A DNA stretch of 64,000 bases from Gracilinanus agilis. Lineage: Eukaryota. The stretch lies in the NCBI RefSeq assembly GCF_016433145.1, contig NC_058132.1, positions 23,997,168 to 24,061,167 on the forward strand, given 5' to 3'. Position numbers and translations under genes: made by a program. Positions 1 through 64,000 of the stretch are shown piece after piece. The notes under the pieces are model-generated. The model worked only from the letters and a program-made list of their open reading frames with translations, ran no database searches and was not told where the DNA came from. Each line of letters opens with the position of its first letter. The stretch's first letter is position 1.

Positions 1-810
1 AGAGAGGGGGAGAGAGAGAGAGGAGATTTAGGGAGATGGTGAGGCAGAAGGACCAGCTAGTCATTTTTCTTTGTCACAGGGAAGGCTCCTTGGGTGGGGA
101 TTGGGCACATCTTGAAGTAACTCACTAGACGTGTCAGGAGAATTCCTGGCTCCACAGAGTGTCTGGGAGGGGGAGGAGTGCTGGCCAGGAGCCCCATGGG
201 AGACTGTCAAGGTCTGGGTCAGGTCAGTGGCCCCAGGAGAAGAGCCGAGGACCCAGATGGAGGCTGTGACTTCACTGGTATCCAGAATGCCGATGCCATA
301 AGGGGATTCTTCAGGTTGGCATCTCCCTTGATGCCGTTGATCCTAGAGAGCTGCCACACATACAGAGAGATGCCAAGTACCTTGCCCAAGGTCATGAGGC
401 TGCTCTGTGACTGGAGCAGGACTCGAAGCCAGAGTTCTTGGCTCTGACGGCTCATCTCTAGCCACTCTGCTCCACTGTCTCTCATGAACAGGGAGGGGAG
501 GGACAAATACATGAAATGTTGCAGATGTTGATTGGAGAGGCCTGGGGGGTACCTGACAGGATATGGGAGGGAGCGAAGGAAAGGGCAGAGTCAGAAGTAA
601 TCTTAATCAAAGAAGGCTTCCTGAGGGAGGTGTGTTGTGGGTCTATGGTTTTGGGGAAGGGTTTAACAGAGAGATTTCTTGAGAAGCTGACACTAAGCTG
701 GGCTCCGAAAGGCTCAGAAAATGGCCTGAACCTAGAGGCAGACATCACCGAATGGACATCTGACACTGTCAGGAGGGAGAGCTAATGGAAGACCCTTTGG
801 GGAACCAAAA

Positions 811-814
<4 letters not shown>

Positions 815-883
<69 letters not shown>
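815..883. repeat. (CT)n microsatellite
   Basis: Directly visible. Confidence 0.95.
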
Positions 884-886
<3 letters not shown>

Positions 887-2080
887 GAATTTAATACGAT
901 GAAATTTAATGTAATGGGCTCCCTTAACTCTCCAAGCAAAAGTTGCCTGTGTGGTAAGGTGTCATAGAAAAAAGCAGTGGATATGGAGTCAGGAAGACTT
1001 TGAGTTCGAATCCTGACTCAGACACTTCTTAGCTATGTGACTTTGGACATGTCACTTGACCTTTAGGAATCCTCCTACACTCTTCACTCCCACCTCACTC
1101 CCCATATCCAATCTGTTGCTAAAGCCTGTCAATTCTACCTTATATTCTAATAGCTCTTAGTTTTTATTTTTAAAAAATTTAACCCTTATTTTCTGTCTTA
1201 GTAACAATTCTAGGACAGTAAGGCATGGGTTAGGCAATGGGGGGAGGGGGTGAATGACTTGCCCAGGGTCACACAAGAAGTATCTGAGTTCACATTTGAA
1301 CCCAGGACCTCCCATCTCTAGACCTGGCTCTCAATCCACTGAGCTACCCAGCTGTCCTAGGTATGGTTTCTTTTGTAACATGGCTGGTATGGAAATATCT
1401 TTTGTGTGACTTTGCAGGCATAATTGATATCATATGACTGGCTTTCCCAAAGAGTAGGGGAGAGGGCAGGAGAGAGAAAAAGAATCTGGGACTCAGAATT
1501 TCTAAAATTGAATGTTAAAATAATTTTCAAATGTAATTGGAAAATATTTAATGAAATCAATAAAATATATTTTAAAAAGAAATGCTTGTTGACTGTTTGC
1601 CTCGGTTTCCTCATCTGTAAAGTGGAAATAATAATGGAACCTACCCAAGGGCTATTGAGAGGATCAGATGAGAATTCTGTATGGAAAGTGCTTTGGAAAC
1701 CTTAAAACCCCACATAAATGTAAGCCAGTGTTATTAAGAGGGATTCTGGTTCTGCGATGGGATGACCTTGGATCCTTTCCAGCTGGGACATTCTGGCAGT
1801 CTACGTGGTCAATGAACCAGGATGACTGTCTTTGGGCAAACCGGTGGAGTGAAATTGGCTGAGTGTGTCAATGGAATCCTGGGGCTCTGGAGAAGAGATG
1901 GCCAGGGGACATGAAAGCTGCCTTTGAAGTATCTGAAGGACTGTCACGTCCTGCAGAGGGAAAGGGACTGAGCAGCCGGAGAAGCCGAGAATCAGAAGAC
2001 ACCTGAGCCAGGCTCTAGTCAGTCCCCTAAAGCAATGCTTCTCAAAGAGTGGTCTGCGGACCCCCGAGTTCTGCCGAGAG

Positions 2081-2272
2081 CAGTGGTTCCCCAACTTTTT
2101 TGGCTTGCCACCCCCTTTCCAGAAAATATATTACTTAGCCCCCTGGAAATTAAATTTTTTTTGTTTAATACCAATTAATAGGAAAGATAAATGCACCTGT
2201 GGCCATCACCGCCTCCCCTGGATCGCTGCAGCACCCACCAGGGGGCGGTGGCGCCCACTTTGGGAATCACTG
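2081..2272 (+). mobile_element. Non-autonomous hAT/Charlie-type MITE, apparently nested in an older Charlie-like element
   Basis: TIRs CAGTGGTTCCCCA / TGGGAATCACTG; second copy at 3579-3772; CpGs retained. Confidence 0.8.
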
Positions 2273-3166
2273 TCCTAGACCCTTCCCCAGAGTTCACAAG
2301 TTCAACACGTTTTCATAATAATCCCAAGAAGTCATATTAGTCATTATTAGTAATACTTAATTAGTCATATAGTAAAAATCTAGAGATACAGTCCTCACAA
2401 TCAAAGGCTTCTGGGAGGGAGTCCTCAATAATTTTTTGTTTGTTTATTTTTAAGCCTTACCTTCAGTCTTAGAATCAATACTGTGTAGTGGCTCCAAGGC
2501 AGAAAAGCAGTAAGGGCTAGGCAATGGGGGTGAAGCGACTTGCCCAGGGCCACACAGCTGGGAAGTGTCTGAGGTCAGATTGGAAACCAGGACTTCCATC
2601 TCTGGGCCTGGCTCTCTATCCACTGAGCTACCCAGCTGCCCCTCTCAATGTTTTTTAAGAATGTAAAGGAGTAGGGCAAGCTAGATAGCACAGTGGATAG
2701 AACCTGGGTTTTAATCTGGCCTCAGACATTTCTAGTTGTGGGACCCTGGGCAAGTTAATCCTCTTTGCCTAGCCCTTGTCACTCTTCTGTCTTAGAATTG
2801 ATACTAAGGCAGAAGGCAGGGGCAGCCAGGTGGCCCAGTAGATAGCACACCAGACTTGGAGTCAAGAGGGTTCAAATATGGCCTCAGATACTTCCCTGCT
2901 GTGTGACCTTAGTAAAGTCACTGAACCCCATTTGACTATCCTTTACCCTTCTGCCTTGGAGTTGTTATTAAGACAGAAAGTAAGGGTTAAACAAACAAAA
3001 AAAAAGTATAGAGGGGTCCAAAGTCCAAGAAGTGGGAGAACTGTTGTCCTACAAGAATCCCACTATACCATACCCAAGTTTGAAGCCCCTTCTGTCCCCC
3101 TCCCCCAAGAAAGGGGGACTCATTGCTTCTTGGGGCAAAAGATTCCACTTCCAGTAGACAGCTGTT

Positions 3167-3379
3167 GGGGGCAGCTGGGTGACTCAGTGGATTGAGAGCC
3201 AGGCCGAGAGACTGGAGGTCCTGGGTTCAAATCCGGCCTCAGACACTTCCCAGCTGTGTGACCCTGAGCAAGTCACTTGACCCCCATTGCCCACCCTTAC
3301 CACTCTTCTGCCTTGGAGCCAATACACAGTATTGATTCCAAGATGGAAGATGAGGGTTAAAAAACAAACAAACAAACAA
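3167..3379 (+). mobile_element. Young tRNA-derived CORE-SINE (SINE1_Mdo-like)
   Basis: A/B-box head gggcagctgggtgactcagtgg...ggttcaaatc, CORE tgtgaccctgagcaagtcactt, A-rich tail. Further approximate copies at 1165-1356, 2447-2642, 2675-3005, 9160-9358, 12170-12350, 28700-28893, 37310-37745, 39325-39525, 39915-40122, 40858-41035, 43665-43880, 52711-52895, 59227-59340 and 63867-64000. Confidence 0.85.
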
Positions 3380-3578
3380 CCAGCTGTCATGGTTAGGAAG
3401 CTTGTCTTTCCAGAACCCCTAACTCTGCCACTCTGCACTGTTCCCCGAAGTGCTCCTGGTTTTCTCCCCCGCCCCCTCCCGGGGCAAACAAATTTGTCTC
3501 ATCTCTCAAAGCTGTTATGTCCTCCCCAAATATTCTTCTGTATGGGTTAAACGTGCTCAGTTCCTCCAGCCTCTACAT

Positions 3579-3772
3579 CAGTGATTCCCAAAGTGGGCGC
3601 CACCGCCCCCTGCTGGGTGCTGCAGTGATCCAGGAGAGTGGTGATGGCCACAGGGGCATTTATCTTTCCTATTAATTGCTATTACAATTTAAAAAAAAAT
3701 TAATTTCCAGGGGGCTAAGGAATATTTTTTCTGGAAAGGGGGTGGCAGGCCAGAAAAGTTTGGGAACTCCTG
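3579..3772 (-). mobile_element. Second copy of the same hAT MITE, inverted
   Basis: Reverse complement of 2081-2272; 8-bp TSD ctctacat / ctctaaat. Confidence 0.85.
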
Positions 3773-4281
3773 CTCTAAATCAATGGCCTTTGGGGGCCAA
3801 AAACTGGGAATCATGGGCAGGCTCTGCTGAGAGGGACATTTTGGTTTGATAGCCAGTAAGACTTCCCAGTTTTCCCACTGAATGTAGGTGGGTGGGCAGC
3901 CTGGGGCAGGTTGGTCCCCTCTTCCTGAAAGTCTTCAAGCAAAGGCTTAGTTCCCCCCCCCCCAATATGTTGGAGTGGGAATTCTTTCCCTGGGATATCT
4001 GAGACTAGATGCTTCCTGAGACCTATTTCAACTCAGATTCTGGGAGCCAGGGAAACCCTAACCCTGAGGGATGGAGACAATGCCGGGGTGCCTGGAGGTC
4101 TGTGCTGAGGGTGGGGAAAAAGGAGGCCCAAAGATGAGACCTCTGAGGAGACCAGGACTTGGGGGAGGATGGAGGCAAGAGCCACTGGGGAGGGAGAACA
4201 GACTGGGGTGACTTGGGGTAACACTTTTCTGCCCCATCAGAAAGAAAACACAATGAGAAGAAAAGTCCAGAATTCTGGTTG

Positions 4282-4287
4282 TTTATT
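4282..4287 (-). terminator. NANOS2 polyadenylation signal AATAAA
   Basis: First AATAAA I found after the stop (about 1.06 kb 3' UTR), followed by a U/GU-rich tract (cttttcttctcattgtgttttcttt). Confidence 0.7.
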
Positions 4288-5343
4288 GCAGCTCTGAACA
4301 AAACCGAACAGCATGAAGTCTGCTTATTCTAGCCTCCCTCCCCCCAACCCCTACAAAAATAAGATCTAGGAACTTAAAATCCTTCTGCAGCCCCCCTCGT
4401 TGCCCCCCCCCAGCCACACTGATCCCCTGCTCCCTGGAGACCTCAGAAAACGGAAGAGAGGCTGTCTGTCCTCCCCACAGCTGTCCAGGCAATGAGAAGG
4501 GCTTTCCATGGCGGCCAGAACTGCCCACTGAGTGGTCTGGGGCCCAGGTCATGGCAGGTGGGGGTGGGGGCCAAGAACAGAGCCCAGAAACAGGTACATG
4601 AGAACAGTATAAGAAAGGCTTACTCCCCCCACCCCCCACTCCCAGCTATTCCGGAGCGCTGGGGAGAGGACTTTGGGGACCAAACACAGGGACTGGGCAC
4701 CCCCCGGAAATCAGAGGTGTCATGGGAGCGTTCCAGCAGAAAAGGTAGCATGTGGTCATCCTGAAGAGATCGCCGTGTCCTGGGATGCCGAGGGGTCCTC
4801 AGAGGACAGCAGCCGGTGGGAACGTCGGAGGGAGGGCGGGAGAGGGAGGCAGAGACAGAGGCTGGAACGCTCTCGGTCTCGTGGATGATCCACACGTGGA
4901 GGGAGGTCTGTGGCTCCTCTGGAAGTCCCCCCAGGGCCCGGGAAGTTGGAGGTTGGCAGGGGGTGCGGGGAAGGACTGGGGAGACCCAAGTGGAGGGTTT
5001 CCCAGGGATGACACAAGCTGGGAGTGGAGGATTTCGGATGTAGAGAAATTCCGGGTGTGGGGGGGACCCAGGGCCAGGGTGATCAGGAATGGGGGAGCCC
5101 CCCAGATTGAGTTTTCTCCAGGAAGGAGCAAACTGGAAAGGGGGAGTTTCTGGGGCTCAGAATACTCGAGGCAAGGAGAGAGAAGAGGGGACCAGCCCCC
5201 GGGGGGAATGGGATGGTCTGGGGCTTCCCTGGGCTTGGGAGGCCTGGGAGTGGGGTGACTCCCAGGGAGACAGAAATCCCTGGGATGGGGCAAAGGCCGG
5301 GGTAGTCCTGGACGGGTCCAGAGGAGGAGGCCCACATCCTCCC

Positions 5344-5736
5344 TCACCGCTTGACCTTTCTCCCAGCCGAGTTTCGCCCGCTTCGACGGTACAGGGACTG
5401 CTGGCCCCCATTGAGCGGGCAGTACTTGAGGGTGTGGGCCAGCCCCCCAGTGGCTCCACACAGCGGGCAGACGTAATGGCGAAGGATGGGGCACACCACT
5501 ATCCCCTCGGGGGTCTTCAACAGGTGGGAGGTGTACACGTGCCGGGACTCTCCGTTGTGCTTGCAGAAGTTGCAGAGAGGCCCCCCGGCGGCCACCTGCC
5601 TCGACTGCAGAGCCTCGGCCTCCTGCCGGCCCCTCTCCCCACCCCCGGGGCCCCCTTGGCCAGAGATCACCTCCCACAGGATCTTGTTCAGATTCAAATA
5701 GTCCTTCCACATATCAAAGGGGGCTGGCAGCTGCAT
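5344..5736 (-). CDS. NANOS2: Nanos C2HC-type zinc finger 2, 130 aa, single coding exon
   Basis: N-terminal NOT1-interacting motif FDMWKDYLNL. Twin CCHC finger (CNFCKHNGESRHVY...CPILRHYVCPLC...HTLKYCP). NANOS2-typical C-terminus QSLYRRSGRNSAGRKVKR. Synteny with NOVA2. Confidence 0.98.
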   Translation of the reverse strand: MQLPAPFDMWKDYLNLNKILWEVISGQGGPGGGERGRQEAEALQSRQVAAGGPLCNFCKHNGESRHVYTSHLLKTPEGIVVCPILRHYVCPLCGATGGLAHTLKYCPLNGGQQSLYRRSGRNSAGRKVKR

Positions 5737-5839
5737 GGGTGCCTGGTGTGGAAGGCAGGCTGTTGCAGAGGGGGGCTGGAGGCAGCCTGCGAGAGGAGGG
5801 GCGGGGGCAGGGGCAGGAGCAGGGGAGAGGGGGGCTGCC

Positions 5840-5846
5840 TTTTATA
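5840..5846 (-). promoter_or_regulatory. NANOS2 TATA box (TATAAAA)
   Basis: Minus-strand CCTATAAAAG about 105 nt upstream of the ATG, in GC-rich context. Confidence 0.7.
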
Positions 5847-8724
5847 GGATGGCTAGAGACCTCTGAAGGCAAAGGTGGAGCCTCTAATTTAAAGGGCCCA
5901 CTCCCTTCCTCTGCCCCCACCCCTGCCCTACCCCCAGCTGGGAGCCAGCCTGGGGAGGCTAAGATAGCCTCAAGTTTTCATTCCTGGTCCACCACCAGCT
6001 GGCTGGGTGACCTTGGGCAAGTCACTTGCCCTTTCTGGGCTTGGGAATTCCTTTTCTGGGATGCCTCAGAGTTGTACTAAACTCAAAGTCTCTCAGAATG
6101 TCATAAGGATCCCTTATAACATAAAATGCAGGAGCTGGAGGGGTCCTAGAGAGGATCTGTTCCAACTCTCACATTTTTGTTTACTTTGTTTCTCAGTCAT
6201 TTAACAGAAAAGAAAACTGAGTCCAAGAGAAGGGAAAGGCCTGGCCCAGGGTCACAGAGTGAGTCAGTGGTGGAGCTGAGCCTGGAACCAGGGACAGTGG
6301 AGAGCATCCAAGCCAGCTTTCCCCTTTTACAAGAAGAGAAACTGAGGCTCTGAGAGGGAGACAAGGTCTGTCCTAAAGCCTGTCAACAAGGATTTTGCTA
6401 ATTCTCTTGTGGGATGGGTTGTACAACTGTTCTGTTTAGTCCATCTCCACAATCCTTTTGTCCATGATTCTGGCATTTCTGGAGGTTATGGGGAGAACTG
6501 GGAAAAAATGAGTGTGTGTGGTGTTTGGGGGCTACACTCTCCTCCCCTCCCCCATTCCTAGTGGGGAAGACTCAAAGCAGGATGAGGCTAGGGACCCCCT
6601 CCTCACCCCCTCTGCTCCCCACTTCAGCACACCTTTGGAGAAGAAAACAAGATGAAACTGATAAGAAATTTACCAGCCTTGTTTACTTGAACCTGACTCC
6701 CTCTAAGCCAATCAAAGGCAATAATAGCAGGGTGTGGGTGCCTCTTTGGGTTTCCCCCTCCTTTTGAGTTCTCCCCCCATTTGTCAGTTTCAGCCTCTTT
6801 TAGTGTCTGTTGGAGTCAGGCATGGGAGGGACCGCCCCCCAACACCCCTAGTTGCAGGTCCTTAGTTTCCCCCTTATCGGGACAGCCCCAGGCCAGTTAA
6901 TCTCTTTGGGTAAGCTAGTGCTAGCAGGTGACGGGATTTTGATTGGCACCAGTGTTGGTGAAGATGTGGCACGCGTGCAGAGCTGGCACTCCAGGAGCTG
7001 CTCCATGGCCCCTCTCTTCCCAGTGCCTGAGGACTTTTTTTTTGCATGCCTCACCCCTCTTGTCCAGTCCCCCAAAGCAAGCACTTTCTCCTTCAACTCT
7101 CTCTGCTAATGCAGGGGCTCAGGGACAGCTCGAGTTTGCCCTCTGGGCATTCGAACTCAGAAAAGGTTCCCCAACGAGGGCTGTGTGCTCAAAGACAGAA
7201 GTCTTTCCTGAGCTTCTGCCAGGCTTAGGACCAGAAAGGGGAAAGTAGCTCCCATTCTCAAAGAAGGTTGGGACGAAGCTCCAAGAGCAAATTGTGAGGA
7301 AAGAGCCTTCAGGTCAGAGTGGGCTGGGGAAGCTAGAGAGAAAACTGAGGTCAAATAGGTATGGAAATGGAGAGAGAGGAAAAAAGGGATCAAGTTGACA
7401 GAGGAAAAGAAAGGAAAACTAGAAAGAGGTCGAAATACAATAGGGGAGAAACTCAGAGAAAAAATGAAGACTGAGATGGAGAAAAGAAAAAAGATGGAGA
7501 CAGAAAGGGAAGATGACATATAAGTGAGGCACATAGCTTCTCTGGGCAGATTTCATCTATAAAATGAGGGGTTTGTGCTGGATGGTTTTTGGGGTGCTAC
7601 GTTCTAAATCAAGGTCTCAGAGATGGAAAGAAAAGACGCACAGTAGTGTGAAAGATGAAGTCAGAGATTGTTTTCTGTCCTTCGGTTTTGGAGTGGACCA
7701 CTGATATCAGGGGGTGACGATTTGTGCGTGAATTGGATTTCAGTGAGGCAGAGTTGCACAAAGTCATCAGCCTCACTCTCTCTTCCAGAATCATCCAAGT
7801 CCAGAGGCAAAACCAAAAGCCAGCCAGGATGACCAGTGATGGTCCAGGATACAGTGGAGGACCTTGGTATCTTCTATGTCTGACCAAATTCTAAGTTCTC
7901 CACAGCACCTACTTTTCCAACTCGCCTTCGTGGCTGTTAGAACAAATTGTTCTCATCTGCCCCCCCCCCCCCTCTCTCTCTCTAAATCATCACAAACTTT
8001 GAGTAGAATCTGTTCCCTTACCTCACTGGCAGTTAGCCTCAACTTGGTTTAGCTCAATCTGCTAAGCTTTTACCAGGATGTGGCCACAGGTGAGAGGTGG
8101 GCAAAAAATGGGTGAATAGCCCTGAAAGGAGCTTGACAAGTCCTCACACCAGCAGTGCTAAGTCCTACCTGAACACCCCATATACCCCCCCCACCCTGAG
8201 AAAGAGATAGAAATGGAAAGAGACTGAGATAAAGAGATAGAAATAGTCTAGAGATGTTAAGAAATGTATAGGAAAAGACAGAGATGGAGAAAGAGAGGCA
8301 GATAACAATGGAAATGGGAAAAAATGTAAGCTACTTGCAGGCAGATTCTTTTAACTCTCTCCTCATGGCCTAGAATATAATTCATGATGATTGGATTGAG
8401 CTAGATGGAGAGAGGTTAGGATATTGGGATGGGATAGAGATAAGACATAAAGGCAGAGAGATAGAGAAATTGGACTACCTGATGCTCTAAATCCCATTGT
8501 TCTAAAATAAAGAGAAAAAAAAAAGAGTCGAGGAAACCCTGATACACACCCCATCACAGGCAGAGAGAAGGGGCTGAAAAGGTGAGAGAAAATTGGCAAA
8601 TTTTTTTTTCTAAGTAGTTGAAGCTGAGAGTGGCAAAAATGCCCTTTTTTTGGTTGAATTTTCAAAGGACTTCCCCCTTAAATTTCTTGAAGGGGGAAGT
8701 CCTTTGAAAATCTTCCTCCTAGGG

Positions 8725-9048
8725 CAGTGATGGTGAACCTTTTAGAGACAGCGTGCTGTGCCCCTTGCCCCCGATAAGTGTTGGGCCTGTTCTGCCCCTC
8801 CATTACCCCACACAGGGGAGGCAGAAAGCGCTCCCATTGGGCTGCTGGACAGAGGGGCTGATGAAGTGAGGTGGGTGATGTGAAAAAATGTCATCAGGCA
8901 CAGTGGAGAGGGGAAGGGGAGCAGCTCTGCCCAAGTCCCTCTACCTTTCGGGTAATGAACTGGGAAGGGGGGGGAGGGTAAGGGCATTGTGGGTGTCCAC
9001 AGAGAATGAGCCATCTTTGGCACTTGTGCCATAGGTTCATCTTCACTG
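8725..9048. mobile_element. hAT MITE resembling non-autonomous OposCharlie1 (OC1)
   Basis: TIRs CAGTGATGGTGAACCT / AGGTTCATCTTCACTG; 8-bp TSD tcctaggg / acctaggg. Family name from memory of the TIR. Confidence 0.75.
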
Positions 9049-10350
9049 ACCTAGGGACTCCTCCCTGTTTTTCAGTTTGCCTATCAGCATAAAAAGAGGG
9101 TAGATTGAGTTCTGATATTAACACACCATTCTCTGACCTAAGATTTCATGTCCAATAACATTTTTTAAACCCTTACCTTCTGACTTAAGAGTCAATACTG
9201 AGAATTGGTTTCAAAGCAGAAGAGTGGTTGGGCAATGGGGGTTAAGTGACTTGCCCAAGGTCACCCAGCTAGGAAGTCATCTGAGGCAAGATTTGAATCT
9301 AGGACCCTCCTGTTTCTAAGTTTGGTTCTCAATCCACTGAGCCACCTAGCTATCCCCCTGACTATAACATTCTAACAGTGTCAGAACCTGATAACCTGGG
9401 ACGGACTTCAGGTCAAAGTTTCACCTGCATCTCCTGGGATCACTTCCTGTCCTCATTCCCCACCATCTCTTCTTCCTCTATTCTATTTGGACTGTAGAAG
9501 TCCAGTACTTCCTCTCCCACATACCTGTCATCTAGTCTTCTCCATATATCAGCAGCCCTTTTAAAGGGAGGCGAGGCAGGAGCCACACACCTGACCTCGC
9601 CAACCCTTTTGACAGTGGGAGAAACTGAGACCAAAAGAGCGATTTCCCAAGGCTACCCAAGGGAGGCCAGACAGAGATCTCATCCAATCCAGAGCTCCTT
9701 CCGCCTCAACCAAAAAGGCGAATGCCTTGAGACAATGAAGGATGCGGAAATGGAGATAGGAGACTGAAATAAAGTGGGAGACCTTTGGAGAAAGGGGTGG
9801 AAGCGGGGAGAGTGAGAGCAATACTGTCCATTCCTGGTTTCTGGTTTTTTTTTTTTTTTTTTTTTGCCTAGTGCTCTGTGACAGGTGATGGTGGGACTGC
9901 AGCGGCTGGTGGTTGTTTCCTGGACTTGAGGTAGTGAGTGAGGGGGGGTGCGGTGGAGGATGGAGACCCCGGGCCTGCTAGTTACATTGCGGATCTTCCT
10001 GTCCAGATCCCTGGTAACAGTTACAGCTCCGGCCTCCGGTTCTCGCCCCAATTCGCCCCAGTGCTCTTATTCCACCCAAGGGACAGCCTGCTTCTCCAGT
10101 TCCAGACCCCGCCCCCCTCTCTAGACCCCTCTTCTCTCCCCTCCTGGGCCTGTGAAGCCCACCCCTGCTCCCACTTTCCCCCCCACCCTCTCTAAGGCCA
10201 CGCCCTTGGAATGCCTCCCCCCTCCCCCCATGGGCCTCTAGTTTTCCCCGCTGAAGGTCCCACCCTGGACCCCGCCCCCCTCGAAAACTTATCACGTCCC
10301 TCAGAAGCACATAATTGGGAAGCGGAGGGGGTCCCAGCCCCGGAGAGGAG

Positions 10351-10356
10351 TTTATT
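10351..10356 (-). terminator. AATAAA of the zipper gene short isoform
   Basis: Canonical hexamer about 60 nt after the predicted stop. Confidence 0.6.
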
Positions 10357-10416
10357 GACCCCCGGAGGGGGTTTGTTTCCGTGGGGGGACGGGGAGGTGC
10401 ATCCGGCCTCGGGGAC

Positions 10417-10447
10417 TCACGGGAGCCGCCGCCCTGTGTTCGCAGCC
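10417..10447 (-). CDS. Zipper gene exon 9 (AANTGRRLP-stop)
   Basis: Acceptor ctcttgtctctctcacctggggctcccacttcag. TGA at 10419-10417 overlaps a GTGAGT donor. Confidence 0.72.
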
Positions 10448-13169
10448 CTGAAGTGGGAGCCCCAGGTGAGAGAGACAAGAGTGGGAAGAGATGTCACACT
10501 CGGGCGGCTCCAGGCCAGTCCCTCCGCCGAGGCTCCCCCCCCACCGCGCCACCCGCCCCATATCCCCCACCAGCCGCCTGCCCCTCTCTCCTTTCCTTGA
10601 AGACCGGGGCCAGCGGCCACACCTTTTGCTCTCTTTGTGTTCGTGGTTCGATCGGTTTTCAGGACAGGTGCAAGAACCTTTGGTCGAGGAGGGAGAAGAA
10701 GGTGGAGTTACGGAGGGGGCGGAGGCGCCCTCGGCCACCCCACCCCCACAGCCCTCCCTGCCAACCACACACACACTCACACAGACGCTCCTCCAGCGTG
10801 TAGATGTCGTCTTGCTGCGGACAGAGCGGGAAACTGGGGCTCAGGGGCCCATCGCCCCCGCCTCAACCCCTCCCGCCCCCCAGATCCCCGCGCTGGACAG
10901 CTCAGCCGAAGGCTCCCTACGCCCCGCCCACCAACAAGAAAGTCACCGCCCCTTCATTTGCATAACCCCCCTCCAAGCCCGGCCTCTTCTTGGTCCCGTT
11001 CCTCCTTTCTCACCAGAGATTCGTGCCGCTCCTTCAGCTTCAGAATTTTCTTTTTTATCTTGTCATTGTCCCTGTGGGGACAGGGCGGGGGGCAGACAAG
11101 TGGGGGAGGGGCCCGGGCTGGGGCACACCCTCCTCTCCTCCTCCTCCTCCTCTCTAACTCAACTTCTTCTCCGGGACCACCGCCCCCCTCCCTCAGCTCG
11201 GGCTCTTCCTCGCTTGAACTCCCCAGTTCTGCTCGGCCTTCGGGGGGTGCAGAAGAAGGGCAGGCCTCAAGGAATACCCCCTCCCCTTTCTGTCGCAAAC
11301 TGAGTTGGACGCCCCCCCTCCCCACCTCGCCTCCCGTCCGGAAACCCGCCGCCCCACTGGAAAACTCATCTCGCCCTTAAGAAGCGGAGAGCGGGCGTGG
11401 GAGGGGGCGGGGATCCCTCCTCCCCCAGCCTCCGTCAGCTCCGCTGTCTTCTCCCTCCGAGGGCTTGGGGCTAGACTTGGGTTTGGGGGTGCTCACCTGA
11501 GCAGTACCTCTTCCGTGGATCTCAGGACTGGGATTAGGTGAAGAGAATGGCATTAGCGAGCTGGAGCCTGCCCCCCGCCTACCTGCTGCCCTCCTCTCCC
11601 CCGCTAGGTGGTACTTTATAAAAGGCTTTGGCTCGGAGGGGCTGAATGTTAACACTTTCCAACAAGTCTTAGAACCTAAAGCAGAATGATCGTCAGAACT
11701 GGGAGCGACCTTAGAGCACGAGAGAGCCCTGAATGGCAGAACCGGGGGGAGGCTCTGCCATTCAGTCCTCTGGGGGAGTCTGAAAGCTTAAGAGGAAGGG
11801 GACTCGGTCCCAGGTCACATGGGTTGAGAGGCTAGAGATGAGGGCTTGTGTCCTGCGGGGAGGGCGGGGAGGTCAATTGAACCCAAACAGCTCCAAACAA
11901 AGGTGGCAACAGGGGATGAGACCAGGGGAGCAGGTTGGCTCACCATCATTCTCCTCTTGCAACTTCTCATTCTGGGAGGTCGATGGATCCAGGACCGGAA
12001 GGGATAAGAGAGGGGGGCATGAGACCTTGTTTTCTTGCCTCTCTTCTCTGCCCTGTGGTCCCCTTAGGTGACCTGAACTGGACTTAATCTCTGCTCTTAA
12101 CCCTAACCTCAGTTTACCAGAACCCCTAAAATCTGCTATTACAATCTAAATATGATTATAATTTCCAGGAGAGTTAGACACTCATGTAGCTAGAGGACAG
12201 GAAGTCCTGGGTTCCAATCTGGCCATTGACACTTCCTAGCTGTGTGACCCTGGGCAAGTCACTTAATCCGAATTATCTTACTGCTCTTCTCCCTGGAACT
12301 GATACACAGCACTGATTCTAAGATGGAAGGTAAGGGTTAAAAAAAAACAAAAAAGGATGCTGATCTCATTCTAACTTTAAGTCTAACCCAAGACCCTATT
12401 GATATCACTAACCCTAACCACGTCTGTGAGTTTCTTAAGGCATCCTTCACTCCTACTTTCAGCCCCAATCCTAGCCCCAGCCTAGCCCCCATAACCCTAA
12501 CCCTAGCTTGTCTTCGAAGGGACTCTGACATCTCTGGACTTGCACTTACTACTCTCTACCCCCAAAACACCTTTGTCTCGAACCTGCAGAACCTGCTTGA
12601 TTGTCTGCCCAGTCTCTAACCTTCCCCCAGTTTGCCAGCTTCAAATCCTAATTGAGACTCCTAATATTTAATCCTCATCCTGACCTTAACCGAGGAAGGG
12701 ATCTCCTGGTTAAGGGGACTCTACTGTAGCACGACAAGGGAGGTAGCTTGTGGAGTGGCCGGTAGCCAGGGCTGGCTGTGGGGGGAAGCCCCTGCTAAAT
12801 GGTGTGTGAAGCTTCCCTCCCTCTCCATCCCACCCCCAGTGTCCCCCAGGGCCAGGCCCATGAACCCACCAGTTTTTTCAGGTTAGCATTGGCTGCCTGT
12901 AGACACTTGATCTTCTCCATCTGTGGAGGGAACGGCTGGGAGGCTCTAGGGCTTGGGTTCCTTTCCCCTCAGGTGCAGGACCCTCCCCAAACACCTGTTC
13001 CCCTGGGACCCTGTACCCCACTCCCACCTCCCCCTCTTTCTTTCCCTCCCAAGGGTCTGGGTCCTTCCTGGGTCAGAATGGAGATGGGGTTCGGGGAGAG
13101 GAGCAGTAGCCTCACCAGTGCACAGTTTCTCCTCTCTAGAGACACGGATTGAGTCCCTCGGGCAGCCAT
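10417..13169 (-). CDS. Unrecognised multi-micro-exon gene encoding a 113-aa leucine-zipper protein: MAARGTQSVSLERRNCALMEKIKCLQAANANLKKLNEKLQEENDVLRSTEEVLLRDNDKIKKKILKLKERHESLQDDIYTLEERLCSCTCPENRSNHEHKESKRAANTGRRLP
   Basis: Coding exons 13169-13116, 12920-12870, 11971-11944, 11527-11497, 11071-11014, 10814-10781, 10677-10623 and 10447-10417 (54+51+28+31+58+34+55+31=342 nt). All introns are GT-AG, phases match (0,0,1,2,0,1,2), there is no internal stop, and the heptad register is kept across junctions. Confidence 0.85.
10623..10677 (-). CDS. Zipper gene exon 8 (CSCTCPENRSNHEHKESKR)
   Basis: Pyrimidine tract ccttcttctccctcctcgaccaaag, donor AAG|gtgtgg (weaker); 55 nt, phases 1-2 fit both neighbours. 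Confidence 0.7.
10781..10814 (-). CDS. Zipper gene exon 7 (QDDIYTLEERL)
   Basis: Acceptor tttcccgctctgtccgcag, donor TGT|gtgagt; 34 nt. Confidence 0.87.
11014..11071 (-). CDS. Zipper gene exon 6 (DNDKIKKKILKLKERHESL)
   Basis: Acceptor ccgccctgtccccacag, donor CTG|gtgaga; 58 nt. Confidence 0.87.
11497..11527 (-). CDS. Zipper gene exon 5 (VLRSTEEVLLR)
   Basis: Acceptor ctcttcacctaatcccag, donor CAG|gtgagc; 31 nt. Confidence 0.85.
11944..11971 (-). CDS. Zipper gene exon 4 (NEKLQEEND)
   Basis: Long pyrimidine tract ending cctcccag, donor ATG|gtgagc; 28 nt. Confidence 0.85.
12870..12920 (-). CDS. Zipper gene exon 3 (MEKIKCLQAANANLKKL)
   Basis: Acceptor ccgttccctccacag, donor CTG|gtgggt; 51 nt, phase 0-0. 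Confidence 0.85.
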
Positions 13170-13174
13170 GCGAG
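13116..13174 (-). CDS. Zipper gene exon 2 (ATG at 13169; MAARGTQSVSLERRNCAL)
   Basis: Acceptor atttttgtccctccccag, donor CTG|gtgagg. In-frame TAG upstream once joined to the donor at 13286. Confidence 0.8.
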
Positions 13175-13280
13175 CTGGGGAGGGACAAAAATGGCTCAAG
13201 AGGCTGCAGAGGATGGGCTCTAACCTATGACTCTACTCCCCTTAATATATCCCGTGTATCCTTTCCATCCCCCTCTGAGC

Positions 13281-13420
13281 CTCACCAGCCTTGGACTAGG
13301 GGAAAGGGGGTGGGGGTCACTAACTATCCTCTCCAGAGTCTGGACCCCTCCCACCAGGCCCCGCCCAGGCAGGAGGCCTCCCCACTTTGTGTTGTCACAT
13401 AATGGCTGTGAGGTCATAAG
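13281..13420 (-). promoter_or_regulatory. Putative promoter and non-coding exon 1 of the zipper gene
   Basis: Donor CTG|gtgagg at 13286/13285, GC box ggccccgccc at 13357-13366, CRE-like TGAGGTCA at 13409-13416. Confidence 0.55.
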
Positions 13421-13559
13421 GAGATTTCCTGGTTGTGGAGGAAAGGAGATGGAAGAGACAGGCTGGATCTGGGGCTTTGAGGCTTGTGTAGTGGGGTGTA
13501 TCAAAGTCCCTGTCATGGTCCATAAAAAGGAAAGTATGTCAGGAAGAGTTAGGTACACA

Positions 13560-14130
13560 CGTGCAGACTCAAAGAAACAGAGACTCGGGGAGATATGGAA
13601 GACTGAGGAACAAAAAAGAGGAAAGGAGAAACAAAGGGAGAGGACACAGAGACAGAGGAGGAAGACTGAGGCACAGAGAGGGCACAGGGACAAGAAAAAG
13701 GAAACAGAGGGACAGAGAGGAGGGAGATGGAGCAACAAAAGAAAAGGACATTGAGGAGGGAGACTGAGGGACACAGAAGGCACAGGGACAGGAGGGGACC
13801 CTGAGGAGGGAAACAGAGGCACAGAGAAAGAGTTCAGGGACAGGACGGGACATGGAGGGAAACAGAGGAGCAATAGAGAGAAGGATATTGAGGAGGGAGA
13901 CTGAAGGACAGAGACAGCACAGTAGGACAGAGAGGAACACCATCCAGGGATGGAGGTGACATTAAGGGATAGTGAGGGATAAAGAAGACAGAGATTGAAG
14001 GACAAATAGGGGATACTGAGGGAGAGAAAAGAGAGAGATTTGAGGGATAGAGTGGAGACACTAAGGAAGAGAGGGACAAGACCAAGGGGGACAACCAGCA
14101 ACAGAGGGACCAAGGAGGGATTTGATAGGA
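13560..14130. repeat. Purine-rich low-complexity block (GGGACAGAG/GAGGAGGGAGACTGA-like units) just upstream of the zipper-gene promoter
   Basis: Strong strand asymmetry; explains the spurious long ORFs at 13220-14161. Confidence 0.75.
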
Positions 14131-16475
14131 AGACTAAAGACCAGAACTTAAACTTCTTCATCCTTTGTAGCTGGCACTATCCCATGTCTATATGGCACTT
14201 AAAGGTTGGCAAAGTGTTTTACAGATATTTATCTCATTTGATCTTTACGACAACCATGGGAAGGAGTGGCAGTTATTCCCATTTTCAGATGAAATCTGGT
14301 CTACTCTCCTTGAGTTCTCCTATCTCTGCCTTTATCCCTGCATCTTCCTGCCCTTCTCTCCCAATGACCTTAAGTGAGCATGCCTGCCTCTCTGGGCCTG
14401 TCTATCCAGTGTCCCTGATCTCTGTCTTCTCTGGGCTTTTTGTTTCATCATCTTTCTGCCTCTTTGGTCCTTTAGGCTCTCAGCTTCTGTCTCTTTTATC
14501 TCTCTCCTCCATTCTCTTTGATTTCCCTATCCCTTTGGGGCCATGTTTCTGGGGCCTCTTTGTTTTTCTGGGTATCCATAGATCTCTTCCTGGATGATCA
14601 GGGTCTCCTTTCCTAGACCAGTCAATCAGGGCTCCGATCATCATCTTCCCCTCTGTCATCTCATTTCAACCTTGATGGATCTTGGCTGGTAGTTTTCTAC
14701 TTCCTACTTAAATCCTGGGTCTTCTTTTTTTTTTTTTTTTCCATCCAGGCACTCCCCATAATATCCCTTATAGAAATGTCATAGATCCCTGAAGTCCAGT
14801 GCCCTCATTTTACAGATGAGGAAACTGAAGCCCATACAGGGGAAGGGGCACGACAGGCATCACACAGTGAGTAGATTCAAGACTTGTACTTGAGTCCTTG
14901 GACTTTCCATCATATCAGGCTGTTTTCTCCCTTCTTAGCCAGGAAGCACCTTCCTAGGCTGGAGTGCATGAGGGAGACCACCACATGGATCCATTTGGTT
15001 TTTCCTCCACCCCTGCCCCCTGCCTCAGCCCCCAAACCAACAACCACCCTTCTTTCTTCCCTCCTGTCCCCTCCATCCCAACACCCAATTCTGTTTAGTC
15101 CCTTTTGATTTAAAAAAATAATAAACAAACCACACAGACCACCAAGATATCCCCTCCAGAAAATCCTCCTAACCTGGGTAGGTGGAAATGGAAGAAATTA
15201 ACCCCATCTCCCACTCTTTGCCTTGATCATCCCCTTAGGACCCTTTTGAAGGTGTTTGTAGGACCAGGGGTGGGAAGAGAATTCCAGGGACACTTCCATG
15301 AATGGAACCCACATCTCTTATGGAGGAGAGGGAGAGAGGGCATAATGTTCGATGGTGATGATGGAGATGTTGGTAGTTTATCTTACCTTTCCTCACTCCT
15401 CCTGTCTGTCTGTCTGACCTAATGTCTGAGCAGATCTCTCCTACACTGTTCTATCTACATTTCTTCCAATTCCATTTTGTCTTTGTCTCCAGTCTCCATC
15501 TCTTTCCTGTCTCTTTCTCTTTGCACCTTGGTCTTTATGGAATTGTAGACTCTAGACCTGGAAGGGATCCAGCAACCTTGTTTTTTCAGATGGTTTTTCA
15601 GCCAAGAGATGTTAAGAGATTTAACCTTTCCCAGTTTTTTTGCCTTTCATTGTCTCAACAGATTATGATTTTGTTTTTGAGCCTAGAAGCCTTTAGGGAC
15701 TATCTAGTTCAATCTTTTCATTTTACAAAATGGGAAACTGAGGTCTGGAGAAGAAGAAGCCACTGGCCAAATGTTCCACAGTGACTCAGAAGGCAGTCAG
15801 GCTGAGGCTCAAGGCTCTCTCATTCCAGGATGACTGATGCTCCATCTGTCTTTCCTACTTTGATCTTTCCTCCTCTGGACATCTGTCCCAGTGTCTCCCT
15901 CTTCCCACTCGGTCCCTCATCTCTTTCATGTTTCAGACCCACTGGCAGGACCTTCTGTGCCTTTCCACCTCTGTCCCTTTGATGCGTGTCTACACCTGTT
16001 TGTTTCTATATATTGGGATCCTTCTCTGCCTGCGTGTCTGTCACTTGGTGTGTTCCTAATAGGACATCTCTCTGGTTTCGTCCGGGGGACTCAGTTGGGG
16101 TGCGGGGAGCGTGTGGTTCTGATCGCCTCCCGTTGCTGCGGTACCCTCTCTCTCCCTGCCCCTTCTTGGGCTTTGCCCAGAGACCCTGTTGGAATGAGGT
16201 CTTCCTCGACCCCAGCCCCATGCCCAGGGCCCCAGGCGGGGGTGTCCACCTCCCACCCAGACCCCTTTGCCCTCAGTTCCCCCAGGATCCCTGGAGGAGC
16301 TTGCCCGGTCCAGATCCCTAGGGATCCCCCAGCTCCCCCCTGGAGTTCTCCCTCCCCTCCTCCCCAGGGTTCAGGGGTGGTGAGGGGAGTGAGGGGGAAT
16401 GGGTTAAGAGAGGTGCGCGTGTCGTGGGATGGAAAGCAAAGAACACAGCGTTAGACACGAATGTAGAGATGGACG

Positions 16476-16481
16476 TTTATA
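16476..16481 (-). terminator. Candidate distal NOVA2 poly(A) signal (variant TATAAA)
   Basis: Preceded by a U-run and followed by GU-rich gtgtctaacgctgtgttctttgc. Implies a 3' UTR of about 6.9 kb. Confidence 0.45.
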
Positions 16482-16792
16482 ACGGCAAAAAAAGGGTGAG
16501 TCACTGGGGGAAGGGAGGCATGTGGGGGGAGGGGGACTCAGAGAGGGAGGAGGGTCATGGAGCTAATACACAGAGCGCTATCCACACAACGGACACTGGG
16601 CAGTGGGGGGAGGGGGAGGGAGAGAGGGGCCACGGCCCAGGCATGGCAATGGGGGAGTGTTGAGTGGGGAAGTGGCGGCGAACCAAGGTCCAGACAGCGG
16701 GCGGCGGCTTGGGCGAGGGACGAGACCAGTAAGAGGAGGGGAGGGGAGAGAGAGAGAGAAGAGATGAGAGGAAGTGGGAGGAGGGAGGAGAG

Positions 16793-16796
<4 letters not shown>

Positions 16797-16850
<54 letters not shown>

Positions 16851-16862
16851 CAGAGACAGAGA
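16797..16862. repeat. (GA)n microsatellite
   Basis: Directly visible. Confidence 0.95.
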
Positions 16863-18421
16863 GAGTTTGGATGGAGGGATTGGAGGCATACCATGGGATG
16901 GGGAGATGGGGGTGGGGGGGTGGGCAACTTGGCCCCTGACCTCGGACCCCAGATCCCTCCTCCCCCTAACCAGGGCATCCTCCAGAGAGGTCTCCCCAAA
17001 CCAGCTATGCTGGAAGATGGCATCAGTTGCCATGGAAGGGATATAGTAGACCACCAACCTCCCCCTCCTAGAAGGGGGTGGATGGGATACTCCCAAACCT
17101 CTCCCAAAGAATCCCAGAATCTTAGGGTTATAGATTCTTTGACTCTTTGACCCTAGTATTCTCAGAACCAGAGAACCTTAGAACCTAGAATGTTAGCGCT
17201 GGAAAGGCCCTTAGAGACCATTTAGTCAACACGCTCGTTTTACAGATGGGGAAGTTGAGACCCTGAGGCCTGAGAACAGGATTTAGAATCCACATCAACC
17301 CCCTCCATCTTTAATACTGTTGTTTTGGGATCCTATGAAACAGGGACCCAAGAGTGTGTGTGTGTATGGGAGGGGGACAGGGTGTAACTAGGAGCTGGGG
17401 GACCTGCCCCCCCCAAAAACAACCAGCATGGTATTGCTGCCTCAAGTTGGCTGAGATGCCAAACACAGGAAAAAAATGATTACCCATCCCCCTGGCTCAT
17501 TCCCAGTACAAAAGAGATTATTTACAATGGAGGGATGGGGAGGAGAGGGAGGGAGGGAAAGGCTCAGGAGTAGGAGTGGAGGGGGGTCTTGAAGAGGCAC
17601 CCCCACCTCCTCCTCCCACTGATGACAAGTCTTCAAACATAGAAATTCAGCCAGTTTTTATATATAGATATTTATATAGAATCTCTTGGAGGGGGGAAGG
17701 GGGCTTGCCCTGGGCTGGGGGAGGAGATGGAGGACCAAGTGCTGCCATCCCAGGTTCTCCCCACTCCTCCCTGTCCCTCTTCCCACCCCTGACACACAGC
17801 TTTCTGTGGGATGGACAACAGAGAGGGTTAAAAAAGTTCAATGAGAGGTCAGAGGAAAAGGATTCGACAGCCTGAAGATGAGCCTGCAGTTCCAAGTGGC
17901 TTGGAGGAGGTGGGCGGTGGGTGATGGAGTCCTCGGTGGTGATGGAACCACTTGGAGGAGGGAATGAACGGTTGGTGGTGTGGGGGAGAGGAGGGGAGAG
18001 AAGGTGGGAAAGAGAAGGGGGAGGTTAAAGGGTCCCCCCCAAGGACTCCAGGAAAAGATGCTATCCTGAATTGGGGGGGGAGCATTGAGGAAAGGGTTAA
18101 AAGCCATGAACTCCCCTCCTCCCTAGCACCTCCAAAAGCTTGTGAGGCACCTCTCTCCTCCAAAGTGGGCTTAGCTTTCACAACAGCCCACCTTGGCGGT
18201 GTCCCAAGAACCAGATATGGGCACAAAACAACCCAGCACCTGTCATGGTGCCCTACATGTAATAGGTACTTGATGCCCGATCAATTGGTGAACTCCCTTT
18301 TGGTATGGTTATAGCTAGGCTCAGTAGCATGCCAGCAGGCACATAATATTGCCAACAGTCCTCAGGATTTCGTGTACCTCTGCTCCAAAGCTCAAGACCC
18401 TCTTCTACCCCACACTCTCCA

Positions 18422-18422
<1 letters not shown>

Positions 18423-18462
<40 letters not shown>
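18423..18462. repeat. (CA)n microsatellite
   Basis: Directly visible. Confidence 0.95.
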
Positions 18463-18464
<2 letters not shown>

Positions 18465-21400
18465 ACCCATAAGAGATAGGAGAGAACAGGGAGGAGACAT
18501 AGAAGGACTTGAGGGAAACGACTTCAGAGGATTACAGAATGTCAGCGCTGGAAGGGCCTTTGGATAACGGCAAGTCCAAGTCCCCCATTTTACAGATGAG
18601 AAAGCTGAGGCTCAGAGAGGGGGAAACAATGTGCCCCAGAGCACAAAGTCACTGTGAATGTCAGAGCTGGAAAGGACTAGAGGCCACTGAATCCCCACCC
18701 CTTCATTTAACAGATAGGGAAACTGAGGCCCAGAGATCATCAGATGGGGATTGCCCAAGATCACATATCCAGCTGGTAGCAGAGACACACCATCCCAGTC
18801 CCCACCACCTTATAAGCTGATTTCCTCCCTAGCCAAGAGGTAAGGTCTCCATTACCTCTAATCCTCTCCCCACTAGTCTAGGGAAAGGGAGGTAGAGGAT
18901 GGGATGAGTATCTCCTCATCTAATGGGAGGAGATGGCTGGGGGCAGAGAAGTCTGCTACTTCACAACCTCCCCCTTATTGCAGTAGCAGCCCCCACCCCT
19001 AGCCTGGGGGCTGGGAATGTGAAGGGGCTGGGGGAGGGGGAAAGAAGGTGCTGGGACAGGCTGGCTCAGAGTCCCACCCCCCCAGAGGGAGACAAGGAGA
19101 TGAATTTGGCACATGTAACTTCTCTCTCTCTGAAGTACTTAGAAATTTGTGTCTGGCCTCTATCCTATCTACCAGGAAGAGAGGCGAAGGTTCCTCCCTC
19201 TCCCTGAAATTCCTTACGAACCCAGGGAGAAAAGGGTAGGGGGTTTTAGCCCCAGACTTCTTGGCCATGGGGGGAGGAGCGAGGGGGCTAGTGTTAGGAG
19301 TCTCGGGGACTGAGGGGGGAAATTTTTCTTTTTTTCTTTTCTTACAAAGCTCTTAAGAAAAGTCTGGTGGAAAGAACATGGGAATCCACGTAACGGGATC
19401 CTGGGTGGTTCAAGGACCAAAGACTTGAGGGGGGAGACAGCTCTGGCTATCCCCTGCTCCCTCCCACATGGGACTAGCACTCCCTGACAACAGCTTCTCC
19501 CCTAGAAAATTTGGCACTTTATGAAAACGATCAGGGAATCATGGAGACACAGAGCAACCTAGACAGAGACATGGAGAGGAGTAAGAGACACAGGAGGTGG
19601 GGAGGAGGGGAGGACTGTTCTGAGAGGGACAGAGACAGCCAGCCAGACCCAGGCTGTGACCCTCACATACACACACACAGGTAAAAAGAAACAGGGAGAC
19701 AGACCCTCAGACACGGGGGACAGACAGACAAGGAGACAGAGACTTGCAGGGGAGAGACACAAGGGTGAAATGAGAGAGACAAGACAGAGGGAGATCTAGC
19801 GAAGAGCAGAGGATAGAAATACAGAGAGGGTAAGAGATGTTCTGGAAGTGGAGAGAGGGATTGTAGAGGCAAGATGAGAAGTCAGGGGAGTAGGAAGAAA
19901 CTGCTAGAACAGGGAGGGCACTAGCCTTTGGCCAGTGCTTTAACCCTCAGGAGGGAAGCTTTGGAATCTCCATCAGAGCGTTCCAAGGATCTGTTACTGC
20001 CTGCCTCCCTCCAATCCCCACTTGCCAGGAAGACACACTGTCAGGGGGAAAGGCGGTGAGGCAGGAGTAGGGGACCCTGGAGAATCAGACATGAGAAAAT
20101 AAAGAGATGATAAAAAAGGGGGTGATGGGGGCACTTGGGAAAATGGGTTAAAAGAAGAACGTTAAGGTCCAAGTGGACTCCAAATGGTTGTGGAACTGGC
20201 AAAGGATCCCATGATGGGGAGGGGAAGGGGGTTAGGGGTATCTTCCTTGGCTTCAGTTAACTGTTGCCCCCTGGGGTTGGGGGACGGGTAGGGGGGCGGG
20301 GAGAAGGATTGTAAGAGCTGTGGGGAGTAGATTAAACATCTGTGGCTCAAGGGGACCCCGATTATGTCTTTAGCAATCATCTAGGCTCTGTCTACTTCCC
20401 CCTCCCCACCCCTAGCCTCTGCCCCAGGAAACACTGTAGCAAAAGGACTGAGGTCAGAACTGCAGAAGGGGCTTCTGGAGAGGAGACCACAGGCATGGGG
20501 ACAGGAAACAGCAGGAAGGGTGGGGTGGGGGCACCGTGCACAGGTGTATCCCCTTCCCATTCTCTCCTCTCTTTCCTCCTACTTTTCCACCCTGCAGGAA
20601 GCGGAAAGGGGGATGGGGATGAGAGAAGGGGAGCCTAGGTTTTCGAGCCACTCAGGACCTTCCCAAGCATCTCTACTCCCTGCCCCTCACCCACACACAC
20701 CAATTTTACAGAGAAGAAAACTGAGGCCTGGACAAATGAAGGGACTTGCCATAGTAAGTCAGGCCTAGAGCTCGGATTTCAACCAGGGTACTCTGTCTCC
20801 TTCCACAGAGTGCACCTCAGGGAGGTAGTGGATTCAAGAGAAGAAGCCAGGTGTGTGTCGTGGGGGTGGGTGGGGGGACTAAAGAGCAGGGAAGGAGGCT
20901 GTCTCTGAAGAGACATAGCCCCATGAAGGGCTGCCACTGGACCAGCACATTACAGGGGCAGTGAGCTTGGCCGTGCATGCAAATGATATGCAAATCAGCT
21001 CGGGCACCCTGGGAGGTCCCATCCTTCCCAAATCCAAAATACAGAATACTGCATTCTCAGGGGATGGGAACCCCCCTTCCCTCCCCCCTCCCCCCAAGCC
21101 GCAGGATATATATGTATATATCCTTTGTATATATAAATATACAAAGATTGGAAGAGAATTCTTTTGGCACATCTAGACCACCCTCCCTTGGAAGGAAGGG
21201 TGTAATCAGGGTCCAAGGAGTTGGTGGGGGCCAGGGTTCAGAAGGAGACAGGCTCTCCCCCCCTTCCCTGACTAGAGTCTGCGGGGAGGGTATAGAAAAA
21301 GCCACTTGGCCACCCGAGCTCCTGCCAGCATCTGGTGACCCAGTGGGGGACGTGAGCAGACAAGGTGGGAGACAAGGTCAGTGCGAGTTACCGCTATTGC

Positions 21401-23393
21401 TTCTTCCTTGGGAAGGGATTTTCACATTTTGATTTGGGGGAATCTGCTCCTCCCTCCCGAACTGTGGGAGAGAAGAATCCAGAAAAGTAGGTGGTAAGTG
21501 TGGAATTCTGAAGGGACGGGAGCTATCTCCCCCCCTACAAAGATGCTGATGCTAGAACCAGGGGGTCAGTGGGAAGCCCTGGTTTAAGAGGTGGGGGGGG
21601 GGGACCAACGGGAGGGGGAGAGGAAAGACCAAGGGAATGGCTAGCCCAGGGTTGGAACTGACCCGGCTACTCTGCTCAGACGAGGCAATCAGAGTTTGTC
21701 TCCCCAGAAAAGTCCCCAGGTCTGCACAGCCTCCTTCGAGCAAGCAGCCTTTGCCACCCCAATGACAATATCGGGGTCTTTTAGACCCTAGTCCAGACCT
21801 CTTGGAAACACGCTAACGGGACTGTGTCCAGTCTCCATCACAGTTCCCCAGGCCTCTCCAATCCCAATTCACCAAGTGAGCTAAATTAGACCCACCAAGA
21901 CACACCAACTCGGACCCCACCAAGATAATAGACCAATGCAGACAGAAGCAAGCACACAGAGAAGGCTTGGGGTGGGAAAGGAGAAGGGGGGCTTCGGAAC
22001 TTCTTGGACAAGAGTGGTTTCTCTTTGAGATGAGCAGACTTTGGCATCTGAATGGAGACACTCCTTTCTCAGACATAAGCTGCTCCCTTCCACCCCCACC
22101 CCCCCAGCATCCCCACGACGGAGCCAAGTCCTATCTTCTCCCTCATCCTTCATAGCCAAAACTCAACAAGTGCTTATCAGGGGAAGTGGCCCTGGCATCC
22201 TGAGGGTCTCTTGGGGTCTCCTGGAACCCAGTAAAAAGGAGGGGGAAGGTTAGGGGGTCCTTCCCATTCAGGTACTTCAGAGGAAGTGACCCTGGAATAA
22301 TAGGACTCCCCCCCCCACATCATAACAATTTAGGGAAGACTCTTCACCCATGCATGATGTCATTCATTGATAGGAGCCCCATTGGGCCTCAAGGAAAAGT
22401 CCTCCCCATAAACTAAAGTGGGATTCAAACTGTCCTGGGTTGCCCTCAGGAAGCTGCCCCCTGCCTCCTTTAGGGCTCTGAGTTCCAGAGCTTAGGATCA
22501 TAGGATTTAAAGCCAGGAGAGACCTTAAGATATTCATTCATCTGGGCCAAACTCCTCATTTTGCAAATGAGGAAACTGAGGTCCAGGAAGGTTAAGTGAC
22601 CTTCCTAAGGTCACACAGCTAGTGACAAAGTCCTCTGACTTCAAATCCAGTGCTCTTTCCTCTAATAAACTAGGTAGTAGTTTAACATATTGGACTTGAA
22701 GCTTCCCCAGTGTCACAACCCTTTCCCCACTTCCCCATTCACCCAACTTGGCCATGTTCTAAAATGAACTCCCAGTGACCCCAGTTGAGTAGGGGACTGT
22801 GAAGTTGGGGGAACACCCAGGAATAGGGGGTGGATAGGAATTCCAGCCTCTACTACTACCCAGGTCATGCCATACCAACCCGACTCCTATCCCCACCCCC
22901 CAAGCTCCCTCATTCCTGATTGGAGATGCAACTGGGCTTGGGGTGAGTAGGTTGAAGTAAGAAGGTGCAACATCCCCCCCACCATTTTACCTCTGAAAAC
23001 AAAAACTGACCAACCGAAAAAAAAATCCCTTATTTTAAAAAAAATTAAGAAAAATAAAAGGAGGGAAAGAAAGAGAAAAATAATGCCGTGTTTTCTATTA
23101 AAATCAACAAAATATATACAGATATCACACAGACTGGGGCCCCCAGTCTCCCCGCTGCCCTGGAGGAGTTGGGGGTCCAGCTAAGCACAGGGAGGTGTGT
23201 CAAACTGGGGGGGAGGAGCATGGGGAGCACCTCCCATCCCCAACTCCGATCCAGCCACTCAAAGGTGGGGTGGATTTAGGCAAGCCCCTTGCCGGACACC
23301 CGAACCAAACCAGGATGGGGAAAGAGGGACGGCGTCAGGGGGTAGAGGGGATACGGGTGGGGAGGGTTGGGAGCCATTGCTCCCCACCCCCTT

Positions 23394-24458
23394 TTATCCC
23401 ACTTTTTGGGGGTTCGTGGCACGGACCCCCTGCTCATAGGTGACCCTCTGGCTTATGAGATACTGTGCGGCCTGTGTGGCTGCAGGGCTGCCTGTAATGG
23501 TCACCCGCCGGTTCCGAGTGCCAGGCAGGAACTCCCCCTTCTTAGAGATCTGGATGCGGGCACCTGTCAACTCCTGGTACTCTACCAGTGTTTTCCCCCC
23601 CTTGCCCAGGATGGCACCCACGAGGTTCTCTGGCACCGCAATTTCCACCAGCTCCTTGGCGCTCTCTGCCGCCAGCTTCTCGGCTGCCAGGAACCCCCCG
23701 GCTCCTGCCCCGCCACCCCCACCGCCACCCCCCCCTGCTGCTCCCAGGTAGCCATTGGCAGCCGCTGCCAAGGCAAAGGAGCCCAGTGCCCCAGGGGGGG
23801 GTGGGGGTGGGGGTGGGGCCGCACCTGCCGCTGGCCCAGCAGCAGCCTCGCCGGCATAGGAGGCTAGTAGGTTGGCGGCGGCGGCGGCAGCTGGATTTGC
23901 CCCAGCCGCCACAGCCGCGAGGACCCCTGAGGCCGCAGCCGAGCCAAGGCCCAGGCCCAGTGAGTTGGCACTGTAGCCATAGCTGGCCAGTGTGTTGAGG
24001 GCCGTACTGATGGCCAGCAGGTCGGTCCCTGAAAAGGCCGGCAGGGCAGCAGGAAAGGCACCCACACCCGCCAGGCCCGCGGGGCCAAGGAGCCCGGAGG
24101 CGGCGGCGGCGGCGGCAGAGGCTGCGGCGGCGGCTGCTGGGAGGACATCAGCCGGGCTGGCATAGGGTGAGCCCGTGGGGTTGGAGTTGGCCACAGGCCC
24201 CGCCACATTGGCATAGCTGATGTTCAGGCAGCTGCTACTCTGCGGGTCCTCCTGCACCTTCTGGACGATGGCGGCCACAGCCTTGTGCACCTGCTCGGGC
24301 TCCCCGCTCACCGTCACCACTCGCTCCTGCAGGTTGATGCCCTCTGGTTTCTGGGACAGCTGGACCCACGCGCCTGACTGCTCCATGACTGCCTTCACCG
24401 TTGCACCCCCTTTGCCAATGATCAGACCAGCTGTGCTGTTGGGGACTATCAACTTAGC
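23394..24458 (-). CDS. NOVA2: NOVA2 exon 4 (KH2, Ala/Gly/Pro-rich linker, KH3, stop)
   Basis: [18 protein letters not shown]...[44 protein letters not shown]...NPQKVG. Total CDS 85+144+167+1065=1461 nt, giving 486 aa. Confidence 0.98.
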
Positions 24459-24942
24459 CTGAGGGTGGGGGAAAAGGAGCAGACGGGGGTCAAGGAATCA
24501 GTGGGACTGAGAAGCTGCAGACCTCAGACTAACCCAGACCCAAAGGACTTTACCAAGGGAAGACAATGTCTTAGAAGCTGGCCCATCGCAGCCTTCAAGC
24601 CCTTCCTGGCTCCTCCCTCCCCCAGTTATCAAGGAGGGAAACTGAGGCCCAGGTGGAGAAAGGACCTGCCCAAGGTCACTCCTAGGAAGGGCAGGGCAGA
24701 ACGGAGATCAGGATTCAGTTCTCCTCATTCCTGGCCTGGGCTTTTCCCACTAGGAAAGCTATTTCCTCTCTATCATGTTCTACCAGCGAGCCCCTTGGCT
24801 CTGAGGATGATCTCAAAGCCCTTACAAATCATTCCTCCTGGGGGAGGAAAAGGAAGTCCATTGAGGAAGTGAGGAGGAAGGAGCAACCCCTCCTCTCCCC
24901 GGGCTGCCTCCCTGGTCCTGCCTAATCTGGTGGAAGGGAGGG

Positions 24943-24963
24943 TTCAGCACCAGGGACAGAGCC
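24943..24963 (+). promoter_or_regulatory. RE1/NRSE (REST site) in NOVA2 intron 3
   Basis: TTCAGCACCAGGGACAGAGCC matches the consensus TTCAGCACCACGGACAGCGCC at 19 of 21 positions. Confidence 0.85.
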
Positions 24964-25902
24964 CACCAGTCCAGCGCTCCCTCTCTCCCTTCTCTGCTCC
25001 TCAGTCTCTGCCCGCACTGCTCATTTTGTGGGTTCCATTGGGCTGGAGCCGCAAACGGAGATAAAGCGAGCCTGGGCGACCTCTCCCCGCCACCAAACCT
25101 CCCTTCCCCAACGGGGTGGAGGGGTGACTGTGGGTGCCTCTCTTGCCTCTGCTGCCAGCCCGGGGTAGGCGGCCAGCATCCCTTGCCTTCTTCCCTCTGT
25201 CCCTCCTCCCCTCTCTCCTGCCCTGCCTCCTAGCAGCCGGAGCTAGTTGACAGTTGTTGTGGCAACCAGCTGGGCTCCTGGAGGGGTGGGGCAATGAGGA
25301 AAGAGGGAAGAAGAAGGATGCTCTACCCCTCCCGACAGCTTCCCTTGTTGCCATGGTGATGGGGGCAGGGCATCTCATTGGCCCCCATCCCTCCCTCCTT
25401 CCTTTTCCTCCTCCAATATAATCCTTCCTTCTTCAAGATGGCTGACATTCTCTCCCCTCCTCCCTTCCGTGGAAAGAGTGAAAAGGAGGAGAATTATAAA
25501 GGGGAAGAAGGGGCGGGGAGATGGGGTGTGTGTGAAGGGGAGGTGCCTTAGGCACCCCCCCCCCTGCTTCCTATGTGGAGAGGAAGTGGGAGGCAGGTGG
25601 TCCGAGGGGACAATGGGATGAGGTGGAGGGAAGAGGAAAGGAGATGGGAGAGGGGGGAGGGGTTAAAGGCAGAGGGGCCCAGAGCCTACGGGGACCTGAA
25701 CAAATCCCTTCTCTGTGGTCCCTCGGTGGCATCGTGCCAGGCTGGTCTTCTCCTGGAAGCCTTCCCGGACTGGACCACCCAGCCCCCGCCCTCCACCTCC
25801 TTCAGGAGAGGGAGCCTGCCCTGTCTCCTCCCCTTCGGACCCAGAGTTTCATGAGGGCAGGGCCAGTCTTGCCCTCCATTCCTCAAGGGACCCAGTTTTT
25901 AC

Positions 25903-26069
25903 CTGCTTGGCCCTGTCAGGGTTCATGGTGGTCTGTGGCTGCAGGATGCTGGCCACCTCAGGCTTGGCCATGGCCTGTGGGATTTCCCGAACCTTCTCTG
26001 CGATGAAGCTGTGGACGGCATTCAGGGCCTCGGCAGTTCCCTGTACCAGGCACACCCTCTCTGTGGTCC
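25903..26069 (-). CDS. NOVA2: NOVA2 exon 3 ([16 protein letters not shown]...MNPDRAKQ)
   Basis: End of KH1 plus linker; acceptor ctcag, donor CAG|gtaaaa; 167 nt. Confidence 0.97.
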
Positions 26070-26402
26070 CTGAGCCCCAGCAAGGGTTAGGGAAGGGGGG
26101 GGTAGAGAAATAAATGCATCAACACCCTTTTCTTCCTACCTCCTGGCAATCCTAAGCTTTCCTGGGTGCTTTGAGTTCTCAAGTCAGAACTCCAGTGGAG
26201 GAGGGGGGGATACCTGGTTCTTCATGCCCCCTCCCTTCCCCACCATTCACCCAGGTTTTTTTATTTCTTTATGAAGTCTCCTTCGCTCTGCCCCAATGGA
26301 TGGGGGAGGGAGGGGAGGGACAATGAAAGGTTTAAGTGTTTGGAGATCATGGGAGGAGGGGGCCTCTATGGCTAGTTCCTTCGATGATTCCTGGCTCCCC
26401 TG

Positions 26403-26528
26403 GTTGCCTGGGTAACACTGCCCCCTCCTTCCCTCCTGGTGGCTGAGGCTGGTTGCCCGAGCAACTGGAACCCCCTTATCGCCAGAGCTGGACTGAGGAA
26501 GGGGAAGGAGGGCCGTTGCTGTGGCAAC
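26403..26528. promoter_or_regulatory. Cluster of three RFX X-boxes in NOVA2 intron 2
   Basis: GTTGCCTGGGTAAC at 26403, GTTGCCCGAGCAAC at 26452, GTTGCTGTGGCAAC at 26515. Confidence 0.75.
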
Positions 26529-29500
26529 CCCTTAAAGCAGCAGCGTACCACCAGACTGGGAAGCTTTAGATCGAGTAGGGAAAGGCTGGGCTTTGTTGGG
26601 GGGTGGGAGGGAGGGGCGGTGGAGATGGGGAGTCGAGTGGAGGGGATTTGGCCACAGAGTAGAGGATTTGAGTGAGAGAAACAGAGAAGATGAGGTAGGG
26701 CCAAAGCAGGGGGCATCCTGGGGAGGGGGTACGACTCCTCCCTACAGGAATGGCCCCTGAGTCCTGCTTTTGACAGAGAGACACCCACAAAACCTGGAGG
26801 AAGATGGTGTCTCTTACAGAGACTAAGGCCGAGGCAGAGAAGCAAAGCTCCTAAGATGGAGATCAAGTCAGAAGTGCAGAGCTCCTGCCTGTAACTGGCT
26901 GGCCGCGTCCTGGGGACAAAGCAGGGGGCAGCCCCCCTGACTGGGCAGACCTGCTGAGGAGGCTCTGTTTCTGGGGGAAAGAGGGCAGTGCCGGTTCCGG
27001 GTGTTATGCCACTGGGGGTCTAGGTGTCCTGGCCAGAGTGTTCCTGGATGTGTTTCTCCCCCAAACCCTTCAGTGCTGGGGCCTGTGTCCCTCCCCCAGA
27101 ACAATAGCAGGGTCTGAGCCAAGCGTGAGTCAGGGCTGAGCCTGCCTGCCCCAGGCCTGGCGGGTTGCAAAGGGCGTAAATAGGAAAGGGTGTGGGGCGG
27201 GCCTCAGGCCCGGTGGGAACCAGGGAAGCTTGGGAGGGGTGTGGAGGAGCAGTACAGTGGCTCAGCTGGGTGACCTCTCAAGTCCCTTCCAGTTCCTACA
27301 GTCTTACTTACTAGCCCTGGGCTGGAAGTCAGGAAGACCCAGAGATAGATAGATAGACTGACAGACAACACACACACACACACACAGTGAACAAGAGACA
27401 GACAGGGACAGAGGAAAATAGAGAAAAAGGAGCTGGTGTGGTTGAAAATGGCCAAAGTTGAGGGTAGGATGCTTGGACTGGGCTCCCCTGTGATCCCAAC
27501 TCCTTGAGATCTTGGGAAAGTCCTTCCCCTCACTGGGCCTGGGTTTCTCCAAAGTGAAAAGAGCAGCGGATCCAAAGTCAGAGGCCCAGAGGGCCCAAAC
27601 TGGCTCTGCTGACCACTCCTAGTGTGGCCTCAGCCAAGTCCCTGCTTTTCTCAGGGTCTCGGTTTCCTCCTCTGTAAAATGGGGTCATTGGGTCAAAGGG
27701 TCCCTGTTAGCTGGAGGTTTCTGGTCCCATCATTTTACTGGCTTCTGATCCCGAGACTAACATCTCTGGATGTGTGTGATTCGGTGGCTTCTGTGGCTCA
27801 GGAGATAGAGATGGAGGGTGGAAGAAGCAAATTCCACGTTCTGGTCTCGGGGACGGAGGGAAGGTAGAAGGAGACAAGTTCTTTGTTGGGTCCAACCGAG
27901 AAAGGGCTGGGCTAGGTCTCCGTGTTGGGTATGTTTTAGTGGGAGAGAGGATGGACAGGCTACATGGGCTGGGGAGGGATGGCTTCTGCCAGCCGGAGAT
28001 GCTATGTCTCAGCCTCCATGGGGAATTCCATGACGTATATGGGTCAGAGAATTCCGGGTTTCACTAACATCAAGAATGACGATAATATAAATAGCCACCA
28101 TCGCTCACATTTCTATGCTGCCTTCAGGTTCATATATCATGTGTATATTGTATGTTGTATGTATACGTATACATCTAATAGTACTAATGTGTGTGTATAA
28201 TATTATGGGATAGAGATTTGGCCCAGGATTTCATGGATAGGGGGACCTTCCAGGTGAGGAAACCCCCTCTCCCAATGTAAGTTGGCATCTCCTCTGCAAT
28301 TTCTGGTCTTTGAGAGTCACCTTAAGATGTGGCAGGTTGAGAGATTTGCTCAGGGTCCCAGAGCCAGGGTGTGGGTGTCAAAAGCCAGGTCTTCCTGGAT
28401 CCAAATCTGGCTCTCTAATGTCCTATGATGCATATATTGCCTTAGTAAAGACTACTGTCCCCATTTTAAAGATAAGAAAACTGAGGCTCAGAGAAAGCAG
28501 AGTCTTGACCTAGTCAAGGTAGTCAGTGTCAAGGGTCAGGATTCCTGACTCAACCTTGGAGCCTTAGAGCTATAGCTGAAAGGAGGCCTCCAAAGACCAT
28601 AAAGAGATAGAATAATACCAACTCATTTTGGAGCAACTTGGACAACAAAGACTAATGTGATGAACACATTCTTGCTTTTTAACATAATTTTTAAAAAATA
28701 TATAACCCTTACTTTCTGCCTAAGAATCGATACTGAGTTTTGGTTCCAAGGCAGAAGAGCAAAGATGTAGGCAGTGGGGGTTAAGTGATTTGCCTATGGC
28801 CACACAACTAGGAAATTTCTGAGGCTAGATTTGAACCCAGGATCTCCTATCCCTAAGCCTGGCTCTCAATCCAGTGAGTCACCCAGCTGCCCCTTCCAAC
28901 TCATTTTACAGATGAGGAAACTGAGTCAGGCAAGATTGAGGGATTTATCCAGGTTCACACAGCTAGTGTCTAGAGTCACATTTGAACCTAGGACCTCCTA
29001 TCTCTAGGCTTGATTTTCTATCCACTGAGCCACGTCACTGGCTCAGATAATAATCTTAATAGCAAATGCTTATATGTAGCACTTTTAGCTTAAAAAAGCA
29101 TGTCACATTCATACTAACACACATACATATACTCATATATATATATAATATGCTCTGTTATAACAGTGTATCTAATAAATAGCATAATATAGATATATAC
29201 TATGCATAGGCATATTTAATATGTGTGTATGTAATTATGACATGGATGTGTAGAACCTCATAACAACCCTGTGAGGAAGATTCTATTATTATCCTCATTT
29301 TACTGATGAAGAAAGTGAATGAATTGCCCAGGGTCTCTCAGACAGTAGGTGTCTAGAGCAGGTTTGGAATTCAGATCTTCCTAACTCTAAGTCCAGTACT
29401 TTCTTCCCTTGGCCACTTAGCAGGAGGTATCAACCCAGGCTTAGCCAGGGGGATTGAGGGTCACACAGAGATAGGATTCAAAGGCAGGTTCTCTGACTCC

Positions 29501-31093
29501 AGCCATCTTTCCAGTATACTCTGCTGAGCTAGGGAAGGGAGTCGTTAGTCTCCTGATGATTCCCTCATTCCCCCTGCCCCAAGATGGAGTTGGTGCTCTG
29601 GCTTTTCCCTAGGAGTGTAGGTGCTTAGGGATCCAGGTAAATGGGAAGGAGGTAATCCTGGCCCTGTTTAACCCAAACCAGTCCACTTCTTACTCAGGTC
29701 TGGGATTAGGAGGGCGTTTGCATCTTCACCTCCTACCTGGAATTCACCCTACTGTTGTTTGCCATACACAAAATCGTATATGAGCAACGGGGGCTTCTGG
29801 GAGGGCATGAAACCAGGCAAGGAAGGCTGAGGTAGTGTCTTCTTCTGGGACCCAGAACTATGGGACTGGAATTTGGAAAAGGCAAAAAGATATTCACAAT
29901 ATAAAGGAGGAGACTCTGAAAGTTTAGGGAAGAGTGTGGATGGAGCAGGCTTGAGCTATGGCATGTGTTGGGGGGACAGACCATGGAGAGAGACGGTGGA
30001 GCGTCAGAAAAGAGAAAGGAAGAGAGAGAAATGGAGGGGGCAAGGGAGAAGGGGGAAAAAACAAAGCAATCAACTAACCAGCAGAGTGTGATGAAGAGGA
30101 GAGTATTTGAGAGAACACAAGAGAAAGAGAAAGGGAAGAAGAGATCAAATGAGTGAGTTCAGTGGGGTAGGATAGGAAGAAAACTAGAGGGGAGATTGAG
30201 AGGACAAAGAACATGGCACATAACAGGGTTTCTTAATCTGGGGTCTGCAGACTCCTTGGATAGATTCCAGAGTGGTTCATGAATTTGTTTTAAAACTATT
30301 TTCCTAACTATTTTAGTGTAATTGGTTATCTTTGTATTTCATTTGATACATTTTGAAAAGGGTTCCATAGGTTTTGCCAGACTGCTCAAGGGGTCCATGG
30401 CAGGGAAATAGGATCAAGGGATTGTTGCCTTGAATTGAAAGGGATCTTGGAGGCTCTTTAGTCCAAAGGCTTCATTTTATAGATGAGGAAAATGAGGTTC
30501 AGGAGATTAGTAGACTTACCCAAGGTCATACAGTCCATAAACTACAGAGGCAGAATGGAGGAAGAGAGAGCCAAAACGAGGAAGAGATGAAGGTGGAGAT
30601 TTGTGAGTAAAGGGAGCAAGAGGGAGGATGATGGGAGGATATGGAGGTATGCACATGTATATTTAATATATGTATATATTAAATGTATATTAAAGAGGAG
30701 ATGGGGAGCAATTTAGTGGGATGATTGAGAGGCAGATAAGAGAGGAGGAAAAATAGAGTGAGAAAAATGTGGTGAGAGATGAGGAGAAGGGATCCCCTGG
30801 GATGGGAAGCCTTTTAGCATGACTAGGGGAACAGCCTGGTTCCCCCCCCCCCTTACTTCTGGGGCTCCCCCAGGGGGGCAGGTGCAGGGTCAAGGCCTGA
30901 CCCAGCTGCTGCCCCCATGCAAATGAACTCATGAATATGCAGCAGCCCCATTGTCCTGAGAGGAGGGGGGAGGGGTCCTCTGGCCCCATCTGCTTCCCTC
31001 TCTCCCTGGGGGTGGCCTGGGGGGTGGGGCAGAAGCACCTGTCCCTTTAAGGAATAGCCCACTGGGGCATAGGCATGGGGGTGGGGTTCTCAC

Positions 31094-31237
31094 CAGGGTA
31101 GAAGTCCTTGGATTTAGAGAGCTTGATGGTGGCCCCAGTCTCCTTCTGCAGCTGCACGATAGTTTGGCCGCCTTTGCCAATGATGGAGCCCGCAGCATAG
31201 CTGGGGATGAGCACCTTTAGGAAATATTCACCCTCCT
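31094..31237 (-). CDS. NOVA2: NOVA2 exon 2 (KH1: [48 protein letters not shown])
   Basis: GKGG KH loop; acceptor caccag, donor CTG|gtgaga; 144 nt. Confidence 0.97.
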
Positions 31238-31585
31238 CTGGTGCAGGTGGGTGGGAGGGGGAGATGGGACTCAGTCATGGGTTTTCTCAAGTCCCAGGTC
31301 CCTATCCCTATAGGACATGGCTCCCTAGGACCTGCCTCTCTCAAATCCCCAGAGGCTTAACTCTCTCATCCCAGTCTTGTCCCAGTGGGGAATGATTTTC
31401 CCTTCCTTACCCCAAGGAACAGGCTTCCCCTAGGCCCCCACTAGGACCCAGTTCTCACAATGACCCAGAGGATGTGTCCCCTCTCCTCCTCCAATTCTAA
31501 CACAGGCTTCTGTTCTACAAGGTATGGTTCCTCCTAGGTTCCCAGAACCTAGTTCTTCAAGATCCCACCACTCTGCCTCTATTTA

Positions 31586-31752
31586 CCATCCAATCCCTCA
31601 CAGCTCCATGGGATACATGCCCCCCAATTCCTCTAACATGCTTGATCCATCCCCCCAAAGCTCTATGGGATATATGCCCCCCAATTCCTCTAAGATGCTT
31701 GATCCATCCCCCCAAAGCTCCATGGGATATGTGCCCCCCAAATTCCTTTAGG
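31586..31752. repeat. 57-bp tandem repeat, about 3 copies, NOVA2 intron 1
   Basis: Unit ccatccccccaaagctctatgggatatatgccccccaattcctctaagatgcttgat. Confidence 0.9.
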
Positions 31753-34700
31753 ATGCTATTCCTCAAAGAGTCTAGACCCTATCCTCTACCCCAGGATCCA
31801 GCTTCTCATGGCAGATTTCTCCCTTTTACTCTATGAAACCTGTTCCCCTTCCCTCTAACAAAGCACCATAGACCACAAGTCCTCCCAAGATCTCAATATG
31901 GGCATACTAATATTGGATAGATCTTGAGCTTAATATTCATAAGCAAGTAGTTTCTCCCACCCCTGACAGAACATAAACTCCTGGAGGACAGGGATGGTTC
32001 TCTTTTGTGTTTGCGTTCCTGTACCTGGCATATAGCAGGGATTTATTTCTTAAATATCGATTGATTGGTTTTCCCAGTGGCTGCCCACTCTAGGCACTCA
32101 AACCATTGATTCCCAAGTTGGGCCTGGAGCAAGCAAATTTGGGGCATGGAGAAGGGGCTGAGACCTTAGATTGGGTAGGGTTTGACTAGGAGCTTCCCAG
32201 GCCTGGGATAAATGAGGTGCCAGGCTGAGGGCTTGCCCCAGGGAGGCTCAAGCCAAGCCTCTTAAACTCACCAACCTTAGTCAATTAAGCCAATTAAACA
32301 ATTAGCCCCTGGGGCCCCTTCTCCTCTTCCCTCTACTCCGCTGAGGTCTTAAGACTGTCTAATATTGTCTAACTCCTTAAAATTCCATGACACTTAACTT
32401 AGAATATTCTATTTTCTCCCCAGGACTATTGTGCCCAGTGAGTCCTCTGCCAACTTATCCATCACCTCTTTACTTTCTCCAATAGCCATCCTCGGAATCC
32501 TCAACCCCTTACTTCAGACTTGACTATTTGAAGGTTAGGAGAGGGGAGAGGGGCTATTTTGGATCCCTGGGTAGTGGGGGAGTACTAGGGACACTGGGTT
32601 TCTCCCCCCACCTATTAGGAAGTTTTCCTTGTTGTCTATCCTCCTTTGCTCCTGCTGTAACTTCCTACATGGGAACTGTGTGTGTGTCTACATCATCTTT
32701 CTTCTCCCACCTGGAAGGGCTTCTTGCCCATTTTCCCTCTTTCTCTAGGTGGACCTCCTTAGTAGATAAAGTTTCTATCTCTTCCCTGAAAAAAAGCTCC
32801 ATTTCCTCAGCTCTTCCTCTCTCCATAGCCCTTGAGGAAACCCAGGGATATAAAAAGACCCGGATTCCAGTCTTGACTCTGGCACCTTCTGTATGACCTT
32901 GATCAAATGCTTCAGTTTCCCTCTCTGATTTAATTAATGTGGAGGTTGGACTTCACATCTCTAAGGTCAACTCTGACATCCTGGGATTCCACGACTCCTT
33001 TAGCCAGTCCTACCCCCTTGATGCTAGCACAACTCCACTCCCATCCCATATTGCCAGATTCCATAGATGTCTAGCTTAGGGGCCCAGAGAGGGAAAGAAG
33101 AGAACCTCAGGGAACACAGTATACGGGACATAAGAGCCCAACTGAACTTGCATCTTCCTTTGGGATTTGGGAAATTTAACTTCACCTCTAGAGACTGTTC
33201 AAGTGGCCACCAACATCTATCATTCCCCCCACCCTCCTTTGAGCCAAATGGTATCCCTTCTCCAAGATTCTTCTCTGGGGCCCCCTTTCCATAATGCCAG
33301 GGGCTAGAGTCTAGACCCACCCAGGTTCTGTTTCTTCCTAAGTCCTGCATCCCTTCCATGCAGTGGGTGATGTTTTTCCCTGGGATCAGGCACTGGGTTC
33401 CATGTCCTTGTTCCCACCTGGGGAAGAACAGGCTTTGGGAGTGAGGGAGTTTTTAGGAGAGCTCTGGGGCAGCAACTCATTCCCCAGCCCCTGGAAAGGG
33501 TGATTGAATACTTGAGGCTATAAATATGAGGGCTCAGACCTCTAGGCCAAGTGAGGCTGAGAATGGGAGTAGTGTTATTACCAAATTATGAGCCATGACT
33601 TTTTAGAGTCACAGAATCAGAATCTTAAAATCTTGGGATCTTAGGGTTCTAAAGCTGGGACGTCCATTCCAGATCATCTACTCCAACCACCTCAGTTTAC
33701 AAATAGTGAAACTGAGGTCTGTAGCAGGGAGAGACTTACCCAAGGTCACACAGTGTGTGAATCAGGGCTAGAAGCCACATTTCCCAATTTCCAGGCTAAG
33801 GTTTTGTCCTTTCTGAAGAAACAGCAAGGGAATGGGAGGTGGGGGTGGGGAAAGAACACTATCTCTCACAGTCCTCTGGGGGATCCTTCTCAGAGTGGGG
33901 AGACTGATCAGCTGGATCCCGGTTCCCATTCCCAGGTCTGCTCCAGGCAAGGAACAGAGAACAAGAGTAGGGTAGAAGGAAGAAGGGAGGGAGAGTGAGC
34001 TGCCCCGAACAGCCCTGAGCCAGGCTGGGGGCAGGAAGAGCCACAGGAAATCCCCTCCCCCTCCCCCAAACTTCCCTTTCCTCTCATCTTCTGTTGTAGA
34101 AACTGGAAGGAGAGGGAGCCGGGGGGAAAGGGGTGTGTAGTTTAGGGCTCCCTAGATTCTCAGGCTTGATCTGTCCCCTCTTCTTGAACTGGGAAGGCTT
34201 TGCCTATTTTAAGACTCACTGTGTCACCTTGAGCAAGTCTCTTCCCCTTTCTGGGTCTCAGTTTCCCCATCGGTAAAATGAAGGGGCTGGGCTGGATGGT
34301 GTCTAAGGTCCCTTTTGCCTCTGACATTCTAACACTTCTGATATTCTGTGACTAAAGGATCTGCAGCTGGGGAAGGAGGGCAGATCTTGGCTTCATTTAT
34401 TGTAAGGTCTCTAGTATCTGAGAGGGGGGTGGGGCTAGAGCCCTTCCAGAGCAAGTAAAGGGGGTGGGATGGAATGGGGTGAAAGTTCTTCTCCTTCTCC
34501 ACCACTGGCCCCAGCAATCAGCTTGGCCATGGGGGCTGAGGAACCCCAAATTAGAAGAAGGTGAGTTCTTGGTCAAGGTGACCCAGGGGAGGAGCTGAGG
34601 GGTCTCCTTACTCTCCTAAGGCTGAGGGCTAGAAGCTGAACCTATTGGGGTCCCCTGGACACAATAACTTCTGCAGGCTACCCTGAATCTTTCTACCCCT

Positions 34701-35898
34701 TCCCAACGGGGGACAATAATTCTCCTCTATCATAGTCACACACACAGCTCTTCTTACACCTACACAGCCTCCCGTGTCACATACAAGCCCCCACACACCT
34801 GTCAGTCTCCCTCATCAGTCACACTCTTCCATGTCACACACACACACACATACACACACACACAACCACACCCCCATTGCCCAATCATCTGCACACCCCT
34901 CTCTCAGGTCACCCACCTCCCCTGCTACACACATTTCTCCCTCCCCCATCACTGAACACCCTCTAGTGTCGCACAGATATACACACCTGTCAGTCACACT
35001 CAGCACAGTCACACTGCCTCTCATGTCACACACACACAACCACACCCCCATCGCCCAGTCACTAGCTCCCATGTCACACATATACACAATTGCTTGGTCC
35101 CCTCCATCTCTGAGATGTGCCCTCCCCCTTTGCAGAGCCCCTCTGCTCATTTCCTTCCCTTCCCTTGCTAGCCACAGTGAACCCCACTAGGAGACCCTCC
35201 CTATTCAAAACGTACCCCCTCACCTCCCCGAATATGCACACACAGGCCCAGACACCACGGACAGATCCTTCCATGAATCCTTCTACAGATTAGGATAGAA
35301 CATGGAACCAAGGGCCGGAAAGACAACCTCACAAATGAGGCCCGGGGTGGGAGGGGTGTTGGTGGTGGAGACCCCCGCACACCCATCCAAGGGCAGTCAA
35401 ACACCCTCCCCCCCCATCAAGGACACACAATCACACCCACCCACCCACCCGACCAAAGACACACGCACACATACACACACACACCCAAGACACACTAAAT
35501 GGGTGGCTTGGGAAACAGCCGCGCACACAATCACACACACAATCACAGCTTCACACAGATGCCCCCTCCCCCTCACACCAGGTCCATTTCCACCCCTCTT
35601 CCTTCTCATTCTCCTACATCAGTCCTCAGACAAAGCACCCGGGAGGTAGGGAACACTAGAACATCCCTCCCTCCCGCGATTGTGGAATTCTTTCTCTTTT
35701 CCCCCCGCCCCCACCGCTCCCCCTTTGTGCCGGGAGGGGGGAGGGGAGACCCCATTATTGGTGCCACACGGGGGGGGGTTGTGGGGGGGGCCCGGGCACC
35801 TGCAGGAAAGGCTCCAGGGTCAGAGGATCAGGGGAATTGGGGGGATGCTGAAGGAAAATTGGGGGGATGCTTGCGGGGGGGCCTGCACCACTTCTCAC

Positions 35899-35983
35899 CT
35901 CCCGTGTTGCTGCGTTTGGTGCTGACGACCTCGGGGGGCGTCTCTAAGGGCCTCTTGCGGGAGTCCGGGGCCTCGGACTCCAT
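35899..35983 (-). CDS. NOVA2: NOVA2 coding exon 1 ([28 protein letters not shown])
   Basis: ATG in ctccATGG context, NLS-like RKRP, donor GAG|gtgaga; 85 nt. Confidence 0.96.
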
Positions 35984-35995
35984 GGAGGTGCCGTG

Positions 35996-36073
35996 NNNNN
36001 NNNNNNNNNNNNNNNNNNNNNNNNNNNNNNNNNNNNNNNNNNNNNNNNNNNNNNNNNNNNNNNNNNNNNNNNN
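35996..36073. other. Assembly gap in the NOVA2 5' UTR
   Basis: Run of N. Confidence 1.
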
Positions 36074-37468
36074 GGGGCCCCGGCCCCCAAGGGCAGCTCG
36101 GAGAGGAGGCCGAGCCCCCGCCCCCTCCGCTGAGTGGCGCCGGAGAGCTGGGGAGCCTCTGGCGGAGGCGGGAGGGCGGCCAAGCCGCTAGCGGGGGCCC
36201 CGGGGGCGGCGGGCACGGGCGGCGGCGGCGGCGGCGGCAGCAGCAGCGGCTCCTCCCGGGCAGAGCATCCTTTTCGCTCCCCCCTCCCTCCCCTCTCCCG
36301 GGCCCAGCATCCTAGGCCACGCCCACACACGCTCCCATTGGCTCATCTGTCTCTGGAGCCCGCCCTTCCACATGGCCCCTCCCCTTATGGGGCGGGGGGC
36401 GGTGGCATCTGCAGCTGGCTTCGTTGTACCCTAGCAGGATCTCCCTCTTACTCCGCACTTGAGCTGGGGACCATGGAAGGCTACGCGTCCTTCTCCCAAC
36501 TTCTTCCCTGGGCGCTCCAACCAAGCTCCTTGACCCAAATGTCGGAGACTTTGTTCCCTTATGATACCCCAGGAACCTGTCTTGCCTTCTCGGTCTCCCG
36601 CGTCTGACTCTGGTAGAAGTTCTCTAAATCTAACCTCAGGCTCCCCCAGCTTAGCTTCTGCTCTCCCCCTCCGACCCGCGAAAGTCACGGGCTCTGAAGC
36701 CCCCATCCCATGCCGCTCCCTACATACCCCCTAACGGGCATCAGATCGTGGCGCCAGCGGGTCTCCAGGAATCTCTCCTTAGGCTCACACTCCGGGCTGT
36801 TCAGTAGAGCCAGCAAGCTCTGGGCTCCAATTCCGCCCCAGATATGTTAGCCAGGCGACCTCCTGAGCAAGTCCCTTAACCCGACTCAGCCTCGATTTCC
36901 TTCTTTGTAAAATGGAGGTAATCATAGCTCCCACTTCACAGGATTTTAGGTCTTCCCTGCTTTGAGGTCAGCTGTCTATTACCACACGCATTCTCTAAAT
37001 CACTACAGAAATGGAAATGATTATTGTGATTACTAACGAGGAAGAAGTTGTAATTATAATAATGATGATGATAGTAACAACTAACACTGCTATAAAGCTT
37101 TAAGCCCTGAGTTCAAATCCCACCTCAGTCCCATACTAGCTGTGTGATCCTGAGCATGTCACTTAATTTCTAAAGGCTCTAGGCAGTTCTTTAAGACTAT
37201 ATACAATTATAGAGAAGGTGGCTGATCTTCACTGGGAAAATTTCCTCATCTTGGAGTTTCTGATGCAGATTAAATGATGGCTCCAGTCCTATCTTTCTTT
37301 CTTTCTTTCTTTACCCTTAACTTCTGTGCATTGACTCATAGGTGGAAGAGTGGTAAGGGTAGGCAATGGGGGTCAAGTGACTTGCCCAGGGTCACACAGC
37401 TGGGAAGTGTCTGAGGCCAGATTTGAACCTAGGACCTCCCATCTTTAGGCCTGGCTCTCAATCCACTG

Positions 37469-37600
37469 NNNNNNNNNNNNNNNNNNNNNNNNNNNNNNNN
37501 NNNNNNNNNNNNNNNNNNNNNNNNNNNNNNNNNNNNNNNNNNNNNNNNNNNNNNNNNNNNNNNNNNNNNNNNNNNNNNNNNNNNNNNNNNNNNNNNNNNN
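37469..37600. other. Assembly gap within SINE sequence
   Basis: Run of N. Confidence 1.
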
Positions 37601-40600
37601 GTATTAGTTGTAACGACAGAAGAGTAGCAAGGGCTAGGCAATTGGAGTTAAGTGACTTGCCCAAGATTTTACAGCTAGGTCAAATTTGAACCCAGGATCT
37701 CCTGTCTCTAGGCCTGGCTTTCTATCTGCTGAGCTACTTAGTTGCCTCTGATGACATTAATTTTCTTTCATCCCAGTTACAAAGCTTCCTCATGCCCTTA
37801 GTTTTCAGTTTTCTTTCCCATCTCAAATTTTGCCCCATACTCCCTTTAGGATGAACCCAAGCTCTTGGAATCCAAGGACTGTTTTCTGACTTTGCCTCTG
37901 TAGCCCCAGAACCAGGTAAAATGTCTTGTTCATACAGCAGGTACTTAATAAATGCTTACTGGATTGCTTTGGGTCAATACAAACCTGTGTTGTGCTCCAG
38001 GCACTGAATGTTAAGCCATGAAGACACAAAATCAAAAAGAAAAACAGTCCAGAGGCTTAGATTCTAATAACAAAGACAACTCATCCATTTCAAGATATAT
38101 AAGAAATGCATATAGTGTAGGTGGAAGCTAACATTAGAGGGGAAAGCCATTAGCACCTACTGGGTGGAAGGAGACAGAAGTCATGGATTCTAAGAGTGAG
38201 AGATGAGGAAGGAATGCATTCCAGACATGAGGGACACAGCCAGGATAAAGGCTTGGAGAAGAGAGATGAAACACAGAAGAAAAACATTAAGAGCAAGTAG
38301 GTCAGGGTGGCTTAACAAGGGTATAATATTGAAAATTAGAAAGATTGGAAGGGATCAGATTCTAAAAGGCTTTAAATTCCAAACAGAGGAACTGGAAGCC
38401 ATTTCCCTGTTCAAGAACAATCAATGTGTCTCTTTTGCTTCTAGGTCAAATGTAAATACAAATTTCTGAGTTTGATTCTAGCCTATCTAGTTCAGACATT
38501 TTCTTTCCTTTCCATCACATTCCATGATTCAGTCAAATCAGCCCGTTTGCTTTTTCTCAGACCCTGACATTCCAACTCCTGCCTTTGCACAGGCCTGGAA
38601 TTCACTTCCAATTTCCAAAATTCATTTCAATCCTTTGCTTCCTTCAAGGCTTTGCTTGGGTGCTAGGCCTACAAGCAACTTTTCTCTATCCATTTTAGGA
38701 AAAAAAAGTCCTTTCCTCAATGAGCTTCTTCTCTCTTTGTACCTTGTGTCTTTCAGTAGACTGTAAGCACCTAGAGGGCAAGCCCTGTTTTTTATCTTTG
38801 TCTTCACGTGCTCAGTACCGTGCAAATAGGAGATTTGAGAAATACTTGTTGGTTAGGATTTAGTTCAATGACATAAGGGAGATAGTTAGGGTTTAACAAA
38901 GAACTTTTAAAATGAGGTTTTCACTTGAACTTCAGAGCAACCCTGGGGGCAAGAGCTCCATATTTCTTTCTTTATATTTACTCATGTTACAGAGAAGGAA
39001 GTTGAGACACAGAGTGGCTCAAGGGCATACAACTGGTAACATGAAGGTTTCTCCTTGCTCCTAAATCCAATACTTTTTCTTTATACCTTGAACCTCTTTT
39101 GGGGTTGCAAGTATCTTCTTCATGAGGAAGATACCATTACTATACTTTACAAATGAAGAAACTGAGTCAAAGATTCATGAAGTGATTTGCCAGAGGCCAT
39201 AGTCAGAAAGTAGTGTAGCTAGGACTCTAAGTCAACTGAGTTCAAAACTAGGGATTTTTCCATTATAAGATCGTCATAATAGGTTATCCCCCCCCCACCC
39301 CATTCATGTAGGAAGATGTTTGAGGGGACAGCCAGGTGGCTCAGTGAATTGAGAACCAGCCCTAGAAATGGGAGGTTCTGTGTTCAGATCTAATCTCAGA
39401 CACTTCCTAGCTGTGTGACTCTGGGCAAGTCACTTAACCCCCATTACCTACCCCTTATTGCTTTTTTGCCTTGGGACCAATACACAGTATTGGTTCTGAG
39501 ATGGAAGGTGAGGGTTTTAAAGAAAAGAGAAAGATGTTTGGATCCAAAACATCAGGATGATTTGAGGTCAAAATGCTTTGTGAACCTTAAAGTCCCACAT
39601 AAATGTAAACCAGAAAACCTGAGTTCAAATTCAATCTCAGACACTGGTGTGACTCTGGTCAAGTTTCCTTATCAGTAAAATGGGGAAAATAATAGTGCTT
39701 CCTTCACAGGGTTTTAGTGAGGATCAAAATAGATAATCTATGAAAAGTGTTTTGTAAACTTTAAAGCTTATATCAATTTCCAGATTTTACAGATGGGGAA
39801 AGTAAGGCCCATTGTTTAGGGGAAGGGACTTTTTGCAAAGTCTCATAGCAAGCAATAGAACCAGAGATCATCAGAGCAGGGAAGGAATTTAAAAGATCAT
39901 CATAGCTGGCTCCCCTCTTTTCTTTTTTAAAAATCCTTGCCTTCCATCTCAGAATCAATACTGTATATTGGTTCTAAGGCAGAAATGCAGCAAGGGCTAG
40001 GCAATGGGGGTTAAGTGACTCATTCAGGGTCACACAGCTAGGAAGTGTATGAGATCAGATTTGAACCCCGGACATCCCTTTTCTAGGACTGGTTCTCAAT
40101 CTACTGAGCCACCTGGCTGTCCCCTCAAACATCTTTCTACATGAACCCAGAGGGGTGACCTATTATGATGATCATATCATGGAAAGAGCACTAGTTTTGA
40201 ACTCGGTTGACCTAGACTAGAGTCCCAGCTATACTACTTCCTGGCTGTGACCTCTGGCAAATCACTTTAAGAGTCTTTGAACCCTGGACTTCTAGTCTCT
40301 AGACCTGGTTCTCAACCTACTGTCCCCTGACTCCCTTCTTTGTGCATGTAGGGAAACTGAGGCCCAGTGAATTGCTCTTAACTTCCTTAAGATGACACAG
40401 GGAGTCAGAGACTGATAGGGGTCCTTTGAATTCCAGAACCTTCTATTTAAGCAGCCTACATTTCAGATGTTTTATTTGTATGATCTATAATAATGAATAA
40501 TGATAAGACTAGAAGAATGAGAAACAGTAAGATTGATGATAAGCTTCACATTTCTAGAGTGCTTCTGAAGTTTGAAAACAATGGTTTCTCCCAACAACCC

Positions 40601-43600
40601 TATAAAGGAGACAGTATAAATAAAAAATAAATAGCCCTATTTTATTGGTGAGACCTCCTCAAAGGAGGGGAGTGACTTGCTCAAGGCCATACAACCACTG
40701 AATATCTGAACTAGGACTTCAGGTCAGGTGATCCACTGAACTTTATTTTTCCATCTCTTCATACAAAATATCCCCTCAGCTGCCTCTCTCCCTCACTAAG
40801 GGCAACCAGGGCTGTGTCAGTGAGGGTAGGAAGACATATGAAGGAGTAGCTCACTTAGGGATGGCTAGGTGGCTCAGTGGCTAGAACACCAGGCTTGGAA
40901 TGGGGAGGTCCTGGGTTCAAATCTGACCTCAGACACGTCCTAGCTGGGCAAGTCACTTAACCCCAATTGCCTAGCCCTTGCCCTTCAGTATTAGAGCTGT
41001 TACTTGGACAAGAAGTAAGGGTTAAAAAAAAAGTGACTTGGAAATGTCTCTGCTTTAAATAGAAGGTTCCTCCAGTCCTCATCACCAGCTCCTTTGGGAG
41101 TCGCTGGTCCTCGGGACCCTGGGATGGGGAGAATTCCCTGGGGAGACCTTCCACTGAGAGGGCAAGAGAGCCCTGCCCTTTAGAGCCCTGAGTCTGAGAG
41201 TGAAGTACAAGTTATCCCTCTCCTCACCTCTCTGCATCCCTAGAATGGAGGATGGGCCAGGAGCAGATGGTCCCCGGGCTGGGGCAGTCAGGGTGGCTGC
41301 TCCATCTGTCCCCTACTTCCCCCCCCCATTGTCCCCAGAGCCACCATCCCCTCCCTCTGACTGAGGGGGAATGGGGGTGGGGATGGTCCCACATCTGCCT
41401 CCTTTTCTCCCCTGCCAGGAGGGACCACAGAAGCTGGTTGTCCTGGCAACAGGGAAGAGGGGACAAGGATGGAAGATGGCACTTGACAGACAGAAACTCA
41501 TACGGAGAATTCAATAAAATCCCGTAGCCGATCCCCGATCCCCAAGAGGAGCAGACGCTCCGTGAATACACTCCACGGACCCAGGCAGCCCCGGTACATG
41601 CGTGTGATTTCCCCCAAATCCCGGGTCACACCCCAACGGGGAGACACAAAGAGACACAAACAGCCCTCCCCCACTGTATAATGGAAGTATACATTAGCAT
41701 GCAGCCACAGGGCAGACGTAATCGTGCCCAGACACGTAAGCCACACAAACACACGCCACATCCAGGAGGCTCTCTGGGGAGATGACCACACATGACAGCA
41801 CATGGGACACGAACATACATGAGGACGCTCCACGTATACATCCTCCAAAGCACACACAAAGGCACACACACACCTCCTCTCAGATATTTTTAAACCTCTC
41901 TCTACTACCATGACAACGGTCCCCAAGCCCGTCGCTATGGCAACACATCGTCAGCTTTCCAGGCTCCGGGTCCTGGGGGACTGACTAGGCCCCCAACTCA
42001 GCCTTGAAGAGGGGGCTGTCATCAGCCAAGCCTGCTCTGTATAGCCCCGATCCACTCACTTGCATGAAACCCGGAGGAAGGGAGGGGGCTGATGATATGG
42101 ACACCTGGGTCCTCTTTCCTGTCTGGGGAATCCTCCTCTGCTCCTCTGCTCCGCTCTCCCCCATCCCTGGGTTTACCCACCCAGATGGATCATTGAAGGG
42201 GGTGGGGACAGTGGGGGGCAAAGCTTCGACTGGGGGAAAAGTCATTTCAAGCAGCCCACGCCCAGGGGCCATCCTAGCGTCAATGCAGTGGTCAGAAAGC
42301 TAGGATGGAGGAAGGGAAGAGAGAGCCTCTAATTTCTGGGCTCCACTGTGTCCCCTGAGGAAGGCAGAGCAGTGGGAGCTGGCCCCTAGAATCTCCTCTG
42401 GGGCAGAAGACAGTGGGCAGATCAGAGAAGGAAATGAATTCAGCTCAATCAGTATTTACTAAGTGCCCAATAAAGACAGCCCTGAGCCTTGGGAGAGGAG
42501 ACCCCACAATCCCTGGCCTTTCCAGGCATAAAGTCAAACAGAGAGAGCTGGTAGGTGTTCGGGATCTTTGTCTTTCCCTCGCAGAGGGCCACCCTCTCAC
42601 TGAAGCGGGGTAGCAACGTCTTAGAGTCAATCAACCAACTCAGGCATCGCTTAAGAGACGCACTCATTCAGTAAGAGTTTCCTGGTGTCAGGCACTCTCC
42701 AGGGTCCTGAGGAGGCACACACAAAACTGAAGACAGCCTGCCCTCAACAAGTCCCCATTCTATAGGGGAGGGAGCATGTGCCTAGGTACAGGCTTATGGG
42801 AAATGGATGCGACCCGTTATCTGGGGGAAGGGAGGAAGCACTAGCACTGGGCTGGGGAAGGGTACTCGGGGAGGGGGCTTTAGCTGAGTCTCCCAGGATC
42901 CAAGAGGCAGAGTTGAGGAGAGAAGGCAAAGTCATGCAGTAGTTAAAGTAAGGTGTCCTGTATGGCGAAGGGTAACAAGGAGAATTTCTTGGGATCGTAT
43001 ACAGTGAGAAGGGAAGGAATTCATAGTAAGGATGGAAAGAGAATTTGGGGCTTGCGAATATCCAACAGAGGGACTGGCATTTAAAATGATCCCAGCCTCG
43101 AGAGGGAGTTTATGGAGTAAGTGGGTGATCTACCCTGATTCAGAAGCTTTGTAGATCACAGCTTAGCAACTTAGAGAGTGGTCTCAGGCTCAGAGAGGTC
43201 ATGGGACCCAGGCAGGGTCACACAGCAAGAAGGGGTCAGAGTTAGGAGCTTCCAGAGCTCAGACCTTCCGATTCCCAAATCCTCCATGCGACGGATCTAT
43301 GCTGAAAGTGTCAATGGACAGTAAGACTGGATAAGCACCACATAGAGATTAAAGCAAAGTGTCCTTTGGGTGCTGGGGCTGAACGGAGAGTTAGGGAAGG
43401 GTTCCTGAGGATGGAGGAATTTGAGGGGCAGAGCTGCAAACAGGAATTGGAGTACGTGGGCGCAATTCAATGGCTCTGGGTCAGGGGAGATGTCCAAGGT
43501 GAGCACCCCTGGGTGAGACTGAGGCAGACTGGATGCTGAAGGAGGCTGAGGAACAGGAACCAGGGCTGAACTTACTGGAGGTCCAGAGAAGTCGGCCACA

Positions 43601-44599
43601 AAGGCCTAGACTTTATTATTTTGGATTATTATTATTATTAAGTTATTATTATGGGCTTTATTATTTTAAAATTTATTTTTCAAAACCTGTGCCTTCTGTC
43701 TTAGACCCAATACTGTGTATTGGTTCTAAGGCAGAAAAGTGGTAAGGGCTAGGGGGCAATGGGGGCTAAGTGACTGCACAGGGCTACATAGTTAGGAAGT
43801 GTCTGAGACCACATTTGAACCCAGGATTTCCCGTCTTTAGGCCTGACTTGAAATCTACTGAACCACCCAGTTGCCCCCTAAACTGTATAGACTTTATTTT
43901 TTTATTCAAAGCTATTTTATTTTCCCAATTACATGTACAAACAATTGTCATCATAGCTGTCCCCAAATTACAAGATCCACATTTCTCTTACCCTTCCTTC
44001 CCTCCCCCTTCTTGTACATGATAAACAAATTGATCTGGATTATACGGGCACGATCATGCAAAACAGACTTTATTTTTTCACATTATTTTATTTTATTTTA
44101 GAATATTTTCCCATGGTTACATGATTTTTTAATTTTTATTTTTTTCAAAACACACTTTAAAGGAGAGATGGCTACAGAGTGATGGTTGTGGGAGAAGGTC
44201 TGGATGTGGCCAGGAGGAACCCTTGGCCCTATGTGTCCTGTCAAGAGGAGAGAAGAACAAACAACCTTGGAGGGAACCATAATCATTCAATTGCTAAACA
44301 TTTTTAAAGCACCTTATAGATATGAAACTTGGCTGAGTGGTCACAAGACATGCTTATATTATATAACCTCAATTAGGCCCTCACTACTCCAAGACAACCC
44401 TTCTCTACCTCCCTTATCACCCCATTCTCCCATTCTCCATAGCAGTTCTCCTGAACATCTCCCTCTGTCTTCAAAGCTCCCATGGGGCAGCTAGGTAGCA
44501 AGCAGATTGATCAGGAAGACATGAGTTCAAACCTGACTCTGACACTAGCTGTATGATCCTGTTTGCTTCAGTTTACTCATCTGTAAAATGAGCTGGAGA

Positions 44600-45520
44600 A
44601 GGAAATGGCAAACTCTCTGCCAAGAAAACCCCCAATGGGGTCACAATGAGTTGGAAATGACTGAAAAACAATATACATATCATGGTTCCCCTTCCCTCTG
44701 CCCTCTAGGCTGAGAACCTCATATTTCATTGAAAAAATGGAGACCGTTTACCTTGAGCTCTGAACTCTTCCTTCCTCATCATCTTATGTCATCCAACTGT
44801 TTCCCACAACGAGTTCCTTCACTCCTGTCTCACAGATTATGTGGCCCTTCTTCTTGCCAAGGCTAATCTGTCTTCTTTTCCAAGTGATCCCATTCTAGCT
44901 TCTCTGGCAGATTGCCTCCTCCTTCATTCCCTCTCATCTTCAGTCTCTCCTTGTCTATTGGCTTTTTCTTTACTGCTTAGAAACTCATAAGCAGTGTCTC
45001 CACCATCCTCAAAAGCCCTTCACTTGTTGCATCCCTCCCTGCTATTATCTTACCCGTCTAAACTCCCTGAGAAGGCTGCCCAAGATAGATGCCTCCATTC
45101 CCTTTACTCTCAGTCTATTCTAACTCTCTACCATCTAGATTCTGACCTCATCTTTTCATTGAAACTGCTGCCTCCAAATTGCTATTTGGTCTTTTTCTCT
45201 GACATCATCCTTCTTTACAGCCTCTGACACTGAGGTTTTTCCTCTTCTCCTTTGTACTGTCATCTCTCTGCATGACACCACTCTCTCCAGGGTCTCTCAC
45301 TACTTCTTAGTCTTCTTTGCTGGCTCTTCATCCAGGCCATGCCCACTTCTTGTGAGCTTCCAAGAAAGCTAGAGCCTATCCTTGGCCTTTTTCTCTTCTC
45401 TCTCTCCATACTCTTACTTGGTGATCTCATCGGCTCCCACAGATTCAACTATCATCTCTAAACTGATTTCTCAAAATCACTTAACCAGCCTTAACCTCTC
45501 TGTTGACTTCTGGTCTTGCA
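44600..45520. mobile_element. Old LINE-2-like fragment (similar fragments at about 37850-38830 and 50150-50850)
   Basis: Pyrimidine-rich decayed L2-like motifs (ctctgacac, tctctctccatact, ttcaactatcatctct). Confidence 0.55.
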
Positions 45521-46319
45521 TCTCCAACAGCCTATTGTTTGTCCTTCGATTTTGAAGAGGACCGATGACTTCACATTGACTAGCCTGTGAAGAGCATTTA
45601 AGTAAGGCAGAGTCTTCCAAGTCTAGTGGCAAGACAAAAGCCAAGATGACAGGTGATGGCCCAGGATGCAGTGGATGATCTTAGCATCTTCAATGTCTAA
45701 CTAAACTCTAAGCACTCCACAGTGTCCACTTCAGACACATTTATGGCTGTTAGAATAACTTATTCTTGTCTGTTCATTCCTTGGATTGAAGTCTTCAAAT
45801 GCTTGGGCTAAACTCACTTCCATCTGGAGTGTGGTCTATGTGTAGACTTCTTGGAGCCCTAGGTAAGTGGTGGGTGAAAGGTGACCACCAAAAGTGGATG
45901 AGCAGCCCCGAAAAGGACTTGGCAAGCCCTTATACTGGAGGTGCAATCCTCCCCGAACAGCCAATACACCCCACAAATTGCTTTTTAGGTATCTGGAAAT
46001 GGAAATACCATAAATATCTTAAATATTTCCCCTCAAAACTTACCCTTCTTCCTAACTTCTCTTTTGTCATCCAGGGTGCCACTATCCTCCAAGTCACCCA
46101 GGCTCAAAATCCAAGTATCAGTCTGAACTTATTCTCTCTCACTAACCTGTCCCCATATCCAGTCTGTTGCTAAGGCCTGTTGATTTTACTTTTGTACTAT
46201 TTCTTGTATTTGTTTCTCTCTTCTGATTCTGCCCCCACTCTGGTGCAGGCCCTCATCACTTCACCTTTGAACTATTGCAACAGCTGCTGGTGAATCCACC
46301 TGCCACAAGTTCCATATTA

Positions 46320-47970
46320 GTCATTTTGTGGAAGAGATCTAGAAAAATCCCTCCCAAAAGAAAGTAAAATATAGTATGTTTTGGTCTGCATTCAGACTAC
46401 ATCAGTTCTTTCTCTGGAGGCAGATGGTATTTTTCATCATGAGTCTTTGGGATTGTCTTGGATCAGTGCATTGCTGAGAATAACTAGGTCATTCACAGTT
46501 GTTCATCATTCAATATTGATGTTACTTTGTACAATGTTCTTCCGGTTCTGTTCATTTCATTTTGTATCAGTTCACATAAGTCTTTCCAGACTTTTCTGAA
46601 ATCATCCTGCTCATCATTTCTTACAGCACAATAATACTCCATCACAATCCTATGACACTACTCATTCTCCAATTGATGGACATCTCTCAGGTTTTAATTC
46701 TTCGTCACTACAAAAAAGAACTGCTACAAATATTTTTATATAAATATGTCCTTTTCGTTTAAAAAAATCTCTCTGGGATATAGACCTCATAATGGCATTG
46801 CTGGATGGGTATGTGCTGGGTATGCACAGCTTTAGAGTCCTTTGGGCAGAATTCCAAATTGCTTTCCAGAATGGTTGCACCCAATCACAACTCTACCAGC
46901 AGTCCGTTACTGTCCCAGTTTTCTCATATCCCCTCCTACATCTATCATTTTCCTTTTCCATTATATTGGCCAACCTGATAGGTATAAGGTGGTACTTCAG
47001 GGTTGTTTTAATTTGTATTTATCTAATCAAGAATGATTTAGAACATTTTTATATGACTATAAATAGTCTCAATTTCTTCATCTGAAAACTGTTTGTTCAT
47101 ATTTTTTGATTATTGGAGAATGACTTATATTTTTATAAATTCGGTTCAGTTCTTTATATTTTTGAGAAATGAGACCTTTATCAGAGATACTTGCTGTAAA
47201 AACATCTCCCCTCCCTTTCTGCTTTCCTTCTAATCGTGGCTGCATTTGTTTTGTTTGTTCAAAATCTTTTAAATTTAACATAGTCAAAGTTATCCATTTT
47301 CTGTCCTGTAGTGGTCTCTGTTTCTTGTTTTGTCATAAGTTCTTCCTTTATCCATAGATCTGACCAGCAAACTATTCCAAGCTCCTCTATTCCAAGTGCA
47401 TGGTATCACCCTACATGTCTAAATCATGTACCCATGTTGACCCTATCTTGTTATATGGTCCCAGATGTTAGTTTATCCCCAGACTCTAACATACAGTTTT
47501 CTGGTTTTTCCTACAGTTTTTGTCAAAAAGTGAGTTCTTGCTCTCAAATTTTGGATCTTTTGATTTATCACCCATTAAATTACTATGGTCATTTATTACT
47601 AGGTTTTGTATACTTAATCTTTCCATTGATCTATGACTCTATTTCTTCCCCAAAACCACATTGTTTTGGTGATTATTGCTTTGAAATATAATAAAACAGT
47701 CTGGCACTGTTAGGCTACCTTCCTTCACATTTTTTCATTGATTCCCTTCATATTCTTGACCTTATTCTTCCAGGTGAATTTTGTTATTTTTTCTAGCACC
47801 ATTAAATAATTTTTGGGCAGTTTGACTGGTATAGCACTAAATAAGTAGATCGATTTAGGCAAAATTGTCATCTTTTATTATATTGGCTTGACCCACCCAT
47901 GAGCAATTAATATTTTTCCAATGTCTAATCTGACTTTATTTGTATGAAAAATATTTTGTAATTGTGTTCA
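46320..47970 (-). mobile_element. LINE-1 3' fragment (degenerate ORF2 C-terminus)
   Basis: Minus-strand peptide QPFWKAIW...IFVAVLF...CPSIGE resembles the L1 ORF2 C-terminus; T-rich plus strand; many stops. Confidence 0.85.
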
Positions 47971-49315
47971 TAAAACCTTTATCTGTGTGACCCTGGGCAA
48001 ACCACTTCACCTCTGTCAGCCTCAATTTCCTCATCTGTAAGATGGGGATATAATAATGGCACCTCTTTTCCAGGGTTGTTGTGACCATCAAATGGAATTC
48101 ATATCTGCAGAGACCTGTAGAAAGTAAAAAAAAATGTAGGAGAGCGTAGACATCGGCAGATGGAGGAAGGGATAGTCCGTAGAGTTTGTGGGGAGTCTAG
48201 GAAGGTAGGTAGCAGGAGATGGTGGAGGGCGTTGGACTTCAGAAGAGACAGCAAAAACTCGGGGGGCAGTAAGATGGTGAGCAGAAGAGTGTGATAGGAC
48301 TGACTTGAGGTTTTAGAATTGGGGTTAGACCTGGGAAGACAACTTAGGGATCACCATGTTTAACCTCTTCTTTTTCTAGGATAGGAAACTGAGGCTCAAA
48401 AGGGGTTGGAGTTGACTTGCCACCGTTGGTCAGTAAAGGCAGAGCCAGGATTCCAGCTGGAGTCTGCGTTCTCTAAAGGTGTCTCCCTTTTTCACAATAG
48501 CGAGGTGCTTGGCCAGAGCTGTGTGGGACTCTAGGACCCAGAGAATGTCGGGCTAGGAGAATCCTAGAACCTTCTCTCCTGGATCATCGTCAGAGAGGAA
48601 GGGGGAGTGGAGTGGGTGATCGCCACTCTAGATTCAGGCGATATAGTCGCAGGGGGCATAGAATCGAATCACAAGCTTTGAAACCAACTGCAAAAGATGC
48701 CTTTAGTAACTTTGCCTTTCTCTGACCGAATTAGAAGAAGCAGTGTGATTGGCTGAACAAACAAATTAGCCACACCCCTGGGGACTTTAAATTCAGAGAG
48801 AGAGGGCGAGGGAGAGACAGACAGATAGACAGACAGACTGACTCTTGCAGGGATAGAGGAATGGATGGAGGTAATTTTTCTCTCTTTTATCCCCCCTTCC
48901 AACTAAATATATCTAGAGGCTACTGGCCCAGAGGGCATCCCATCCAGGAGTTCAGGAAATCATTGAGTCAAGAGAACTTTAGGCACAATGAAAGGAGGGA
49001 GCAGAAGATATACACTTCAGATGGAGAATGATACATACTAATAGCCATCTGAGGAAGCGTGCAGTCTCCAGAGGCCTGACCTTTTGCAATTAGAATTAGG
49101 CTACGAAGAGAAGACCCTGGAATCCCAGCAGATCTCAGTGCTGAAGGAAAGGATCTCCAAGCCCTTCCATACCCAGAGATGTGAGTTGCCTTTGCCTCAC
49201 TAACCATTGAATGCTCTGAATCTGAGCCCACTTCCCCCCATGGATGCTGGGTGTGCCTTTATGGGCGAATGTGTCCCAGGTTTGTGGTGGGAGATGTTTT
49301 GTAGCAATTATTCTT

Positions 49316-49536
49316 TTCTTTTTCTTTTTCTTTTTTTTTTTTTAAACACTCACCTTCCATCTTGGAGTCAATACTGTGTATTGGCTCCAAGGCAGAAGAG
49401 TGGTAAGGGCTGGGAAATGGGGGTCAAGTGACTTGCCCAGGGTCACACAGCTGGGAAGTATCTGAGGCCAGACTTGAACCCAGGACCTCCCATCTCTAGG
49501 CCTGGCTCTCCATTCACTGAGCTACCCAGCTGTCCC
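49316..49536 (-). mobile_element. Full-length SINE1_Mdo-like SINE with TSD
   Basis: 16-bp TSD tgtagcaattattctt / tgtagcaaccattctt. Confidence 0.85.
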
Positions 49537-50899
49537 TGTAGCAACCATTCTTAACCGTATCACCTTAGTAAAGGCCTTTGCTAAGAACTCATTATGCCTA
49601 CTGCTGATGGCTAATGAGAAACTCGATGGTGAGCACAGAACCTAGGGAGATCCCTAGAACTCACCTTAGCAGCTGGGACCTGGCCTGTGAATACAAGTTG
49701 TAAATACAAGAGGCACAGGGGTGGGGCTCATTCATGTTCTACACAATCACAAACTATCTGGGCATCTTAGATCCTTGGGCATTATGTCTTGGCTAACCCT
49801 CTCATTTGAGAGCATGAAATAAGTCCAGAGAAAGGAAGAAGCCTGCCTTAAGTCACAAGAGCAAGTCAGGAGTAGAAGTGGACCTTGATTCCCAGGTTGA
49901 TTTCAGTGCTAGGATTCTTGACTATGTCTATTTTCCCCCAGCCCACATTTGGATCAGCTGTCTTCCAGGAAGAAACCTTTCTATACAAGCTAGGAATGCC
50001 ACTTGTCTCTGTATTCTGGGAACACTGGGAGCCTCCCTTTGAATTTGGGGGTAGAAAGAGCCTTGAACTGGGATGGAAAAAGTCTTCCCTGCCTCTGAGC
50101 CAAGAAAACCCAGAATTCCAGAGCCAGCTGTGCTAGGCTGTTAGCCTGTCAATCAATAAGCATTTACTGATTGTTTGGGCTCCCTCCAAAAGGGCAAAAA
50201 CTCAGGTACTGTGCTCAAGCAGCTCCCATTCCAATAGGTGAGATGATATCCAAAACAATTTGGACATCCATATGGATTAATCCAAAAGAAAGACATTGGG
50301 GTGGGGAGCAGAGGGCAGAAAGGCTTTCCTGAAGACAATGGGATTGGACTTGACTTGAAGGAAGTCAGGGAAATGGAAAGGCAGAGGTGAGGGGCAGAGG
50401 GGACAGACAGTGAATAGGCATGGAGTTTGGGCGATGACATCTCTTCTGCACGAAGTAGCACGGAAGGTTGGTGCCACTGGATTGTGGAATACAAGGAGAA
50501 GAGTAAAGAATAAGATGACTAGCAAGGGAAGGGGGGGCAGCTTGTAGGATGAAGGGCTTTTGTATTTGATGCTGGAGGTGATAGGGAAGCCTGGATTTTA
50601 TGGAGGAGGGGAAGGGTGACAGGGTCAGACTTGTATTTTTTGGAAACTTTTGCAGCTCTGTGTGGAGGATCAGTTGGAGCAGAGGAACCCAAGAGACCTT
50701 GTCTTTTAGTATGGAATGAAGGGACCCTTGAGATGTGGGGATAACCTCGGGCTACTATAATGGTCAAGATATGAGGGAATGAAGAAGGCCTGCACCAGGA
50801 TGATGGCAGGTTGGAGGAGAGAAGGCAGGGATATATGAGAAATGTGAAGGTAGATGTGAAAAGATGAGAAAGGGATTGGGGTCGGCGGAGAGGTTTGTT

Positions 50900-51360
50900 T
50901 TCACCCTTCCTTTTCAGAAAGGACCAGAAAGTGACATCGAGGGGTGATGACTCAGCTTGCTCATGAGTTGGAGTTAAGTGTGGCAGAGTTGTACAAAGTC
51001 ATCAGCCCCGCTCACTCTTCTGGAGTCATGGAAGTCTAGTGGCAAGACAAAAGTCAGGACAATTGGTGATGTCTTGGGATGCAGTGGATGAGCCTGGTGT
51101 CTTCAATGTCTGGCCAGGCTCTAGGCACTCCACAGTGTTCGATTCGGCCACTTTCACGGCTATTGGAACAAACTGAGGGGAAGTCTTCACACTCGAGGGG
51201 TAACCTTCTCCCCGACTCACAGATGGGTTTGAGGCCTGTCAGTGACCCTCAACCTAGTTTTAGTCCATCTGCCAAGATGGGGTATGGCTGCTGCCCATGC
51301 TATAGCTACTTGGTGCCACAGGTAAGAGTTGGGTAACGTGTGGATGAGATGGATGGGCAG
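50900..51360. mobile_element. Marsupial RTE-related interspersed repeat
   Basis: Shares blocks (agaggacc..tgacatc, gagttg..caaagtcatcagc, gtctagtggcaagacaaaag) with copies at about 7655-7960, 14555-14700 and 45537-45970. Family name uncertain. Confidence 0.65.
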
Positions 51361-51435
51361 CCCTGAAAAAGACCAGAAGTACTGGTCATCCCTGAACATT
51401 CCATACACCTTGGAAGAGAGAGTTTGAGTAAGGTG

Positions 51436-51686
51436 TAGACGTCATGACATTGAGGTTCTGAGCATAATGATGGGAAGGGTAATTGGGAAGAGAGGAGTCC
51501 TGTTTGGGGACATGTGGAGTTCCATATGTTTTACTCCAGTTTGAGATAAAGCTGGAGATGCCCAGCTGCTGTAGCTCAGGGGAAGAGGTCCTCCTTTCCA
51601 TAAGGTAGATCCCAACTTGCTTCTAGTAAATCCTTGCTTATGCATATCAAATTCCTGCTGATATATAGAACTGGGAATCATCAACA
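51436..51686. mobile_element. Possible solo LTR fragment
   Basis: TG...CA ends and an internal AGTAAA; no TSD found. Confidence 0.25.
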
Positions 51687-53249
51687 GAGAGATGATGTGT
51701 AACCTTGTATATATCTTTCCTCCTTTGTTTCCCTCAGTTTCCCCCTCTGTAAAATGGAAAAGGCTATATGGGATTAATCAGTAAAACAATAAATCCATCA
51801 ACAACCATTTATCAAGTGCTGACCATGGTACCAGGCACCATGGAAGGCACTTGGAATCCATCAATAGAAATGAACAGCTTCTGCCCTCAAAGTGCTTATT
51901 GTCATCTGCAGAAACAACCTGGACCAAAGAAGTCTAGAGGTAGAAGGGACCTCAGAGGTCAAATCACCCAATCATAATCTCATTTTATAGATGAGGAAAT
52001 TTAAGGCCCAACAAGGGCAATTATTTGGACTATGCAAGATTAAATAGGTAGTAGCAGTAATACTGTCACTGGGATATGCACCCAGGTTCTCTAGGATTCT
52101 CCAGAACCAGTGTTTACCCAAAAATAAATACAGGCATCTCTTCCACATTTCAGGGGTTAAGTCCTTTTGCATCAGAGAAGAAGTCTGATTTTTTTTCTTT
52201 TTCTTTTATGGGATGTTTACAGTATCTTATTGTAAATTTGGGTTAAGTATTTGGCTATATGTAGGTCAATGTGAAGCTATCACTACATTTCTAGCCTTTA
52301 TGTGTCCTTTTTCATTCATTTTACAAACTTTAACTTTTTACTTATTTTAACTTTAAAAAAGAAATTGTGTATATTTATGGCATGAAAAGATAAAATATGC
52401 TGATATTATATAATATTATACATATATCTTAAGCATTTCTGATTTTCTAAATTTTTTCTATGTTGCTGCAAAATTCCCATTTAATTTCTCATGTCAATCC
52501 TCAATATATCGAAACTGGGACGGGGAAAATCCTGATGTGGAAGGGATACTTGTATATGTCTTTCCTTCAAATTTGTGACTGCATCCTGCCTTGGAGAACA
52601 GTGGCCATGCCTTCCACCCATGAAGATGAACACATGTTCTGAAATCATCATCTTAGGATCTTCTTAGGTACTGAGGTGATTTGCCCTGGTCAGTCAATAA
52701 ACATTTATTAGGGGGCAGCTGGGTAGCTCAGTGGATTGAGAGCCAGTCCTAGAGTCGGAAGGTCCTGCCTTCAAATATGACCTCAGACATTTCCTAGCTG
52801 TGTGACCCTGGGCAAGTCACTTAACCCCTGCACTGCCTAGCCCTTGTCCTTCTTAGAGTTGTTACTAAGACAGAAAGAAAGGGTTTTAGGGAAAAAATAA
52901 ACAGAGAGCAAGGAACTGAGAGGATGCCCCCTAGGTTGTGAGTCTGGGGGACTTGTCCATATAGGGAAGTTTGGAGGAGGGTCTTGACTTTGTTTCTATA
53001 TACAATTTCTGGTGGCCTGGGACACGGGCCTCCCTTGGGAGGTAGCACTGGAACTGATCCAAGGCGTGAAGGGGAGGAAGGAGCACATTTCCAGAGATGG
53101 GAGATGGATCACAGCACGTAGGAGTACAGCCAGGTTCTCCTGGAATGCAGTGTTAGAAAAAGAGTCCTGTAGGAAGAAGGCTGTAAACTTGGAGCGCCAG
53201 ATTAGGAAATCTAATTGAATCTGTTCTAGGTGATGTTGGAGCTGATAGG

Positions 53250-54300
53250 GAGCCACCGCGGTTCTTGAGGCCGAGAGGGGCAGGGCTGTGTTTCGGAAGT
53301 ATCACTTCGGGAGTTTGCTCGGGTGTGTAAGGAGGATCCTCGGGCCTGTGACAGTAGTTGGGACGGAGGGGCTCAATGCCTTCCAGTTTTAAGGCTCCTC
53401 CGTCCCGGCTTGGTCTGGAAGGGAACCCTTTGTACCGAGCTCTCAGCCTCCAGTCCCGGCATCGCAGCGATTCGGGTAGCAACCCTGGGACCGTCGGACT
53501 AGCTCCCGTAGACCTGCCCCGCTCCTGGTCTAACTGGCACCAGAGTGACCAATCAACGGCAGAGACGGGCATACAGTCTGCACAGTCGGAGGACCTCGGA
53601 CGGCTCGGTTCTCCAGATTGGCAGTCCTTTTGGCAAATGAGAAGAGAGCACGGTAGGCCGCAGGAGTGGGGGCGGGGAGGGAAAAGCTTGAGCAAACCGC
53701 GTCTGCGCAGTGAGAGAATCCAGTTGCCAAGCTGGGTGGATGGAGGTTTCTTGGGACGGGCAGAAAAGCTCACCAATAGAACTCCCGCAAGTCAAAGCGC
53801 TGGGACCAATGGAAAGAGAGCAATAGGGGAAGCGAGACTGACGGAAAAGCCTACCGGAACTCCCCCTTTTCTCTGGGTTCACCCAAGAGGCCTGCCTAGA
53901 GGCCGGACTTAGTTAGACGGGCTTTCAAGTTAGCCAATAGAAATCTGGTATGACGCACGTTCCTTGCCAATAAAAACCAAGTTCGGCGGGGGGTAGGCTT
54001 TCTCTGTATAGGCGGCCGCGGCGACCAATGACCCTCTGGAAGTTGGCGCCCTTTGGCCAATGAGAAGCTGGTGCAGGTTGCTGAGGGGCGGGGCTCGGAG
54101 GGCGGCAGTTGAACGGCGGACGGAGAGGCGGGTGACGCTGAGGGTCCGAGTGTTGGGGGCTGAGGGGCGCTGGGTGGGAGCGGGCCGCGGGGGTTCCGAG
54201 GGGCTGAAGTGGTGCAGTTCGGGTTGGTTTCCTCGGGCTCGGGAGGGAGGACGATCCAAGAGGAGGGCGTGATGGGGTAGCCAGCCGCCCGTATAGCAGG
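53250..54300 (+). promoter_or_regulatory. CCDC61 CpG-island promoter with 8 CCAAT boxes; non-coding exon 1 lies here (boundaries not resolved)
   Basis: CCAAT/ATTGG at 53549, 53617, 53773, 53806, 53934, 53967, 54025 and 54057; GC box near 54085; TGACG at 53951. Confidence 0.75.
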
Positions 54301-54670
54301 ACCCGGCTTCTCTATAGCAGGTCCTTGCTTTTGTGAATTCTATCTTCTGGATGCTGTCTCGCCGCATCCATATAGCAGGTCCCAGCTAATGTTTCAGCAG
54401 GGCTCCCTAGTAGGCCCTAACTCACTAATAACAGGCCCCAGCTTACTTGTAGTAGATCCCTGTTTATGAATTGTTAATATTACCATTCTTACTTCCTCTT
54501 GTAAGTCCTCTCTCCTTATGTGTATGTGTCATAGCCCTGCTTCTGCGTAGCAGGCCCTCCTTTCTGTATAGTAGACCCTAACTCACTTATAGTAGGTCTC
54601 TGCTTATGTATACTAAATTCCAGCTTCTGTATAGCAGCTGATCCTCCTGTAGAGTAGGACCATTAGCTTA
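54291..54670. repeat. Degenerate tandem repeat with a unit of about 21 bp (TATAGCAGGTCCCAGCTTCTG-like)
   Basis: Recurring tatagcagg/tatagtagg cores at about 21-nt spacing, in two runs. Confidence 0.65.
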
Positions 54671-55829
54671 CTAGAAGCAGCTAGATGACTCTGTAGATAA
54701 AAAGCTGGACCTGGAATCAAGACCCAAGTTCAAATCCAACCTCAATTTATTGGCTGTGTGACCCCAGACAAGTCACTTAACTTCTGCCTGCCTCAGTATC
54801 CTCCCCTGTATAATGAGATAATGATAGCATTTACCTCCTGGGTTTTTCTGAGGATAAGAATTAATATTTGTTAAAGCCCTTTGCAGATCTTAAAGAGATA
54901 TAGTTGATAGCTATTTTTTATTATCATTATGGTTCAAAGTGGAGGTCTCTTAGTTCTGCCTCCCTTGCCCCAGCCATGTGTCTCTTCATTCCTTCCTCTG
55001 TTTCTGCCTCTTGCTTTTTGCTCTCTGCCTCTGTATATTTCCTGTGATCACTCCTCCTTGGATTAGATGGGCTAGAATATTGGGATTTCAGAATATTGGA
55101 ACATCTGAAATTACATGGAATTCTGGGAAGAAAGGAGACAAATAACAGCTAAAAAGGAGAGGGAGATAACAAAGGAAGCAACAAAGAATAGACAAAGACA
55201 GATGCCTATATGGCCAGAATATAGAATAAAAAGATAGAAGGACAAAAACTGAAGGAAAGAGGCTCACTGTGCACAAAGGAGAGGAATAAGAGTCTTAAAT
55301 CTTCCCTCTCTTTGGAAGGCAGAGGAAATTAGAGAAAGAAGGATAAGAGCTGGAAAAGCCTGGAAAGTCTCGTCCAATTCCCTGATTTTTGCAATGGGGA
55401 ACCAGGCCCAGCAAGAGAACATGCCAGCGTTCCATGGTCTTCATTCTCTACCAACTCTGACCTTCTGTTCCATGTTCTCAGTATGTCTTTAGTCTTGACA
55501 TTCTGCATTCTCTTCTCTGCTTTGGCTAGTAATAATGATGATTGCAATAGTTGGTATGAATGGCACTTCAAGGTTTGCAGAGAACTTTACAAATATTATT
55601 TCATTTGATCCTCAGGACAGGTACTATGATTATCCCTATTTTTCAGAAGCATAGGTTAAGTGATTGGCCCAGGTCATATAGCCGGTAAGTGTCTGAGGTT
55701 GGATTTGAACTCTAGTCTTCTGACCCCATGCCTGGTTCTCTGGGTGCTCTGAGTGCTCTGGTATTCCCTGTCTGCCTTTGTGTAGCACTTTGCTCTCAGT
55801 CCCTTCTAGCCTCTACATCTTCTAAGAAT

Positions 55830-56085
55830 CTTTCCCTCTCTGACATTCTCTGTTCTAAGACCCCTCCCCCTGACATTCACTGTTCTAAGGCTCCTGCCCC
55901 TCCCACATTCCCTGTTCTAAGACCCCTCCCAACCCTCCCATTCCCTGTTCTAAGGCCCCTCCCAGTCCCCCATTCCCTGTTCTAAGACCCCTCCCAGCCC
56001 CCATTCCCTGTTCTAAGGCCCCTTCCAGCCCCCCATTCCCTGTTCTAAGGCTCCTCCCAGCCTCCCATTTCCTGTTCTAAGGCCT
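55830..56085. repeat. 30-33-bp minisatellite, 8 copies, upstream of the first CCDC61 coding exon
   Basis: tgttctaag recurs at 55851, 55881, 55913, 55946, 55979, 56009, 56041 and 56073. Confidence 0.9.
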
Positions 56086-56241
56086 CTCTGCCCTCCCTTT
56101 TTTTTTTTTTTTTTTTTGCTCCCTGCCATTCTGAGCCCCAGGGGCAGCAGGAAGCTCTGACATCCCGTGCCTGAGAGCTCAGTCTCTCATACTCTTCCTT
56201 GATGCCCAGCCTCCTTTGCTCCTTTGCTAGGTCAGATCAGC

Positions 56242-59200
56242 ATGGATCAGCCAGCGGGGCTGCAGGTGGACTACACCTTCCGGGGAGTGGAGCATGTGGT
56301 CCGTTTGGCTGTCACTGGGGAGGTTCTGGAGCTCGAGGTAGAGGACAGACTGACCACTGACCAGTGGCGTGGGGAGTTTGATTCTGCTTGTGAGTGTCTG
56401 GCTAGGGGGGTGGGGTGGGGTGGCCCAGCCCTATGGCTGATCCCAGCAGGGAGTGTGGCTGGCCTGAAAGGAGCCCTGGGTTTAAGAATCTGGCTTCTTT
56501 GCTGGTGTCTTTTCCACACTCACTTTATGGCCTGGAACAAGTTCCTTTCCTTCCTGTAGCTCAGTGACCCCCAGACCCCTTCTTACTCTGGTGTTTGTTT
56601 TCAGAATCTCTGTGAACTCTGCTCTTCTGGGTTCTGAAGCCCTTCCCAGTTCTGTACTGTTGGGGATGGCCTTCCCCATTTTGGTTATGTTTTGGGGCCC
56701 CTCCCAGCTCTGAGTTGGGCTCCTCGACTTCTCCCCCATAGACTGGGGACTTCCCTCCTCTTTCTAGTCATTGAAGACCTGACCCACAAGACTGGCAACT
56801 TCAAACAGTTCAGCATCTTCTGCAGCATGCTGGAGTCGGCCCTCATGCAGGTGAGGGCTGGGGCGCCATCACCCGACCCCCTTGGGCATTGCTGACCAAG
56901 AGACCCAGCCCTGTGTGGTTGGGAATCTTGTGTCCAGCACCAACCTCCCCCTGCCCCATGTGGCCATGTGTCCTCCCAAGGTGGGCCAGAGGGCAGCAGG
57001 GAGGGCTCCCTGGCTGGTGAAGGGTTGGGGGTGTTTGTGACCTGTCCTGTGGGCTCTCCCCTCCCTCGCAGAGCAGCGAGTCAGTCACTCTGGACCTACT
57101 GACCTACACAGACCTCGAGGCCCTTCGGCACCGCAAGGTGGGGCCCCGGCCTGGGCCTTCAGCCCCACGCTCAGCTCAGCTCAACTCCAAGCGTTACCTC
57201 ATCCTGATCTACTCAGTTGAGTTTGACAGGTGGGGGCCCCTCTTCCCTCCAACCCCCTCCCAACAAGAGCTCCTCTGCAGCTTGGTCAAGGTGTTTGTAG
57301 TGCTGGGGTACCCCGGGTTCTTGGAGTCTAGGTCGAGGCAGTCTCTGGTTCTAAGGAAGTCTCTGGCTCTTTGCTCAGTGTCTGTCACTCTGAGGTTTTC
57401 TGAGTTGAATGGTTGGGCCCAAAAAGACTTGGGTTCAAATTCTACTTCAGTTACTTACCAAACTGCATGCAAAATAGGGTCAAGTGACTTGCCCAGGGTT
57501 ACACAGGGCACAGGATCACACTCTGTCTGAGGCCAGATTTGAACTCAGGAAGGTAAGTTCTTCCTGTCTCCAGGGTCTGTCCCTCTACCTACTGTACCAC
57601 TTGGCCTCAGATAAATACCAGAATGTCCAGAGTTATGTTGTATGTGAGATGATGTGTGTATAGATATCTATAGCGAGGGAGAGAAACAGAGATGGAGAGA
57701 CAGAGGGAGAGATTACGCCACGTGGCACACCTCAGTGGCTGTAGACACATCAGCTATTGACACTGTGATTCCTAGGGGGCTGTGGTTCTGGGGGGCAGAG
57801 TGTGGCCACGAGGCCTCAAGGCCCCCCTGAATCTCAGCTGTCCTCTCTGTCCTTCAGAATCCACTACCCACTGCCCCTGCCATACCAGGGCAAGCCGGAC
57901 CCCGTGGTTCTTCAGGGCATCATTCGGTCCCTGAAAGAGGAGCTGGCGGAGCTGCGGTCCCGGGGCGGCCGGGACGCTGAAATCCGCCATCTTCGGGAGC
58001 AGTGAGTTGGTTTGCTCTCTGGGGACAGAGGCCTGGCTGGAGGGAGTCTGGGTGGCCCCTGGGGTGGGGGCATGAAGGAGCCTCCCAGGTATCTAGGGAG
58101 ACGAGATCGCCCTTTCCTGTCTCTCAGGGCACCAAGACCTGGCCCGTGCTGGGGATTAACCAGGAGGCTTTCCCCCAGAAGGGGTCAAATGGGGGGATGG
58201 TCCTCAGCCCTGGCTTTCTCCCCTCAGGCTCACCCGGGCGGTAAGTGAGAAGAGAGAGCTGGAGGTCGCCCTGGACCGGGCCCGAGAAGAAGCAGGGGGC
58301 CGGGCCACGGCTCACCAGGAAGTGGCTGTGCTCAAAACCATGGTGGCCAACCTGGAAGAAGAACTGAGACGGGAGCGGGGCCAGCATCACCGGACGGCCG
58401 GGCGGCGGGGCCAGGAGTGCCGGCGCCTGACCCAAGAGGTGGGAGGGGGATGGAAGCAAAGGATGGAGGATGGGGGGATGGAGAGGAGGGGGCTGAATGC
58501 AGAGGATGGAGGGCCCTAACTGAGCTGGAGGCTGGAGTTAAAGGAAGAGGGTCAGGCAGTCTTTGGAGCCTCACATTCCTCATCTCCCTCCTGCCCCCAA
58601 GTTGGAAGAGGTGAAGTCGTCAGAGCGGAGCCTCCGGGCCAGGCTGAAGTGCCTGTCCAGCGAGCTGGCCCTGTACAAGCGAGGGTATGTGGGGCATCTG
58701 GGGGAAAGGCTTGGTGGAGGAAGGGGGGGCTCTAGGAGGGAGATCTAGCGGCTCGTCTCCACAGGAGGAGGACCCCGTCTTCAGGACAGGTGTCCCAGCC
58801 CCGTAAGGAGCAGCGACGGGCCATATCTCAGGAGAGGAGCCTGTCCTGGGGCCGAGTGCCCCCCCGATCCTCATCCCAGGAGAGCAGCCGGGGTCGCAGG
58901 CCCTCCCGGCCCTCCCCATCCCCGCCAGGTCTGTGCCCCATGTCCTGCCTCTGCCTCTTCTGCCCTCTCCCTGCTCTTGGTGTTCCCAGCCCCATGTAGG
59001 GGTCCTTTGGATGGGGTGGGAAGCTTGGTTGGAAGAGGGCCACGGCGGGGCCTTCACTGTCTTTGCCGTTGGTCCCCAGGCATTCGGGCGCCCCGCTTCG
59101 ACCCCACTGCCTTTGTAAAGGCCAAAGAGCGAAAGCAGAGGGAGCTCAAGTTGAAAAAGTGAGTGGCCTTCTCCCTTCCCCTCCCTGAATGGACCAGACA

Positions 59201-60963
59201 GGTGGGCACCAGGAGACGGGGTTCAGGGGCAGCTGGGGAGCTCAGTGGATAGAGCCAGGCCCGGAGAAGGTGGCTGGGTTCAAATATGGCCTCAGACACT
59301 TCCTTGCTGTGTGATCCTGGGCAAATCACTTAATCCTCTGTCGAGGGTTGGATGGGCGCCTCCTCTAGAAGCCCCTCCTGATGCCTCTCTCTTACTCAGC
59401 CGGGCCGAGGAGCCTCCTTCATTTTTGTCTCACATAGGGTGGACGCTTAATGAATACTTGTAGGACTAGAGTGACGTTTTTCCCCTCTTCCTCAGCCAGC
59501 AAAGGAACCGGCTGGGGACTGGGGAAGGCTCGGGGAGCTGGGGCCGCAGCCGGGCCCGTGGTGTGTGCCAGATGTCTCGAGAGGAGAGAGCCCCCAGGAG
59601 CCGGACACGAAGCTCCTCAGGTAATTGTGTCCCCTGGGAGAAAGGGGCCGTGTCCAATTAGACCCTGGGCTCAGGACACTTGGTGCCGGTCAGGAGGGAC
59701 TGATGGAGGGGCCTGGGGCTAGGGAAGGGAGGCCGGGACATCTGGGTCCTCCAGGAGTTGTCCAGGCTAGGGCTGGGCCTTCAGTGAGGGACTTTCCTTC
59801 CCGTCCCCCCAGTGGAGAGCTTTCGGAGCCGTCACTCATCGCTCAGTTCAGCCAGTGAATTTGAGGATTTTTCCAACCCAATTTCTCGAGGGTAAGTTGT
59901 AGGGGTGGGAGGGAGTTCCCCCAGCAGAAATTTCCTGGAAGCCTTAAAACCCAGGGAGGCTTTGGGCATTGGTGGGGGGGGGGGGACTCTTCAGGCCACC
60001 CCGTCACTGCTTCTGTTGCTTTTCTTCAGGCTTCGGAGGCAGCCCCGAGGTCGGAAGCCCTTGAGTCCCTCCTCCTGGAATGGCTCTGCAGAGGTGAGGA
60101 GTCGGGACATATGGGGGTGTGGGGGCACTTTGGAACCTCCAGCCCTCACGATTTACCCCTGTTGGGCCCCGGGGCCTGGTGCAGCCAGTAGGCCTAGATG
60201 GGCCTGGCAGGTGTGGGGAAGAATGGGGGAGTAGGGCTGAGAGTCCTCAGGGGCCAGTGCTAGGGTGGGAGGCTTTGAGATCATGAGGCTTTAGAAAGAG
60301 CACCTGGGTGTCAAGTTTGTGGTGAGGGGCAGGATTGGGAGCCCCCTTGGGCAGTTTGACGTCATGTGGAAAAACTGGGGGAATGGCTGGGGGGTTTTGA
60401 GAGCTCTGAGTGCAAGATGGAGCATCTGCAGAATGTTGGGTATCCTGGGTGTTTGGAGACCTTCCCTGACTGGCTCCCCTGCCCCTGTAGGTGCCCACGC
60501 TGGACAGTGGCCACAGAAGACGCCAGGCTAGCAGCACCCCTACCCCAAGGGGCCAGGCCTTTGGCAAAGGTGAACTATTGGGAGAACTGCTCCTACCTAC
60601 ATCCTAGGGGTGACCAGGACCCGCTCTCTTTTCTTCTTTTCTCTCTCACCCTTTCTCTTCTCTCTTTTTCTCCTCTCTCTCAGTCTCTCTCTGTCTCTCT
60701 CTCCCTCTCCCTCTCTCTCCCTCCCCCATGCCTCTCTCTGTCTCTCTTTCTCCCACAAACCCCTTTGGGGAAGAACTGGCCATCCCCTCACTCTTGCCCA
60801 AAGCCAGCTGCTTTCAGTCCTCTCTCCCCGAACCCCATTCACCCCTCTCCTTTCCCTCCTTGCAGAAAACACGTTTGAGGAGCCATCAGCTGACCTGTCA
60901 GAGATCGATGCCCGCCTGCAGGCCCTACAAGAGTACATGAACAGGCTGGATACTAGGACGTGA
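56242..60963 (+). CDS. CCDC61: Coiled-coil domain-containing protein 61 (VFL3, SAS-6-like head), 504 aa
   Basis: Exons 56242-56389, 56768-56850, 57072-57229, 57858-58001, 58228-58438, 58602-58684, 58765-58928, 59080-59158, 59496-59620, 59813-59891, 60030-60093, 60491-60569 and 60866-60963 (1515 nt, all GT-AG, phases consistent). MDQPAGLQVDY...FDPTAFVKAKERKQRE...EIDARLQALQEYMNRLD recognised. Confidence 0.96.
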
Positions 60964-61119
60964 CCCCCCTCCAGGAGGGCCTGGGTTCCCTTCTGCCCCT
61001 TAGCCCCCCAGCTGGAGGCCAGAACTCCTGAGCCTGGGAGCGTGAGGCTGCGGAGGCCTCTGTGTGTGTCTGTCTGTCTGTCTGTGTTGAAGGGTGGAGG
61101 GTGGGCAACAGAGGATGTA

Positions 61120-61125
61120 AATAAA
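61120..61125 (+). terminator. CCDC61 poly(A) signal AATAAA
   Basis: About 155 nt after the stop, followed by a pyrimidine/GU-rich tract. Confidence 0.75.
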
Positions 61126-61537
61126 AGTTCCCTCGTTTTCCCTCCATCTCCCCTGCTCTGTGTCCAGACTGTGGGCTAGGGGCCAGCAGGGCCCAAGGGG
61201 AGAGGCTGCTGGGCCCTGCAGCCCAGACCCTCGATGCTTGCCTCTGACCAGGGCTGAGCTTCCCAAGTCCACAAGCTGTTTCCTTCCCTGTAGAATGGGG
61301 CGGCTGCTCCTGCCCTCCCTCCCTCCCTCCCTCCCTCCTCCGCTGTCAGAGGCTCCCGGACAGCTCTGCCAAGCGGGCACTTACTGTCCTTATCAGAGGC
61401 CCCTCGCCTCAGCTGGGAGGAGGCCCAGCGAGACCCAGCGGAGTTGGATGGCCCAGTGGTTTTGGACTAGGACCCTCGAGCTGCACCCAGGGATCGGTAT
61501 TGGCCACAGACACCGAGGCTGCAGGGACCTGGGAAAC

Positions 61538-61543
61538 TTTATT
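61538..61543 (-). terminator. PGLYRP1 poly(A) signal AATAAA
   Basis: About 85 nt after the stop. Confidence 0.75.
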
Positions 61544-61628
61544 GAGGGATGCTGGAGAAAGGCATGGCTGGGTGAGGCCGACTGGAGGCCGTGGGTGCTG
61601 GAGGCAGACAGGAGGCAGGGCTGAGCTC

Positions 61629-63129
61629 TCACTCGCGGTAGTGGGCCCAGGTTCGCACTTTGGCGTAGAGCCTGTCCCCAGGTGAGGCCGTGTTCTGGAC
61701 ATCCCGATGGCCCTTGACCATATACTGAGGCGAGATTGCCTGGTGCTGCAAGCCACAGCTAATGAGGCTCTGCGCTGCCCGTAAGGCTCGGGGAGAAGGA
61801 GCTCGGTCTGTGGAGAGGGAGGCAGTCTTGGTTGGGTTCCCAGCCTCCTGGCCTCAGCCTCCCTCCCGTCTGGCTTCTCCAGATTTTGGCTTTCCTCATC
61901 TTGTCCCCTTCTCTTGGCCTGAGCACATCTCGGGGACCCAGGTGTGCCGGTTCTGACCCTCAGCCCTAGGGCATCCCAGGGCTTTGGGTGTCCAGGGACC
62001 CAAGCATCCTTGTCCCTAGCTTTGCTTCGCAGTCCTGATGACTCGGGCATCTCAGTCCCCAGTCCCACCTCCCCGGGGATCCAGGAGTCCTGGGCTTCCC
62101 TCACCCCTGTGGTCACTCACTCATGAAGTTTCCCATGAAGCTGATCCCCAGCGAGATGGGGTTCCAGGTTGGGCCTGTGTGGGCTCCCAGGGTGGACCAC
62201 CCTCGCCCCTCATAGATCAGCCCATCTTCTCCAATCAGAAAGCTGGAGGCACAGAGGACAGAGGAAGGCTTTTTGGCCCTTTCTCCCCCACCCCGCCGTG
62301 CTCCCTGACTCCAGCCTCAGGCTTCTGGCTTGCCTACCTGACCCCGCCGCAGCTCAACGAGCCAGCTAGGAATAAGATCTCTCTTAACCCTCAGATCAGG
62401 AATTCCCCCACCACTGTGCTGTGTCCCCCCATCACTTGTATTCTCACCTCAGACCATGCCCCACCCCAACTGGGATTTTACTCCTCTCAGATCAAGGATT
62501 CTCACTGCTGAGACCCCAGGGGCACCCCAAATTCTGTGCTGGGTCTCTCACCCTGGAATATGTCTCTTCAGATGAGGGGCTCCCCCACAGCTGGGCTGCT
62601 TCTCCCCTCAGATCAGGGTTTCCCCAATATTGCTGTCCCCTTTCCCTAGACCACAAAAGCCACCCCCCATAGCTGGGATGTTTTCCAAGATCAAAATTCA
62701 AAATAGGGGCCCCCTCAGTGGGGCTGCTCTCCCTCTCCTGTGTCCCCTCAGCCCAGGGCTTTCCTACTGCAGAGCGTCCCCCTCTCCCCCAGATGGGGGC
62801 TCCTCTGGCCCGCCACTGCCCCTGTTACGGCCTAGGGATGCTCACTTGTAGGCGATGTCACACCAGCCCAGGGTATTGATGTGGTACGACTGGATGTTTC
62901 TCATCTGCTGTTCGCAGCTCGAGGCTGAAGAGCAGGGCTGGCCGGCCGTGTGAGACACCACCACGTACTCCACGGGCAGTTTCAGGGGCTGCAGGCATCG
63001 AGAGGGCAGGGCCCCCCACTCAGACCTGGGCACGATGTCTGGGCAGCCAGGCAGCATGTTCTCGGGGTTTATGGGCTCCTGTCCCCAGACAGGGAGGGCA
63101 GCCAAGAGCAAGAGCAGCCAGTGGACCAT
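61629..63129 (-). CDS. PGLYRP1: Peptidoglycan recognition protein 1 (short PGRP), 194 aa with signal peptide
   Basis: Exons 63129-62846, 62242-62121 and 61807-61629 (284+122+179=585 nt). Motifs [45 protein letters not shown] and GHRDVQ. Synteny with CCDC61. Confidence 0.96.
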
Positions 63130-63239
63130 GTTTGCCTTTGGGTCTCGGGACCAAGGGGAGGGAAGACTAAGGAGCCTGGAGAGCTGAGGACTAGAGACCT
63201 CGGGTGCTGCTGGGAGCCCTCTGGTGGGGGGGCAGGGGC

Positions 63240-63400
63240 TGGCTATTTATCACCCGGCTTTGGGGATGGGGGGTTGGTGAACAGGATACGGGCCACTACC
63301 TGCCCCTTCCCTTAGCCACGGAAGTCCTTGCAGCAAAATTCAGGGCCTTGCCCCACATAGGAGGGGACTTCAAGCCACAGGTTCCTGTTTCAGAGGAACC
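63240..63400 (-). promoter_or_regulatory. PGLYRP1 proximal promoter
   Basis: GATAAATA TATA-like element at 63244-63251, ETS CGGAAGT at 63319-63325, kB-like GGGGACTTC near 63363. Confidence 0.45.
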
Positions 63401-64000
63401 TGGTGGGGGGCAGAGGAGAGGGCTGGTCTTGGTGGTGGTCGTGGTTGTGGAGGGAGAGAATTTTTCTGGGTTACTCCCAAGGTTGCTGGATAACGTTGGG
63501 CTCAAGAAAAGGCTGAGGTCCTTCCCCTCCTGCACCTTCTCTTCTTCCAGGCATTGGGAAGTCTGGGGATAGAAAAGGATCTTGGCTCTGGCCATGCCTC
63601 TCACTACCTTCCTATGGGGGCTTGGGTAAGTTCCTTCCCCTCCCCGGGCTTCCCTTTCCTCACTCTACAATGAGAAGCAATGATTCTTTGCTCAGAGGAG
63701 CCACCTGACGAGTCTCCAAAGGTCTGTGGTTCCATCCATCCATCCAGCATTCCAGAAGGATGTTTGTATGTATTTATTTCAGTGTGAAAACACATCATTG
63801 AGTCAAATCAGCAAACATGTGCAAGTAACAACTGTGATGAGCTGGGATTACAAAGGTGAAAGGAGCGGGGCAGCTGGGTGGCTCAATAGATTGAGAGCTA
63901 AGCCTAGAGACCAGAGGTTCTGGGTTCAAATTTGACCCCACGCTTCCTAGCTGTGTGACCCTAGGCAAGCCACTTTACCCCCATTGCCTAGCCCTTGCTG

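Follow-up and report, generated by a model that had tools for sequence, protein, structure and literature searches.

The analysed window is a 64,000-nt stretch of Gracilinanus agilis DNA (NC_058132.1), and it contains an unnamed micro-exon gene beside NANOS2, hereafter the zipper gene. The gene lies between NOVA2 (last KH exon at 23394-24452, minus strand) and NANOS2 (5344-5736, minus strand), where the initial annotation had placed it, and was rebuilt from the window as eight minus-strand exons running from 13169 to 10417 (Table 1). The coding lengths of exons 1 to 8 are 54, 51, 28, 31, 58, 34, 55, and 31 nt, which splice into the predicted 342-nt ORF of 113 amino acids. All seven introns are of the GT-AG type, with the donor GTGAG in five of them, GTGGG after exon 2, and GTGTG after exon 7. 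The two flanking signals expected from the model were also located: the genomic sequence has an in-frame stop 22 codons before the ATG, and an AATAAA is present at 10356-10351, 58 nt past the stop codon. No competing ORF was found on either strand between 9978 and 13402, and an Rfam scan of the whole window gave no match. The GC content of exon 5 is 0.41, compared with 0.64 in its flanks.

Table 1. Exons of the zipper gene and the adjoining upstream block, in window coordinates.
Feature	Position	Strand	Remarks
Conserved upstream block	13170..13431	-	putative promoter and 5' UTR; blastn block begins at 13431
Exon 1, coding part	13116..13169	-	residues 1-18; ATG at 13169; donor GTGAGG
Exon 2	12870..12920	-	residues 19-35; start and end equal in Pogona
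Exon 3	11944..11971	-	28 nt; residues 36-45; phase 0 to 1
Exon 4	11497..11527	-	31 nt; residues 45-55
Exon 5	11014..11071	-	58 nt; residues 55-74; 3' boundary equal in Pogona
Exon 6	10781..10814	-	34 nt; residues 75-86; boundaries equal in Pogona and alligator
Exon 7	10623..10677	-	55 nt; residues 86-104; CxCxC cluster; donor GTGTGG
Exon 8	10335..10447	-	nine last codons and TGA (10447-10417), short 3' UTR; end at ~10335 estimated

The encoded protein carries leucine or isoleucine at 11 consecutive d positions (L11, L18, L25, L32, L39, L46, L53, I60, L67, L74, and L81), and its a positions are N15, I22, N29, N36, N43, E50, N57, I64, H71, I78, and L85; both series had been read correctly at the outset. 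The heptad register continues without a break between residues 11 and 85, and the run from L11 to L81 spans five exon junctions, not six as first counted. AlphaFold2 folds the single chain into one continuous helix comprising residues 2-89, with a pLDDT of 95-98, followed by a disordered tail. The best-conserved motif of the protein, QDDIYxLEExLC, is carried by exon 6. In the alignment with reptiles, the hydrophobic d positions (mostly Leu), five a-position Asn, and LCxCxC are kept wherever correctly spliced models cover the exons, and the invariant Asn are those at residues 15, 29, 36, 43, and 57.

The preservation of such a register across splice junctions had been considered very unlikely by chance, which is wrong as long as splice-site quality is ignored. 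In a dynamic-programming search for the longest spliceable Leu/Ile heptad run in 3.15-kb tiles, a run of 9-26 heptads (mean 18) could be spliced in every tile when any GT/AG was allowed, and register preservation alone therefore proves nothing. Since unrestricted GT/AG choice builds equal runs anywhere in the window, the result gives room to the view that the exons came together by chance, or are conserved non-coding elements such as enhancers of NOVA2/NANOS2 or an ncRNA. The outcome differs once splice-site quality is required. Rough position-weight scores, taken for every GT/AG dinucleotide of the window, rank 12 of the zipper gene's 14 splice sites at or above the 96th percentile, and the other two at the 87th-90th percentile. 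When only sites no weaker than the poorest of these 14 are admitted, the real locus yields 11 heptads, and none of the 38 natural tiles or 300 dinucleotide shuffles yields more than 6. The zipper run is thus beyond chance under this requirement (11 versus at most 6 in 338 controls).

On the same question, comparison among species carries the most weight. All eight exons are colinear, with equal lengths (exon 1 included) and equal AG/GT sites, in the four other marsupials Monodelphis, Sarcophilus (two assemblies), Macrotis, and Petaurus, whose loci also share the gene order. The window's protein recurs unaltered in Monodelphis and Sarcophilus, with two conservative changes in Macrotis, and with one in Petaurus. 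Between the window and Sarcophilus the coding sequence differs by 12 synonymous and no nonsynonymous changes (dS 0.18), and the variable sites across five marsupials comprise 21 synonymous versus 3 nonsynonymous ones (P = 2.6e-11). Identity at aligned columns is 96.5% in exons and 75% in introns. A protein that is the same, residue for residue, in American opossums and the Tasmanian devil must have an important task. The non-coding view can also appeal to the surrounding introns and flanks, which are fairly well conserved too, and to the Gracilinanus annotation, which has no gene here. However, it is contradicted by these protein-type substitutions, by boundaries, phases, and splice dinucleotides that are kept across the marsupial-reptile split, and by annotated proteins in at least nine species; it is extremely improbable, and refuted as far as sequence alone can refute it. 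At the level of sequence, the zipper gene is confirmed as a real, functional, and selectively maintained protein-coding gene, in agreement with the initial annotation.

The regions around the coding exons are conserved as well. Of the 270 nt that precede the ATG, 267 match in Monodelphis and 209-224 in the three Australian species, and the upstream block contains a GC box and a CRE-like TGACCTCA motif. A TATA-like TATATT at 13249 is not claimed as an element because it is absent from bilby. In the 3' UTR, 68-74 of 75 nt match other marsupials, and the AATAAA is present in all of them. The bilby models include alternative splice forms. Some of them use an acceptor (ccccag) situated 5 nt ahead of the ATG; it is required by isoforms X4/X5, which begin with MAEAR-MAARG. 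An alternative acceptor of exon 2, 15 nt upstream (12921-12935), gives rise to bilby isoforms with five additional amino acids. Most RefSeq isoforms extend exon 7 beyond the GT donor at 10622 by 27 nt (10622-10596), up to a GA site, and reach 122 amino acids with nine added residues; the principal product may therefore be another than the 113-aa form. Once these 27 nt are read through, the window gives the same 122-aa product as koala, whereas bilby isoform X3 uses the exon 7 donor of the 113-aa model. The bilby 125-aa N-terminal extension is not regarded as part of the conserved gene, because its start exon (L005:1945) is unmatched in the window, whose counterpart region at ~14660 has no ATG and no GT donor.

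The gene is uncalled in the annotations searched for the Gracilinanus agilis, Monodelphis, and Sarcophilus assemblies, and to this extent its earlier description as hidden and unrecognised is apt. It does not extend to bilby and koala, for which RefSeq models exist, or to reptiles, in which there are hypothetical or misnamed models. The marsupial models are LOC141509585 in bilby (Macrotis lagotis, nine isoforms) and LOC144454258 in koala (Phascolarctos cinereus), both given as 'uncharacterized LOC'; their existence implies transcripts in these two species. The bilby gene call (L005:1945-6137) sits at the equivalent place, upstream of NANOS2; its stop codon coincides with that of the window model, all eight exons are colinear, and the protein is 98% identical. 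The window gene is the orthologue of LOC141509585, LOC144454258, and Pogona vitticeps LOC144584259, all of which are automatic models only, labelled 'uncharacterized protein'. In several reptiles the gene is mislabelled as 'nanos homolog 2 isoform', 'axonemal dynein light chain domain containing 1', or 'bromodomain and WD repeat-containing protein 3-like', or is fused to a NOVA-like protein.

Beyond marsupials, phmmer detects reptile homologues with E values of 1e-26 to 1e-10, at 53-70% identity, in squamates (lizards and snakes), turtles, and alligator. A word-index protein search with the 113-aa peptide gave no match, yet the phmmer result identifies this as a false negative. The reptile homologues are 92-129 aa long with identical runs of 8-11 residues, and the marsupial cluster representative, at 229 aa, lies outside the length band of the word index. 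The gene order in alligator is NOVA-like KH gene, zipper gene, NANOS2, and CCDC61, with read-through models joining the zipper gene to NANOS2, and in Pogona the zipper gene adjoins NANOS2. Exon 1 has a homologous exon in alligator (L012:9386-9442) and in Pogona, and intron positions are common to the window gene, Pogona, and alligator. As part of the explanation favoured below with good confidence, the gene would date back at least to the amniote ancestor, and hence beyond the mammal-reptile split of more than 300 million years ago. Pig, dugong, and platypus yielded no copy within 10 kb of NANOS2. The pig and dugong flanks contain no alignable NOVA2 3' UTR, and the search thus covered part of the placental NOVA2-NANOS2 interval; the suggested loss in some eutherians is supported for this part, beside NANOS2 in pig and dugong.

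The zipper protein has no DNA-binding or other known domain. As first described, it has no basic DNA-binding region, with no more than ERR at residues 12-14 ahead of the zipper core, and Pfam bZIP_1 stays at 12.6 bits (E 0.16), below its cutoff of 27.6. Pfam, the ESM Atlas, and a profile search of solved structures returned only generic sub-threshold coiled-coil resemblances, and the bilby, Pogona, and alligator products carry no precomputed Pfam annotation. Among the coiled-coil families TSC22, Chibby, ZapB, XRCC4_CC, and KASH_CCD, none reaches its cutoff; the best is ZapB, at 22.1 bits against 31.5, and TSC22 (E 0.79) and Chibby (E 1.2) fall far short. TSC22/GILZ, Chibby, and SCOC are proteins of ~80-140 aa that consist mainly of a dimerising leucine zipper and act as adaptors or regulators without DNA binding. 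The zipper protein resembles them in being a small zipper-only protein, but there is no significant sequence match (TSC22 and Chibby were scored), and the eight-micro-exon structure and the phylogenetic range differ. CtIP_N (PF10482) aligns with residues 60-99 at 17.2 bits against a cutoff of 27 (E 0.005). Similar to the N-terminal coiled coil of CtIP/RBBP8, that of the zipper protein is closely followed by a short Cys motif; however, this motif is CxCxC here and CxxC in CtIP, the other CtIP regions are absent, and no CtIP chain appeared in the profile search of solved structures. Literature searches on the locus ids and on NANOS2, NOVA2, and coiled coil found nothing relevant. This is a conserved gene for which no name, Pfam domain, solved-structure relative, or paper was found.

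With GCN4 and other bZIP zippers, the protein shares Leu at successive d positions, Asn at a, a continuous helix, and an expected parallel two-stranded coiled-coil geometry, which is derived here from sequence. In contrast to them, it lacks the basic region and a Pfam bZIP match at threshold, and it has 11 heptads, five invariant a-position Asn, and a terminal CxCxC cluster. A typical bZIP zipper comprises 4-6 heptads with a single Asn at a, and for this reason it would be unusual for a partner to match five Asn across 11 heptads. Such a partner is needed if the zipper protein is an obligate heterodimer partner, acting as a decoy or inhibitor that sequesters, for example, a bZIP factor without DNA binding, which corresponds to the dominant-negative role proposed in the initial annotation. 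The missing basic region and the low bZIP_1 score fit this role, and e/g charges provide no net drive for a homodimer: the g/e' pairs of a homodimer are mixed by our own count on the sequence (two attractive, two repulsive), so that it is neither favoured nor excluded. Moreover, in designed coils the presence of several a-position Asn works against homodimers and promotes pairing with the cognate partner (PMC8080620). On the other hand, a parallel homodimer automatically matches all five Asn layers, and the decoy role is rather unlikely overall.

The best explanation, and a probable one, is an intact, maintained gene of eight micro-exons encoding a long-helix zipper of ~113 aa (or 122 aa) with a CxCxC cluster and a disordered tail, which would pair as a parallel dimer. 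By the rule for a-position Asn, the helix would pair as a parallel, in-register two-stranded coiled coil (PMC8080620). An Asn-Asn pair at an a position determines with which partner and in which orientation a helix pairs, and weakens the binding (PMC8080620). The five invariant a-position Asn would thereby fix register, orientation, and partner choice at a cost in stability. The a layers are polar in 7 of 11 cases, and an isolated homodimer may therefore be weak. The protein would serve as a module for dimerisation or as an adaptor, and not as a transcription factor, with itself or another zipper protein as its partner.

Dimerisation would also gather six cysteines where the zipper ends on its C-terminal side, and these could form a clasp, by metal or disulfide, or an acylation site. 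The last of these could be taken further, with the cluster as an S-acylation site and the protein as a membrane-anchored tether or adaptor. In SNAP-25, a Cys cluster follows the first helix and anchors the protein to the membrane, and the zipper protein would be similar in its conserved CxCxC directly at the helix end, followed by a polar disordered tail. However, no SNARE or other family match emerged from Pfam or the profile search of solved structures, and the residues around the cysteines are unconserved outside marsupials; an anchor of this kind is improbable, somewhat more so than the decoy.

The existence of the zipper gene indicates that micro-exon genes of such size still escape annotation pipelines, and a correction of its reptile and marsupial annotations is due. 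The apparent placental loss is directly testable, and an unusual natural coiled coil with 11 heptads, five Asn core layers, and a Cys clasp can be used for the study of pairing specificity. A broader reading is offered tentatively, at slightly less than an even chance: an ancient amniote gene, with a protein that is virtually invariant in marsupials and also well conserved in reptiles other than birds, may have been lost in placentals, and possibly in monotremes and birds. It would represent a new zipper-only family marked by a ladder of five Asn and a CxCxC clasp, and the adjacency to NANOS2, together with the alligator read-through, could point to a germ-line role, of the kind that the initial annotation had suggested.

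The eight short exons proposed in the initial annotation between NOVA2 and NANOS2 splice, when rebuilt, into a minus-strand ORF of 342 nt that encodes a 113-aa leucine-zipper product, and the zipper gene is real. All seven introns are GT-AG, with a GTGAG donor in five, and each acceptor is preceded by a pyrimidine-rich tract. Ranked by a rough position-weight score among every GT/AG dinucleotide of the window, 12 of the 14 splice sites reach the 96th percentile or higher, and the other two the 87th–90th. The G+C content of exons 2–7 is 39–56%, against 58–70% in the flanks. The AATAAA, 58 nt past the TGA, the Leu/Ile residues at heptad d positions (11, 18 ... 81) and the residues listed for the a positions are all present as described, while the zipper runs unbroken across five exon junctions, not six. 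NANOS2 and NOVA2 lie on the same strand as the zipper gene; other ORFs around it gave no Pfam match, and no Rfam family was found in the window.

Features of the locus in window coordinates
Feature	Position	Strand	Remarks
NANOS2 ORF	5344-5736	minus	zf-nanos, E 2e-25
AATAAA	10356-10351	minus	
E8, coding part	10447-10417	minus	
E7 extension, 27 nt	10596-10622	minus	L005:5906-5932 in the bilby (Macrotis lagotis) locus
E7	10677-10623	minus	
E6	10814-10781	minus	
E5	11071-11014	minus	
E4	11527-11497	minus	
E3	11971-11944	minus	
SINE-like repeat, intron 2	12190-12351		Typical of marsupials; the loci of Monodelphis and Sarcophilus have many copies, in either orientation
E2	12920-12870	minus	
E1, coding part	13169-13116	minus	
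313-aa ORF	13220-14161	minus	Crosses the first purine-rich repeat; no Pfam match
CRE-like octamer TGACCTCA	13400-13412	minus	Candidate element in conserved upstream block; also in bilby
Tandem-repeat and microsatellite tracts	13638-13868 and 16746-16865		Purine-rich repeats, periods 39 and 50, just upstream of the zipper gene; (GA)n further up
Aligned block between zipper gene and NOVA2 coding end	14143-17129		~74-76% alignment with Sarcophilus, Macrotis and Petaurus; probably NOVA2 3' UTR or regulatory sequence
ATTAAA	17315	minus	Only minus-strand poly(A) signal within 13170-18500
NOVA2 last KH-domain exon	23394-24452	minus	
N runs, NOVA2 intron region	35996-36073 and 37469-37600		

The initial annotation had held that independently chosen splice sites would hardly preserve such a register by chance. 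As stated, the argument fails: with any GT/AG permitted, a dynamic-programming search that maximised the Leu/Ile heptad run over GT..AG splicing gave 21 at the locus and 9–26 (mean 18) in 38 equally sized natural tiles. Imposing splice-site quality restores it: when no site may be poorer than the weakest in the gene, the locus still yields a run of 11, against at most 6 in the 38 tiles and at most 6 in 300 dinucleotide shuffles.

Marsupial loci were found via NANOS2 proteins of other species (window and Monodelphis NANOS2 are 97% identical) and compared with their 10-kb flanks. All eight exons occur in unchanged order in Monodelphis, Sarcophilus (two assemblies), Macrotis and Petaurus, with the same lengths and every AG/GT retained. 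The proteins of Monodelphis and Sarcophilus are identical; the changes are S73T and A106S in Macrotis and E98D in Petaurus. The dN/dS comparison that had been suggested gave a dN of 0 and a dS of 0.18 against Sarcophilus, all 12 nucleotide differences being synonymous, and variable sites among the five marsupials number 21 synonymous against 3 nonsynonymous (P = 2.6e-11 under neutrality). In aligned columns, exons and introns are 100% and 91% identical to Monodelphis, and 96.5% and 75% identical to Sarcophilus; the 3' UTR matches the latter at 73 of 75 positions. Such a pattern is what strong purifying selection on a protein leaves behind.

Annotation of the gene is uneven. The locus carries no gene call in Gracilinanus (GCA_016433145.1, CM028237.1), Monodelphis, Sarcophilus or Petaurus. 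RefSeq has models for it in koala (LOC144454258) and bilby (LOC141509585, "uncharacterized protein", nine isoforms of 104–238 aa), and in the bilby the call at L005:1945-6137 ends exactly at the stop codon. The E7 donor proposed initially is used by bilby isoform X3; most bilby and koala isoforms continue 27 nt beyond it, giving 122 aa. These imply the donor AAG|GAAAGG, with GA and not GT, at a site that is the same in all five marsupial sequences, and four of the five changes in the bilby extension are nonsynonymous; the explanation is a rare GA-AG intron or else an artefact of the gene models. Some isoforms gain five residues through an alternative acceptor 15 nt before E2. The window place matching the upstream start exon of the long bilby isoforms lacks both an ATG and a GT donor, so the ATG at 13169 is the conserved start; reptile zipper proteins begin at the same Met-Ala.

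Searching 1.84 billion representatives by phmmer, with the koala protein as query, returned 15 matches, 13 of them true relatives in other species; the other two were P0121, which is the bilby matching itself, and a coiled coil from a plant, which is noise. Homologues of suitable length, with identical runs of 8–11 residues, escaped a word-index protein search, and a blank there does not mean absence. Among squamates, homologues occur in Pogona vitticeps (LOC144584259), Podarcis lilfordi (mislabelled axonemal dynein light chain domain containing 1), Phrynosoma, Phrynocephalus (locus tag next to that of its NANOS2), Lerista and the python Liasis; among turtles, in Lepidochelys, Caretta, Natator, Eretmochelys and Pelodiscus (mislabelled BRWD3-like). 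Alligator has one hypothetical protein and "nanos homolog 2" isoforms X2 and X4 (P0137, P0147), which lack a nanos domain and are actually the zipper gene. There is also a 440-aa fusion model joining NOVA-like KH domains to the zipper; the misnamed or fused public models are P0137, P0147, P0132, P0141 and P0136. The Alligator mississippiensis gene lies at L012:9386-11471, its true first exon (L012:9386-9442) being missing from the models, and the order is NOVA-like gene, zipper gene, NANOS2 and CCDC61 on a single strand. In Pogona the gene lies ~6 kb from NANOS2. Marsupials share the boundaries of E2, E5 and E6 with Pogona or alligator. The gene is therefore at least as old as the amniote ancestor.

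None of the phmmer matches is a placental, monotreme, bird, amphibian or fish protein, in a library clustered at 50% identity, where a close relative could be hidden. In tblastn searches with marsupial, turtle and lizard sequences, the 10-kb flanks on both sides of NANOS2 gave no match in pig, dugong, platypus or the gecko Heteronotia; the pig and dugong flanks may stop short of NOVA2. In Pogona and alligator these queries picked up several exons in colinear order (cross-species E 1e-5 to 0.04). The homology search suggested in the initial annotation was positive in marsupials, squamates, turtles and alligator, and negative at the pig, dugong, platypus and Heteronotia NANOS2 flanks. The gene is apparently missing from placentals, but the gecko result shows that a gene not seen in a 10-kb flank need not have been lost.

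Across amniotes, correctly modelled exons keep the d-position hydrophobics (mostly Leu), five a-position Asn (residues 15, 29, 36, 43 and 57), the LLRDN stretch and the motif LQDDIYxLEExLCxCxC; tails past the cysteines differ between marsupials and reptiles. AlphaFold2 on a 12-sequence alignment predicts a single helix at residues 2–89 (pLDDT 95–98) followed by a disordered tail. No Pfam family reached threshold (best ZapB, 22 bits against a cutoff of 31.5), no relative was found among solved structures, and nothing useful came from the ESM Atlas. The basic region is absent, as initially noted, which makes direct bZIP-type DNA binding unlikely; bZIP_1 scores 12.6 bits against a cutoff of 27.6.

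Leucine at d combined with asparagine at a is the hallmark of a parallel two-stranded coiled coil. Pairing of Asn with Asn at a fixes orientation and specificity and reduces affinity (PMC8080620). Five invariant Asn layers in 11 heptads suggest a register-locked dimer that would be specific and not very stable, and whose partner could be itself or a dedicated second protein. In a parallel dimer, the invariant CxCxC at the helix end would gather six cysteines, which could form a metal or disulfide clasp or serve as an S-acylated membrane anchor. Adjacency to NANOS2 and the alligator models joining both genes are weak hints of shared expression, and any germ-line role is guesswork. The zipper gene is not categorically new, being of leucine-zipper type, with automatic LOC models in two marsupials and hypothetical ones scattered among reptiles. 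It is nevertheless unnamed and unstudied, is unannotated in the main opossum and devil assemblies, and is misnamed in several reptile models.
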